The notes beneath the pieces are model-generated. The model worked only from the letters and a program-made list of their open reading frames with translations, ran no database searches and was not told the origin of the DNA. Below, one piece after another: positions 1 to 64,000 of a stretch of DNA of 64,000 bases (position 1 is the stretch's first letter; each line of letters begins with the position of its first letter). Source of the DNA: Monocercomonoides exilis PA203. Lineage: Eukaryota > Protista > Preaxostyla. Both the position numbers and the translations under genes were made by a program. The stretch is from positions 868,001-932,000 of the forward strand of contig LSRY02000016.1 in NCBI GenBank assembly GCA_001643675.2, given 5' to 3'.

Positions 1-615
1 GCATCTTCTACCTCGTTCTTGGAGCTGTCGTATTGTAAAATTCATTTAAATCAATAATTGTAATTTCAAAAAACTCACTAAAAAAACACACCTCATATTC
101 AAACTCATCCCTTTTAGTTTTTGGCTTTGCATTTTCAATTTCACCAACAAAAAATCCTTCCATAACATCTCCTTCTCTTCTGCTAGTTATTCTATCATCC
201 CCCAAGTATTTTTCATCATATGATTCCCACATGTCGAACGTAGAGCCATCTTTCATATTTTCTCTCTCAGCCAACGCTTTCCTCTTTAAACGTTGAACCT
301 GTAATGCATAAACATCATCGTTTGAAATGTATTGCTTGAAAGCTTTTGTTGTCCTAAGAAGCTATATAACGTTATTGTTAAATTAAAAAGATCACTTTTT
401 CCTGGCACACAGCTCCCAATGTTCTTGGAGAACAAAATCCTAGTATTGCGGTCAAAGAAGATTTAGTGAGGTTTGAGAATAAGCCAAGCTGCTTTTCAGA
501 CAAAAGAGCTTCTGCAGTTAATATTTTATTTTTCTTTTCTCTAATGAAACAACAGCAAATTTCGAAGTTCCAAAAGAATATGTAAATACTATGCAATGCA
601 AGCAAACTGCTCCAT
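1..615 (-). CDS. F-box domain protein, 3'-partial (runs off the window start)
   Basis: ATG at 615. Inferred GT-AG introns 541-607, 362-410 and ~25-91. The spliced product reads MEQEKKNK...LFSNLTKSSLTAILGFCSPRTLGALLRTTKAFKQYISNDDVY, which matches F-box consensus spacing (L..e.l..If.yl.p.dL..l..vcK.w..l..dd.lw). Confidence 0.6.
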
Positions 616-1004
616 TAATATGAATGATATGACGAGTGATTTTGCTCGAAAATGGAAATTGATTTATGAATAATTCCTCAATATATTTGATCAAATCATT
701 TAATCATTTTTTTTGAAATGTTTTTTGATTGAGAATATTTTCAAACTTGAAAGTCGGTTTTGAAGTGAAAAATATGTTCCTTAAAAAACAAGTGATTTTG
801 CTGCCATTCTCCATGATAGAAAATATTTTGTTTTCATGTTAAAAAGTATTCGTAGTTTTTTTCTCTTAATGAATATTTGCACTTGAAAAGAAAATAAAAA
901 AAGAAAATATAAACACAAAAGAAGAGTTACTAAGATGAAATGAAGATAATGAAAATTATGAAGAAAAATATGTCACAATTTTCTGTTTTAATACAAAATT
1001 CAGA

Positions 1005-3265
1005 TCAAAAAGCGAAGTGTATATTTGGTTGTTTTGCTTTCAATTTTTTCATTGAAATGCGATGCCTAAAGCCATCAGGAGTTCCAACTGTGATCTAAAA
1101 AAATTATAAAATATTAATTGAAAAGACAATTAATAATTAATAATTTATAATCAATAAAAATAAATGTGATACACAACAAATTCATACCCCTTCTTGTGAT
1201 ATGCTTTCAATCACTCCAGTTATCTTCCCCTTTTCTCCTTGTTCCTCAATCGTAATAAAATCATTCGCCCACAAGATATGCCCCATGTACAGCAGCGACG
1301 AATCGTCCAATAGCCGAATGGCAGACAGCCCACCGAAGTTTCCTCTGAACGCCTCTCCTTTCTCTGCAATGTATTCTCCGTCTTCTTTGACCTGCGCATC
1401 CGACAGGGTGAACTTGACTGGAGGAATTCCCGATGACAGCCTCCGCTTCAGCACCAGCGACGAAGAGCCGCTGATCGCTGCTGCAGTCACAGCCTCTGCC
1501 GCCGCCGAAGCGTTTGAGTGGTGCTCTCCGCTCTGCTCTGCACGCAGCGTGGGCGCAGAAATCGTCGGCGCTGAGGCAGACGGAGGCGGGTTGACGGGCG
1601 GGACAGTCGTTGCGGAAGAGGCAGAAGGTGGGGAACTGAGAGTGGTGCTGGAAAGAGAGGGAGAAAGTGATGCGGCTGAAGAGGAAGGAGAAGGAGACGG
1701 AGACAACGAGCGGCGGTGTTTCAATGGAGGGTGATCTGTTGAAGTTGCATCGCTTGGATACAAAGACGCTCCTTCAGCACTTGCACTTTCGCTTTGATTG
1801 GCAGCTGCATGTGACAAATCAGCATCGTGAATGCTTGCATCAATACCTGCTTTTCTGCTTTCTTTTTCTCTGCCTCCTCTGCTTTCTGAAGCGCTTGATG
1901 TGTGAATTGATGAGGTTGAAGAAGAAGATGAGGAGGATGAGGATGAAGGCAATGAAGAGGCTGTTAAAGAAGCTCCAGAAACAGAAAGTGAAGAAGCAGA
2001 ATCAGACGATGTTGTGTTAGCAAAAGAAGAAAGCATTGAAGTGGATGACAGATGCGAGTCAAGGGGAACATGAGAAGGCAAAGCAGCCGAATCGTTCGTG
2101 GCAAACAAAGCCTCGTTTTCGGCTGAATGAAATATGGACAGAGGAACAGGAACAGGAGCGGTGTCTTCAGAAATGTTGAATGTGGGAGTGGAACTGTATG
2201 GCGTGCGTGTGGTGGGTGCAGACAAAAAGGGGAAGTAAGTGTGGATGTAGTCTGTGGAAAGAAGCCCTGTGTACGAAGGAAAGCGATCGGAGAAAGGAAA
2301 GGGGGGAAGACTGGAATATGGGGATGCTGTATCTTTCAGATTTTCGATATCTAATTCAGGGTCGTGTGCATCCAGCAATGAAGAATCATCAGCGGGAGGA
2401 TCTTGAATCATAGAAATCGAATCATCATCATTTCTGCTTGTCTTTGATCCACTGAAAACTTTTTGCTTTGAAGAATTCGTTTTTGTCTTTTGCATTTCCT
2501 TGCAATTGACATCATTCCTAAATTTACGTTTTTGTCTATATTGGTTGTTGAGGATGATGCTTCGTTCCTTTTCTTTTTTCTGCAGCATATTCATCAATGC
2601 AATTCGTTCTTCGACATTCTGCCCTGCTTCACCCACACTCGAAATGAGTCCTTCAGCTTCATTCCACACTAAGGCGCTCGAGGTTGTCAGCACCCCAACG
2701 TCAAATACCTTGCCATCCACTGTTAGAAAAGTTGACGGAAACATTGATTGTTCCGAATCAGGATCTGTCTGCTCGGAAGATGGAGTTTTGCTTTGTTTTC
2801 CGATTTTTCCATGTGAAATTTCATCTGAAACAGATTGAATAAGCTGCTCTTGAGCTGCCTGATAATCATAAATAAAACAAAAATTACAATGCAATATTCA
2901 TATTTTGAACAAACTAAAAATGTTTGGCGGGCCAGGGCTCTTTCATGGGCATAAGTGCGAAGTATGTTGGCTTCTTCTGTTTGAAGTGCAAGAACCGCAG
3001 CAGTTAATTGGTTATCTCTCTCAATAGTTATTTTATTCAATTGATGCTTTATTTTCGAACTTGTACCTGAAAATTTGATTGTTATCAATCTTTTTTGAAA
3101 TTTGAGGATTATTCAAAAACCTGCAATAACTCTATCTGCTTCTTTATAAAGATAGTCGAGCTGGGCGCATGTTGCCTGATACTTAAATATGTTGAACATA
3201 TCATTAATATTTCACACATATGCGTATTGACATACTTTTGAAGCTAATTCATCAACTGAAGTCAT
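1005..3265 (-). CDS. Sds3/BRMS1-like Sin3-HDAC complex subunit (~667 aa)
   Basis: Exons 3265-3236, 3181-3121, 3066-2915, 2858-1188 and 1094-1005 join in frame. The N-terminal coiled coil (YQATCAQLDYL...IAGTSSKIKHQLNKITIERDNQL...YAHERALARQTF) and the C-terminal FTLSDAQVKED...DDSSLLYMGH...GVIESISQEGITVGTPDG...KL region resemble the Sds3/BRMS1 ends. The middle is Ser/Pro-rich. Confidence 0.7.
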
Positions 3266-3414
3266 TCATAAATATCTTTAAGGTTTATGTAAAGTTTTTC
3301 AAGAATTGTTGGATATCTTATTTTCAATGCAAATATTCAAAAAATTCGATTGCTATTTTGGTATGTTCATTTTTCATTTTTCCAACCATAACTAATAATT
3401 TCTCACTTGAAGTC
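3266..3414. promoter_or_regulatory. putative bidirectional promoter (Sds3-like / kinesin-5)
   Basis: 149-bp AT-rich gap between divergent ATGs. Confidence 0.5.
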
Positions 3415-5915
3415 ATGGCTTTTTTACCGGACCATTCAGTATACTTTCAGTCAAAATCAACAGAAATTCAAACAACAGAAGATCCAATTAAAGTCGTTAT
3501 TCGAGCTAGGTTTTTCTATTTTTTAGGAAAATTATCGGTTAAGTTTATAAAGCTTTTTTGTATATTTTTCATTTTTTGAGACCTCTTCAAGATGAAGAAC
3601 AGCAATTTGTTTATCTTCAACGCACAGATACTGGAAAGCAAACGATTCACGTTCCAACAACTATTCAACATTCACAAGGAACGAGCTCAACATCATACAC
3701 ATTTGACCGCATTTATGACACAACGACAAATCAACAAACCATATTCAATGAGATAGTTTGTTAGAATTTTTTATTTTATCCATATTTTTTTATCAATAAC
3801 TTTTTTGAAAATATTTTTTTGATTAAGGCGAAACCAACAGTCGATGATTGTCTAAAGGGATATAATTGCACAATCTTTGCATATGGCTTGACTGGAAGTG
3901 GAAAAACTTACACCATGGAAGGGAAACATAACGAAAAAGGAGATTTCGATGGACTAGAAATTGGAATCATTCCTCGTTCACTTCATAGAATATTCTCTAT
4001 TCTTGAAAGTGCTTGTCCTGGAGGAGTTATTGGAGAAGCTGGAGAAGCATCATCTTCATATGCATCCTCATCATCGCGTGGTGTTTCACGCCCTCCATCG
4101 CGGGCACCTTCTCCTTCATCTTCGTTATCTCAAATCCGCTTGGACGATCTCTTCACAGCCGTAAATGCTCTGCCACCAGCTAATGCAGACCTTCAGCAGC
4201 TGTTTGGGGACAGTCACATCACCAGCTACAAAGTGATGGTTTCGAATGTTGAGGTGTATATGGAGTCGCTGAATGATCTTCTTGTGGAGGAGAAGAAAGG
4301 AGCAGACAGCGTTAGCCGCGGGCAGGAGAAGCGGAAGCTGACGATAGTGCAGAGCAAAGAAAACGAAGTTGTTGTGCAAGGGCTGAGGGAAGAGATCGTA
4401 ACGTCTACAGAAGACGCGCTGTATTGGTTGAAAGAAGGCTCGAAGAAGCGAGCGACAGCAGGGACACTGCTGAATCCTCGCTCTTCTCGCTCTCATTCGA
4501 TATTCACGATATCAGTGCAGATCTGGATGCGCACGAAGCAAGGAGTAGAAGAGATCAAGCTGGGCAAGCTGAATCTGGTGGACTTGGCCGGGTCCGAGTG
4601 CGTGGGGAAGTCCAAAGCGGAGAAGCTGCAGCAGCAGGAGGCTGGTTTTATTAACCAGTCACTGCTCAGTCTGAGCAAAGTGATTACGGCACTGCAGCAA
4701 AAACAGTCATACATTCCGTACCGCGAGACGAATCTAACGCGCATCCTGCAGAACTCGCTGGGAGGGAACAGCAAGACGACGCTGATTGCAACGGTGGATC
4801 TATCGAAGAGCAACGCAGAGACGACGAAGTCGACACTGGACTTTGCATTCCGCACGAAATCGATTCAGAACAAGCCGAAGCTGAACGTAGCGATTTCGTC
4901 GGCTTCCATCATCAAAGGACTGGAAGTGGAGCTGCAGAAGACGAGAAGAGACTTGCAGCAGCAGATCGAGAAAGAAGGAGTGTGTGTTCCAGTGGATGAA
5001 GTCGATAGGCTCAGAAAGGCAGAAAAGGATATGAAAAAACTGGAGGAGATGCTGGAAGAAAGGGATGAAGAGTTAAAAAGTGAAAGGGAGCAAGTTGAAG
5101 AATTACGTGCACAGCTGGATAAGGTGAACGCAGAAAAAGAAGAAGTTGCTGAAGCAAAGAGAGAAATTGAAGGGGTTTTGTGCGAAAGTGAAAAGAATGC
5201 AGAAGAATTAAAAGATAAATTGGACAAAGCAAACGATGAGATTTCTTCACTCAAAGCGGAGAAAGAGGAGCTTATCACACAGAAGTCAGAACTGCATGAA
5301 CGATACCTCAAATTGGTTGCAGAGTCTCAAGAAAAAGAACAGAAACTGAACCTGGAAGAAGAGAAGAAGCGTGAAATTGGAGAAAAATACAAAGTGGCTG
5401 TGGATGAGTGGGAGGATTACAGCAGCAAGCGGAGGCAAAAAGGAAGCTCTTTTGAAGATTTTCAGACAGTCAGCAGCTTTTTGATGTGGATGAAAGGAAA
5501 CTTAATTCCGAAACTTATCTCTCCAATTTCTCTATTGGCAGAAGAGCACAGCTCCAGCGATATTTCGAAAGAAAGCGAAGAAATAAAGAGGAAAGAGGAC
5601 AAACTAAAAGAAGAAGTCGATGAAGAGTTTGAGAAGATAATGAAAGATATACAGAAGATGAAGAGGGAAGTGGAAGAAGCGACGGCCAAACAGAAAGAAG
5701 CAGAGATGATTATCAATCAGATGAGAATAGGAGACAGCCAGATGGATGCTGAGATTCTGTCCCAGCAGCAGAGCTTGATTGAGCGTGTGAATGCGCTGCA
5801 GAAGCAGATAAATGACAGGCACAACGACAGAATTGAGTCTCACACACGAATCTTAGACGCACTTCACCACAACACCTCAGTTCTTCAGTCGTCGCTTTCT
5901 GAAAGTGCTATTTGA
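3415..5915 (+). CDS. KIF11: kinesin-5 (BimC/Eg5 family) motor protein (~785 aa)
   Basis: Introns 3510-3580 and 3756-3827. P-loop GLTGSGKT, switch I NPRSSRSH, switch II LVDLAGSE, and YIPYRE are present. The neck KSIQNKPKLN...RRDL...EKEGV is typical of kinesin-5, followed by a coiled-coil stalk. An extra 3' exon is not excluded. Confidence 0.8.
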
Positions 5916-7035
5916 AGATTTCTCTCTTCCCCTCTCTCTCTTTCTTAGCTCAAAGAAAAATATATGTTTAAAATGGATATTAAACAGTGAAATGAGTCAT
6001 TCCAGCACATTCATCCCATACACTTCATTATTCAACCCGCGCACTTCACCTCTCTCAATCGACATCTCCTATTCATTTCAATAAAAGCTCCCACAAACGA
6101 TGAAAATTTACCGTTTTGTCGCATCATTTGCATGTTTGTATCTCAATCTTCATGTGGAAAAGGAGGACTTCTTAAGTGCCTTCAAATGTATTTGTGCCTT
6201 TGCATTTGGAAATTCGTCGAATTTATTTGATTTGATCGTCAAAGGGAAAGCGTTTCTTTACAGAATTTAGCATAATGATAAAACATTGAAGAATTCATTA
6301 AATAAAAATTTGTAAATATTCTATTTGGTCATGTGTTTTTGTTTTCACATTTCATCCTTTTTTTCAAAATTTTTGATTTTTGAAATTGCAAATAAGAAAA
6401 ATTATGTATAACAAAAATTTGGAATGACCAATTCATTTCCGGTTCAAATCACAAAGACGAAGATGAACAAAAGCGTTTTCATGAAGCTCATTTAACAATC
6501 ATTTTGTGCAAATTGATTGAATTTCAAAGAAAAATAAAACATGATTTTTCTTTTTCGAAAAGCAGGAAGGAACATTATGAAACAATTTCAGTTTTGAATA
6601 TAAATGAGTTCAATAGACTTTTCATTTTTTGAATACTGTGAATATTAACATCGAAAGAATATCTGAAAATTTCATAGTTTTTTGTAAATGTTGTTCATTT
6701 CAGATGGTCAATGGACAATTTTTTTTGCAAACATTTGGACAAAAACACAAACGATAATATCTGAGATATGAAATTTTGAGAAGCAATCATTCAAGCAATC
6801 TTCACTATATTTCTTTTTTAACATACTTTTTGTGAATGAGACTTTTAGCCTTGTTCTGTTTTAATAACTTCAATGAGCATAAATCATAAATTCAATGCAC
6901 ATGTCAAATGTACAAATTCTTTTATAAATGTGAAATGAGGAATACAAACTGCTAAATCGATAAAAAAGCTAAATTTGAGAAAATGAGAGTGAAAAAAAAA
7001 AAAATCAAAAGAATGAACGAAAATGGATGTGAGGA

Positions 7036-8552
7036 TTACTGAATTGAGCATTGGACCTGTGTTGCCCCACCAGGTCCGTAGCCTCCTCCTCTCATATCAT
7101 CATCGTCGTCATCAGGGTCTGTTGCTCTGGATTGAGAATATCTGCTCTCATCTTCATCTCTCCTTGAACGATGCCTCTGTCTGTTGGACGAGCCTGTTGC
7201 AGTCGTCGACCCGCTGCTGCCGTCCATTTCGCTCAGCTCGACTTCTTCCACATCTGCATCTTCAGGTATTTCTGGCTGTGGAGTCCCGGGGAATATTTTG
7301 AGGAGGTTTTTCTTCATCATTGCATTCAGTGAGCCCTTTTGTGGATATTCAACTTCGAATGTAACGTAGAGATTTCCTTTCTCCAGTGCCGAACGATAAA
7401 CGGGCATGCCTTCATTCACCACTCCGCGCACATCACCAGGCTTGATGACGTCTCCGGGTTCTGATGTCAGCATAAGCTTTCTCCCGTCTAACGTAACCAC
7501 TTCAAAAGCAAAGCCGCACAGCGACTCAGCCAGGGTTATCTTCTTGGTGATATGGAGATCTCTCCCTTTTCGGACAAATACTGGATGAGGTGCTTCGTTG
7601 ATGATGATGACAACATCACCTGCTTCTACATCAGGCTCTTCATTACCTTCATTCTTCAAAGTTATCTTCTGACCATTTTGCATTCCTCTTTCCACATAAA
7701 TCTCAATTTCTTTTGGCTTTTCAACAACGTATTCTCCATCGCATTCAGGACATATATCTTCTGGATCAATTATCACACCCTTTTGGTGGCAATTACGACA
7801 TGGCTGTTGAGATGTTGAAATAAATCCAGGCCCTAACCTTTGAGTTACGGTCATAATCTTTCTTCCATTGCATACGGGGCAAACTTGAACAGCACCTGGC
7901 TTTGCCGAGCCTTTACCTTTACATGTCGCACAAATTTTGCGAGCAGTAATTTTCAGTTTCTTTGTTTTTCCGTTGTACAAATCTTGAAGAGATAATTTAA
8001 TTGGATATGTAACATCTTCACCTTTTTGAGGACCTTGCGGTTCTCCAACACCAAACCCAAAGAGTTGAGAAAACAAATCTCCTGCATCATGAAAGTTTTC
8101 TCCTCCTCCTTCTTTTAATCCTTCTTCTCCATATCTGATGGCGAAAAACAAATAAAAAACTGTTTCAAAAAATACATTATCAAAAAGCAATGCACAAACT
8201 TGTCATAAAGCTCTCTCTTTTTTTGATCGCTTAAAACCTCGTAGGCCATTCCAACTTCTTTAAACTTTTCTGCAGCTTCAGGATTGTCAGGCTTTTTCAT
8301 TAATTTGTTTTGAAATATTCATTTTCAAAAATATAATTAAACATTTTCCGAAAAGCATAAATATTTTCAGGATGTCAAAAAATAATTTGAGAGATTTATA
8401 TATAAACTTTTTTATTTGTAAGATAAAAGCATTCAAACATTTTTATCAGGATGCCACTTGAGAGCAGCCTTTCTATAGGCCCTTTTGATTTCGTCTTCAG
8501 TTGCAGTTTTTGTTATTCCTAAAATGTCATAAAATTTTGTATCAGGAGCCAT
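7036..8552 (-). CDS. DNAJA: class A J-domain co-chaperone (DnaJA/Ydj1, Hsp40), ~434 aa
   Basis: Introns 8292-8438 and 8135-8199. J domain with HPD ([19 protein letters not shown]), G/F region, four CxxC zinc-finger motifs, peptide-binding domains, and a C-terminal CaaX motif (CSIQ). Confidence 0.93.
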
Positions 8553-8802
8553 TACTTTGTTGCCAAAGGCTGCAGTTTAATTTGATCAATTCCCACTTTT
8601 GAAATAATAACGAAAAATCTAATAAAACCAACAGGCAACCGAATTTTCCAATTTTGAATAAGTCAAATAATGCATTGTTGTTTAAACGTACAGAAATTAT
8701 CTGAAAATTGAAAAAGCATTTTTGAAATCATATTTTCGAAAAATTTGAGAATTTCAATTTTTTTTGAAAAAAGAGTTTATTTAAAATATTTGTGAAAAAT
8801 CA

Positions 8803-8805
<3 letters not shown>

Positions 8806-8834
<29 letters not shown>
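8806..8834. repeat. poly(A)29 homopolymer
   Basis: Read directly from the sequence. Confidence 0.9.
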
Positions 8835-9558
8835 CAATATAATTTTTTGCTCAAAGTTGAGTGATGTTCTCAGCAAAATCTATACAGAAACCTTTATCTT
8901 ATCTTATCTTTTCTTTCTTTTTCACTTTTTGGTTCATTTTAAGAAAATGGAAAAAACAATGAAAGATATTTAATGATGAATGCAATTTCATCTTTCGAAG
9001 AATTATAGATATTTACATAATAAAAGCAAGTTAACATCGAAATAAAAATATTATAATACAATATTAAAAATCAAAAATGAATAAATAAATAAAAATTAAA
9101 ATCCATACAAAAATTATCATTATATCCTTTTATTAAATCTTTTGAATATGTAACTATATTCAAGTTCGAAAACAAATCATTGACCATATCAAACAGTTCA
9201 AAATATTAACGTGTATTTAAAAAAAATTTCAATAAACAAGAAGCTCTTTGAACAACAAATCAAAATTTTATAAATAAAAAAACATTAAAATAACATGTAT
9301 ATTATTTTTCATAAAAAAGGAATGAATGAAAGAAACTCTGCTTTGACGACAGGAGTAAAGATTTTTGTAATTTAACAAATTTTGAAAAAATAAAAATAAA
9401 TATTAAAAATAAATATTAAAAACAAATATGATTCAAGATCGTATCCGAAAAAAATTTACCAATATCGTCAATTCGAAAATCAAAATAAATATGAAAATAA
9501 ATATACAAACATACTCATTTTAATTTAAAAAATCACAAACAATATTGTAACGAAGTTA

Positions 9559-12500
9559 TTACACCTCATTTGTCAATTCAGAGTCGTTAATGGACGTATA
9601 CTGTCTTCTCTTTTTGTTTCGAATCACGAATAATTTTATCACAACTGTTACAGCAACAGCAACTACTGTAAATACGCTCACAGACACAATTATTGCAACA
9701 AGCTGGGCTTTTGTCAGTTTCTTTGGTTCTTCTTTCTTCTGTTTTACCAAAATTGCATTTGAAGAGAATTTTTTTTCTTCATTAACAACTCCAGCCGGAT
9801 AAGAAAGACGACAAACAACAGATGTATAATCATCCACATTCAATATATCTCGAGGAATTAAAACTTTCATTTCTGTTTCATTCACATACTCAGATACAGC
9901 ACAATTTATCCATTCTTGCTCTTTCCCATTCCTCTTTTTGGATGCTTCGAATGTTAATCCACACGGAAACAAATATGATCCATGAACAACAGCTTCGACT
10001 TTTGAATCACTAACATCTTTGTTGCTCATCTTGTTCATTGCACTCTTGTTCTCTTCATTCAAAGACACATTCTTCAAAATTTGTGAAAAGAAAAACGAAT
10101 TCATGCCATTAATTGCGCTCCCATCTGCTTTTCCATTTGTAAGCAACCCAAGCGGTTTCCCTTCCAATCCATCGCTCCCTGGAGTCAGCGATCTTATGCA
10201 AATATAATCGATTCCTGGTTTCCCGTTTTGACGGATGTTGTAACGTAAAGATGGATATTTCTCCCAACATGCATCAATCGGATGATTATTAAAAAAACTA
10301 CAGTTGTTTAATTCGATTTTGGAGCTGGAAGATAAAATAGCACCTTCTCCAATGTTAATAAAAGAACTATCGTTAATAATTGCACCAGACGAACTTTTCA
10401 ACTCAAGAAGTCCCGAACTCCAAGAACACAATGGATTTTCTTTTTCGTTGTCTCCATTCAAGATTCCTCTTTCTTTGTTCAATTGGGATATTGACTGATG
10501 TGCAATTTTACTGTTTGCAGTCTTATTCATTTTTGCGTTGTTTTCATTCCTTCCATTTATTACAAGCTGAGAAATATTTATTTTTTCCCCTTCAAAAATG
10601 ATCAACTTTAATGGCAAAAGTTTTCCTTCTCCTCCACTAACATTATCACCCTGAAGATCTGTTTTCCATGGTCTAAAAACAACATCAACAATCTCCAAAG
10701 AATGCTTTCCATAAATCAAATCTAATTTGTCTCCTTCAATGGCATCTGGATACTCGATATCAATATGTTTAAAGGAAAGCATTTTTAATCCGCCAAACAC
10801 ATATGTTGTTTTAACTCTTTTTATATCCGCTTTAATATGAAGTATTCCGCGATTCTGCTCAGTCAAAGGAAAAGCCAATGACGATTCATCCGGTGCGGAT
10901 GTAATCAGCGCATATTGAGGCCCAGAAAAAGGATCACCTACATTGACACTATCAATAATCATCATTCTTGATTTTCCGTTGCAAGTATGATGCTCAGTTG
11001 CAATGGAAAGCAAATCGCAAGGTTCCTCTTTTCTTCCACATGTTTTTTCAAAGGTAGATTTTTCACCACCAATGAAAAGATTTTTTGAATGATAAGTCAA
11101 TCTATTTGCTCCATCGCACATCAGATCAACAATATTTCCTTTTCCTTCACTCCTGTCTTCCATTATTATTAGATTCTCCTTCCCATAGATTTCTTCCATT
11201 TCAAACTCAAAGTCTTTCACATAAATTTGCGCTGTTCCAACTGGATAAGAAATGAAAAGAAATTTCCCTTGATCTGCGCTGCAGTCGGAGAACGTAATGA
11301 ACTTTAACGATAAAGATATTGAGTCAGTGACCTCATCCGTTGCCCTGATGGACATTGCTCCTCCTTTTGATTCGTCGTTTTTCCGAGCGTTTCCACGAGT
11401 CATGTATGAAGCAGTTTGATGGCATGTGCAATTCACGAAATGGCTGTTTAATATTGTGGAAGATTGCTTATTATCCGCAATTTCCAAATATATAACTCCT
11501 CCTAATTTGTGTTCAATTGTGCAACAATTTGAAAATTCGCAATCGAGGACACTCGTAAAATGGCGCGCACTCATGATTGTGATGACCGATTGCGAATTGC
11601 TTTTTGTTGTTATTGAAGAAAGCATTGATTTTTCCAGATGAAACTCTTCAGCATCTTCAACAAAGATTAATGCACAAGAAGATATAAATTGCGAGATTTC
11701 AACTTGAATGAGTTCCAAGGTTCCTGACTTGCATTCCATGAAAACGCAGTTCAGCTCAAGCTCTGAATTCGTATTGTTGAAATGCACAACATTTAATAAG
11801 ATATGTGTTCCTTCACCTTCACCAATTATGAACCTTTGATTTCTTCCGCTTTCTTGCTTTGCATCAACGCAAATATCCATATTCCTCAATTCAAACGATC
11901 CACCATTCTTCACATGAAACATTGTTTCGCCAATTTTCACTTTTTTCTCTTCCAGAGCTGTTGTTATGATGGTTTTTTCTTGACTTTTATAAGAAATGTG
12001 GACAGAACAGTCATCAATTACAATTGGCTCTGTATCATATTTGTGGCAGCAACCTGCAACATAAATTGACAATCCTCCTTTTGGTTTGCAAAATTCAATA
12101 GCTTTTTTAATTGTTTTGCATGGAGTTTTCCCTGATTGACCACAGTCAGTCTCATCAACTCCATTTTCACCATCAGCGTCCACTTTAATATCGTCGTTGC
12201 TCATTTCTTCATTAGTGTTGGAAATTTGTTTGTTTGTTAATTTCGATTCTTTCTTATTTTCTCTTCGCGAACTAAAGCTATTCAAATTTGATAAGCTGTT
12301 CATATTTGCAACAGTTTTCATATCCATTCCTATCTTTTCTTCAATGTCATCTTTTTATTTTTTGATGTTTTCTGTTTGTGCTCTGTGATTTGAAATAGCA
12401 ACAGATGTCAACTGATCCAAGTTTTTTTAGATCAACAATGATATTCTCTGCGCTTTGTTTGCTTTGTTGAGAATAAAACAATCTTGCTTCATTGTGTTCG

Positions 12501-12559
12501 GGTTCGACAGCGAATACGATTTCTTTCAAACAAATCAAAAAAGTGAAAATCATAATCAT
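9559..12559 (-). CDS. Cys-rich type-I membrane surface protein of a lineage-expanded family (beta-helix-like repeats, short cytoplasmic tail)
   Basis: 922-aa ORF with CG...PCxT motifs (DCGQSGKTPCKTI, TCGRKEEPCDLL), a C-terminal TM segment (LVAIIVSVSVFTVVAVAVTVVIKLFVI) and tail RNKKRRQYTSI. A signal-peptide-like ORF at 12559-12347 lies in another frame and needs a ~52-nt intron or a frameshift to join. Confidence 0.7.
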
Positions 12560-12669
12560 TATGTCAAAATAAAATGTATGTGTTCCTTGATCAATTCACT
12601 TTCAAAATTCTCGAAAATTAAAATGTTTCATCTAGAAAATATATGTTGTGTGTTAAAAAACACATACTG

Positions 12670-12672
<3 letters not shown>

Positions 12673-12700
<28 letters not shown>
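12673..12700. repeat. (AT)14 microsatellite
   Basis: Read directly from the sequence. Confidence 0.9.
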
Positions 12701-12703
<3 letters not shown>

Positions 12704-13232
12704 CTTTGTTTGTCTGAAAATTCTTTGTGATTGTGTGGTATATAATTTATCCAAGTTTTCTGTTCATTCATCAATCAATCGAACTAACATTTTGATGTGG
12801 ATTTGTCAGACAGTTCAATGGGGATGGGTTATTGCCAGCTCATTTTACTTTCAAGCTTGAACACTTTTGTTGATAAAGTGTTCTTTTTTGAAAAGAAACA
12901 AAAAACCGATTATTGTGATTTCATATCAAAACGAATTTCTTGTCCGCGAACACACAAATGTTTTCAAATTTTGGAGGCGTACACAAACAACAAAACTTTT
13001 TTTTCCCCCTTTCAATTCTTTTTTATCCTTGAAATAGAAGTCTTAATTTTTAATTTTTATGAAGAAAAGAATTGAAATTTTCCATATAAATTATTGAATA
13101 ACTGAAATTTCGAGACACAATTATTAAAAAAAGAAAGAATGCAAAATACACAAACAAATTAAATTTCAATGTACAAAAAATTTTAAATTCATAAATACCA
13201 ATTTTTAAATCGAAGATCAAATTCACAGCAAT

Positions 13233-16200
13233 TCATTTCTTTGCTTTATCATCTGATGCTTTCTTTGTTTTATGAGCTTTTTCCTTCAGCTTTTCAACTC
13301 CGAGTTCAACAATAATATCATCGCCTTCCACCATTGGCTCCAGCAACGTCTTTCGCTTGTGCCTTTTCCGTTCGTCTTTCTCAATTCCGTCTTCTTCACT
13401 TTCTTCATTCAGATCTGCTTGCCTTGCAGTCTTTGCTTCTCCCTTTTTGGATGTTGCATTCGACTTCTTCTTACCTGATGATGATGATGTGATGAAACTG
13501 TCTTCTCCATCGAATGTCTCCAGAAACGTGTCAATTGTTGTTTCGCTTGTAATCCTCTGTATTTCAATGTCCTGCCTCATCTTCTTCTCTTCTTCTGCTT
13601 TCCTTCTCCGCTCTTCTGCCAGTCCTTTCTTCAGAAGCTCATCCTCTGACACCCTCTTTCTGCTGCTTCGTGTCTTTCTCTCTTTGTCTCCTTCTCCGCT
13701 TTCATTCCTCCCACTCTGATAGATGTGCGTGGCAAGCTTTCTCTGCTCCTCTGTCTTATCCAAAGACGATGCTGCAGATGATGATGATGAAAGAGGAGGA
13801 GGTGGCGGAGGCACTTGACGAGGTGCAGTTGGCTGAACGGGAGGATGCAAAGAAGGAGGCAGCGGTGGGGCAACGTGAGAATTGCGATGGAAAGCTCCAA
13901 AGAATGACGACAGACCAGAAGGTTTTTCTGATTTGAGACTTTTGCTTCCTGTTAAAGGTGGCTGTGGTGTTGCTTTTTCAGATGGAGTTGATGAAGGTGG
14001 CGACTGAATAATGAAAGGAGAATCAGCTTTCTGTGCTTTGCTAGCCGATGCTGCTTCAGCAGAATGTGCTGAAGAAGAATCTGCAGTCGATTCCGTTGAA
14101 GAAGAAGAAGCTGCTGAATCAGAGCAAAGGATGATTGGAATATTCACAGGCGGAAGTGCTGCTCGTTCTCTTTTGAATGCTGGTGTGCTGTCGCTTCTGC
14201 CCTCAGAATCGTCTTCTGATTCGTCTCTGTGTTTCCTCTTCGAACTGTCTTTGTCTCGTTTGTGGCTGTGGTGTGACTTGCGATGACTACTTTCCTTCGA
14301 CTCTTTCTTCGCTTCCCTCTCAGCTGAAGTGTGTGTGCGGTGCTTGTGATGCTTCTTGCTGTTATCCTCCAATACCTCATGCTCACCTTCGATGTTCTCT
14401 TCTTCACTATCGTTTATCTGAGGCTTGATTTCTTTCTCTTTCTCTTTCTCTTTCTCTTTCTCCTTCTCCTTCTCTTTTGATTCATGCCTCTTTTTTGAAT
14501 GTGCGTGATGATGTTTGTGTTCATGAATATGCTCTCGTTTATCTTTTTGCATGTCATCTCCAATTAAATCAATTTCTTTTTCTGGTTGTTCTGTTTCTTC
14601 TTTAATCTCTTCCTTTCTCTCCCTTTTCACATCCTCTTTTGTTTCTTCATCATCTTCTTCATCCTTGTCTTCATCATTTACTTTTGATTCTTTAAATTCT
14701 TCTTCTTCCTCTTCCTCCTCGATTTTTGTATCAGAAATTCTTTGTTCCTTCACTTTTTCTTTTTCCTTCATTTTTTCCTTTCCTTTTTCCTTTTCCTGCT
14801 TCTTAGCACTTTCTCCCTTTCTGTGGCGCTTTTCAGCCTGAACATTGACAATAAGTGTGAAATCATCAGGATCTGCCTCATCTTCCATCATTTGCCTCGT
14901 TTTTCCTATTTCTCGTTCTGTTGACTCATTTTTATTTTCTCTATCACTTTCACTTTCATTTTCACTTTCTATTACCCGCCTTTTTATTTCTGATGATTCA
15001 TCACTTCTTTCTTCTTTTTGTTGTTTGGAATCAGATTTTAGCTTCTGTGATTTCACTTTTTCGTGATTTTTCCGTTGTTTTGATACGGACGTATTTTCAT
15101 TTTCATGTTCAGTTTTTATTTCAGATAAATTTTCTGTTTTTGTTTTTTCTCCTTCATATTCCTGCTGTTCAGGTTCCTCCTTTTCTTCATCTTGCAAGTC
15201 CATCTTCTTTCTTTTTTCTGTCTTTCTCTCTTTCTGTTGCTTTTTTATCAGATTTTCGTCTTCTGACGAATCTCGTGAATGCTTTTGAATTATTTTATTA
15301 TTATTATTATTATCAGCAGAAGAATCACTATCATTCTCCTCTTTCTCCTCTTTCTCCTCTTTCTCCTCTTTCTCCTCTTTCTCCTCTTTCTCCTCTTTCT
15401 CCTCTTTCTCCTCTTTATCATCATCTCTTTGCTTTTCACTGTATTCTTTATGTTTTCTTTCGCCACTTTCATCAAAGTTATCTTTCAATTCTTCATTTCC
15501 CCCTTTCCCTTTGCCTTTCTCTCTCTTTTCGTTCTTTTCATTTTTTTCATTCTTTTCTTTAATCTTTCTCTTTCCCAATTCCTTTGAATGTGCTTTTCTT
15601 GATCTGCTTTTTTCATTTCGTTTTTTGTGCATTTTTGATTCTTCTTTCAATTCTTTGTTCATTTCATCTTCTCCATCCTCTTCAATCTTTTCATCGTTTA
15701 CCTCTTTTTCCTTAGTCTTGTCATCTTCAAGTTCATTGTCAATCTTTTCTTGTTGGATTGAGTCAATATCTTCTTCATTCTGTTCTTTATCTGTTACAAT
15801 CCGTATTTCTTCTTTCTTTGAATTCGCAGGTTCATTTGCTATTTTCTCGACTTTCTCGCTTTTCTTTGATTTTTCTTCTTTCTTCTTTCTTTTCTTATCC
15901 TTTTTCTGAATGGAAGAAGCAACTGATTTTTCCTCCTCTTTTTCGATCTCTCCAATTTCATCATCTTTTTGTTCATTCTTTTCTTTTAATTCACTTTCTC
16001 TGTGTTTTTGTTCATTCATTTCGTTTGCATCCAAACTTTCTTCTTTCCCATTTTTCCTCTTTTTTTCTTTCCTTTTTTTGCTCTTCTCTTTCAATTCAAC
16101 TGATTCCACATCGACTTTCAATGATTCTTTCTCTTCTGAAGCTTCAATCTCTTTCACTTTCTCCACTTTCTGTGACACTTCTTTCTCATCATCATGTTTC

Positions 16201-19200
16201 TCATCTTCTTTTGTCTCGGGTCTTTCTTCATTGTCTGAATCTGATTCTTTCTTTGAAAGAGAAGCAGTTTGAAGTTGTTCGTCTTTTATTGCTTCATTTT
16301 CATCATTTTTCTCTTCTTTGCTTTTTGTGTTGTTCTTTTCTGTCGCTTCTTCTTTCTTCTCTTTGATTGATGATGACTTCTCAACATAAACATTAGCATC
16401 AACATTCCCATTAAACTGAATGAAATCATCTAAATCTTCTTCTTCTTTTCCGTCAGTTGTGCTTGAAGATATTTCTTTTTCTTGTGTCAATTGAATTGCT
16501 CCCTGCGAAACGTTAGTTTCGTTTTGAGGGTTTTCTTTTTCGGCTTTATCTGAATCATCACATACAGTATAATTTTCTTTATTCTTCTTCTTTGATTTTT
16601 CATCTGAACTGCTCAAATCGTTGTCTTTTTCTGTGTCTTTCTCGTTTTTAATAATCAAAGCACCGCTTTCCTCTCCATCATCCTCAGATTCTGTAGCATA
16701 TTTCTCAATGTTATGAGATTCTTTCTCTTTCGCATCTTTTGTTTCAATGTGTTCTTTTGAAGGAAACTCACTTGCATCATCTACTTTATCGAAATTCTTC
16801 ATGATTTCTTCTGATAAATTGGATGAGCTTTGTTTAATCTCCTTCTTTTTGGCTTGCTCGTCAATTTCTGGTTCAATTGTGCTGTCAAGATGCAGTTTTT
16901 GATGCTCTTCTATTTCATCTTCAAAATCGCTTTCTAATTTTTCTATTCCATTTTTCTCTTTCTCTTTCTCTTCTTTTTTCTCTTCGTCTTTCTCCTTCTC
17001 CTTCTCTTTCTCTTTCTCCTTCTCTTTCTCCTTTTCCTTCTCTTTCGCTTTTGCTTCTTCATTTCTGGGTTCAATTTCTTCTTTTGTCTCCTCTTCTTCA
17101 GAGCTTTCACGATGTTTTCTTTGTATTTCTTTATTACTTTTTTCATTGGTAATCCTGATATCCAGTTCGATGAGGTTGTCATCATCATCATTTTCTTCTT
17201 CCTTCTCATCTTTGTTGCAATTTGTTTCATTGGATTCGGATGCTTTGCTTTCAACTTTCGAAGAAGAAATCTGTTTCATCTGCAGAAACTTTGCAAGTTC
17301 TGCTGTGATGTCATCATCTTCTTCATTATGGTCTGCTTCTCTTTTTTGTTCTTCGTTTTTATCTTTTTCTTTTTCTTTTTCTTTCTCTTTCTCTTTCTCT
17401 TTCTCTTTCTCTTTCTCTTTCTCTTTCTCTTTTTCTTTCTTTTTCTCTTCACCTTCATCTTTTAACATGCCAGTTTTATTTGAAGATATCTCTTTACTGA
17501 ATTCAATCATTTGCTCTTCTCTTTCCTTTGGATTATCTTTAGATTTCTCTTCCTGATCATCTTCGCTTGCTTCATCATCTTCCGATTTCTGTTCTTTTTC
17601 TTTGGATTTTGTGTGTTTGTCATATTCATCCTTGACGTCTCGTTTAATTTCCTTCTTTTTCTGTTGTTCTGCTTCTTCTGAAGAACTTTCGCTTTCTTCG
17701 CTGTTTTCTTCTTCTTTTTTCAAAATCTTCTGTTTCTGTGACACGTCTTTGTTGGCTTTGTTTGGTGAATTCTTTGAATTTTTCACCATTTTTTCATCAT
17801 TCTTTGAATGTTCTTTGATTTCTTCTTCTTCTTCTTCTTCTTCATTATCTTCTTTTTCTCGTTTTATCTTTTCCTTCTTGTCAGTTTTATATGTTTTCAA
17901 ATCATCATCATCATCATCTTCTTCTTCCTCTGAATGCTCTGTTTTCTTCTTCATTTTCTGCTTTTTATCATTTGCCTGAATCGCTTTCTTTTTCTTCTCA
18001 TTTGAACTTCCTTTCAATGAACGAGATGATTCAGATGAGCTTTTCATTGAAGATGAACTGAAATCATCTGCTTCAGAGCTGTCTGCTGAAGAAGACAATC
18101 GACTTCTTTTGCTTCGTCCTCTTCTTTTTGCCTTTTGTGAAGTGGAATTTTTGTTTCGCGAATGGAATTGAGGTTGAAGTGAATTGTGATGTGAAGGAGA
18201 AGATTGAAGTGAATGCGAAGGAGACGGAGATGTTGATGATGATGATGATGATGAAGGAGAGGAAGAGGAAGAAGAAGAGGGAGATGAGGAAGGAGAAGAG
18301 GAAGAAGAAGAGCGTCTTCTTGAACGTGATGGGGTGCGAATAGCAGCAGCAGAAGAAGAAGAAGACGAAGAAGACGAATGAGACGCAGAGGATGATGATG
18401 GAGATGGTGAATCGCTTCGTCTGCGTCTGTGAAGCGGCTGTTTGTGCTGTGAAGAATCCGATCTCTTTTCAGAAGAAACAGCACCTATTTTTATCTTCAT
18501 TGAACTCTCTTTTTGCATTTCACTGTCTTTTCTGTGCTCATTTTCTTTCTTTTGCTTCTCAGAATGTTTTGATTCTTCTGAATGTATTTTGTTCCTTTTC
18601 TTTTTCTCCTTTGGATGTGTTGAACTTTTCGAATCACTTTCTGTTGATGATGATGAATTGTCATCTTCACTTGGAGGGTCACTCTTCGAAGGAGATGATG
18701 AAGTGGGTTCTCTTTCTTTTGAAGAAATTCTGTTTCGACTGTTTCTGTCTTGTTTCTTCTTTTCTGTTTTAATTTTGTCTTTGTTTTCATGTTTTTGCGT
18801 TATTAATAGCTCATTTGAATTCAAGTTTTGATGCCTTTTATGTTTCTCATCTTCCTCCTCCTCTTCCTCTTCCTCTTCGTTTTTCTTTGAAGATAATTCT
18901 TCTTTTTCTTTTTCTTTTTCTTTTTCTTTCTTCTTCTCTTTCTTTTGGCTTTTCTCAATTTTTATTGCTTCTTTGACTTTCTGAAATAAAATCTCTTTTT
19001 CTTTCTCGTCAAGTTTCCCATCTTTCAATTTTTGGCTTAACTCATCTTTTTCACTTGCTTTCCTGTCCATCTGCTGCTTCAATGCAATCTGCAACGCCTC
19101 CTTCATTTTCCTCTTTTTTTCCTTCTTCAACTGTTTTTTATCCATTTTGGTTATTTCTTCTTCACTTCCTCCTCTTTTCCTCTCTGAAATCGTCCCATCT

Positions 19201-20910
19201 GCTGTGATTGTTATTGCTTCATTGCTTTTTTCTGTGCTTGACAAACAAACTGCAACTTCTTTCTTCTTCGGAGGATGAAGTGGATCAAAGCCAGAAGAAG
19301 CAGAAGAAGTTGTAAGTGTTGCTGCTTGTTCAGAATCAGCTGTAACATTTGCTTCTTTTCCTTCTTTTCCTTCTTCTCCTTTTTCTTTCTTTCTATCAGC
19401 AGAAGAATTGGCTTTTTCATCAGTTGCTTCAGATGCACTTGTCTCTCTGAGCTGCTTCAGTCTTTCCAAATAAGAATTCTTCAGAACGAACTTCTTTGCT
19501 GGATGCTTTTGCGAAGTGCTTTTCAAAGACCCGTCTGCTTGTTCGTTCTCATTCTCATTTTCATTCTCAGGCGACGAAAGAGATGCCTTTGACGTTGACA
19601 TAGCAGAAATCTCTTCATTTGCCCGTGCAGATGAAGATGCCTGTGAAGTTGCGTTCTGAATGGTTGGAGTGGCTTTTCGTGAAATGTCCTTGTTTGACGG
19701 CGACGAAATGAGTGTTGGTGAATTCTGTGTTTGGAGTGAATGAAGCGAGGCAAGCGATGCAGACTGGCTCAACGGCGAGCCAACTGAGGATAAAACAGAA
19801 GATGATTGTGAAGGAGATAGATTGGGTGTCTGAGGAGTTGAGGAAAGAGGAGGAAATGAATTATCTGAATCAGCTGTTTGCATCGTTTTCTTCTCTTCCT
19901 GTTTGGCTTTCTCCTTCTGTTCTTTCTGCTCCTTTTGCTGCCGCTGCATCTGCATGCGCAGAAGAGACCGCTCTCTCTTTTTAACGAGGTCTTCAATTAT
20001 TTTCTTCTGCTTCTCTTCAGAGTCCTTGTCCTGAAGCCACTTCTGGAAGTTCTCAACAGACGTCTCACGAGATTTTTTGAGAAGGGCTGTCTGCATTGCT
20101 ATCTCATTCTCGCGCATCCGCATGATCTTTCTCTCTTCGATAAGAATCTTTTCGTGTAAAAAGCACATCGACAAGAAGGAAAAGATTTCATTCAATCCGA
20201 AGCCCATTTTCAGGCTTCCATATATAACTGGAACAGAAGGATGAGAAGAAGAAAAAAGTTGAACTTGTGCCTTTTCAATCATCGTTGTTGATTCAAGGTC
20301 AACAAAATTTATGAAAATTAGCGATGAAGTTGTTTTGGGAACATCTGAAATCTTCTTTATTACATATTCCCAGCTTTGTTCAGAAGATAGGCTGCATAGA
20401 AATATAGCTGCATGAGCGTTCTGATAAACATTTATCGTTGTAGAGTCAATAGACGGAGCTGAAGTTGTCTTATCGTCCTTTTCGTTCTGCGAAGGAAAAG
20501 CAACATCAACAACATCCCAAATCTTATACGCAAAATAATGTTAAAAGCAAAATATCAAAAATGAACGCAATACCTCTAAAATATGTTTTTCTTTCTTTCC
20601 CACTTCGAAAATTTATAAGCATTCCTCATTTAAAAGAAATATTGTTTAAAAATGTCAGCAAACGTCTTTCGCTAATGTCAAACGATTGGCAGGCAATCGA
20701 TGACGTTGGAACATAAAATCTTGAAAACGGAATATTTTGCAAAATTCTGTACAACTGAGTCTTTCCAACTCCTCGTTGTCCCCTGATAACAAGCTTCATT
20801 GAATAAGTTTCAGCTGTTGCTTTAAACTGAAGCGTTCCTACATGATCCACTACTGAATCATGGATTACCAAATCGTTTTTAGGCTGCTTTTTCTTTAAAA
20901 AAGACAGCAT
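13233..20910 (-). CDS. RABL6: Rab-like protein 6 (RABL6/RBEL1/PARF) with a very long charged low-complexity tail (~2521 aa)
   Basis: Exons 20910-20664, 20602-20574 (29 nt) and 20522-13233. Motifs YSMKLVIRGQRGVGKT (G1), FYVPT (G2), EIWDVVD (RABL6-type G3), NFVD (G4) and SLKMGFGL (G5) parallel human RABL6 YNMKIVIRGDRNTGKT / EVWDVVD / SMKNSFGL (human motifs recalled, not aligned). Confidence 0.82.
15336..15416. repeat. 9 perfect copies of CTCCTCTTT encoding (KEE)9 in RABL6
   Basis: Read directly. Further (KE)n hexamer runs occur near 14430-14475, 16990-17045 and 17363-17445. Confidence 0.9.
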
Positions 20911-21251
20911 ATAAAATTAGATAGCCTATAAAAAGCTATTTTTAATTATTGATCATAAATACCTCAATAATTTCAAGTTGAACTCGATAATAAAGAACAA
21001 TTTGCAAAAGATGATCAAATATTATATATGAATGCTAAATAAGACAAATTTGATTGTTCACATTTTTGATCAATTGTGACCATATTGTTTCATCATTCCT
21101 AACCTTTTTTGATATTCGTGTTAAAGAAGTGTAGGATTTGCAACAACGCTACGTTGAAATGTTTACTTGTTATAATCATTTTTTATTTGATAACATTTAT
21201 TGAAATTTGATATTTTAACCTTTATCAATTCAGAATATTTTCATTTGCTAA
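20911..21251. promoter_or_regulatory. putative bidirectional promoter (RABL6 / cyclase)
   Basis: 341-bp gap between divergent ATGs, containing three TGATCA palindromes (20950, 21012, 21067). Confidence 0.45.
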
Positions 21252-24200
21252 ATGCATCGTATCCCTCAGCAACGAGGTTCTTTTAATGCAAATGTGCACT
21301 ACATACATGTTGGAATTTTGAAACTTGTTTCCAGTTCTTCAAATGAAAAAGAATTTCGAATTACAGAGAAACGAACAACAATTGGAAGAGGATCATCAGC
21401 TAATATTCGCATTATTGAAAGAGAAATTTCCAAAATTCATGCTGTAATTTATAAAAAAGGAAAACATTTTTATATAAAGGATTGCCACAGCTTGAATTCA
21501 ACAACCGTAAATTCAAAACGAGTCTCAATTTATGAAACTGTTGATAAGTCTGGTCAGAAAATTCAAGAAAGTAAAAAAGATATGAGCCCAATTGATAGAT
21601 CGGAAGATACAATGGGAGAACCGCTTGCATCTGGAGATAAAATTGCATTTGGAACATGCTTTGTCACTTTTCAGATCACAACAGAAGCTGTGGAAATGAC
21701 TGATCCGACAGATCCTCGCCAAACAATGAAAGTCGAAGAAGGATTGAACGTAAATACACAAGAAATGGATTTTCCGCCAAGTTCTCAGATTACCGATGAA
21801 TATTCTCTTCGAGCAGATTACGATAAATTAAGAATAGCATATTTATTCAACAGGCAAGGCTTTGATATGGATATCGAAAGCATGACTCCGAAAGCAATAG
21901 TGTGTCTCTTTAATACGATTATGTTATATTTTACACATTCAATTAATTCTATTTAAACATTTTTCATCATCATTATTATTTCTATGAAAAAAATAGAATG
22001 TGCTGTTCAAGCTGTTTCCTCGAGCGGACCACATTGTTGTTCTGATTGTCGAAGAAGGGCAGAAGAAGATGCGGATGATCGCCGAGCGGTACCGCAAGCG
22101 GAAGCGGGACAGCCGGCTGACGCTGAGCGAGGAGAGCGACGAAGACAGCGGCCGAGGCAAGAAGAGGGGAAGAGGCAGAGGTGGATTAGAGGAAGGAGGG
22201 AGCGAAGACAGTATCAGCAACATCCTCAGCAATAACAACAACAACAATGGAGATGAGGAAGTCAGCGAATCAGACGAGGAGAACGCAGAGGAAGACTTCG
22301 AGCACGAGAAGTTCACGTTCTCTGAGGCGCTGGTGGAGTATGTGCGGAGGCAGAAGCAGGTGATTCTGTCTTCTGACCGGCAAGCCGACGACCGCTGGAC
22401 GATGAGCAAGTCGATTGCGTGTGCAAGTGCACGCTCCACACTCGCTGCGCCGCTGATCGGCGGAGGGGAAGTTGTGGGCGTGGTGGTGCTGGACTGTGCA
22501 GAGCGCGATGCCTTTCAGAAGAAAGACCTGTCGCTTCTGCAGTCAGTGGCAAACCCCATCGGCAAAGTGGTGTCGAATCAGAAGCTACTTGCACGAATTG
22601 TCAAGGAGGAGAAAGAGCAAGAGAGCCTCCAGCGGTTCTTCCCACAGCAGGTGATGAAGCGGATCCTGCGTGAGAACCCGCTGCTGACGCACCGCAGCTG
22701 CATCGAGGCCAAACACGCCACGATCTTCTTCGCAGAGCCGAAACGTGTGCTCCCTCGCTCCGCCGCGCATTCGCCTGCGGAGCTGTTTGGCTTTCTGAAT
22801 GACTACTTTGGGAGGATGGTGGAGTGCATCTTCGAGTTTGACGGGGTGCTGGACAAGTACATCGACGACATCATCATGGCGACGTGGGGCGGGCAGCTGC
22901 TGGAGGAAGAGAAGGAGATGCCGAGCGAGATGATCACACTGAAGAGCGTCAAAGCAGCACTGAAGTGCAGACAGCAGCTGTGGCTGTGGGACAAAGAGCG
23001 GAAGGAGAAGTGGAAGGAGAAGATGAGGGTGTGGACAGCTGCGAAGCAGGAGAGAGAGAAGAAGCTGAAGGAGCTTGCGAGGCAGCGGAGAAAAAGGAGG
23101 GAAAGCAGGAAAAATGGAAGCGCCAGCGAGAAAGATGCGCTTCCAGGTGCAGATGCTGACATTGAGGTGGACATTCCAATGCCGCCATGCCCTCCTCCCT
23201 TCCAGCCGTTCAGCATTGGAATCGGCATCAACACGGGACATGCAATTGCTGGGTTTCTGGGAGCAACCACCAGAATGGAGTACACGATGATTGGAGATGC
23301 AGTGAACCTTGCCTCTCGTCTGTGTTCTGCTGCTGAGCCGCACCAGATCTTGATCAGCGAAGGCACAAAAGAGCAGATCGAAGGGTTGCTGAGTGTGAGG
23401 GATCTGCCAGAGCTGCCGTCGGCGGCAGGAAGTGTGATGTCGGGAAGCAGAGGTGACGATTTAGAGACAGAAAGAGAGAGGAACGAGAGGGAGAAAGACG
23501 AGGTGGAAAGAGAAGACACACCGAATGAGCTGTGTCGGACAGATCTGAAGCTGAACTCGATGAATCTGCTAGCGACGTCCCGGAACACGGAGCAGCAGTG
23601 CTACGAGCAAGGCGAAGACATTCTTGTGATTGAGGTGCCGGCAAAGAGTCTGAAGGGGTTCAAAGAAAAAGTGCGTGTGTTTGAAGTGGAGTATGGATGC
23701 AGAGTGAGGCATCCGCGCAGAAGGCATTCGATCATGTCGTACAGGAGCAACAGAGGAGAACTTGCGGACACAGCGTCTGAGACGAACTCGTACCTCACCA
23801 GCCCAACCTCCTCCAGCATTGACTCTCCATTCTCGGCTTCGATACGCCCGCCATCATTTTCTTCGGCTTTTCCTTCTTCTTCTACTGCTCACGCAACATA
23901 TTCTGGTTCCTCTCATTCATCTGCTGTTTCGCCGCCAGCAACTGCCCTGCCTTCTCCCACAAACCCGTCTGCTACATTTCATTTCCCCAGCCCTTCTTCT
24001 TCTTTACCCTCGACCCCCTTATCATCAGCTTCCTCTTCTCCTTCCACTTCTTATATCTCTGTTCCACATACATCTCACCCAAACAATTCTTCTTCTTCTT
24101 CTTCTTCACATTCATCTTCCTCCTCTTCCTCTTCCTCTTCCTCTTCTTCCCGTCCTCATTCCCGTCCTCATTCGCATTCCATTCCTTCATCTGATGGCTC

Positions 24201-25890
24201 CTCTACATTTCGTTCATCTCGTTTGTCTCCTGCCCCGCCACTTCAGCCAACTTCACACCGTCTTCCTAACACTCCAACCACTTCTTCTTCTGCTTCTTCT
24301 ACCACTTCTTCTTCATTGAACCCTCCTTTTTCCTCTGAATATGAAAATTCTTCTTCTTCTTCTCATCACACCCGACGCCTAAGTGAATCTAACAACTCCG
24401 TCCATTCTGTCGCATCTGTCCATTCGATCTCTTCGTTCACCTCAAATCTCTCCCATCTGCCTTCAGATGCCGTGCAGCATGGCGCAAGCCAATGGGACGC
24501 GAATTCTGTCTCAACTGTAGACAACTGTGCAAATAGCATCGTTTCTTCGGCTTCGAATGGGACTTCTTCTTCTTCTTCAAGGCGCTCGCAGACACAGTAT
24601 AGCATTAATACTACAACCACAACAGCTACAACCAATTATGCTAATGCTGACGCTTCTTCTTTCCCTTCGAATCATTCACAGGCTTTTTCGGCTCTTTCTT
24701 CTACTTCTTCTTCTTCTTCTTCTGCCTCTAATTCTAACCCTTCTTCTTTTTCTCCCTCTTCTTCTGAATCTGCCTCACTTTCTGATCGTCATCCAACTCG
24801 CCATCTTCATCCTCCGAATCCAACAATTTCAGCAAATTCTCAAACACAACACTCAAACAAAGAAACATCTGTTTCCTCTCATCCAGCTGTTCCGCCGCTG
24901 TTAAGCACAAAGTCTTCAGCAAATGGAGACTTAACACACACACACCCCAAGCTGGCTCCTTCATCCTCGCCTTCCCCTTCCCCTTCTCCGAATTTCTCCG
25001 TTTCTCCGACGGCATCAACATCAGCTGTTACAACTGCTTCACCGAACTCGTATTCTCCCTCTTCTTCCATCTCATCATATACTTCATCATCATCATCTTC
25101 TTCTTCTGCTTCTAATTCTTCCACTACCAATTCTTCTTCTGCTTGTTCATCTTCCTCCTCCTCCTCCTCCTCTTCTTCTTCTTCTTCTTCTTCTTCTTCT
25201 TCATTCGCCAGCAATACAACTCAGTCTGCTTCTCCTCATCCCCGTCGCCGTGTGTTCTCAATCTCTCCCACTTCTTATTCGCCTCGCAGTCTTGTCTCAA
25301 CCTCTCCTCAGTTCAATTCTTCCTCTTCCTCTTCCTCTTCTTCTTCTTCTCGTACTTATTCCTATTCCATTGCCTCTTCTTCTCCTCCTCCTCCGTCTTC
25401 CCCTTCTCCTTCGCCTTCTCCTTCTCTTCCTTCTCCTTCATTGTATAACATTCCTGTGCGTCTGCCCCGCCATTCTCTTCCCTGCAGCAGTCCTTTGTCT
25501 CGCTCCTCTCAGTCAAACACAATGAATTCGAACAGCGCAAAGCTTTCTGCTGCAAAAAGCCCTTCTTCTTCTAATACTTCTTCAAATTCAAGTTCTTCTC
25601 CTTCTTCTTCTTCTTCTTCTCAAAAACCGTCTGATAGCATTTCAAGTGCTTCAATTGAAGGAGAAAGAGGAGAAAGAGGAGAAAGAGAAGAAAAAGGAAT
25701 AAAAGAAGAGAAAGAAACAAAAGAAACAAAAGAAGAGGTAACAGCGAAAGTACCAGTTTTACGAGCAGATGCAACAAAACTGAAGTCTTTGAAGCAGTTT
25801 GCGCCGTCGCTCATTCCGAAGTTCAAGAAGAAGACATCACAATCGCCTTCTTCTCCCAGCGGAAGTCCTACACAAGTGGAGAAGAAGTAA
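21252..25890 (+). CDS. FHA + GAF + class III nucleotidyl (adenylyl) cyclase with Ser-rich tail (~1513 aa)
   Basis: Intron 21900-21996. FHA: [12 protein letters not shown]...ISKIHA...[11 protein letters not shown]: [20 protein letters not shown]...FQKKDLSLL. Cyclase: [38 protein letters not shown]. Confidence 0.88.
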
Positions 25891-26575
25891 GATTGTGGAG
25901 AGGAAGAAGAAGAAGAAGGAAGAGGAAGAGGAAGAAGAAGAAGAAAGAGAAGGGGGAGAAGAAAACGGAGAGGAAGGAAAAAGATGGAGAAAAAGAAACG
26001 AATTGTTTCTATTGTGGGTGTGTGTGTGTGTAAGCGTGAGTGTGGGAGTTTGCATGTGTGGTTCTTTTGTCTTCTTACAGGAAGAGAAGGAGAAGTGATG
26101 GTGATGATGATATTCAGTTGCATATTTCTTCAGAAATAATATTTTTTTTTTCAGTATTATTTTCCAGAGGTTTTTCCAGAGGTTTTTCCATATATATATT
26201 GTTTTTTAGTGTATGTGAAGATAACTTATTTATCTTATAGATTTAAAAAAAAAAAAGAATAAAAGAATAAAATAAATAAAATAAAATAAAAAATGGAAAC
26301 AAAAAAATGTGTTTGTGAATGCTTCTTCATTGAATTTTCGTTTCACTCAGTGATATTTCAATATGAAATTAGCATTTTTTAGAAATTTTCTTTGAAAAGA
26401 AAAATTTTATTTCATTTTCAATTTTTATTCTCTTTCTCTCTCTCTTTCTTTCTCACTCTCACTTACTCACTATTTGGCGATTCATCTCTATTAATTATGT
26501 TTTGATGTGGTTGTGTGGGGAATAAGTGTCACTGAATTGTCAAGTGTACGCCTCTTTTTTCAGAGTTTGGTTAGC

Positions 26576-26576
<1 letters not shown>

Positions 26577-26630
<54 letters not shown>
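26577..26630. repeat. poly(T)54 homopolymer
   Basis: Read directly from the sequence. Confidence 0.9.
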
Positions 26631-26633
<3 letters not shown>

Positions 26634-28168
26634 AAGAAAATTTTTATAAGCAATCCATTTCATTTCTGGATTCTTCTTTAGACAGCATATTATTTTTTAT
26701 TTTATTTTAAGCAATCATTATCTTTATGGTTTTTTATTTTATTTTTTTTCCAATTTTTTTAGCAAAGAATATTTCTTTATTTTGCCATTGATACCGATGG
26801 GAAGTGATTTGAGATCATGATATGTTCCAATTTATATTTCTCTCTATCTCTTTTTTTCAATTTTTAATTTTAATTTTTTTTTTCCATTTTTTTTTATCGT
26901 TGCCGCCATCATATGTCAGCTAAATTCTTATCTTTATATGTTATTTTTAATTTTAATTTTTTCACATTTTAATATTTTAATATTTATATTTTTATTTTTA
27001 TTTTTCACTCGTTGTGATTTCATTGAGTTTGAATTTAAAAAAAAAAAATTTTTTTTTTTAAATAAAGGCAGAGTTTAGGTTTATAGACATTGAATTATTG
27101 TTACTCCAAAAATAAGTTTATTGTTGGCGGACATTGTGTATTATCTATTTAAATTATTGATGTGCTCTTTGCATCGATTATTTTTCTGAAGATGTTATTC
27201 TATTCATATTTTTGCTTAATATATATAATGTTAGTGTATTCAGCTTTTGTATAATAATAAATTTAAATTAAAATAAAAATGCAACCAATGAGAAATAATT
27301 TAATTATTCATCCTTTTTGAATACAAACTTTCATTCAGGATTTGATCTTTTTTAATGTTGCGAAAAGGAAATTTTGGTTTCTCTCAAAAGATTCTTTAAT
27401 AGCAAGCATCCATCTTAAATTCAAAAATTATAACTTTATTTCTCTTGAGAATTGAAGTTAGATCAAAACTTGAGAGAAAATGCAGTATCTGCTATGATCA
27501 GTCTAAATATTTAGTTAGAAGAATGAAAATTTCAATTGTTCATTTTCTGATTCACAGTATTAAAGAAGCTATCAAAAGTTGTTCAACGCGCAAAAAATAA
27601 TTCTTCATTTTGCTAAATATTCTTTTGGAAAGAAAATGTTTATTCATTTTCAAAGTGAATTAAAAAATAGAAGCAAGATATACAAAAGCTTACCGGTATC
27701 AATCTTCAATAGTGACATGATTTCATTAAATGTGCTAAAGAAATGAGCGAATACACAAAAGTGAATTAAATGCTCGAAAAAAATTTTCAAATGGTGAGAA
27801 CAACTCTTTGCCATCATTTGACAGCCACGAAGGAAAATGAAATCACTTATCAAAGCAAATTTTTCATTGACGAAAACCGGAATTTTCACAACAAATCAAA
27901 ATAAAGAATAAAATTCTATGATTGTACAGTCGTACAAAAAAATAAAAGGTTTTAATGAACGCAATGCCTACGCCAAAATTATTAAAAGCTTAACGCTGTG
28001 ATAATTTCCAAAGCCTTTAAGCGATACTCATGTCAAACAATCAATTTGATACCACATTTCAAATTAAAAAGAGAAAAATACTTTAAAAATGGATAAAATA
28101 AAACAAAAAAAATTTTTTCAAAAAAAGATTTTGGATTTTCGAATCAATTGAAATTTGTAGAAAAAAAT

Positions 28169-29983
28169 TTACTGTGACTCAACAAATGGTGAAGCATTAT
28201 TTGCATTGATTTCTGCAGATGTTTCTGCAGCAACACCAGCCATATGCCTAAACACTACGCGAACAAAACACGCAAAGCAGCCGATTGTAACTGTGCATCC
28301 GAGCGAGAACCAGTTGAGCATCAGGCAGAAGGAGGTAAATTGCATAAGGCCAGACGGAGTGGCAAACACTGGACTATCTCCATTGGCAATGTCAAATGGA
28401 TAGACGATTGTGTATTTGGTAAAAGGGTTCTTTTGCCAGTTGCGTATGTAAAACTGAGAAAGTTATTTATAAATAAAAATAAAAATAAAATAAAAATAAA
28501 ATAATTAACAATAGAGAGAAAAGTTAAAAATAATTGATAGAAGTGGATATAAGTGGAAAAAAGAAAAGAACAAAAAATGGAAAAAAAATGTTTTCAAAAA
28601 TTAATTAATTACTCTACCAAGAAAAAAAAAAAGAAAGAAAGAAGAAAGAAAGAAAGAAAATGGTTGAACACTCAATCAAAAACTGCTTAAAATTCTGTTA
28701 AAATTTCAAAGAAAACACGAATGTTATTGTCAAAAAGGATTCATTCATTGCATACGCATAATCTGTGTGGCATCGTTTGGATAATATTTCCTTCTTTGGA
28801 CATGGTGTTCCAGCTGTACCGTGTAATAGCGAGGAAAACAGAGCCAATAAATGTCCATATAAACGAAAACATGCGGAAGATGGTCCAGGAAAGAAGACCA
28901 ATCTTGTACATCAGTTTAGCATTTCCTTTCTCCTCGGTAATCACATTGAACGGAGAGGAAAAAATGGATGGTGTATCCGCTTTCAGCACCTGCGCAGGCT
29001 TTGACATAACAATCATGTGCAACGCAAGATCTGCAAATCCTGCCAATGAATCTACAAGCATCCATGCAGGCATGAAATATCCCTTTTCGCATCCGCTGTT
29101 CAAGAAAATCTGCCTTTCAAGACCTTTTGGCAAGCCATTGTTCGCAAGATACACAACGCTGCAAATAAATTCAGCAAGGAGCCATAAAAGTTGAGGAAGC
29201 AAATAGATGATAAGGCAATTGATCCCTTGAAAAGGGAAAAAACAAAATGAAACGAATTTTTTCATCACATATTTTTCGATTTTCTGCAAAAATTCTGGTA
29301 AGTCGCTTGATGATGTCGTTAGCTTTGAAGGAGATTTCTCTTTCTTTTTCTTTTTCTCTTTCTCTTTTGATTTAGCTGGAATCACTTCTTTCGCAGCGGA
29401 TTCTGAAGCGGGCTGCTGATTTGATACTGTGTTCTCTTCAACTGAAACGACAGGTTCTGAACTTTTAGCGGGTTCCGAAGTTGTGTTTTCGCTTGTTGCA
29501 CTCATGTCACTTGCAGATGTTGAAGTTTCATCAACACTTCTATGAAATGTGGCAACAGATTGTGCTTCGTCACTTGCACCTGGAGGGATTTCAAATCCTT
29601 CAGCTATGGAGTCTTTGGTGTCTTCAGTAGAATTATTTTCTGGTTCTTCTTCGGTTATTTCTGGATCACCAGGAAAATTCCATTGTGGAGATCCTCCCTC
29701 TTTTTTGAATTAGAAATTAAAAAACAATGAGTAAAGTTAACAATAGTCATCAAGATATTAAACCTTGATAATAATATGTATTTCCTTTTAGTGATAAAAT
29801 TGTATTTAAGATTCAAGAACATTAAAATATTTTCTGAAAAAAGATCTCAAACCAGATTCTTCGTCAACGCTTGAAAACCATCCTTAAAAAACGAAATATG
29901 TGCATGCGAAGTTATTTTAATAACTTTAAGTATTCTAACAATGTAATACCTTCGGGGAGTGGCCTTTCTTCCTTTTCGCTCAT
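28169..29983 (-). CDS. four-TM membrane protein (TMEM272-like topology) with acidic N-terminus
   Basis: ATG at 29983 and three inferred GT-AG introns (~29883-29949, ~29698-29852, ~28454-28755) join the ORFs 28741-29505 and 28169-28369. Four hydrophobic segments, with C...PAW.LV and FSFIWTFIGSVF motifs. The family assignment is tentative. Confidence 0.6.
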
Positions 29984-30601
29984 TCTTAATTAACAAATAA
30001 ATGGGATGGATCGATTTTTAATAAAAAATCATTATGTTCGATAAATATTGTATTCACTTCAAAAATATGTTTTTATATTCTTGAAATGATGATGAAATAG
30101 AATATTATGCTAAAGGATTCCTGTGTTCAGAATAATATGATTTCTATTAAAGACAAGACGCTATATTTTGATATAAATTTGAAGATAATAAAACTCTTCA
30201 TTTTTTTATATGTAAGTATCGCTTGCTTAGAAACAATGAATGAATTTGTGAACTTGAAATGTGTAATTATTTTCTATTTCCTTTCCACTAATATGTTTCC
30301 AACAGAACTCGATTGCCGACTAGTATAATTTATCACAAATATCAATTTTTCCAAACAAAGCAAACCAATTCATTCACGACTGTGCATGTTGATTTAATAT
30401 TACCGAAATGATGAAATGACTGTTTTGACTGTTAAAAGTGTCAGACAAAATAAGTATTCGATATTTAATAATTACATAATGTCCTCTGAATTTAATGAAA
30501 AAGAAAATGTAAAAGAAAGAAAATAAGTTGCTTGAAATAAACAGAAATTTTGTTTGATGAAGAAATGTGAAACAGTTTGATTTAAAATGGAGTTACAACA
30601 T

Positions 30602-30862
30602 GGGTTGTTATTTTTGAATCCATATATTATCTGTGAAAAAATATATGTTTGAAAATTTTCTTTGAACATTAACAAATGAACGCTGAAATGTGTTTTCTCC
30701 TTTCAAAGAATAATTTTTCCATGAAAAGTATCAAAAACATTGTCTTTTTTTAAATTTTATCCTGATTTTTTCTTTTTAAATGGAATAATTCCTATACAAA
30801 ATATTAAGTTTTTTTAAGAATCAACACTCCTAGAAAAGTTATGATTTCACAAATTATCACCC
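30602..30862. mobile_element. degenerate ~261-bp MITE with GGGT...ACCC termini (copy 1)
   Basis: Left end GGGTTGTTATTTTTGAATCCATA; right end reverse-complements to GGGTGATAATTTGTGAAATCATA. Flanks are ACAT / ATAT. Confidence 0.55.
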
Positions 30863-31371
30863 ATATGTCCAAATATTTTTGAAAAGTTCTTTTTGTTTTA
30901 TTTTCAGGTGAAAATGAAAATTAAATATTTTCATTAAAATTTTATTCCAACTCACCAACTTTCACTGGAATGAGAATTTTCACATTTTCAAGATTTTGTT
31001 TTCATGACAGCGAAATTCGGTGAGTAGGAGAAGAAAATTGATGAAAATCTGAAATTTTTATATTTCAGAAAAATAAAACAGGGTGATCATTTTTGAAATC
31101 ATAAGCTTTATGCCAAAAAAATCAAAATTAATATAAAGAATTTTCATTTGGAAATATTTTTTCAAAAAGTTGAAATTTTCTTTGTTTGAAGAAGGCCATC
31201 AATTTTTAATTATTTATCCATCAATATCGCAAATGCATCACATCCAACATTGAAATTTCCACAGTCTTGCTCAAGGAAAGGATTAAAGAAATTATTCACA
31301 CCCAGAAAAAAGTTATGATTTCAAAAATAACTACCCAACAAAAGGAACTTTTCAAAAAATTTAGACATATG
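30863..31371. repeat. old imperfect palindrome (foldback relic) interrupted by MITE copy 2
   Basis: 30863-30897 is the reverse complement of 31337-31371. 30894-30967 is the imperfect reverse complement of 31008-31080. Confidence 0.6.
31081..31336. mobile_element. degenerate ~256-bp MITE with GGGT...ACCC termini (copy 2), 4-bp TSD AACA
   Basis: Starts GGGTGATCATTTTTGAAATCATAAG and ends GTTATGATTTCAAAAATAACTACCC. AACA lies on both sides. Removing the element plus one AACA restores the mirror arm of the host palindrome. Confidence 0.65.
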
Positions 31372-31869
31372 CCAAAAAGAATAGGAAAAAAATATTTGTC
31401 AAGCATTAACAAAGAATATGAAAAATTCACATATGAGAATGCTTCAAAGAACTATAAAAAAACTTACTCTACAAAATATTCATTTGATACGCAAGATGCA
31501 TTCAGATGAAAGATTTCCGAAAGATTGTCATTTCATATAAAAAAAGAGTGAAAAGGTTAAAAACGAAAACCTTTTCTTTTAAATACCTTGCGAAAAATGA
31601 ACAAAGTTATTTATCTGAATAAAAATAACTTTTTTTTTTGACTTTTTGAAAAAAATAATTTTTCTTTGCATCACAATTTTTGATTCGAAAATCACATTTC
31701 TCTTCTATCATCTTCCTCAATTACCTTTTAAAAGCTTTTTCTGCTAGTTTTTGCAATGTTTCTGTTCACATTTGTTCTTGATTGATTTCTTGCACTTGTT
31801 TGTTGCAATCCACTTTTCACACTTTTTTAAGTTATTTTTTCTCATTTTTATTCTTTGATCATGTCTTTG

Positions 31870-34800
31870 CTCTCAAATGATTTCACATTCAACACATCCA
31901 TCCATACGAATCATTCATTCTTTTTTCTCCTCTTCATGCAAAATTTCTATCGATACCTCCTTCTTCTTTTCCTCCATCAAATTCTCATTCCTCAATATTC
32001 GCTTCTCTGCCTTCTCAAATCTGCGTCATGTTTCAATTCTCCTTTTGATCTGCGAATTCACAAAATGAGCAGTTCAGAACACTCACTTCTTCTTTTGTTT
32101 CTTCTATCCTCATCTCACTCTCATTCCCACAAACAGAGTTATTCTCATAATTCACTTCCTTCATCTCCATTTCAACCTTCACTCCAACACAAATCAAACC
32201 ACATTCACTCATCACATCCCAAACTCCAATCTCACTCATCGAAACCTTTCCCTCTTTGGTGAACGAGAGAAGTGGTGCTGTGGTGTGAATCCCATCAAAT
32301 GTTGTTTCTGTCATCTTCAGCTCTCCACTCTCCACACACACAATCCTGCTCTTCATCACTTGCCCTTTCCCACATGAGCTGAACAAACACTCCGAAATCT
32401 CCAATCTCCCATCCTTCTCTTTCACAATGTTTTCCCCATCCCACCCAAACATCTCCCCAAACACAAATCCACATCTCTCCACAACACACTCATCAACAAA
32501 CACTGTCACACTTCCTCCATTCATTTCATCATCTTCAATCATTGTGTTCAAATGAATGGTTGCCTGCACTCTCTTCAATGATTTCACATTCAAATCTCCA
32601 ATCTCACACACTCCCCCAATCAGACATTCTTCTTCAATCCATTGCATATTCAAAAAATTATTTTCAATGTGTTGAATATCACAATTAATGCTCTGGCATG
32701 GTTTATTCTGTGCTCTGCACTGCCTGCTATCACTTCAATTCAGAGATACGAATTCCTGTTCCGAATAAATGAATGTGATCAATAGATTTGGTCAGCATCA
32801 ACATTTTCCTTCCGATTTCCAAACAAATCGAGTTGTTCGACGTCAAAGTATCCTGGCTGAAGTCCAGAACAAGCAGCGTCTCGTTCGCAAATTAATCATT
32901 AGAAAAACACTTGATAAGCACATCCTTGCCAACATAAACTTCATTCATCACAAATCACATGCTTTCCAGTCTCACCCCAAGAGCTGGTATTTTCGTTTCA
33001 ACCGATTCGTCTTTCGGATCAACTGCATCAATCATCACCACTCCTCCTCTCCCATCCACTGTCGAGCACATGCACATCACAAGCGAGCATCCTCTCATTT
33101 TCAATTCTGATTCCCCACTCTTCAGACACATCTTCACCCCTCCACCTTCTTTGCTCCTCTCGCTCACACACTTTGTCAGCACACACCCTTCCATCACGCA
33201 CTCCACACAAACCCCAAACGAATCCACACTCACAACACATGTACCATTCTCTCCACTCAAAATGTTTGTGAATGTCGACTCATGCAATCTCGCAACTGAA
33301 CGTGTGTTTCTTTCTTCTCTTTTCTTGAATTGGATATTATGAGATCCAACAGTCAGCGAAGTCAATATTTCACCTGACATTGTTTTGTTCAATATCGACA
33401 CATTCACCACTGAAATCACTTCCACTTCTACTCCAATCTCCATAATCACTTTCACCACAATCAACTCAGAAAGTGTGAAATCCTCAATTGCAAGACTTCC
33501 TGCATCCACTCTTTCAACACAAAACTTCATCTCTCTTGTCACTTCCTCATTCACTCCCATCTACTCTCCATCGAATAACACTATTTTGCCTGAAATTATC
33601 ACACCAAATGATGATCATGTTATTTCCTTGTTTATTGACGAAGATGAGACAATTTCAATTTCATTCACAGTGCTGCTCATTCTTGAGTTCGCACAATAAT
33701 CAACTGTCAAACACCTGAATCCATCAAATCCACAATGGTTGTGATCCATCCCATTTCTTCCACTCCCATCAACAGTCACCTTTGTTCCCATTGTGCACAA
33801 ATACACAAACAGTGGAATCATTCCATTTTCATCCCCATTTTTACTCCCACTCAGTTTCAACAAATCTGATGGAATTTCATTTGTGTCAAAAAATGAAAAT
33901 GAATTGGTATTCACTTTTGACTCCAAAAACAAACCACTCCCATTACTCACAAACACATCCTTCCCATATGATACCACATTTTCATTCACCTTCGAAAACT
34001 TCACATTTTGCCCAATTGTCAATACACATACCCCACTCACAATCAACACAAACATCCCTCCTCCTCTCCCTCCATTTCCTCCATTATTCTCTGCCTTATT
34101 CCCATTAATCACACTCGACACATTCACAACCACTTTCCCACTTTCGTGCAAAAAAACATAAAATTTTGACCATTCCAATTCTCATGCACACATTGCTCTA
34201 TTGTTGTGTTGCTCGCCACACATATCTCCTCTCCTTCGCACTCTTTGCCACAATCGTCCCATTTCCTCCTGTCAGATTCAAATTCCGAATTGTAACATTT
34301 GACTGAAAACTCTTATCTGATTCAGCTTCTCCTGATGATGGTTCAGAGAACGGAGGCTGGCTCATTTTCATGTTTTCAATCTCCACATCAATCGTCTTCA
34401 ACTGCCTCAGTGCCACTTCAAACACAGATGAAGAGATTCCACTCCCTCCTGATGTCGAAGAGTCGATCACCACATCCTCCACTGAAAGAGTCCCTATCCC
34501 CACAGACACCACAAACACACTCGGCGATGAGCTTCTTGCCGCGTTGTGGTCGATCCCCACATTCCCCACCTCCAGTTGATCAGAAAAAACGCGAAACAGC
34601 GTTGTCGATGAAGAAGAAAGAGAATTCGTCCCAATCACACTCACTGTCTTCCCTCTCCCAGTTATTATTATCTTCTTATCCCTGACATTGATCGTCACCT
34701 CTTCGCTCACATGCCTCCCACCCAGCACTGTGATTGTCCAGCTCAGCTGTACCATGCTCGACGCCACTGCATGTCCCACTGTCTTGAAATGTGATGACTC

Positions 34801-36100
34801 ACTAATCCCACACAGTTTGTTTGTATCTTCCACACTCACTCCAACATATCGATCATTTGCCTCCTTCTTCATCCAATCTTTCATTTCTATGGACAGAAAT
34901 GCCCAACTATTTGACTGCATCTTTGCAAAATATTTTCTTTTGAAATAAGAATATGTTGAATAGAATTCATGAAACGGATTGTTTGACATTTTCAAATGAT
35001 AAAGATTTTTGTTTTGCAAAAAATCATGCAATTGTGGAATATAATCAGTGCATTTGCGATCAAAGAAGATAAAAAATTAATAATTAATGATTGTTGCTTG
35101 GAGCTGTTGATTTTTCCAGATGCAATCAAAATCCTCCTATCTCTTGAAGCGCGAACATGAAATGCAATGAATGCATCATATTCGAAATTGTTCAATAACA
35201 AATTGACAAAGAATTCCTCCACCACATTTATCCATGAGAAAGCATTAAGTGAAAAAAGGAGTTCAACACACACGTACTCTCTCCTTCTCCATTTTCTTCC
35301 TCTTGCGTCCTTGCTCCAATGCTTTGAGAGAAACAAGAAACAGTCCTCCTCCATGATTGAATGCTTTGCATGCTTGGAATTCTCATCCGCTGATTTGGAC
35401 ACATTAAATAACAAAATAAGCACACATGCTCCAGCATTAATTTGAGCATTTCATGAATTTTGAATATTATTCAAAATCTCAACTGATTTGATTGAATAAT
35501 ACATGAATGTCTTCCTGGTTAATGTGCGTTGTAGTTTTTGAATCAACAATTTTGAAAAAAAAAAGTTCTCCACTTTTCAAAATACTCGTTCAGAGTGTCC
35601 CTCTGCCAGATATCCCATCTGAAAATGAAATGTCTGTTCCTTTTGTCTTTGATGAATTCCTTTCACACCAAGGAAATGTGTTTATTCCTTTGATTGTTTC
35701 AATTTGCATTAAAAGGAATTTTTGTTTCTTCAGTTCCATTGATTTCAACATTAAACATTCTCTTGCAATCAATAAAAGACTAATTCGAGATTATGAAGGA
35801 AATCTGAGTCCCGTTGAAATGAACAATAGATCCATCAAAAGCATCGCAAACCAAAGAAAACAAGAAGCCATCCATCAAAGTGGAGCTTTCCGAATAAGAT
35901 GCTGTGAAAGACACTAAAAGCGAAGGGGAAACAAAAACGTTGTAAAAGATCGATTTCGAAAGAGAAACACTCTTCATGAAAGGAGATGGCAATTATTGAA
36001 TCGAAAAGAGTATTGTCCAAAAAAATGAAAAGAACAAACTGCTATCCAACAAAGACGTGATGAAAGTTCTTTTATTGGCTTTCATGCATAAAGAGAATGA
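31870..36100 (-). pseudogene. decayed large Cys-rich surface-protein gene (same broad family as 9559-12559 and 61513-64000)
   Basis: Collinear minus-strand fragments (35992-35780, 35772-35590, 35423-34992, 35031-34198, 34178-33615, 33560-32955, 32653-32033) in shifting frames with stops. Family motifs LCGISESSHFKTVGHAV, HCGFDGFRCLTVDYC, GRGGGMFV and IPLFVYL are present. The ends are approximate. Confidence 0.7.
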
Positions 36101-36464
36101 ATAAAAGAATATTTAGTTTTTGAAGTTTTGAGAGATGCATTAACCAATATTGAACAACGACCATTTTAATCCAATAGCAAAGCCTCGCCTTCCATAATAA
36201 TACATCGCCCATTCATCAAAATTAAACTCTCTTCTCAACAAATATAAAGGCAATTCTTCTATTAGAGACTATCGCAGATTCTCTCCACATTACTGTTGAA
36301 TTCTATAAAATCATGCAAACCTTTATCCCACTTTCTCCAGATGTACTTCTTTTTTGTTCGCATTTCCTTGCTTTACTGTAAATACGTTTTTCCTCCTCAA
36401 TTCCTTCGTTGCATCCATTTCAATGTGATGTACTCATTGACCTTTTTTCTTTTCTTTTCTTTTC

Positions 36465-36497
<33 letters not shown>

Positions 36498-36516
36498 GGA
36501 AAAATATATATATATA

Positions 36517-37497
36517 GGGTCATAATTTTATTAGTACCCCGTTTTTTATTAGATCCTAAATTTTTTTTTCTCATATTGCTTTATATAGAAGCTTATACGC
36601 AATGAGAATAAATTTAAAATAAATAATATATTATTATAAGGTTGTATACAAAATATTTTTGAAAATCATTTCTTTTAAAAAAAGATCTGAATTTTTTTAG
36701 TTTTATTTTTTGATCAATGTTTTGCTCGTGTTTCCACGAGTTTTTGAAACCAAGCATTTTCCTTGTTAGCATTGTTTTTAAACTTTTCTTTTTAACATTT
36801 TTGGTTATTTTATAACTATAGAAACTCTTTTTTTTCACTAGTTTTCACACCTCACCTTTTTTTCGTAAAACTGAAATATAAACAAAGAGAATATTATTTA
36901 CACCTTTTTCTTATGTTCAAATAATGTATTATTTAGTATCATATCATATAATTAAGCTATAATATATGAATATTTGTGAATGACGAGTTTAACACGAAAA
37001 ACAAAATATCGTCTTTTTCATTTTGTGTGCCAAATGTTTTTTGTAAAATATTTTTTCCATATCACATATTTGTAACAAACAATAATACATTATTTGAACA
37101 TAAGAAAAAGGTGTAAATAATATTCTCTTTGTTTATATTTCAGTTTTACGAAAAAAAGGTGAGGTGTGAAAACTAGTGAAAAAAAAGAGTTTCTATAGTT
37201 ATAAAATAACCAAAAATGTTAAAAAGAAAAGTTTAAAAACAATGCTAACAAGGAAAATGCTTGGTTTCAAAAACTCGTGGAAACACGAGCAAAACATTGA
37301 TCAAAAAATAAAACTAAAAAAATTCAGATCTTTTTTTAAAAGAAATGATTTTCAAAAATATTTTGTATACAACCTTATAATAATATATTATTTATTTTAA
37401 ATTTATTCTCATTGCGTATAAGCTTCTATATAAAGCAATATGAGAAAAAAAAATTTAGGATCTAATAAAAAACGGGGTACTAATAAAATTATGACCC
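36517..37497. mobile_element. foldback / long-TIR non-autonomous DNA transposon FB1 (981 bp)
   Basis: Arms 36517-36933 and 37081-37497 (417 bp) appear to be exact reverse complements; the ORF track shows identical 74-aa ORFs on opposite strands. Spacer is 147 bp. Termini are GGGTCAT...ATGACCC, flanked by (TA)6 and (TA)5. Confidence 0.85.
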
Positions 37498-37507
37498 TAT
37501 ATATATA

Positions 37508-38526
37508 GGGTGATTTATAAACCCGGACTTTTTTTAAAATTCATATTTCTCGACGAGTTTAAAAAATTAAATTATAATAATTTACACAATTATGCATTAG
37601 TGTATAACACATATAACTATATACAAATTTTTATAAATTGTATTGTATATTTTTTGAAATAAATAATATTTATTTTTGAAAATCCGACTTTTGATGAATT
37701 TTTCTATTTTAATTAAACGATTCAATTCATCTTTTGCACACATAACCCATTTTTTCCATGATGCAAACAATTCTGGTTATTTTTTATTTTCCACAATTTG
37801 CTCTTTCTTATTGAATGATAATCTGTCATTTTTGAAAAATTTTGTCAATGGGACAACTTAAAAAATTTTTTTCATAAAATGCAGAAACATCGAACAAAAA
37901 CTAACACTTGCATCAATAAATATGATAGTTATATAAAATTACCGCTACATTATAATTAATAATTATTCAGTAGGGATTTCATGAATGTTATCTGTTTTGA
38001 TAATTAATGATATTTTAATGTTCATTTTCATTGAAATTCGAATAAATATTATTTTTTGAAGTCCCTGCTGTATCATTATTAATTATAATGTAGCGGTAAT
38101 TTTATATAACTATCATATTTATTGATGCAAGTGTTAGTTTTTGTTCGATGTTTCTGCATTTTATGAAAAAAATTTTTTAAGTTGTCCCATTGACAAAATT
38201 TTTCAAAAATGACAGATTATCATTCAATAAGAAAGAGCAAATTGTGGAAAATAAAAAATAACCAGAATTGTTTGCATCATGGAAAAAATGGGTTATGTGT
38301 GCAAAAGATGAATTGAATCGTTTAATTAAAATAGAAAAATTCATCAAAAGTCGGATTTTCAAAAATAAATATTATTTATTTCAAAAAATATACAATACAA
38401 TTTATAAAAATTTGTATATAGTTATATGTGTTATACACTAATGCATAATTGTGTAAATTATTATAATTTAATTTTTTAAACTCGTCGAGAAATATGAATT
38501 TTAAAAAAAGTCCGGGTTTATAAATC

Positions 38527-38530
<4 letters not shown>
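37508..38530. mobile_element. foldback / long-TIR non-autonomous DNA transposon FB2 (1023 bp)
   Basis: Arms 37508-37963 and 38075-38530 (456 bp) appear exact; the ORF track shows identical 61-aa ORFs on opposite strands. Symmetry continues imperfectly into the 111-bp spacer. Termini are GGGTGAT...ATCACCC, flanked by (TA)5 and (TA)25. Confidence 0.85.

Positions 38531-38580
<50 letters not shown>
38531..38580. repeat. (TA)25 microsatellite, host tract of the foldback elements
   Basis: Read directly. Further pieces of the tract are at 36505-36516 and 37498-37507. Confidence 0.92.
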
Positions 38581-38586
<6 letters not shown>

Positions 38587-38856
38587 AATAAACAAATAAA
38601 TAAAATAAATAATAATGAAAACTTTATATTTACATAACTTTTGAATCAGGCCATTTAACACTCTATTTTTCTTTTTAATCTTAAAATCATCTTATGTGAA
38701 GGATAAAACTCATAATTTTCAAAATGAAGTTATTCATCTGTTGATGTTTTACCTTTAAATTCAAAAAATTTGTTTATATTCGATTTTTTCAGAATAATTA
38801 TTCTTTGAAATAAGAATTTTATCCAAACAATAACCGTATTATGGTTATGATCAAAA

Positions 38857-41800
38857 ATGGAAAATGAGCAATTTTCTCTTATAACTGCAATTAGATTTTT
38901 AAATGATATAATTGAAATCGAAGAGAATACACCAGATTTGGCATCATATATGTCAAATAGCACTCAATCATTATTCTCACAAATTGATGTTTGATTTTAT
39001 TTTTTTGTCTTTGTCTGAAGTCTACAAAATTAATCATGATTTTTTCCAACATTTTGGTGAATCACATCAATTACTTAATAGATTCCACAATTTTCACAAA
39101 AATGTTTTGTTGCTTTTCCGAGTATTCTGAGGGATTCACTAAAATGTTAGCTTTTATTCTATTTCTTTTTGACGAATCATTTGCTTATGATCTAAATTTA
39201 TTTAAATGATTGAACATTACGTATATTATAGCATCAAATACGAAAATTGGTATTTTTCCATCTATTAATCGAATTTGGGCGATTTCTGGAAGAAGATTTT
39301 TTCTGTGGAATTATCTTGATGGGTTTGAGATTTTATATGGTTTACTTTGCACTTTTTCAAAATCTTTGTTATTTTAAGGCAAGATTTTTGCCATTATGAT
39401 CATGTTCACAAACCAATTGTGTTGTGTCACCTAGCTGCACCAAAGCAAAATATCTTCACTGATGATATAAAGTATTGCTTTAAATACTTCCATTTTCACA
39501 AAATGATATTTTTTTTTCTTTGAGGTACGTTATGGTTTTGGTAACCGCAGATAACATCAGAATTTTTGGAGTTTCTTTTTCTGATGGAACAATTGATGGA
39601 GCGATCCAGATAGTCGAAAGTGTGAATCTGAATTATTTTCAATAAAACTCTTCAATTTCGAATGATAATTTATTCACACATATTCACATTTAGCTGATCT
39701 TTCTACATCCACAGACGGAGTTTATTTTCGATCAGTTGGATCGTTGCCGAATGGGAGAATATTCTTTGGAGGTGACGACAACTGCGTTCACGAGCTGCTA
39801 TACCGCAAGCAAAAAGGCTGGATCCGCGGGCGCTGCACACTGAAGAACAGAACGCGTCCGCACTGGAAGGATTACCTGCCGCGGCGACCGTCGCTCCCAT
39901 CGTTTCTGTGGGTGGATGCAGAACGAGAAGGAATCGTGCAGCTGGTTGTGGATCCGCTCCGGCACACGCTGGCAACGCTGGGCAGCCGCGGGACAATCAC
40001 TCTGTACGACCTGGGCGTGTCTGCCTCACCAACTGCATCGACATGCCGGAAGGTGTCTGCGATGCCGCTGAAGAAGCAGATTGAGCGGATGAAGAAGATC
40101 CACTCATCGTCTGACCTGCTGTTGGACTCGCTGCCACCACAGGCGCTGCAGCCTGTCTCACTCCACGTCATCAACCGCTCAGAGAGTCAGGTGTGGGCAC
40201 TCGCTGCCGTCACACGCTGCGGCGTAAGGCTGTTCTTCTCGACGCTGTCGTGGTCGGTGAAGAAGATGCAGATGCTTGAGCTCGATGATGGGACAGGTGC
40301 AGATGCAGGTGGATCAACTGAGTCGCTGATGGCGCGGTATCTGATGAAGCAGCGGATGGAAGGGCTGAGCGACACAGGGAGCATGTTCCCGTCGTATGGC
40401 GCACAAGAACAAGACCGAGGAGGAGGAGGAAAAGGGGCAGGTTCTTCGAGTGTGGTGAACATCTCACCGTTCTCGTCGCTTTCGTCGTATTCGCCTGTAC
40501 TGAGGGAGTATCGCCCTGAGAAGCTGAAGCTGATGCATGCACAGCTGCCTCCGGTGAGGGCACTCTCTGAATATTTCTCGCCAAACATTGCTTCTTCAGC
40601 AGCTGCGTCTGGAATGGAATCTGACCAATCTTCTGCTTCTGCTTCTTCATCCGCTTCTTCCTCTTCTGTTCCTCTCTCTTCCACATACGCACCTCCACAG
40701 TCCTCTCCGCTTCGTCCATATCCCTCTTTAGATCCAGCCATCTCATCATCTCCATACAACCCCAATTATCCTTCTTCTTCCCCTCTTTCTTCTGTCTCCT
40801 CTGAGTACGTTGTGCAGAACGAGACTGTCAACTTCAATGATGTGCGGACTGCCTTCATCTCATCCGGCATTTCTCTTATTTCAGACAAGCGATCGCGCGA
40901 TTCTGATGTTCTGTTTGCGCTGACAACAACACCAATGGCCCAGTCAACTGCAGCAGCTGCTGCTCAAAGCTTCCATTCATTTCCCTTTGTATCTCAGCAG
41001 AATTCTTTCGTTTCTTCCTATCCATCTTCATCTTCTGCTTTTCCACTTCCACCACCACAATCACAATCAAATTCCACACTATCATCCACAACTTCCTCAT
41101 TTCAGCCACAAACATTAGGTTTCTATCCATCCCCCTCCGACTACGGGAGCCATCTCACTCTCCCTTTCGTCCCCTTCCGCCCGCAAGACGACCTCGCCAA
41201 GCGCTTTGGCAAGGCCTCCAGCCTTCCCATGCTCTTATCCTCTTCTGGTCTGCTTCTCAATGAGTCAGCCACAGCCATCCACCCCCCATCTCCAGTGCTT
41301 GCCATTGGAGAGGTGCCCTTGTCTGTGTCACTAGCTGCCACATCTGACCCTGCCATCAGCTGGTTCTTGCTGCTGCGCCCGTGGCTGAGTCTGCCGTCGC
41401 CAGGTATGAGCCGCTTGTCCACGCTGCAGCGTCTGCAGAGGGTGTACGAGGAAACAAAAAGGCAGATGAGATTCCGAACAGAAGTTGGAGCAGCCGGTGG
41501 AGCGCAGGGGAGTGTGGATGTGATGTCGATGTTTCCGAAAGCACGTGTTTCGTTCCAGAACGCGTTTTTGGAGGCGAATGGAGGAAGTGGCAGTGGAGGA
41601 ATGGGAATGAATGGAGGAGCAGGAGGAGGAGCAGGAGGAGGAGGAAGGAGGAGAGAAGAGCTGATGATGATGCGCCGACAAGACAACGAGGATGAAATGC
41701 AAGCGTTTGACGAGGTGTTCTTCACCCCTTCGATGTATTCCCTGTCCGCATATCTTCCGTTCTACTCCTCTCCCACCAGCATCGTCCCTCCTTATCTTCT

Positions 41801-44800
41801 TCCCCAAGCCTCTTCAAAGACTGCCCGTGTATCCATCGTGCGGCAGCTGCTGAATGCGTCTTCAGTGACACATCTTGTCTCTCAGATGCCCCACCCACCC
41901 CGAGCAATCGACCATCTCACACAGCACTTGCTTCCCCAGAGGATGCTGTTTGCACTCACTGGGCAAGGAATATGCATCCTTACATGCGCCAGGCCGATGG
42001 ACAATGTTGCTGCTTTGCTCAATCGCATTGCTGATTCACAACAAAAACTGCAGTCGCAATCGCAGGCAGCTGGTCAGATACTTCCTCCACAACAACAACA
42101 ACAGCTGCGTCAACAAGGAATGTTTACGAGACAAGACAATTCGCTTTCTCTTTTGCAATCAACCTCTTCTTCTTCCAATCCGAATTCGAATTCCAATTCC
42201 TTGTCTGTTGACTCACTGCGCAGTGCCACCAACTCGTATGGTCCGTCTGAAGTGTGCCACATGATTCTCCGCTTGCTCTGCTCTCCACAGCCGCTGGCAT
42301 CAACCGCCCCTGCTTCTCTTCCTCCGCCACCTCCTCCACCTCATCTGCTGTCGTTGATGTCAGTACAGGAACAGCTGAATGGAGGAAGTGATGGTTCAGA
42401 CATTGGGGGTGAGGAAAGATATGGCAGAGAAGCGATGGATGAGAGGGAGAGGCAAAGAGAAAGTGAGATGCAGAGGAAGATGATGGGTCAGTCGTCGCAG
42501 TTTGGAACGAGGCATTTTGGCGGCTTGGGGGCGAAGGAGCACAAGAGACGGTCGCTTTTGCTGGCACCTTCTTCATATTCAAACAAGTTTTCATATTCTT
42601 CTTCTTCTTCTTCTCCATTCTCTTCATCATCTTCTTCTTTCTCATCCAAAGACAGACATTCATCATCATTTCACCAAGGAAACTTCAATCAAAGCATTTC
42701 TTCATATTCTTCTTCTTCCTCCTCTCCTTCTTCTTCATTCCCACCTCAATCACTTGCCATCCGCACTGAACCTATCGTCCTCTCCTGCCTCGATCCAATC
42801 GTCTCTTCTTCTCCTTCTTTGACTTCAGCTACTGCCTCCTCCCTCTGCCTCAAGGCATTCATGCTTCTGGGTTCTTCTTTCTCCTCTTCGCTCCTCACCC
42901 TTTTGGATCCTCATTCTCCTCCTCCTCCTCCCCCCGGTGCTCCCTTCACTCCCTCCTCAGCCAATTTCCCTGCTGCTTTGCTTATGCATTCCGTCAGCCC
43001 TGCCTCTCTTCTGTGGAACAATTCGTATGTCGCTGACTTGACTCATTCTGTGATTGCGACGAGGTACTTTTCGGCTGCTCACAACGCGCTGTTTTTGTAT
43101 CTGGCGCGGTCAATTGCACCCCTCTGGAACATGCCATTGATGCTGTTTATGGTGGCACCTTCTTCTTCTTCTTCTGGTTATTCATCTGGAGTTGGAGATG
43201 AGAATAAAAGAAAAAGTGGGGTTAATAGAGAAAGAAATGTGTTTGGTGGATATAATCAAGAAGGAGAAAAAGAACGAGAAGGAAAAAAAGGTGAAGGAGA
43301 TGATGAAGAAGAAGAAGAAAAGAAGAGGAAGCGAAAGGAAGCGAAAGCACAAGAAAGGAAGTGGAACAAAAGAGGAAGTGTGGATGCGATTCTTTCATTG
43401 CTTTCGTGGGGAACAGAACTTGAACAACTGGATTCGACACTGAAGGAGAAAGACATGTTGAACTATCCAAATGTGTTTGGGAATGAGGTGAATGACAAAG
43501 AGGAAGGGAAAATTTTGTCGTTGAGATCGATTTTGAAGAGGAAAAGAGACGAAAATGAGTTGGACGGAGGGTTTGGGGAAGGGGAAGATGAAGATGAAGA
43601 AGGAGAGGAAGGAGAAGGAGAAGGAGAGGAAGATGATTGGGATGATGTGATTGGAGAAGACAGCTGGCTGTGGAAGGATTCAGACGAAGAAGACAACGAA
43701 AACGATGGCGTTGATGGCAATGAATCAAAAGAAAGGAAAGAAAAAGGAATAAATGCCAATGGCAGAAAAGAGAAACGAAAGAGGAAGAATGGCAAAGAGG
43801 AGATGTCTATGTTTTCGACAGGAAGTGAAAAGCGACGCAGAATAAATGAAACTGAATATGAAGCTATTGAGAACGAGGCAAGCAAGAACGAAAGGGCAAA
43901 GCAGAAGGAGCTGCAGGAGCTGGACGAGATCGTTCAGAGCGAAGAGGCGAAGAAAGCGAAGAAAGAGGCAAAAAGGCGGATGAGGTTGCTGAGGCAGCAA
44001 ATGATACGAGAACAGATCCGCACAGCCGACCTGCCGTCTTCCTCGCCCATTGGCTCGCTGCCTCCTGCTTCTCTTGTCTCGTTCCTGCCTCCGTCTTCAC
44101 TTGGATACCAGAATGGATTTGATGGAGGAATCGGAAGAGCAGGAAGAGCAGGAGGAATAAGAGGAAGTGAAAGAGGAGGGAACTTGCCAAACAGCTTGTC
44201 AAATGTGCAGCATTCAGACGATGTCTTCCACAGCTTCCTGGGCATCAGCGGATCAGGTGCTGAATCTTCATCCTTTAACAATTCTTACCCAAGCTCTTCT
44301 TCTTCAAACCCATTTGCCAATTCTCGTTGCTTCTCTTCTTCTTCCTCTTCTTCATTCTCTTCATCTTCTTCTGGTTTGTCTTCCATGTTCTCTATCTCTG
44401 ACGAGTCATCTGCGTCTGTCCCTGTCACGGTCACTCTTCTTGTTGAGCCTGCTCTGTTAGCATCGCTCGCGCAGCCACTTGCTGCTTTGCTGTATTTGAT
44501 ATCAGGACAGAGGAGGTTTGCTTCGTATCTGTTTGCGTGCAATGGAGAGAAAGATGAACAAAATGCGAATTCTTCTTCTTCTTCATCGTCTTCTTCTTCT
44601 TCTTCTTCAGCTTCTTCTTCCTCTTCTTCCTCATATTCAAATTCACATGCATACAACAAACGAAGAAGAAACTGCTTTTCTTCTGCTTTTTCATTCCTTT
44701 CACCGAATTTCATGTCTTCTTCCTCTTCTTTTTATGCTCCCTCAACAACAACATCATCATCATCGTCTTCTTCTTCTTCCTCCTCATCCTCTTCTTCCTC

Positions 44801-47800
44801 TTCCTCTCCTTCTCCAATTTCATACACCTACACCGAGCAAGACTCCCTCTGCGCTTTCTACTCCATCCTCTCCCGCTGCTACGAAGGTATTCTTCTTGTT
44901 CTCCTTCTTTCTGAGCTGAACATCCTAACCACATCTGAATCACCCAAGCAGTTAACTCTTTCTCTTCCTGTCTCTTGCCTCAGGCACCCTTCAAGCATGC
45001 CTTTCCACACACACACATCGCTTGCTTATCCTCTCCCGGCTGCCACTCTGTTTTCTCCCACACCTTCTTCTTCTTCCTCTTCCTCTTCCTCTTCTTCTTC
45101 TTCCTCTTCCTCTTTTTATAGCAGACTGAATGTGAATGCTTATTATCTCACTTTTCGAGATCTTATTGCAACATCAGCAGGAGCAGCAGTTGCACAGTCG
45201 CTGATCATATCTTCACTCATGCGTGTCTTCCAAGCTCCTCAAGGCAATTCAAGCTTCAATTCTTCTTTGTCTTCTTCCTCTTCTTCCTCTTCTTTCTCTT
45301 CCTTCTCTTCTGATGATCACGACAGCACCCCACTTGAGACAGCAGATACGCTGAGCACCTCCTTCACTCGCTTCTGCCCATCCTTCTTCCCACCAGGCGA
45401 TGTGAAGCTCTGCCACACCCTCTCTTTCCTTCAGATGGTTGCACAGGGCCAGCTGAGGGAGAGCGAGCAAAGAAGAGAGAAAGAGCAGAACATGCTGAAA
45501 TGGAATGCGAATGGTGATGTGTTCTGCAAACAGAACGGAACACAGCAGGAAGAGGAGATAACACTACAGGACGCAGAAGCTGCTGTTCAGATGGTTGCCA
45601 GCCAATTCCAATCGAAAGAGCAACAAATGCAACAATTACAACAAGGCAAACAAGAACAAAGCAAACATAACAGTCAGCAACATCATCAGAATGATTCATT
45701 GAATTCTTCATTTGATGCACAAAGCGCTGAGCCGTTGTTCCGCCGACGTGCTCCTGCCAGTGGAAGATTTCTGGTCTCTTCTCGCAACACAAACGATGCT
45801 CCAAAACGCGTCTTCTTTGACGAGCCAGCAACTGAAGAAGGAGAAGAATCAACAACAAAGGCATCATCTTTCTCCTCCTCCTCATCATCTTCATCTTCAT
45901 CTGCTACCAATTCTTTTTCTTCTTCTTCTGGTTATCAATCCACACAAAGCTCTGATCTCCTCCTGTTACTCCCATCCCACAAGCCTGACATGTACACAAG
46001 CAGCAGGAAGTTCCCAATGGATGCTGTAGAGCGCTTTGTGAAGCAGTCTTCTCCTCAGATGTTTATAAACAGACAAGCCAGAGCGATTCTGCTGGCAGCG
46101 TGTGTGCATCTCCTGCGTGAGTGTGCCCGCTCTGTCTCTCTCTCATTCTTCTGCCCTCTCTTCTGTGCGCTTTCTTTTCCCACAGCTTGCATTCCGCTGG
46201 TTGATGCGAAGATCAAACTGGCTGATCCGAATGAGCTGGCTCTGAAATGGCACAAGAACAAGTGCCCTTCATCGGATGTGGCGGGGGCTGAGGCATTCAG
46301 AAGAGTGAGGGATCTGCACTGGTGGGTGACATATGGCATGGAGTCCGCGCTGTCGCACAAGGAAGCGATGCAGGAGAGGCAGATCGAGATGGAGAGAGGG
46401 AAGGCGAAGATGAAGACTATGACGATGATGGCTGGGAGGGGAATGCAAAATAGAAGTGATACTGAGATTGGCTCAAACACATTGCAACAACAGCAGCTGC
46501 AACAGCAAGCAGCTTCGGCTTCAGCTTTGTCCAGCCAGATCCAGTCATCCGCCGAGCTTTTGAAATCCACCGACATTTTCCAGCATCTTCTGAAGCGGGA
46601 CGACCAGCTGATGCATCTTTCTGTGTACCGCTGGGCTGCCTCGCGTGGCTTCCTCCGCTCTGTCCTTGTCGGCTTGGACTCTCCTTTCATTGTGGAGTTC
46701 CTGTGCTCTGCCGACTGCGGCGACCAGGACGCGCTGTGGGAGCACTATCTGAGGAGAGGAGAGTCTGAAAAGGCGGCGGCGGAGCTGATGCGGCTGGCGG
46801 CAGACAGCAAAACGCGGCTGAACAGCGACTCGATGGCACATTTGTCGCAGGCATCGGGCTCTGTTTTGGCAGCAAAGGACGAATTTGCATCGACTGGAAA
46901 TAATCTTCTGGCACTGCGTGTGAAGTACATCACACTTGCAGCTGGCTGTCTTTCTGCTGCTTCAAACACGTCCATCTCAAAATTGCAGGACTTGAGGGCG
47001 CGTGTGAGTGTGGCGCATCTGCAGCAGACTCTGCGGCAGGAAGTCGAAGAAGAGCTGCGAGCAATGGCAGACACCCAACAACACACAGCATTGGAGCCAT
47101 TGCTCACCACAGCACTGACAAAACTCGACTCCCAGTTGTACGACTCAACCGAGCTCTTCACACAGTTTGCGGTTCCTCTATCGCTGTGCTGCTCTGTTTT
47201 GCTGCTTATGCAGAACGCTGGGCAGCTCAGCCAGGAGCTGATACAGGCGACGTGGGACGCTGTCCTTGAGAAGGAGATCAGCAGAGCACCTTCATTGATG
47301 CATGTGGCACCAAATGTGTCGGCAAGGATCATTCAGATCGGGTCGATCCTGTCGGCAAACGCATCATCGCTTTCTTCAGCTTCTTCAGGACAGTCGCTTT
47401 CGGCTGCTTCGGGATTTGCTCCTTCTCCTTCTCCTTCTCCTGCTACTTCTGCTGCTGCATTCACTTCATCCTCTTCTTCCTCTTCATCATCATCATCTGC
47501 TTCTTCTTCCTCTTCCTCTTCACTCCCGTCTGTTCTATTCCCTGTGTTCCATTTGCTCGACCGTCTTGAGCGCATCTCTCTGCGCCTGTCTCAACAAGGC
47601 GTTGCTCTTCTGTCTGCCACCTGGGCAGCTGATGCACTGATCAGAACAGGAGTAACCAAAGAGGAGGTTTTGCTGTCACTTCGCAATCTGCTTGCAAATG
47701 GCGATGCAGCGCTGAAGGAGCTGCAGGGTGTGAGGGAGCCTGCGGGCTCGCTGGCATTCTGGGGGCAGCCGATTCCGCGCAAGCATCTGCTGAGTCTTGT

Positions 47801-47840
47801 GGCACTGCTCTCGGAAGAGAATGTTCCACAGGCTCTTTAG
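38857..47840 (+). CDS. NUP155: nucleoporin Nup155/Nup170 with large low-complexity insertions (~2873 aa)
   Basis: Exons 38857-38988, 39082-39145, 39232-39322, 39379-39471, 39525-39619 and 39694-47840 join in frame. Motifs: GIFPSINRIWAI...FLWNY, NGRIFFGG...ELLY...GWI..RC, LAAVTRCGVRLFF, RYFSAAHNALFLYLARSIAPLW, DQLMHLSVYRW, SPFIVEFL, ELFTQFAVP. Confidence 0.88.
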
Positions 47841-48278
47841 AAAAGAAAAGAAAATTAAGAAAATAATTAAAAAAATAAAAAAGGAATTAAATTTATTTCA
47901 CTTCACAGAATTATTTGATAAGAAAATGCAATTCACTAAATTAGAATATTATTTTTTTTCATGGAAAAAGTTAAATATAAAAAAAAGATAAATTTAATGA
48001 TTGGGCTCCTTGATGAATTTTGTTGCTTTACAAAATTTTTGAGTGAGATGGAAGAACACAAACGGAACACCATAAAATAAAAATTATAAAAATTACTAAA
48101 ATGTTTTTTCATTCAAGAAGAAGAGGAGAAGGAGGATGAAGAAGATGGAGAAGAAGGGGAAAAAAAAAATAAAAATAAACACAAAAGCAACAATAAAAAG
48201 AGACGAATGGAAACACAATTACTTTAAATATGTGAGAGTGTGAAATGTATAAGAAATGGAAGAAGGAAGGAGTTATCT

Positions 48279-49484
48279 TCACAAGAACTCCTTCAACAAG
48301 AGAGATAAACTGAGGAAGATGTACAGATACGCAAACCAACGACGAATGGACCAGCGTTTTGATGCCTATTTTTGAAGATAAAACGAAAAATTTTGTGCAA
48401 AAAAATGTTTTTTTTTATTTTTGAAAAAGAAAATTGTAAATAGAAGTCGAAAATAAGAAATATAAAGCAACAAATAAGGAATAAATAACTGAAAATTAAT
48501 AAATTGTTTCAAACCTTTTTTATGAATCTTGTTCCATCTTTCACTAAATCTTGTGATGTGTCTGTCAAATATGATATCAAATCAGTTTTTTCTTTCTGTT
48601 CCACGATCTGAGTCAGCAAAATCTGCGACAGCTCACTAATCTCTTGTGCAGTTTGTGCTGTTTTCCTATTTAAAAAATACATCAATTCACATAATATAAT
48701 CAATCTCAAATACTTTTGGAAAAAAAATTACATACTGGACAATTTCAAGATGGTTATAAAGTTCATGTGCAACAAGTTCATTTTCAGCCATCAAATCATT
48801 CATTGAAGTTGAAGAAGGAAGGTCATCATCATACGAATACGAAGACCCTCTTTGCTCTTTCGGTTTTGGTTTCAACTTTTGTTCTGGTGGACGAGTAACA
48901 AGCTTCGGAGGTGCTTTCAACGCATATTTCTTTTTTCCTTCTTGTGCAACAATCGGTTCAAATCGAAAAGCAGCTTGTCTTTTTCTATCAACGTTTGTTC
49001 TAGCTTTTATAAGCGAATCGAGCATGTTCACTGAATCGCTCAGGTAATCAAGGAGATAACTGGTGATTTCAGAACGAAATGTTACAATATCAATAAAAAC
49101 ACTCATCTCATCAAGCTTGTCTTTTTTTGTTTTGAATATTGAAAATATCACTTTGCCTCTTGTTTTATCAACAAAATCTGCTAAATCAGAATTAAGCTTG
49201 TCAATTCTGATTTTCATATCACGGAAAAATTCCTTCCATTTCAGCGCAAACAAATCTCGATCTCTTTCTTCCATGGGCTGAATAAATCCAGTTGGAAATG
49301 AATACACATTTACAAAAGAAGCAGCATTGCTAAGAATAATTCCTCTTTTGAAACGGATTTCATCAAAAATCTTAACAGCTTCTTCCATGAAAGTATCTGC
49401 TTCAACAATTCGTGGACTAGGTTCTGATATTTCGACTTTAGGATGCTTTGCGCATATTTCTTTAAATAATTGTGTTCGATCCAT
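48279..49484 (-). CDS. STX18: syntaxin-18/Ufe1/SYP81 ER Qa-SNARE
   Basis: N-terminal MDRTQLFK, FMEEAVKI and MEERDRD motifs. SNARE coil EISELSQILLTQIVEQ. Two inferred introns lead to a C-terminal TM anchor WFAYLYIFLSLSLLLKEFL*. Confidence 0.8.
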
Positions 49485-49599
49485 TTAAAAAAACGATAAA
49501 ACAAATTCGATATAGATCGTTTTACCATAAGCGTAATTATTAATTCACCCACAATAAAGTTGTCATTACAAAAGAATTAATAATTTGAAATCTGCTGTT
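49485..49599. promoter_or_regulatory. putative bidirectional promoter (STX18 / COG8)
   Basis: 115-bp gap between divergent ATGs. Confidence 0.5.
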
Positions 49600-52500
49600 A
49601 TGACTTCTCACAAGCCTTCATATAATGAAATTCTGAGTACACCTTATAATGTACTACCAGAGAAATTGGAAGAGCTGAATTCAAGGACAAATTTCCTTAC
49701 GCAGCAACTTCGACAAATAACTTTGTCAAATTGCGATTTATTTATGAGAATGGATTCAACTATTTCGGATGTTCAACAGCAAGTTTCTTCAATAAAATTT
49801 TCTTCCGAAAAATTTACAGGAATATTAAATAATCTGAAAAGTCTGAAGAAGACTTCGGAAGATATATCAAAAAAAGATAGTAATTTATCTACAAATGAAA
49901 TCTTAAATATGCTCAATCACTCTCACGAAACTTCTTTGATTTTATCGATTCCAAGTAAATTGAAAAGCTATATCAAACAAGAACAATGGGATAACGCTCT
50001 TTCTCTTATTGCAGTTCTTCCAGATTTACAGAAGAAATTAGCAGCACAACAATGTCTCCAACCCCTCATCAAACAGTGCAATGAAATTGCCGAAGATTTT
50101 AATTCGATATTGTTGAGTAAACTGTCTTTTCCAATGAAAGAGAATTCAAGTAAAGGAGAAGCTTTATCACGATCTTCTCTTTCACAGACATTAAAGATCA
50201 TCACTGTTTTAAGGAAGTTAAAAAGAAGTTCTGAAGAGATAATTTCCTCTGCATATTTAAGTGGGCAGACAACTTTTATTGCGAATTCAATCGCTCAATT
50301 ACTGAGAATTGGCCCTCCTCAAGTTACCTCTCAAAAATCAAGCACATCACTATCATCATCTCCTTCAACTTCAAATGTACAATTCAATGGAACAATTTCT
50401 TCTTTTCAGTCAATTATACCTTCACTTTGCAATGCGGTGAATAGCATAGTTGAGCAGACTTTGGAGCAGCATTCAATTCTGTTTGCAGAAAGAGCAAGAA
50501 ACGAGAAAAAACAAGCAATAAATCATTTTCGTGAGTCTTATGAATTAAACAGAGAAAACGAAAGCAAAAGCAATTACACTTCAGCAATTGGTGTTAAAAG
50601 CTCTCTTTTTTATCCAGATCACTTCAATTTTGGCGTTCCATTGAAAAACAACAAAACCAGTCAAACCTCGTCTTCTAAAGCCCAATCGAATAAATCAGCC
50701 ACATTAAATTCAGCTGCTTCTCTGCTGGAACAAACAGAGCAATCGCTATTGTCCGAATTGCAGTCACAAAGCAACCCAGAATGCATATTAGAACTTCTTC
50801 CTCAGCCAAAAAAATTACAAAATCCAGAAACATCACAATTTTCTTCAGAAAATATAACTTCTCCTTCGTTTTCAGTCATTTCTCGTTCACAGGCTGTTGA
50901 ATCGCCATCGCAGCAGGCCAAAAAATGGGCGGTGGCACAAAAAGAACAGCTGATTCTTTTGCTGATTCACATTCTTCATCCACTTCTGCTATTTGCATCT
51001 TCTCAAAAGAATAAGAGTCATCCACAATCGGCTTCATCATCATCATCATCTTCTTCTTCTTCTCCTACATCCGCTTCTTCTTCTTCCTCTTCCCCATCCT
51101 CTTCTTTTTCCCCTCCTTCTTCTGCCTCAACTTCTGCTTCCTCCTCCTCTTCTTCCTCTTCCTTTTCCTCTTCCACTTCTTCTGATGAAGTGCAACTTTC
51201 TTCTTTAACATCCAAGCAAGTTATCACAGACATGTTCAGCAGATATGGAAATGCAATCTTCAACTACATAAACGACGACTCTAATCACCTCACTTCTTCT
51301 TCTCCTCAAACATCTTCTTCCCCTTCCTCTTCTTCTTTCTCTTCTTTCTCTCTTTCATCATCATTGTCATCATCATCATCATCATCATCATCATTATCTT
51401 CTTCTTCTTCTTCTTCTTCTTCTTCTTCTTCTTCTTCTTCTTCTTCTTCTTCTTCTTCTTCTTTTCCCTCTTCTTCTTCCACTTCCACTTCTCATTCATC
51501 TCCTTATGACCGCATCATCATCCCTCTCTCAATGCTGTGTGCTTCTTCTTCTCCTCTTTCTCATCCATTTTCCTGGTTTTCCTCGCTTCTTGCTTCTCCT
51601 CCTCATCGCAGCCCACTTCGCTTTCATCTTCCTTCTTCTCTTTCTTCTTCATCTTCTACTTCTATTTCTTCTTCCACGTCATTTAGCTCTTCTTCTATTG
51701 GAATAAGTTCATCATCATCCTCTTCTTCATCATCGTCTTCCTTTTCTTCTTCTTCAATCAATCTTTCATTGCTATCTTCTATTGATCCTTCTGCTTCTTC
51801 CCTTGTAATTCTTGTTACTCGCCCTTCCTTAACATCATCATCTTCTTCTTCTTCCTCCTCCTCCTCTTCTTCTTCTTCCAATTCGATTTCTCTTCTTTCC
51901 ACTCTTTTCTCGCCAAGCGCCTTGTTTTCAATGTGTTCCTCTTCTTTGCCTTCTCATCTCTCATTCTCTTTGCTAACTTCACTTGTGAAGGGAATAAATT
52001 CTGTACATTTCCGTTCATTTCCATTAACGTCAAATTCTTCTCCTTCTTCTTCTTCTTCTTCCCTCTCCTCTTTCTCTGCCAGCTCCTTCTCTTCTTCTCC
52101 TTTTCTTCCCTTCTGCAAAATTTCTCTTATCCAACTTTTCGACGTGTTTCTTTCGTCTGCGCTGATCCGCCTCAACCGCTCGCTTCTTTCGTTTGATTGG
52201 GGCTCTCCTTTGCTCAAAACATCATCTTCTTCTTCTTCTTCCATTTCTTCTTCCTCCTCCTCCTCCTCTTCTTCTTCTTCTTTTGATTCAACACAACAAA
52301 ATGATAACTTTGATGAAGCAGATTACAATCACAATAGCAATAACAGCAATAACAGCAATAACAATAGCACAGAAGAGTCAGATGTTCGCTCTTCTCTTTT
52401 TTCTCTTCCTCCTCTTCTTCTGCTCTCGCAAATATTCTGTCTGTTTTTTGACGATCTTACTCATTTCTTCAATAAGCTCTTTTCATCATCATCTTCCTCT

Positions 52501-53555
52501 TCCTCTTCTTCCTCTTCCTCTTCTTCCTATTCCTTTTCTTCTTCTTCTCCTTCTTCTTCTTCTTCCTCTTCTCCTTCCTTGTCTCTCTTCACCTCCTTTC
52601 TGAAGCTCTTCTCGTGTTTCCTTTCCTCTGCCTCTGCCATCATCCTCCATTCTGCTGCCTCTTTCTTCGCTGTGAATGTCATTGGACTCATTTCTGCCCC
52701 AGACTCTGAAGAAAACAGCAGCCAAGCAGAAAAATGTGACCACAGCAAGTTCATCCCGATTATCCCTCCACACCCAGCGATTCCACAGGTGGTGGGCGAA
52801 TGGCACGGTTTGTGGGATTGAAGAAATGTGTTTTTATATTTTGTCTTGTTTTATTTTATTTTGTTTGTTTGTTTATTCGTTTCTTCCTTGAAATTGTTTC
52901 TCATTTGTTAATTTTATTTAATCATTTAAAAATTAATGATTTTCTATTTTGATAATTTAAATTTAAAACGCAATTTTTCATTTATTGAATCTTTTATCTT
53001 TTATTTTTATTGTTAATTTATTTGTTTCTAAAAACAGATATTGCAGTCAGGTTTATCTCCAGAGCACCTCCTTCTCCTCTTCTTTCTATTTCTCCGATTC
53101 TCCGTAACTTCCACTCCGCTCCAGAAACTCCACAAAACGAAGGAATAGAGCAGCCAAGCGAGTCAGTCAGTGCTTCTCCTTTGTTTTCAGCTTATCTTCC
53201 AGCGTTTTCTGCTTTTATCACCGCTTTTATCTCTAATCTTTGCCCTTCTCTTCTTTCAATGCTTGAAAGAGCATTTGCTCCAGTGTCTTCTCAGGCTGCT
53301 GCGCTGCTCAATCAAAAAATGAGGAATGAAAAATCAGAAGAAAAAGGAAATTCTTCACTTGATCTTTTATCTTCATTATGGCCTCAATCAATCATTTCTT
53401 CTCAATTAGATTCGATTTTTGCTCCTTTCCTGAAGGCAACAACTCAGGAAACAGAAGAAAACAGCCCATTTTTCACTGACGACTGGGATGAACTTGCACG
53501 CGAGTTGGATGAGACAGATTATGCTCCATTATCAGAACCATCTCTGACACTTTGA
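49600..53555 (+). CDS. COG8: conserved oligomeric Golgi complex subunit 8 (Dor1-like) with poly-Ser insertions (~1241 aa)
   Basis: Intron 52808-53037. Segments LTQQLRQITLSNCDLF, LNHSHETSLILSIPSKLKSYIKQEQWDNALSL, LSQTLKIITVLRKL and AFISNLCPSLLSMLERAF fit the COG8/Dor1 pattern. Another Vps51/Exo84/COG1-clan member is not fully excluded. Confidence 0.68.
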
Positions 53556-53910
53556 TCAAATTTATTTTGAGAAATCAAAAGATTGATCAGATTATTTGAT
53601 CAATTAAATTTTGGATTTTTATGATCAAAATTAATTGTTTCTTTGAGTTTATTCTTTAACATGATGTTATGAGTGAACTTATTTAGAAATATTTTTTGGA
53701 ATTTATATGTTTTAGTTGGTTTTTGTTGGAGATCTTTGTTTATTGTTTCATTCTGAATGAAAATTTACATGCAACATATTATGAAACTCTTTTTCATTGA
53801 AATTAAAATTAAAAGAGAAGTGAATTTATTTGGCAAAGGAACATTAATATAAAGTTAAGGTATGAAGAGAAGAGTGACTTGTTTGATTTGCATTTTGCGA
53901 ACATTTTGAA

Positions 53911-54040
53911 CTTCAATGAAGAAATATATATCAGCGATGGGCGGACTGATTGTACGTGCATGAAAATGTATCGTGCAAAAGGAGACCGTACAAACTCCTT
54001 GTGCTTTTAGCGCAGTGAAGATGTTAGCTGAACTGAGAAC
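53911..54040 (+). ncRNA. box C/D snoRNA, snR70/SNORD43-like (guides 2'-O-methylation of the SSU rRNA C equivalent to yeast C1639)
   Basis: Box C ATGAAGA at 53916-22. Guide AGCGATGGGCGG at 53933-44 is complementary (one G-U pair) to the conserved SSU sequence CCGCCCGUCGCU. D' CTGA at 53946-49, C' GTGAAGA at 54015-21, D CTGA at 54033-36. Two internal hairpins and a short terminal TTC/GAA stem. It forms a GC island in AT-rich intergenic DNA. Confidence 0.8.
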
Positions 54041-54510
54041 TTTCTTTAAATTTCTAGATATTTATTTATAATAATTTTATTTTTTTCTTTTTGCAAATCA
54101 TTAATTCTTTTCCTCTTATATTTCTTTCCATTAGATATTTTTCTGCTGTATTTTTCTTCGTGTTTTTCATTTCATTTTTTAATGGACAAACAAGAGATAA
54201 ACAAAATTTGTGGTATTTTTTTTTTAATGAAGAAAGATTTAAGCTTCAAATGCTATTTATTCTGAATGTTCACCGTTAACAACCAAAGGATTGGTGTTAT
54301 TGAAGAATCTTCATTTTATAAAGAAAACGAAGAGAATTTAATAAATACAGTATTGCTCACTTTTTTCATGAGAAACATTTCAATTTACACTCTTCAACTG
54401 TCAAGTTCGAAGCAATGTGAAGCAAGGATGAACGCCAATCAAATTATTTCTTAAAAAAATAAGAATTTCAAATTGTTTTGTTTTGAAAAATACTTTTGCA
54501 TAAAAACCAA

Positions 54511-54516
<6 letters not shown>

Positions 54517-54574
<58 letters not shown>
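54517..54574. repeat. poly(A)58 (U58 in the putative SHQ1 3' UTR)
   Basis: Read directly. It lies 37 nt past the SHQ1 stop codon. Confidence 0.9.
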
Positions 54575-54576
<2 letters not shown>

Positions 54577-54611
54577 TGATTTTCATTCACCGTTCCAAAA
54601 AATGCAAGTTT

Positions 54612-56878
54612 CTAAGCAAGATGTTTTCTAAGAATCTCCGACAACCTCCATCCAGGCGCAATCTCATCTGCATCTCTATTCCACTGAATGTCAACAGATT
54701 CTTCAAACTCCTTTGAAGTGCACCAATCTTCCAGCTCCTTCTCGCTTATCTGCTGGACAAACAAGCAATAATCGTTCAAGTACAGTTTTGACAGAAGATA
54801 CTTTGCGCTGTCCCGGTCCAGCACATACTTCATTCTCAGCAGGCACAAAAGCAGATCCCTCCGAACAGAGCCGCCAAACAGACACGACGCAAAAAGCGAC
54901 GGTTGTGAAGATTTTGCTTCGCTTTCTGAGTTTTCTGAAGACGAGCTTTGTGATGCTTCTGATGAAGGTGCTGCTGCTGTTGGGCGTTTGTGGGGGCAGA
55001 ACAAAGTGATTGTGTCATTGAGAACCATCGATGCGAACAGCGGGCCACGGAAAAGAGGAAACACGAGGCAGCGCCGGAGACAGGAGAGAACAGCTGAGCG
55101 AAGGGAGGTGTAGCTCTTGGGAGGAGGGATGTGTGAATGATGAATGAGGGAAAGGTTGTGAGGGAAAAAAAAGAGAAATAATGAAAGAAATTGACAGGGT
55201 GAAAAAAAAATATTTTTGAAAAATTGTTTGAAAAAAAAGAAGAAAAGTATAAATTGTTTAAATTTATAATTTAAAATCCAAAATTTTCAAAAAATAAGAA
55301 GAAAGAATGAAAGAAATAGAAAAAAAAGAAAGAAAATTTCAATTAAAGATTTCATACGATCAAATTCGACAGTGTTGGCGACAGAGTGGTGTAAGTCCAC
55401 ATGCTCTCTGGATTCCCTTCTCCCTCTGACAGGCGCATGTCATAGCAGAAAGCAAACATCAGATCGAAAAGCGAATAAAGCACAGAACGCGGATGGAAAG
55501 CAGGAACAACCACGCGCCGTGGGAGAGAAAGGAGCAGGTCACTGAAAGGCGAAGAGGCTGAAAATGATGGCGTGGCTGAGGGAGTGCTGGTGATTGAAAT
55601 GGGGGATTCAAAACGTGTGGATGATGAAGAAGAGGATGTCGAAGTGGAAGAAGAGGGTGAGGTTGAAGAAGATGATGATGATGGAGAGGCAGAAGAAGAC
55701 TGCGAAACAGACGAAAAGCTCAGCTCAGAGGGGTTCGCAGCAGATGAGAGCGGGGACGGAGAAGACACAGACAGCTTCTCCTTTGAAGGGTCTGACTCAT
55801 ACGGCAGGCAATGGAACTGGAGCGAATGCAGCCCATTCTTCTCTCTGCAGCAGTTCCACGGCTGCACAAACTGCAGCGCCGAGTCCAGCAAGTAGTTTTC
55901 GTCTCCTTCTTCATATTCGTCGAGCTCGAGTTCACTTTCTGAATCATCGTCTTCAGAACTTGCATTTTTCTCTTCTTCGTTTGTGCAAGTGATCACTTTA
56001 TTCTTCCCAAGAATTTTTGATTTTTCAAATTGATTTGCTCTCATCCATTTTTGCTCATCGATCCAGTCATAAAGCATTTGATCTCTGTTAAATTTATCTT
56101 CTTCTCTGATTCGCATTGCATCAATTCGCTTCTCAAGTTCAATGTCATCAGGATTATCGAACTCAATAATCTCCAAACTTGAATGTCCAAATGTGCTAAA
56201 TACAGAATAATATTTGTTATCAAATCCATATCTCAATGATTGTTTTACATCCTTTTCTTCTTCTTCCTTAAAGAAACAACAATAATAGCAATTATAACAA
56301 AACACAAAACTTTAACAAAGTATTGTTGATTTCAAATACCTCTGGAAGATTCTGTTCAAATTCGCATTCGATTTCCGTTGATGAAAGCTCTTCAATAATT
56401 GGTTTTTTTCCTTCAGTCATATCAGTTGGAGCAGCTGATTCTTCCAAATTCATTTCTTTATTCTTTCTTTCATCTTTCTTTGCCAAAAGCTTCGATATCA
56501 TATCGAGATCTGGAAAATATTCTTTTTGATTCTAAATAACAAAAGAAAGTTTTGTTTGAAAAACATTAAAAAACAAAAAACTTGTAAACTTTCTTTGGAA
56601 TTGAAATTTTAACTTCATTTGTATTCCAATCATAAGAACCTTTCTCGCGACCATCTTCTATCAAGTCTCCTGGAAGATACAACCTAATTTCATCATCGAT
56701 ACAACACTATAAATGATATTGCAAACCGTAAAAAATAAGGCTTACTATAAAAGACAAATTCATTATCAATTGCGTAAAATTCCATTTCATCAGCTTTGGC
56801 ATATGGAACTCTAATTGTAAAATTAACGAATGCGTCGTTCTGAGAACATTGAAACAAAGGTGTAATATGACCGGACAT
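54612..56878 (-). CDS. SHQ1: SHQ1, H/ACA snoRNP assembly chaperone
   Basis: CS domain ITPLFQCSQNDAFVNFTIRVPY...KPYFLRLYLPG...FPDLDMISKLL. SHQ1 domain YGFDNKY, LFDLMFAFCYDMRLSEGE.NPESMWT..TLSPTLS, RRCLVFPLFR and LYLNDYCLFVQ. Four inferred GT-AG introns. Confidence 0.92.
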
Positions 56879-57093
56879 GAAAACAAAAAAATTTTAATTA
56901 TTAAAAATTTTTGAATAATAATGTAAAGGGATTAAGAGAATAACTATTTTAAATAATATATTGTGCCATCCTATCTATTGGATGCACTTAGTTTATTAAC
57001 AATGATTTTTCTCATATCAATGAACAAAAACTTATATTAAGGTTTATTTAAGCATTTCCCATTATAAATAGTTATTCTTTTATCAAAAGATCA

Positions 57094-58937
57094 ATGAGTG
57101 AAGATAAGGTGTGTAGATAACTTTTTTTACAAAAAGTCAAAAGAAGATGTGAGAGATTTATCTCGTTCATTGTTGTTTTTCTGTATTTTTGTGATCCTTT
57201 TTATGATCATTAATGATCCTTTGATGGATCGTTTCTTGATCACAAATATTTTTTTTAACGATAACCATTCACCTTTCACAATTATTTTATGCGTATTATG
57301 AAATATTCCAATATCAATAATAGGTAGAAACACAGACCCTTCACCCTGAAGGTCAGACTGCTGAAGAAGTGAATGATATCTCAATTCAACAACAACAACA
57401 ACTTCAAGCACAGGCTGATCAAATTCAAACTCAAGCTCCTTCCCTCGCGGCATCAATGGCTTATTTAACATATGCGGGAGGTGAAACTGGCGCGCAGGTT
57501 CTTGCTGGACAGCCAGGACAGCAGATGTCCATGCAGCAAATGATACAGCCAGGAATGCAATATCAAACCGTATCGACTCCAAACCAAATGTGGCAAATGC
57601 AAATGATACCGCAAACAATGGATCAAAGCCGAATGGCTCAAACAATGACTGCTCCTCAGCCTGAGCCGTCTTCTCAAGCTGCACCTATTCAATCATCCAT
57701 GATGGAAGGTTTTGGAATACCCGCATCAAGAATTGAGCCTGCTACGCAAACTTATGCATTTTCAGCCATGCAACGTCCTTATGGCTTTCAAACTTCATTT
57801 ATGAGGGGAAGCGGAATGGGACCTGGATCTGGAGGAAGTGACGAAAATGATGATCTCGATGCAATATTAGCATCCACCGTCAATCAGCGCGTTGAAAGAT
57901 ATGATGATGGGGATAATACTTGGGAAGGAGAAGATGCAACAGATCTTCCTCCGGGAAAGCATGGTGCAGTAATTGTGACTGCTGGAGGGAGAAGATATAA
58001 CATCCTTCTTGTGGTGCATGATTCGCGTGTTGGAAGCTGCTACTTACTCAACAGAGGAGAAACAGATCCTCATGCTTCGTCTAAAGTCAATCAAATTGTA
58101 GTTCCAAATAAATATCGTGCTGCAGTCACATATATCCATAAGCTTTTCATATCAGAGTTTTGCAATCGAACTTTTGCTGTTCAAGCCTGTGAGCCTGATG
58201 CGCCTATATTCCAGGGCTCCACATCTACTGCTGCTTGGACTTCAGCGCTGAAGTATTATTGTCCACAACGTCAGCAGCCACGACTTTCCGGACCACTTTT
58301 CTTTGGGTTTGCGCTGAAGCCGATTCAGGATGCATGCCCAGGTTTGCGCTATACTGCAAGAAAGAAGGGCAATCGAGGAGACCGTGGGATTCGCCATACC
58401 GCACAGATGATGCCGTTTGATGCGACGATGCCAGGATGGTTTGTTGGAGCAGTTCCTGGCTTTGGACCGATGGCAGGAGGTGGGATGCAAGCAATGTCTA
58501 CAATGCCGATGATGGCTGGACAGGACTACCAGCAGATGATACAGTCAATGGATCCGCAGCAGCAGCAGCAGTTCACATTTCAGCAGATGCAAATGAACAT
58601 GCTACAGCAACAGCAGACCCAGCAACAACAACAGCAGCAACAGCAAGAAGGAGAAGCTCATAGTGAAAGCACAAACGCAGGTGAAGCGGCAAGTGCAGAC
58701 GTTTCTGTAAACCCTGTAGCAACGCAAGAACAACCATCTGGACAACAGCAAAATATGTTGGAAGGACAAAATCCTGCAAATAACGGGACATCTCAGAGCA
58801 ATAATGAGACTGGCGAAGAAGATAAATCGAATGAACAGCTCCAAAAAGAATTGTCAACCGTTCAAAAGAGGATACCTTCAAAAGACGAAGGAGAGGAGGA
58901 TGAAATTTCAGATGAATCAAAGAGACGCAGAGTCTAA
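57094..58937 (+). CDS. FYRN/FYRC-domain, Q/M-rich nuclear protein (TBRG1-like domain)
   Basis: Likely exon 1 MSEDK (57094-57108) and intron 57109-57323 lead into the 522-aa ORF. LLNRGE...IVVPNKYRA...IFQGSTSTAAWTSAL...LSGPLFFGF...PIQ fits an FYR domain. C-terminal KRRRV is NLS-like. Confidence 0.65.
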
Positions 58938-61512
58938 AGCATTTTGAAAGCTATTTGTTTTATTCACTTTGTATTTCTTTTCTTTTCTTTGCTTTTTTTC
59001 TTTGATAGATTCATTTCACTTTAAAAGGAGAAAAAGGAAATTTATTTTGTAATGAAAAATATAATGAATAGTTCATTGAATTATTAAAGCAATATTCGAA
59101 AAGAATCATTTGTTTAAAAACAAAAAGAATTATTTAAAAATAAATTTAATCAAATTATTTGAAATCAAAAAAAATTATTTCCCATGAATACGATTATATT
59201 TTCCGTGAATTTCGTAACTCTCAAACATATTTGTGTGAAATGGTAAATAGTCAGAAAACAGAAATAAAATTTCAGAAAAATAATTATTGATTGCTGCGTT
59301 TTGTTTGAAATGAGATTCATCAACTTAAATATGCTTTTCATTCGAAACAGTTTTTCAAATTTATTTCGATGTTTTCGTCAATCCCAAATTTGCTTTTTAA
59401 TGAGTTTGTTTCTTTGTGTTGGATCATTGAACAGAAAAGTGGAATTATGTCAAATATTTTTTCTTTTTTAATAGAAGTTGCAATTGTGATATTTTTAATT
59501 CCATAGGAATTTAGAATTTTTTTTCATGAGTTCTTATTACAGATCTTTCACATTTGTCAGGAATGCAAATCATAAAATATTGGAAAAACTTTATCTGCCA
59601 AATTTATTTAAGTGTGATGTTTAACAGTTCGATTGAAAGAATCCCTTATAAAATAAAATTAAATTTTATAGAATATAAGGCGTTTTCTTCTGTTCAAAAA
59701 AAATTACAACAATAATGCATATAAATGTTTGTAAAGTGTTCACAGTTATTCAATGAATTTTTTTATAATAATTGCATATCTTTCATTAAAATTCAGTCAA
59801 ATAATCGGATTATTCTTTTTGAAAAGTCGCAAATGTTCAATTTTCAAAGAAACCAAAAAAATCATATTTTGCTCAGATTTCTGTTTCCACTCACAAATCT
59901 CCTCAAGAATGTATGAAATAGCATTATCAAGAAATAGATTCCATATTATTGAAGTTTGGTACATGTCAACAAAATATTGAGAAAAATATGAAATTTTTGA
60001 TTTATATGCAAATAAAACATTTGAAACTTTTCAATAAGAATTACCCTATTTGATTATCCTTTAAATGAAAAATAAAATTTCTTCATATTTGTGAAAGATG
60101 AACATGATTTGGATGAATGCGCTCAAACGATTTGAACACTGTTGAAAAGTGAAAAAAATTTAAAAAAATAACTCAATAAATTATATCAGAAATAGAAGGT
60201 GCAAAAAATTACAGACATCGCACAAAATCCCTGACAAGATCGTTTTCTCAATAACCACTCAAAGAGAAAATCTGTTAATATTCCTCTAACTATTTCGTAA
60301 CAAAACTAACTCATTTGGCATACCGGACATTCATTCACGTGAAGAGTGATTATTTAAAAAAATTAATTTTGAAATTTCGGAGAAACTCAAATTCAAAAAT
60401 CTCCGAGATTTCTATAATAATTCTTCACAATATTCAGTCAACTCAAAAACGAAACACTCGCACGACAAATGAATAAGTTGAGATAACGTTTGTTAAAATG
60501 AAAATAAAAAGAAAAATTTCTTTTGCAGTCATTAAGAAAATCATCTTGTCCAGAATTTTATTCACGTTCAACATCACAAGAAACGAGTATTTATCATAAA
60601 AAATATTTCATGAATTTCAATCGAATATTTCGTTAGAGAAGAAACAAATTTCATTATTAAATAATCACTTGACATTCAAAAAATATGAACATGAAAAATA
60701 TTTGTAAAATAAAAGTGAAAAATTTGTTAATGGTGGTTATTTTTATAATAATAATAACTTCTCAATTTCACGTTTTTCAAATGCTTGAACAATTTTTATC
60801 GAAAAATTTCAATTTAAGACTTCTAACAACTCACTTGAAAATTTCCTGTATTTTTGAAAATTGAAAGAAAAAAGGTTATTTTCATTGAAATAACACTTTA
60901 TATAAATTTTTTTGATTGTTAATTTTTGATTTATCAAATCATATGATGAATGAAAATTGAAAAAAATGTTTGAGAACAGAAAAATGTCATTATCAACGAA
61001 TGAAATAATTAGCAACGTGATTATATCTGGTTCAGGCTGAATTTTATTTTTGAATGAGAAATTAAGTGATATCTTTTTTTATTTTTTTCAGCATATAATC
61101 ACAGAGTGTTGTGAAGAACATAAATAGAATAAATTTACTGATCATTGGAAATCAAATAAAAAACAGATAAAAAAGTTATTTTTGCAGAAAGATTCAAAGA
61201 AAAGTTGCAATAATATCAATTGGGATTTTCATTCTTGTTTTGAGAGTTTGTGATTTATGCGAACTCAAAAATTCTATAAATAACAGTTATCTTTTCATCA
61301 CTTGCAAAATCACAAAATTCGAAAGAACAAAAAAATAATACTAAATGTAATTTAACAAAAACAAAAACAAAATGAAAAATTTTCCATTTGGTAATGATTG
61401 CTTGTTTGCAGATTTATTTTTGTTCCAGATGAATGGAGATGAATGATAAAACTGATGAACTCAACAACTTTGACCAATCACAGAAGATATGTATTGTCTT
61501 CTCAACAGTTTT

Positions 61513-64000
61513 TCAATGTGCTTCAAAACTCACTGTAGTCTCTTGTTCGCTGTTTGGAATTTCAGTTTCTTCATCAAGATCAATTGCATCAGAAATTGTG
61601 AAAATCAAGGCATCTTTTGGAAACCGCTGGATGAACTCTCTCTTGAGAACTGTGAGTTTTAGTCGTTTTGAGACGTCTTCTGAAACACATGATTGGATGA
61701 CCCCAACAAAAGATGACGAACTAAGGATCTCAATATTTGGCCTTTCTCCATTCAGAATCTTCTGTCCAGCAACCTCTGCCTCATACTCCCCAAACGGGAT
61801 CTGGAGCGTAAGGCACTCCCACAGCATCATCCCAATCGAGAAGGCAACCGACTCCTTTGTTGCTCCCATCTTCTTGCTCATCAGCAGCTCTGGCGCCTTC
61901 CACCTCATGCACTCTTTTCTGTTGTCATCCTCATCCTCAAAGGCCGATGAAGGAGGAGGTGATTTTGTGAATCTCTCGCTCTTCACAGAAACATCAGAGG
62001 AAGATGTGACAATGGTGGAGGTTGAAGAGATGGAGGAAGTGTCAGAGTCTGACGAGCAGTCGGAGTGGAGGGCAATGCATATGACCATGTGCTCTGAGAA
62101 CAGCACAATGTGTGGGCTTAGATTGGTCAGTGAGGGAAGTTCATCTTCTTCATCTTCAAACGAGTGCAATGCAACATTAGCCACCCATAATAGAATCTGG
62201 GAAGCTGTCATCTCCCGTTGTTGAAGACTGCCAATCTCTATTTCTTTCTTCTCATTCCTTCCATGAAGCAGCATGAACAGCGAATCCCTCAAATCAACGA
62301 TCATCTTCTCATGAGGCGAAGAACATGCCATTGCATCCACTAGATTCGACATTGATGAGGTGGTTGGACACAGACTCTCCACTCGAACAAATGTTGTGTC
62401 AGTGTCTGAAGTGTCTGCTGTTGAAGTGGATGAGATGGATGGTGATGGAGTTCTTTTCCTTGTCTCTTCCTCTTTCTCACCAACCTTTTCCAATGCCCAT
62501 TGAGGAATCTTGTCTGAATCTTTCCCCAGAATATATTCAGTAGATCTACTCTCAGGCAGTAAATGTTCTGATGATTCTGAATGCTCCATATTCGTCACGA
62601 AAATTTTCTTCTTTATCCTCTCTTCATTCTTCTTCTCAGCCTCTCTCTCCGCTCTCCTCCACTGCTCTTCAGGTGACATCTCCATCGTCACCATCTCAAA
62701 TGCCTTTGGATCCTTTTTTATATTGTCTTCCACAATTATCTCCAATTCTTCTGTCCTTCTCTTTTGCTTTCTCCATCGAACAATAAATATTATCGAAACA
62801 ACAAAAACAATCAACAGCACAACAGCCATAATAATAACAATCAATAGCCAATAAGATTTCCCTTCTTTTCCTCCTTTAACCACATTTTCACCCCCATTCA
62901 TCTTTGCTTCACTTGCATTCTTCAAAATGAATGAATTTGTTGATGAAGGAGATTCTGCATTCCCAAACAAAATATGAACACTCACCTCAATTTCATCTCC
63001 ACAACTGTTGATAAGATCTTTTTCCACGCTTCCTTCAACTTCTCTTTCTGACAGGAATCCATTTGAATCAAAATCATGTTTTTCAATCTCTTTCTCTTCT
63101 CCTTTCCTCTTCACAACTGAGAATGACAAATTGCATGGAATAAGAAGCATTCCTTTGAATGTCAGCTTCATTCTGTTTGCTTCTTCTTTTGCTTCTACAC
63201 TCTCCAGAACAGGTATGAAGAATGATGAATCTCTCTCTGAAGCAATCCCTTCAAAATTGCACCCTTCATTCAACATCCAAAGTGATGAATTTGGCAAAAC
63301 TCCATCTCCTCCTTTCAAACTCATCACATTCAATGTTCCTGTATCAGAACAGATGATGTTTCTTCTCAATGATGGATATCCGTCAATCGATGGATTGTTG
63401 TCAATGAACTCTCCTTTCTCAATCCTCACAACTCCACCTCTCACACCCAAAACACCCTGCGATGCATTTCCCATTGTTGTATCCCTGATGATAGCAACAC
63501 TGCCTGGCAGTTCCACCAACGATTCATTCCATCGGCAGATTGCACCTGAATCCATTTCAATAGAAGCAAGTGGTTCTTGTTGTTTGCCCATGAAACTGCA
63601 CAAATCAACTGTGATCTCAGAGCACGATTTGAATGATGCAATTGTTGGATTGCTGGATTGAGATGTGCTCTGTGAAAATGAACAGTTGCTCAAATGCACT
63701 TTGCCAGATAATTGTTCTGTACAGAAAAGAGATGCATCTGTTGCAGAGGATGTAATATTTGAGATGCACAAATCAATGAGAGAAACATTCCAATTTCCAT
63801 TTGAATTTGAACCAGGATTGGTCGAGTGGATTTTGAACACGCTTCCGTTTGCCTCAGTATCTGAACATTCAAACTCTTTCACACTCACAATCATACAGCC
63901 ATCTACTATCACACAACTTCCATTTGCAACAACATTTTCCAGTCTCACACTTTCCATATGCATCTCTGATGCATTGTGCAGCTCCATCACATTCCCTGTG
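61513..64000 (-). CDS. type-I membrane receptor-like protein with a C-terminal TK/TKL-type pseudokinase, 5'-partial
   Basis: The ORF is open to the window end. Cys-rich ectodomain, TM YWLLIVIIMAVVLLIVFVVSIIFIV, then kinase C-lobe motifs SLFMLLH, MRWKAPELL, AFSIGMMLWECLTLQIPF and GERP. No HRD or DFG. Confidence 0.8.
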   Translation of the reverse strand, partial: TGNVMELHNASEMHMESVRLENVVANGSCVIVDGCMIVSVKEFECSDTEANGSVFKIHSTNPGSNSNGNWNVSLIDLCISNITSSATDASLFCTEQLSGKVHLSNCSFSQSTSQSSNPTIASFKSCSEITVDLCSFMGKQQEPLASIEMDSGAICRWNESLVELPGSVAIIRDTTMGNASQGVLGVRGGVVRIEKGEFIDNNPSIDGYPSLRRNIICSDTGTLNVMSLKGGDGVLPNSSLWMLNEGCNFEGIASERDSSFFIPVLESVEAKEEANRMKLTFKGMLLIPCNLSFSVVKRKGEEKEIEKHDFDSNGFLSEREVEGSVEKDLINSCGDEIEVSVHILFGNAESPSSTNSFILKNASEAKMNGGENVVKGGKEGKSYWLLIVIIMAVVLLIVFVVSIIFIVRWRKQKRRTEELEIIVEDNIKKDPKAFEMVTMEMSPEEQWRRAEREAEKKNEERIKKKIFVTNMEHSESSEHLLPESRSTEYILGKDSDKIPQWALEKVGEKEEETRKRTPSPSISSTSTADTSDTDTTFVRVESLCPTTSSMSNLVDAMACSSPHEKMIVDLRDSLFMLLHGRNEKKEIEIGSLQQREMTASQILLWVANVALHSFEDEEDELPSLTNLSPHIVLFSEHMVICIALHSDCSSDSDTSSISSTSTIVTSSSDVSVKSERFTKSPPPSSAFEDEDDNRKECMRWKAPELLMSKKMGATKESVAFSIGMMLWECLTLQIPFGEYEAEVAGQKILNGERPNIEILSSSSFVGVIQSCVSEDVSKRLKLTVLKREFIQRFPKDALIFTISDAIDLDEETEIPNSEQETTVSFEAH

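Follow-up and report, generated by a model that had tools for sequence, protein, structure and literature searches.

Two foldback elements in one TA microsatellite of Monocercomonoides exilis as probable passengers of pogo-type transposons

Duplication of a TA dinucleotide is the hallmark of the Tc1/mariner-pogo group of DNA transposons. The Foldback (FB) elements of Drosophila are characterized by very long inverted arms around a short loop, mostly without coding capacity and with the potential to form hairpins or cruciforms; their arms are made up of tandem subrepeats and their insertion is accompanied by a 9-bp duplication. In Arabidopsis, the proteins of the pogo-like transposon Lemi1 bind sites on the Emigrant MITE (PMC1636448). 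Sleeping Beauty, for which TA is an obligate target, displays a mild preference for ATATATAT and for bendable AT-rich DNA (PMC8934666).

The assembly of the oxymonad Monocercomonoides exilis PA203 (82,301,135 bases in 101 contigs) was obtained by Oxford Nanopore sequencing of unamplified ligation libraries and polished with Nanopolish and Pilon, the short-read polishing of repeats being imperfect (PMC8767320). Repeats were classed in bulk, with 3.72 Mb of DNA transposons and 28.9 Mb (35%) of unclassified repeats, and the assembly paper contains no family-level description of transposons and mentions neither pogo elements nor MITEs nor inverted repeats (PMC8767320). The locus described here lies in a window of 64,000 nucleotides (C10:868001-932000) and contains two long foldback elements, A and B, stacked in a single TA microsatellite. 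Both are very probably non-autonomous DNA transposons of the cut-and-paste type, belonging to the Tc1/mariner-pogo group, i.e. 1-kb hairpin passengers inserted independently at TA dinucleotides. In the literature searched, the A and B families appear to be without prior description for M. exilis. The kind itself is known: an undescribed system had been proposed for this locus in a first-pass annotation, and what is found is a pogo transposon with its passengers, of the kind documented for Lemi1/Emigrant (PMC1636448).

The tract at the locus reads (TA)6, element A, (TA)5, element B and (TA)25. The left part of the host microsatellite, (TA)6, occupies positions 36505-36516 of the window and ends with the left target-site copy of A (TA at 36515-36516). 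Element A (36517-37497; 981 bp), a non-autonomous foldback with termini of the pogo-A type (GGGTCAT...ATGACCC), is composed of a left arm of 417 nt on the forward strand (36517-36933), a loop of 147 nt (36934-37080) and a right arm of 417 nt on the reverse strand (37081-37497), which is an inverted copy of the left arm and 100% complementary to it. The (TA)5 that separates A from B (37498-37507) supplies A with its right TA and B with its left TA. Element B (37508-38530; 1,023 bp), a non-autonomous foldback with termini of the pogo-B type (GGGTGAT...ATCACCC), has a left arm of 474 nt on the forward strand (37508-37981), a loop of 75 nt (37982-38056) and a right arm of 474 nt on the reverse strand (38057-38530), the arms being 99% complementary (99.2% identity). 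The right part of the microsatellite, (TA)25, follows at 38531-38580, starting with the TA that forms the right target-site copy of B. This layout, with its coordinates, its GGGT(C/G)AT ends and the arm and loop lengths of A, agrees with the first-pass annotation, which had assigned to B a 456-bp arm and a 111-bp spacer in place of the 474 nt and 75 nt measured at 99%; the 456-nt arm is probably the mismatch-free part of the 474-nt arm. The left flank (35032-36444) is a diverged multi-copy sequence, and the right flank of the locus is unique.

Apart from A and B, the 64-kb window contains no long inverted repeats. As had been claimed, they differ internally: beyond the tips, the similarity between the two is not significant (local alignment score of 34, against 28 +/- 3.4 for shuffled sequences), and in view of this lack of significant likeness between the arms inside the tips, A and B are not considered to share an origin. 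Neither element contains an open reading frame (ORF) longer than 74 aa, and the ORFs present are mirror images across the arms, in keeping with the earlier view that credible coding capacity is lacking. Folding predictions give a near-perfect hairpin in both cases, with -473 kcal/mol (z = -60) for A as single-stranded DNA and -721 kcal/mol for B as RNA. No internal tandem arrays were detected in the arms of A or B with Tandem Repeats Finder.

Both elements belong to dispersed multi-copy families. All copy counts are lower bounds in which only the best candidates were scored, and most copies were judged from coordinates and from matched strings of 26 nt. For the A arm, 258 first-look candidates in the genome led to 40 scored matches with 88-100% identity, nearly all of them paired at the same spacing, and A is present at no fewer than 27 loci elsewhere (88-99% identity). 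The B arm has at least 79 matches elsewhere, with 74-86% identity and nearly all between 79 and 86%. Searched with exact 20-nt tip patterns, the genome shows 42 ends of the A type and 85 of the B type, i.e. 127 in total, and with up to three mismatches these numbers rise to 63 and 118. With their dispersed copies and a longest ORF of 74 aa, A and B are thus two distinct non-coding families of mobile elements, as the annotation had it.

Partner elements that encode a transposase were found for each family. The pogo population of the genome is very large: a search with the DDE_1 profile (PF03184) returned 732 first-look candidates, of which 150 were scored, all above the cut-off. The 30 best DDE_1 loci (L041-L070) are other pogo families, such as the one at L047 with TACCATCGG... 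ends, and GGGT...ACCC ends are absent from these 30 loci. Only genome-wide tip searches revealed the partners of A and B, in the form of paired ends that lie about 2.0 kb from each other with DDE_1 matches in between. For pogo-B, at least 13 copies have such end pairs around PF03184 matches (for example C25:501824-503852, C28:908782-910814, C9:775041-777095, C24:138429-140483, C26:895165-897223 and C31:992577-994633). For pogo-A, at least four copies have both A-type ends, three of them around a DDE_1 match (C2:1021032-1023059, C32:760521-762549 and C1:953051-955085); the pair of A-type tips at C32:353984-356008 encloses no DDE_1 match among the 150 scored, and three further DDE_1 matches, on C36, C35 and C34, are accompanied by one A-type end. 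Several pogo copies contain stop-free open frames of about 400-450 aa. The detailed comparison of partners is based on one copy per lineage, namely L071 for pogo-B (element at 227-2251 of the locus; ORF of 401 aa; DDE_1 match at 3.5e-15) and L072 for pogo-A (element at 441-2453; ORF of 396 aa; DDE_1 match at 4.8e-15), whose transposases are 44% identical. The 79-aa ORF upstream of the DDE ORF of pogo-B has no match in Pfam. An autonomous partner with the same ends had been anticipated for this locus, and one lineage of about 2.0 kb with a DDE_1 match has been found for A and another for B.

The resemblance between passengers and partners is confined to the tips. The left tip of A (36517-36566, forward strand; mirror copy at 37448-37497) comprises about 50 nt common to A and the 2-kb pogo-A element by alignment and blastn, with 83-86% identity over 50-53 nt in blastn. 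The left tip of B (37508-37541, forward strand; mirror copy at 38497-38530), which carries GGGTGATTTATAAACCCGGACTTTTTT, comprises about 30-35 nt common to B and the 2-kb pogo-B element by the same two approaches (94% over 34 nt in blastn). Further inside, no similarity was detected in blastn comparisons of A with L072 and of B with L071. The A tip contains the terminal GGGTCATAWTTTTATTAG and two ATTAG(T/A)(A/T)CC motifs, presumed to be transposase-binding sites. A repeated subterminal motif is thus common to each pair, ATTAG(T/A)(A/T)CC in A and pogo-A and AACCCGRACTTTTT in B and pogo-B, the latter occurring twice at one end of pogo-B.

TA flanks all 127 A-type and B-type ends, and the next six nucleotides are variable. 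The clearest view of insertion comes from a sister family with the same blueprint, represented at locus L027 by a GGGTCAG...CTGACCC element located in a B-like copy, within its right arm. The left arm of that copy is intact and preserves the uninterrupted sequence, in which a single TA is present, ...AAATTTGTATA-TA-GTTAGATGTG... (...GTATA-TA-GTTAG...), and in the interrupted arm the same TA is found on both sides of the insert. One TA has become two, and therefore the boundaries of the element are GGG...CCC and the duplication is TA. The target of this sister family, which has the same tips, is TA and is duplicated on insertion; this empty-site evidence stems from L027. For a copy of A in locus L012, the reconstructed uninterrupted host palindrome had no match with three or fewer mismatches. 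For A and B, target preference amounts to a TA dinucleotide and nothing more, as is usual in the Tc1/mariner-pogo group. Tips shared with a resident DDE_1 (PF03184) element, TA at every end with its duplication visible in the sister family, and dispersal on many contigs in dozens of copies without a transposase of their own together characterize A and B as passengers.

The symmetry of the arms has a history of its own. Both arms were aligned in eight copies of A and eleven copies of B, and the substitutions private to one copy were counted. These are found in both arms rather than in one arm in a ratio of 42:10 for the A copies and 134:22 for the B copies, counts that may be too high if the sample missed close relatives of these copies; most of the 22 one-arm changes in B stem from two decayed copies, the arms of which are 94-95% alike. 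Changes that are symmetric require one arm to have been copied onto its counterpart, whether in the resident copy itself or in the lineage from which it derives. The subfamilies of A have loops of either 147 nt or 255-259 nt at a constant total length of 979-985 bp, and the boundary of the palindrome shifts between them, with arms of 417 versus 362 nt. The inner 56 nt are palindromic only in the subfamily to which the A of the window belongs and are homologous to one side only of the other subfamily, with a modest signal (39 of 57 positions). The loop of A is alike at 142 of 147 positions to the loops of the copies on C34 and at C10:326620. The possibility of using loop flipping to test for arm recombination was discarded: with symmetric arms the orientation is arbitrary, and the loop inversion apparent between copies is uninformative.

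Several other explanations of these structures have to be weighed. It is unlikely that the flawless arms result purely from very recent insertions, with no arm-to-arm copying. A recent burst would explain the arms of A well enough, given its relative at 99% identity and a subfamily that is 97-99% alike; the arms of B, however, show 99.2% identity although its nearest relative in the assembly reaches only 87%, and its ten private substitutions all occur in both arms (10:0), a pattern seen in 9 of the 11 B copies. The boundary shift at constant length between the A subfamilies also speaks against recency alone. Given arm copying, perfect arms do not date an insertion. A is probably young because it has a relative at 99% identity, while the age of B is not readable from its arms. 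The earlier statement that flawless arms imply recent activity or homogenization therefore holds for homogenization, on account of the symmetric private substitutions, and fails for youth deduced from the arms alone. An assembly or library artefact, with palindromes created by foldback chimeric reads or by amplification, is scarcely conceivable. Perfect palindromes are indeed known from amplified libraries and from some long-read chemistries, but here structures of 1 kb with the same loops recur dozens of times across many contigs, and every locus has TA ends and unique flanks of its own. The published assembly derives from unamplified ligation libraries with a read N50 of 8.9 kb (PMC8767320), which, together with the recurrence of both structures at many loci with unique flanks, makes an amplification artefact unlikely. 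As A and B are dispersed multi-copy families, they are not products of assembly, and the decayed copies with arms 94-95% alike indicate that the assembly does not force the arms into symmetry. Finally, the locus could serve the host, as a hairpin whose read-through would give rise to double-stranded RNA and small RNAs acting as a brake on pogo or as regulators of neighbouring genes. Stems longer than 400 bp are possible in both elements and the genome contains at least four genes with a Piwi domain; even so, a host function is very improbable, for only 30-50 nt per arm match pogo and none of them lies in the transposase ORF, so that silencing of pogo would hardly be possible, and dozens of similar copies exist elsewhere.

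The presence of two families in one tract raises the separate question of how the site was chosen. The first-pass annotation had interpreted it as target-site preference and had predicted flanks consisting mostly of TA tracts for copies elsewhere. A microsatellite-targeting system, with a transposase that recognises (TA)n tracts in the manner of Micron, TAFT or MuTAnT in plants, would account for two unrelated families in the same tract, which is improbable under a uniform choice of TA (by a rough estimate, with about 3.3 million TA sites, two insertions in one 34-unit tract have a probability of less than 1% genome-wide), and some Tc1/mariner transposases favour ATATATAT (PMC8934666). The census of ends makes such a system most improbable all the same. 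Among the 127 ends, TATATA is found upstream only at the four ends of the A/B locus, the only ones that lie in a TA tract. Elsewhere, TATA precedes the TA at 0 of 40 A-type and 1 of 83 B-type ends, i.e. 1 of 123 in total, against 0.82 expected from a background of 0.67% of TA dinucleotides (sampled in the window outside the A/B locus and in 30 other loci). This is the chance rate, and the prediction of flanks that are mostly TA tracts is therefore refuted. Copies of MuTAnT are mostly flanked by TA repeats (PMC4486113), unlike those of the A and B types, and the defining feature of microsatellite-targeting transposons, namely that most insertions have (TA)n flanks, is not seen in these families. 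Moreover, a (TA)13 at 12674-12699 of the window is unoccupied. One stacked locus alone does not demonstrate a target preference. The improbability of two insertions in one tract under uniform choice nevertheless implies some local bias, and other observations point to regional clustering rather than to recognition of the tract. A B-type locus is located within 10 kb of 8 of the 27 A loci, versus 0.77 expected (P about 6e-7, or about 6e-6 without one segmental duplicate), and a second pair of A-type and B-type elements exists on C2, 50 bp apart and with no TA tract between them. Nesting or abutment of elements, at L017, L027 and L071, points the same way. Regional clustering may not be the whole of the local bias. 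Closely packed TA sites in bendable DNA may make a slight contribution to targeting, by analogy with the mild ATATATAT preference of Sleeping Beauty, a tract effect of which nothing was measurable in the census of 127 ends. It is also conceivable, if improbable, that pogo transposases choose their targets partly by DNA structure or by resident ends, favouring a TA near DNA prone to form hairpins or cruciforms, such DNA being that of other foldback elements and of long (TA)n tracts. Hints in this direction come from the tract with its two families, the 50-bp pair and the 10-kb clustering, and also from a fragment of A that abuts another GGGTGAT end (L017), a pogo-B copy located 17 nt from another GGGTGAT end (L071) and the nested insertion in the B-like arm at L027. 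If this were true, such targeting would build stacked arrays, and each move would restore the 1-kb palindromes through hairpin-templated repair.

The reading of A and B as independently inserted pogo passengers suggests the following course of events. A microsatellite of about 34 TA units would have pre-existed in an intergenic stretch, and A and B would have inserted into it independently, each at one TA. From the tips held in common, it can be inferred that the pogo-A and pogo-B transposases bind and mobilize A and B in trans: they would bind the tips of the passengers, excise them and paste them into a TA, which would thereby be duplicated. The TA tract would have offered many ordinary targets close together, within a region in which elements of this kind accumulate. 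The arms have been kept alike because one was copied onto its counterpart, either in the resident copy or in the source lineage, a process for which gene conversion or hairpin-templated repair would be the mechanism.

These results classify part of the large unclassified share of repeats in the M. exilis genome. With two parallel pogo/passenger pairs and several open transposase frames, this amitochondriate genome may still be subject to change by DNA transposition. The lesson from the arms is that in these elements identical arms are not equivalent to recent insertion, and the two families are a possible natural system for understanding how long palindromes stay symmetrical.

The very long inverted arms, the short loop, the absence of coding capacity and the hairpin or cruciform potential of A and B are shared with the FB elements of Drosophila. 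A Drosophila-type Foldback was nevertheless discarded as a classification: unlike in FB, the arms of A and B contain no tandem repeats, the duplication is TA and the tips match those of pogo elements. Nor are A and B MITEs in the strict sense, which are usually shorter than about 800 bp and have short terminal repeats, versus total lengths of 981 and 1,023 bp and arms of 417 and 474 nt here. They work like MITEs and are better named foldback-type passengers.

With Sleeping Beauty and other Tc1/mariner elements, A and B have the TA target in common, and a TA tract would be acceptable to Sleeping Beauty or slightly favoured by it (PMC8934666). Unlike Sleeping Beauty, they are not of the IR/DR type, the transposase of their partners belongs to the pogo (DDE_1) branch and they display no measurable preference for tracts. 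The stacking in (TA)n recalls Micron in rice, TAFT in maize, MuTAnT in Medicago (PMC4486113) and the arrays of guayule and rice (PMC5907723), a likeness limited to one locus. Most copies of those microsatellite targeters lie in TA repeats, whereas the A and B types are flanked by a tract at this locus only; in addition, MuTAnT (PMC4486113) is Mutator-like and A and B are of the pogo type. The closest described system is that of Lemi1 and Emigrant, in which, as here, a pogo-type transposon is accompanied by a non-coding passenger and only the terminal inverted repeat and subterminal motifs are common to the two (PMC1636448). The TA target and the many dispersed copies are further likenesses (PMC1636448), and the tips of A and B combine a terminal repeat with a repeated subterminal motif, as do the Emigrant sites bound by Lemi1, so that similar binding may be supposed here (PMC1636448). 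In contrast to Emigrant, a short MITE with short terminal repeats, A and B are about 1 kb long and almost wholly palindromic, with arms of 417-474 nt that undergo arm copying. A further difference from Lemi1/Emigrant is the existence of two parallel pogo/passenger pairs, in an oxymonad protist.

Family A, the non-autonomous foldback elements with GGGTCAT...ATGACCC tips, divides into two subfamilies that match in total length (979-985 bp), as seen when the copy in the window is compared with those of L018 and L020, two loci from elsewhere in the same genome. Subfamily 1 has arms of 417 nt around a loop of 147 nt, and subfamily 2 has arms of 362 nt around a loop of 255-259 nt. The inner 56 nt (window 36878-36933 and 37081-37136) are palindromic only in the subfamily with 417-nt arms, and the sequence reads as though an inverted copy of one side had replaced the sequence on the opposite side.

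In the window, a (TTTTC)10.6 tract that passes into a T-run (36443-36497) ends 7 bp from the (TA)6 repeat, which makes the host site a compound of simple repeats. The sequence to the left of the TA tract (35032-36444) matches at least 40 further places, out of 195 candidates, at 66-71% similarity. It probably represents either a degenerate copy from a large family of paralogues or an old repeat. Along this flank runs a chain of broken minus-strand ORFs (32955-35423), in which no Pfam match was found. To the right, a plus-strand open frame of 2,698 aa (39744-47840) carries two nucleoporin domains, a Nup133-like N domain at residues 2-179 and a C domain at residues 2116-2539, with no Pfam match across the ∼1,900 residues between them.

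Ends of GGGT-tip elements often lie 0-50 nt from another such end (L071:210-226; L017 near 2370; L019:1887-1930). In L071, 17 nt separate the end of a pogo-B copy from a GGGTGATTATTTTTG end, and in L017 a GGGTGATTATTTTTG-type end is directly adjoined by an A fragment; on contig C2, an A copy and a B-type copy are 50 bp apart. Such close spacing could mean that elements insert near ends already present, or that they have simply piled up. The A copy at L012:1480-2500 (G000:C27:471519-472501) is surrounded, beyond its flanking TAs, by an additional inverted repeat of ∼21 nt (AAAATCCGGACTTTTTGTG) similar to the subterminal motif of the B-type families; a genome search for the host palindrome without insertion found none. 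On G000:C91, where 13 of the 119 listed B-type loci are found, the same pair of A and B copies, 8.2 kb from each other, is present twice (∼1,145-1,162 kb and 1,380-1,389 kb), 227 kb apart, apparently through a segmental duplication.

The genome contains at least four genes with open frames for a Piwi domain (Argonaute-type) (G000:C28:121800-122711, G000:C47:1987965-1988648, G000:C47:1302294-1303028 and G000:C8:157110-157766), which makes it conceivable that hairpin transcripts could enter an RNA-interference route.

The first-look search for DDE_1 transposase domains gave 732 candidates in the genome, and each of the 150 that were scored passed the cut-off. A 2.3-kb element at L047:636-2967 (G000:C13) belongs to a separate pogo family, with perfect terminal repeats of 46 nt beginning TACCATCGGTGGAAAA and a repeated motif GGTGGAAAA(T)(G/C)CGGTA. 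This shows that the genome harbours more than one pogo lineage at a time, several in all, which differ in their tips.
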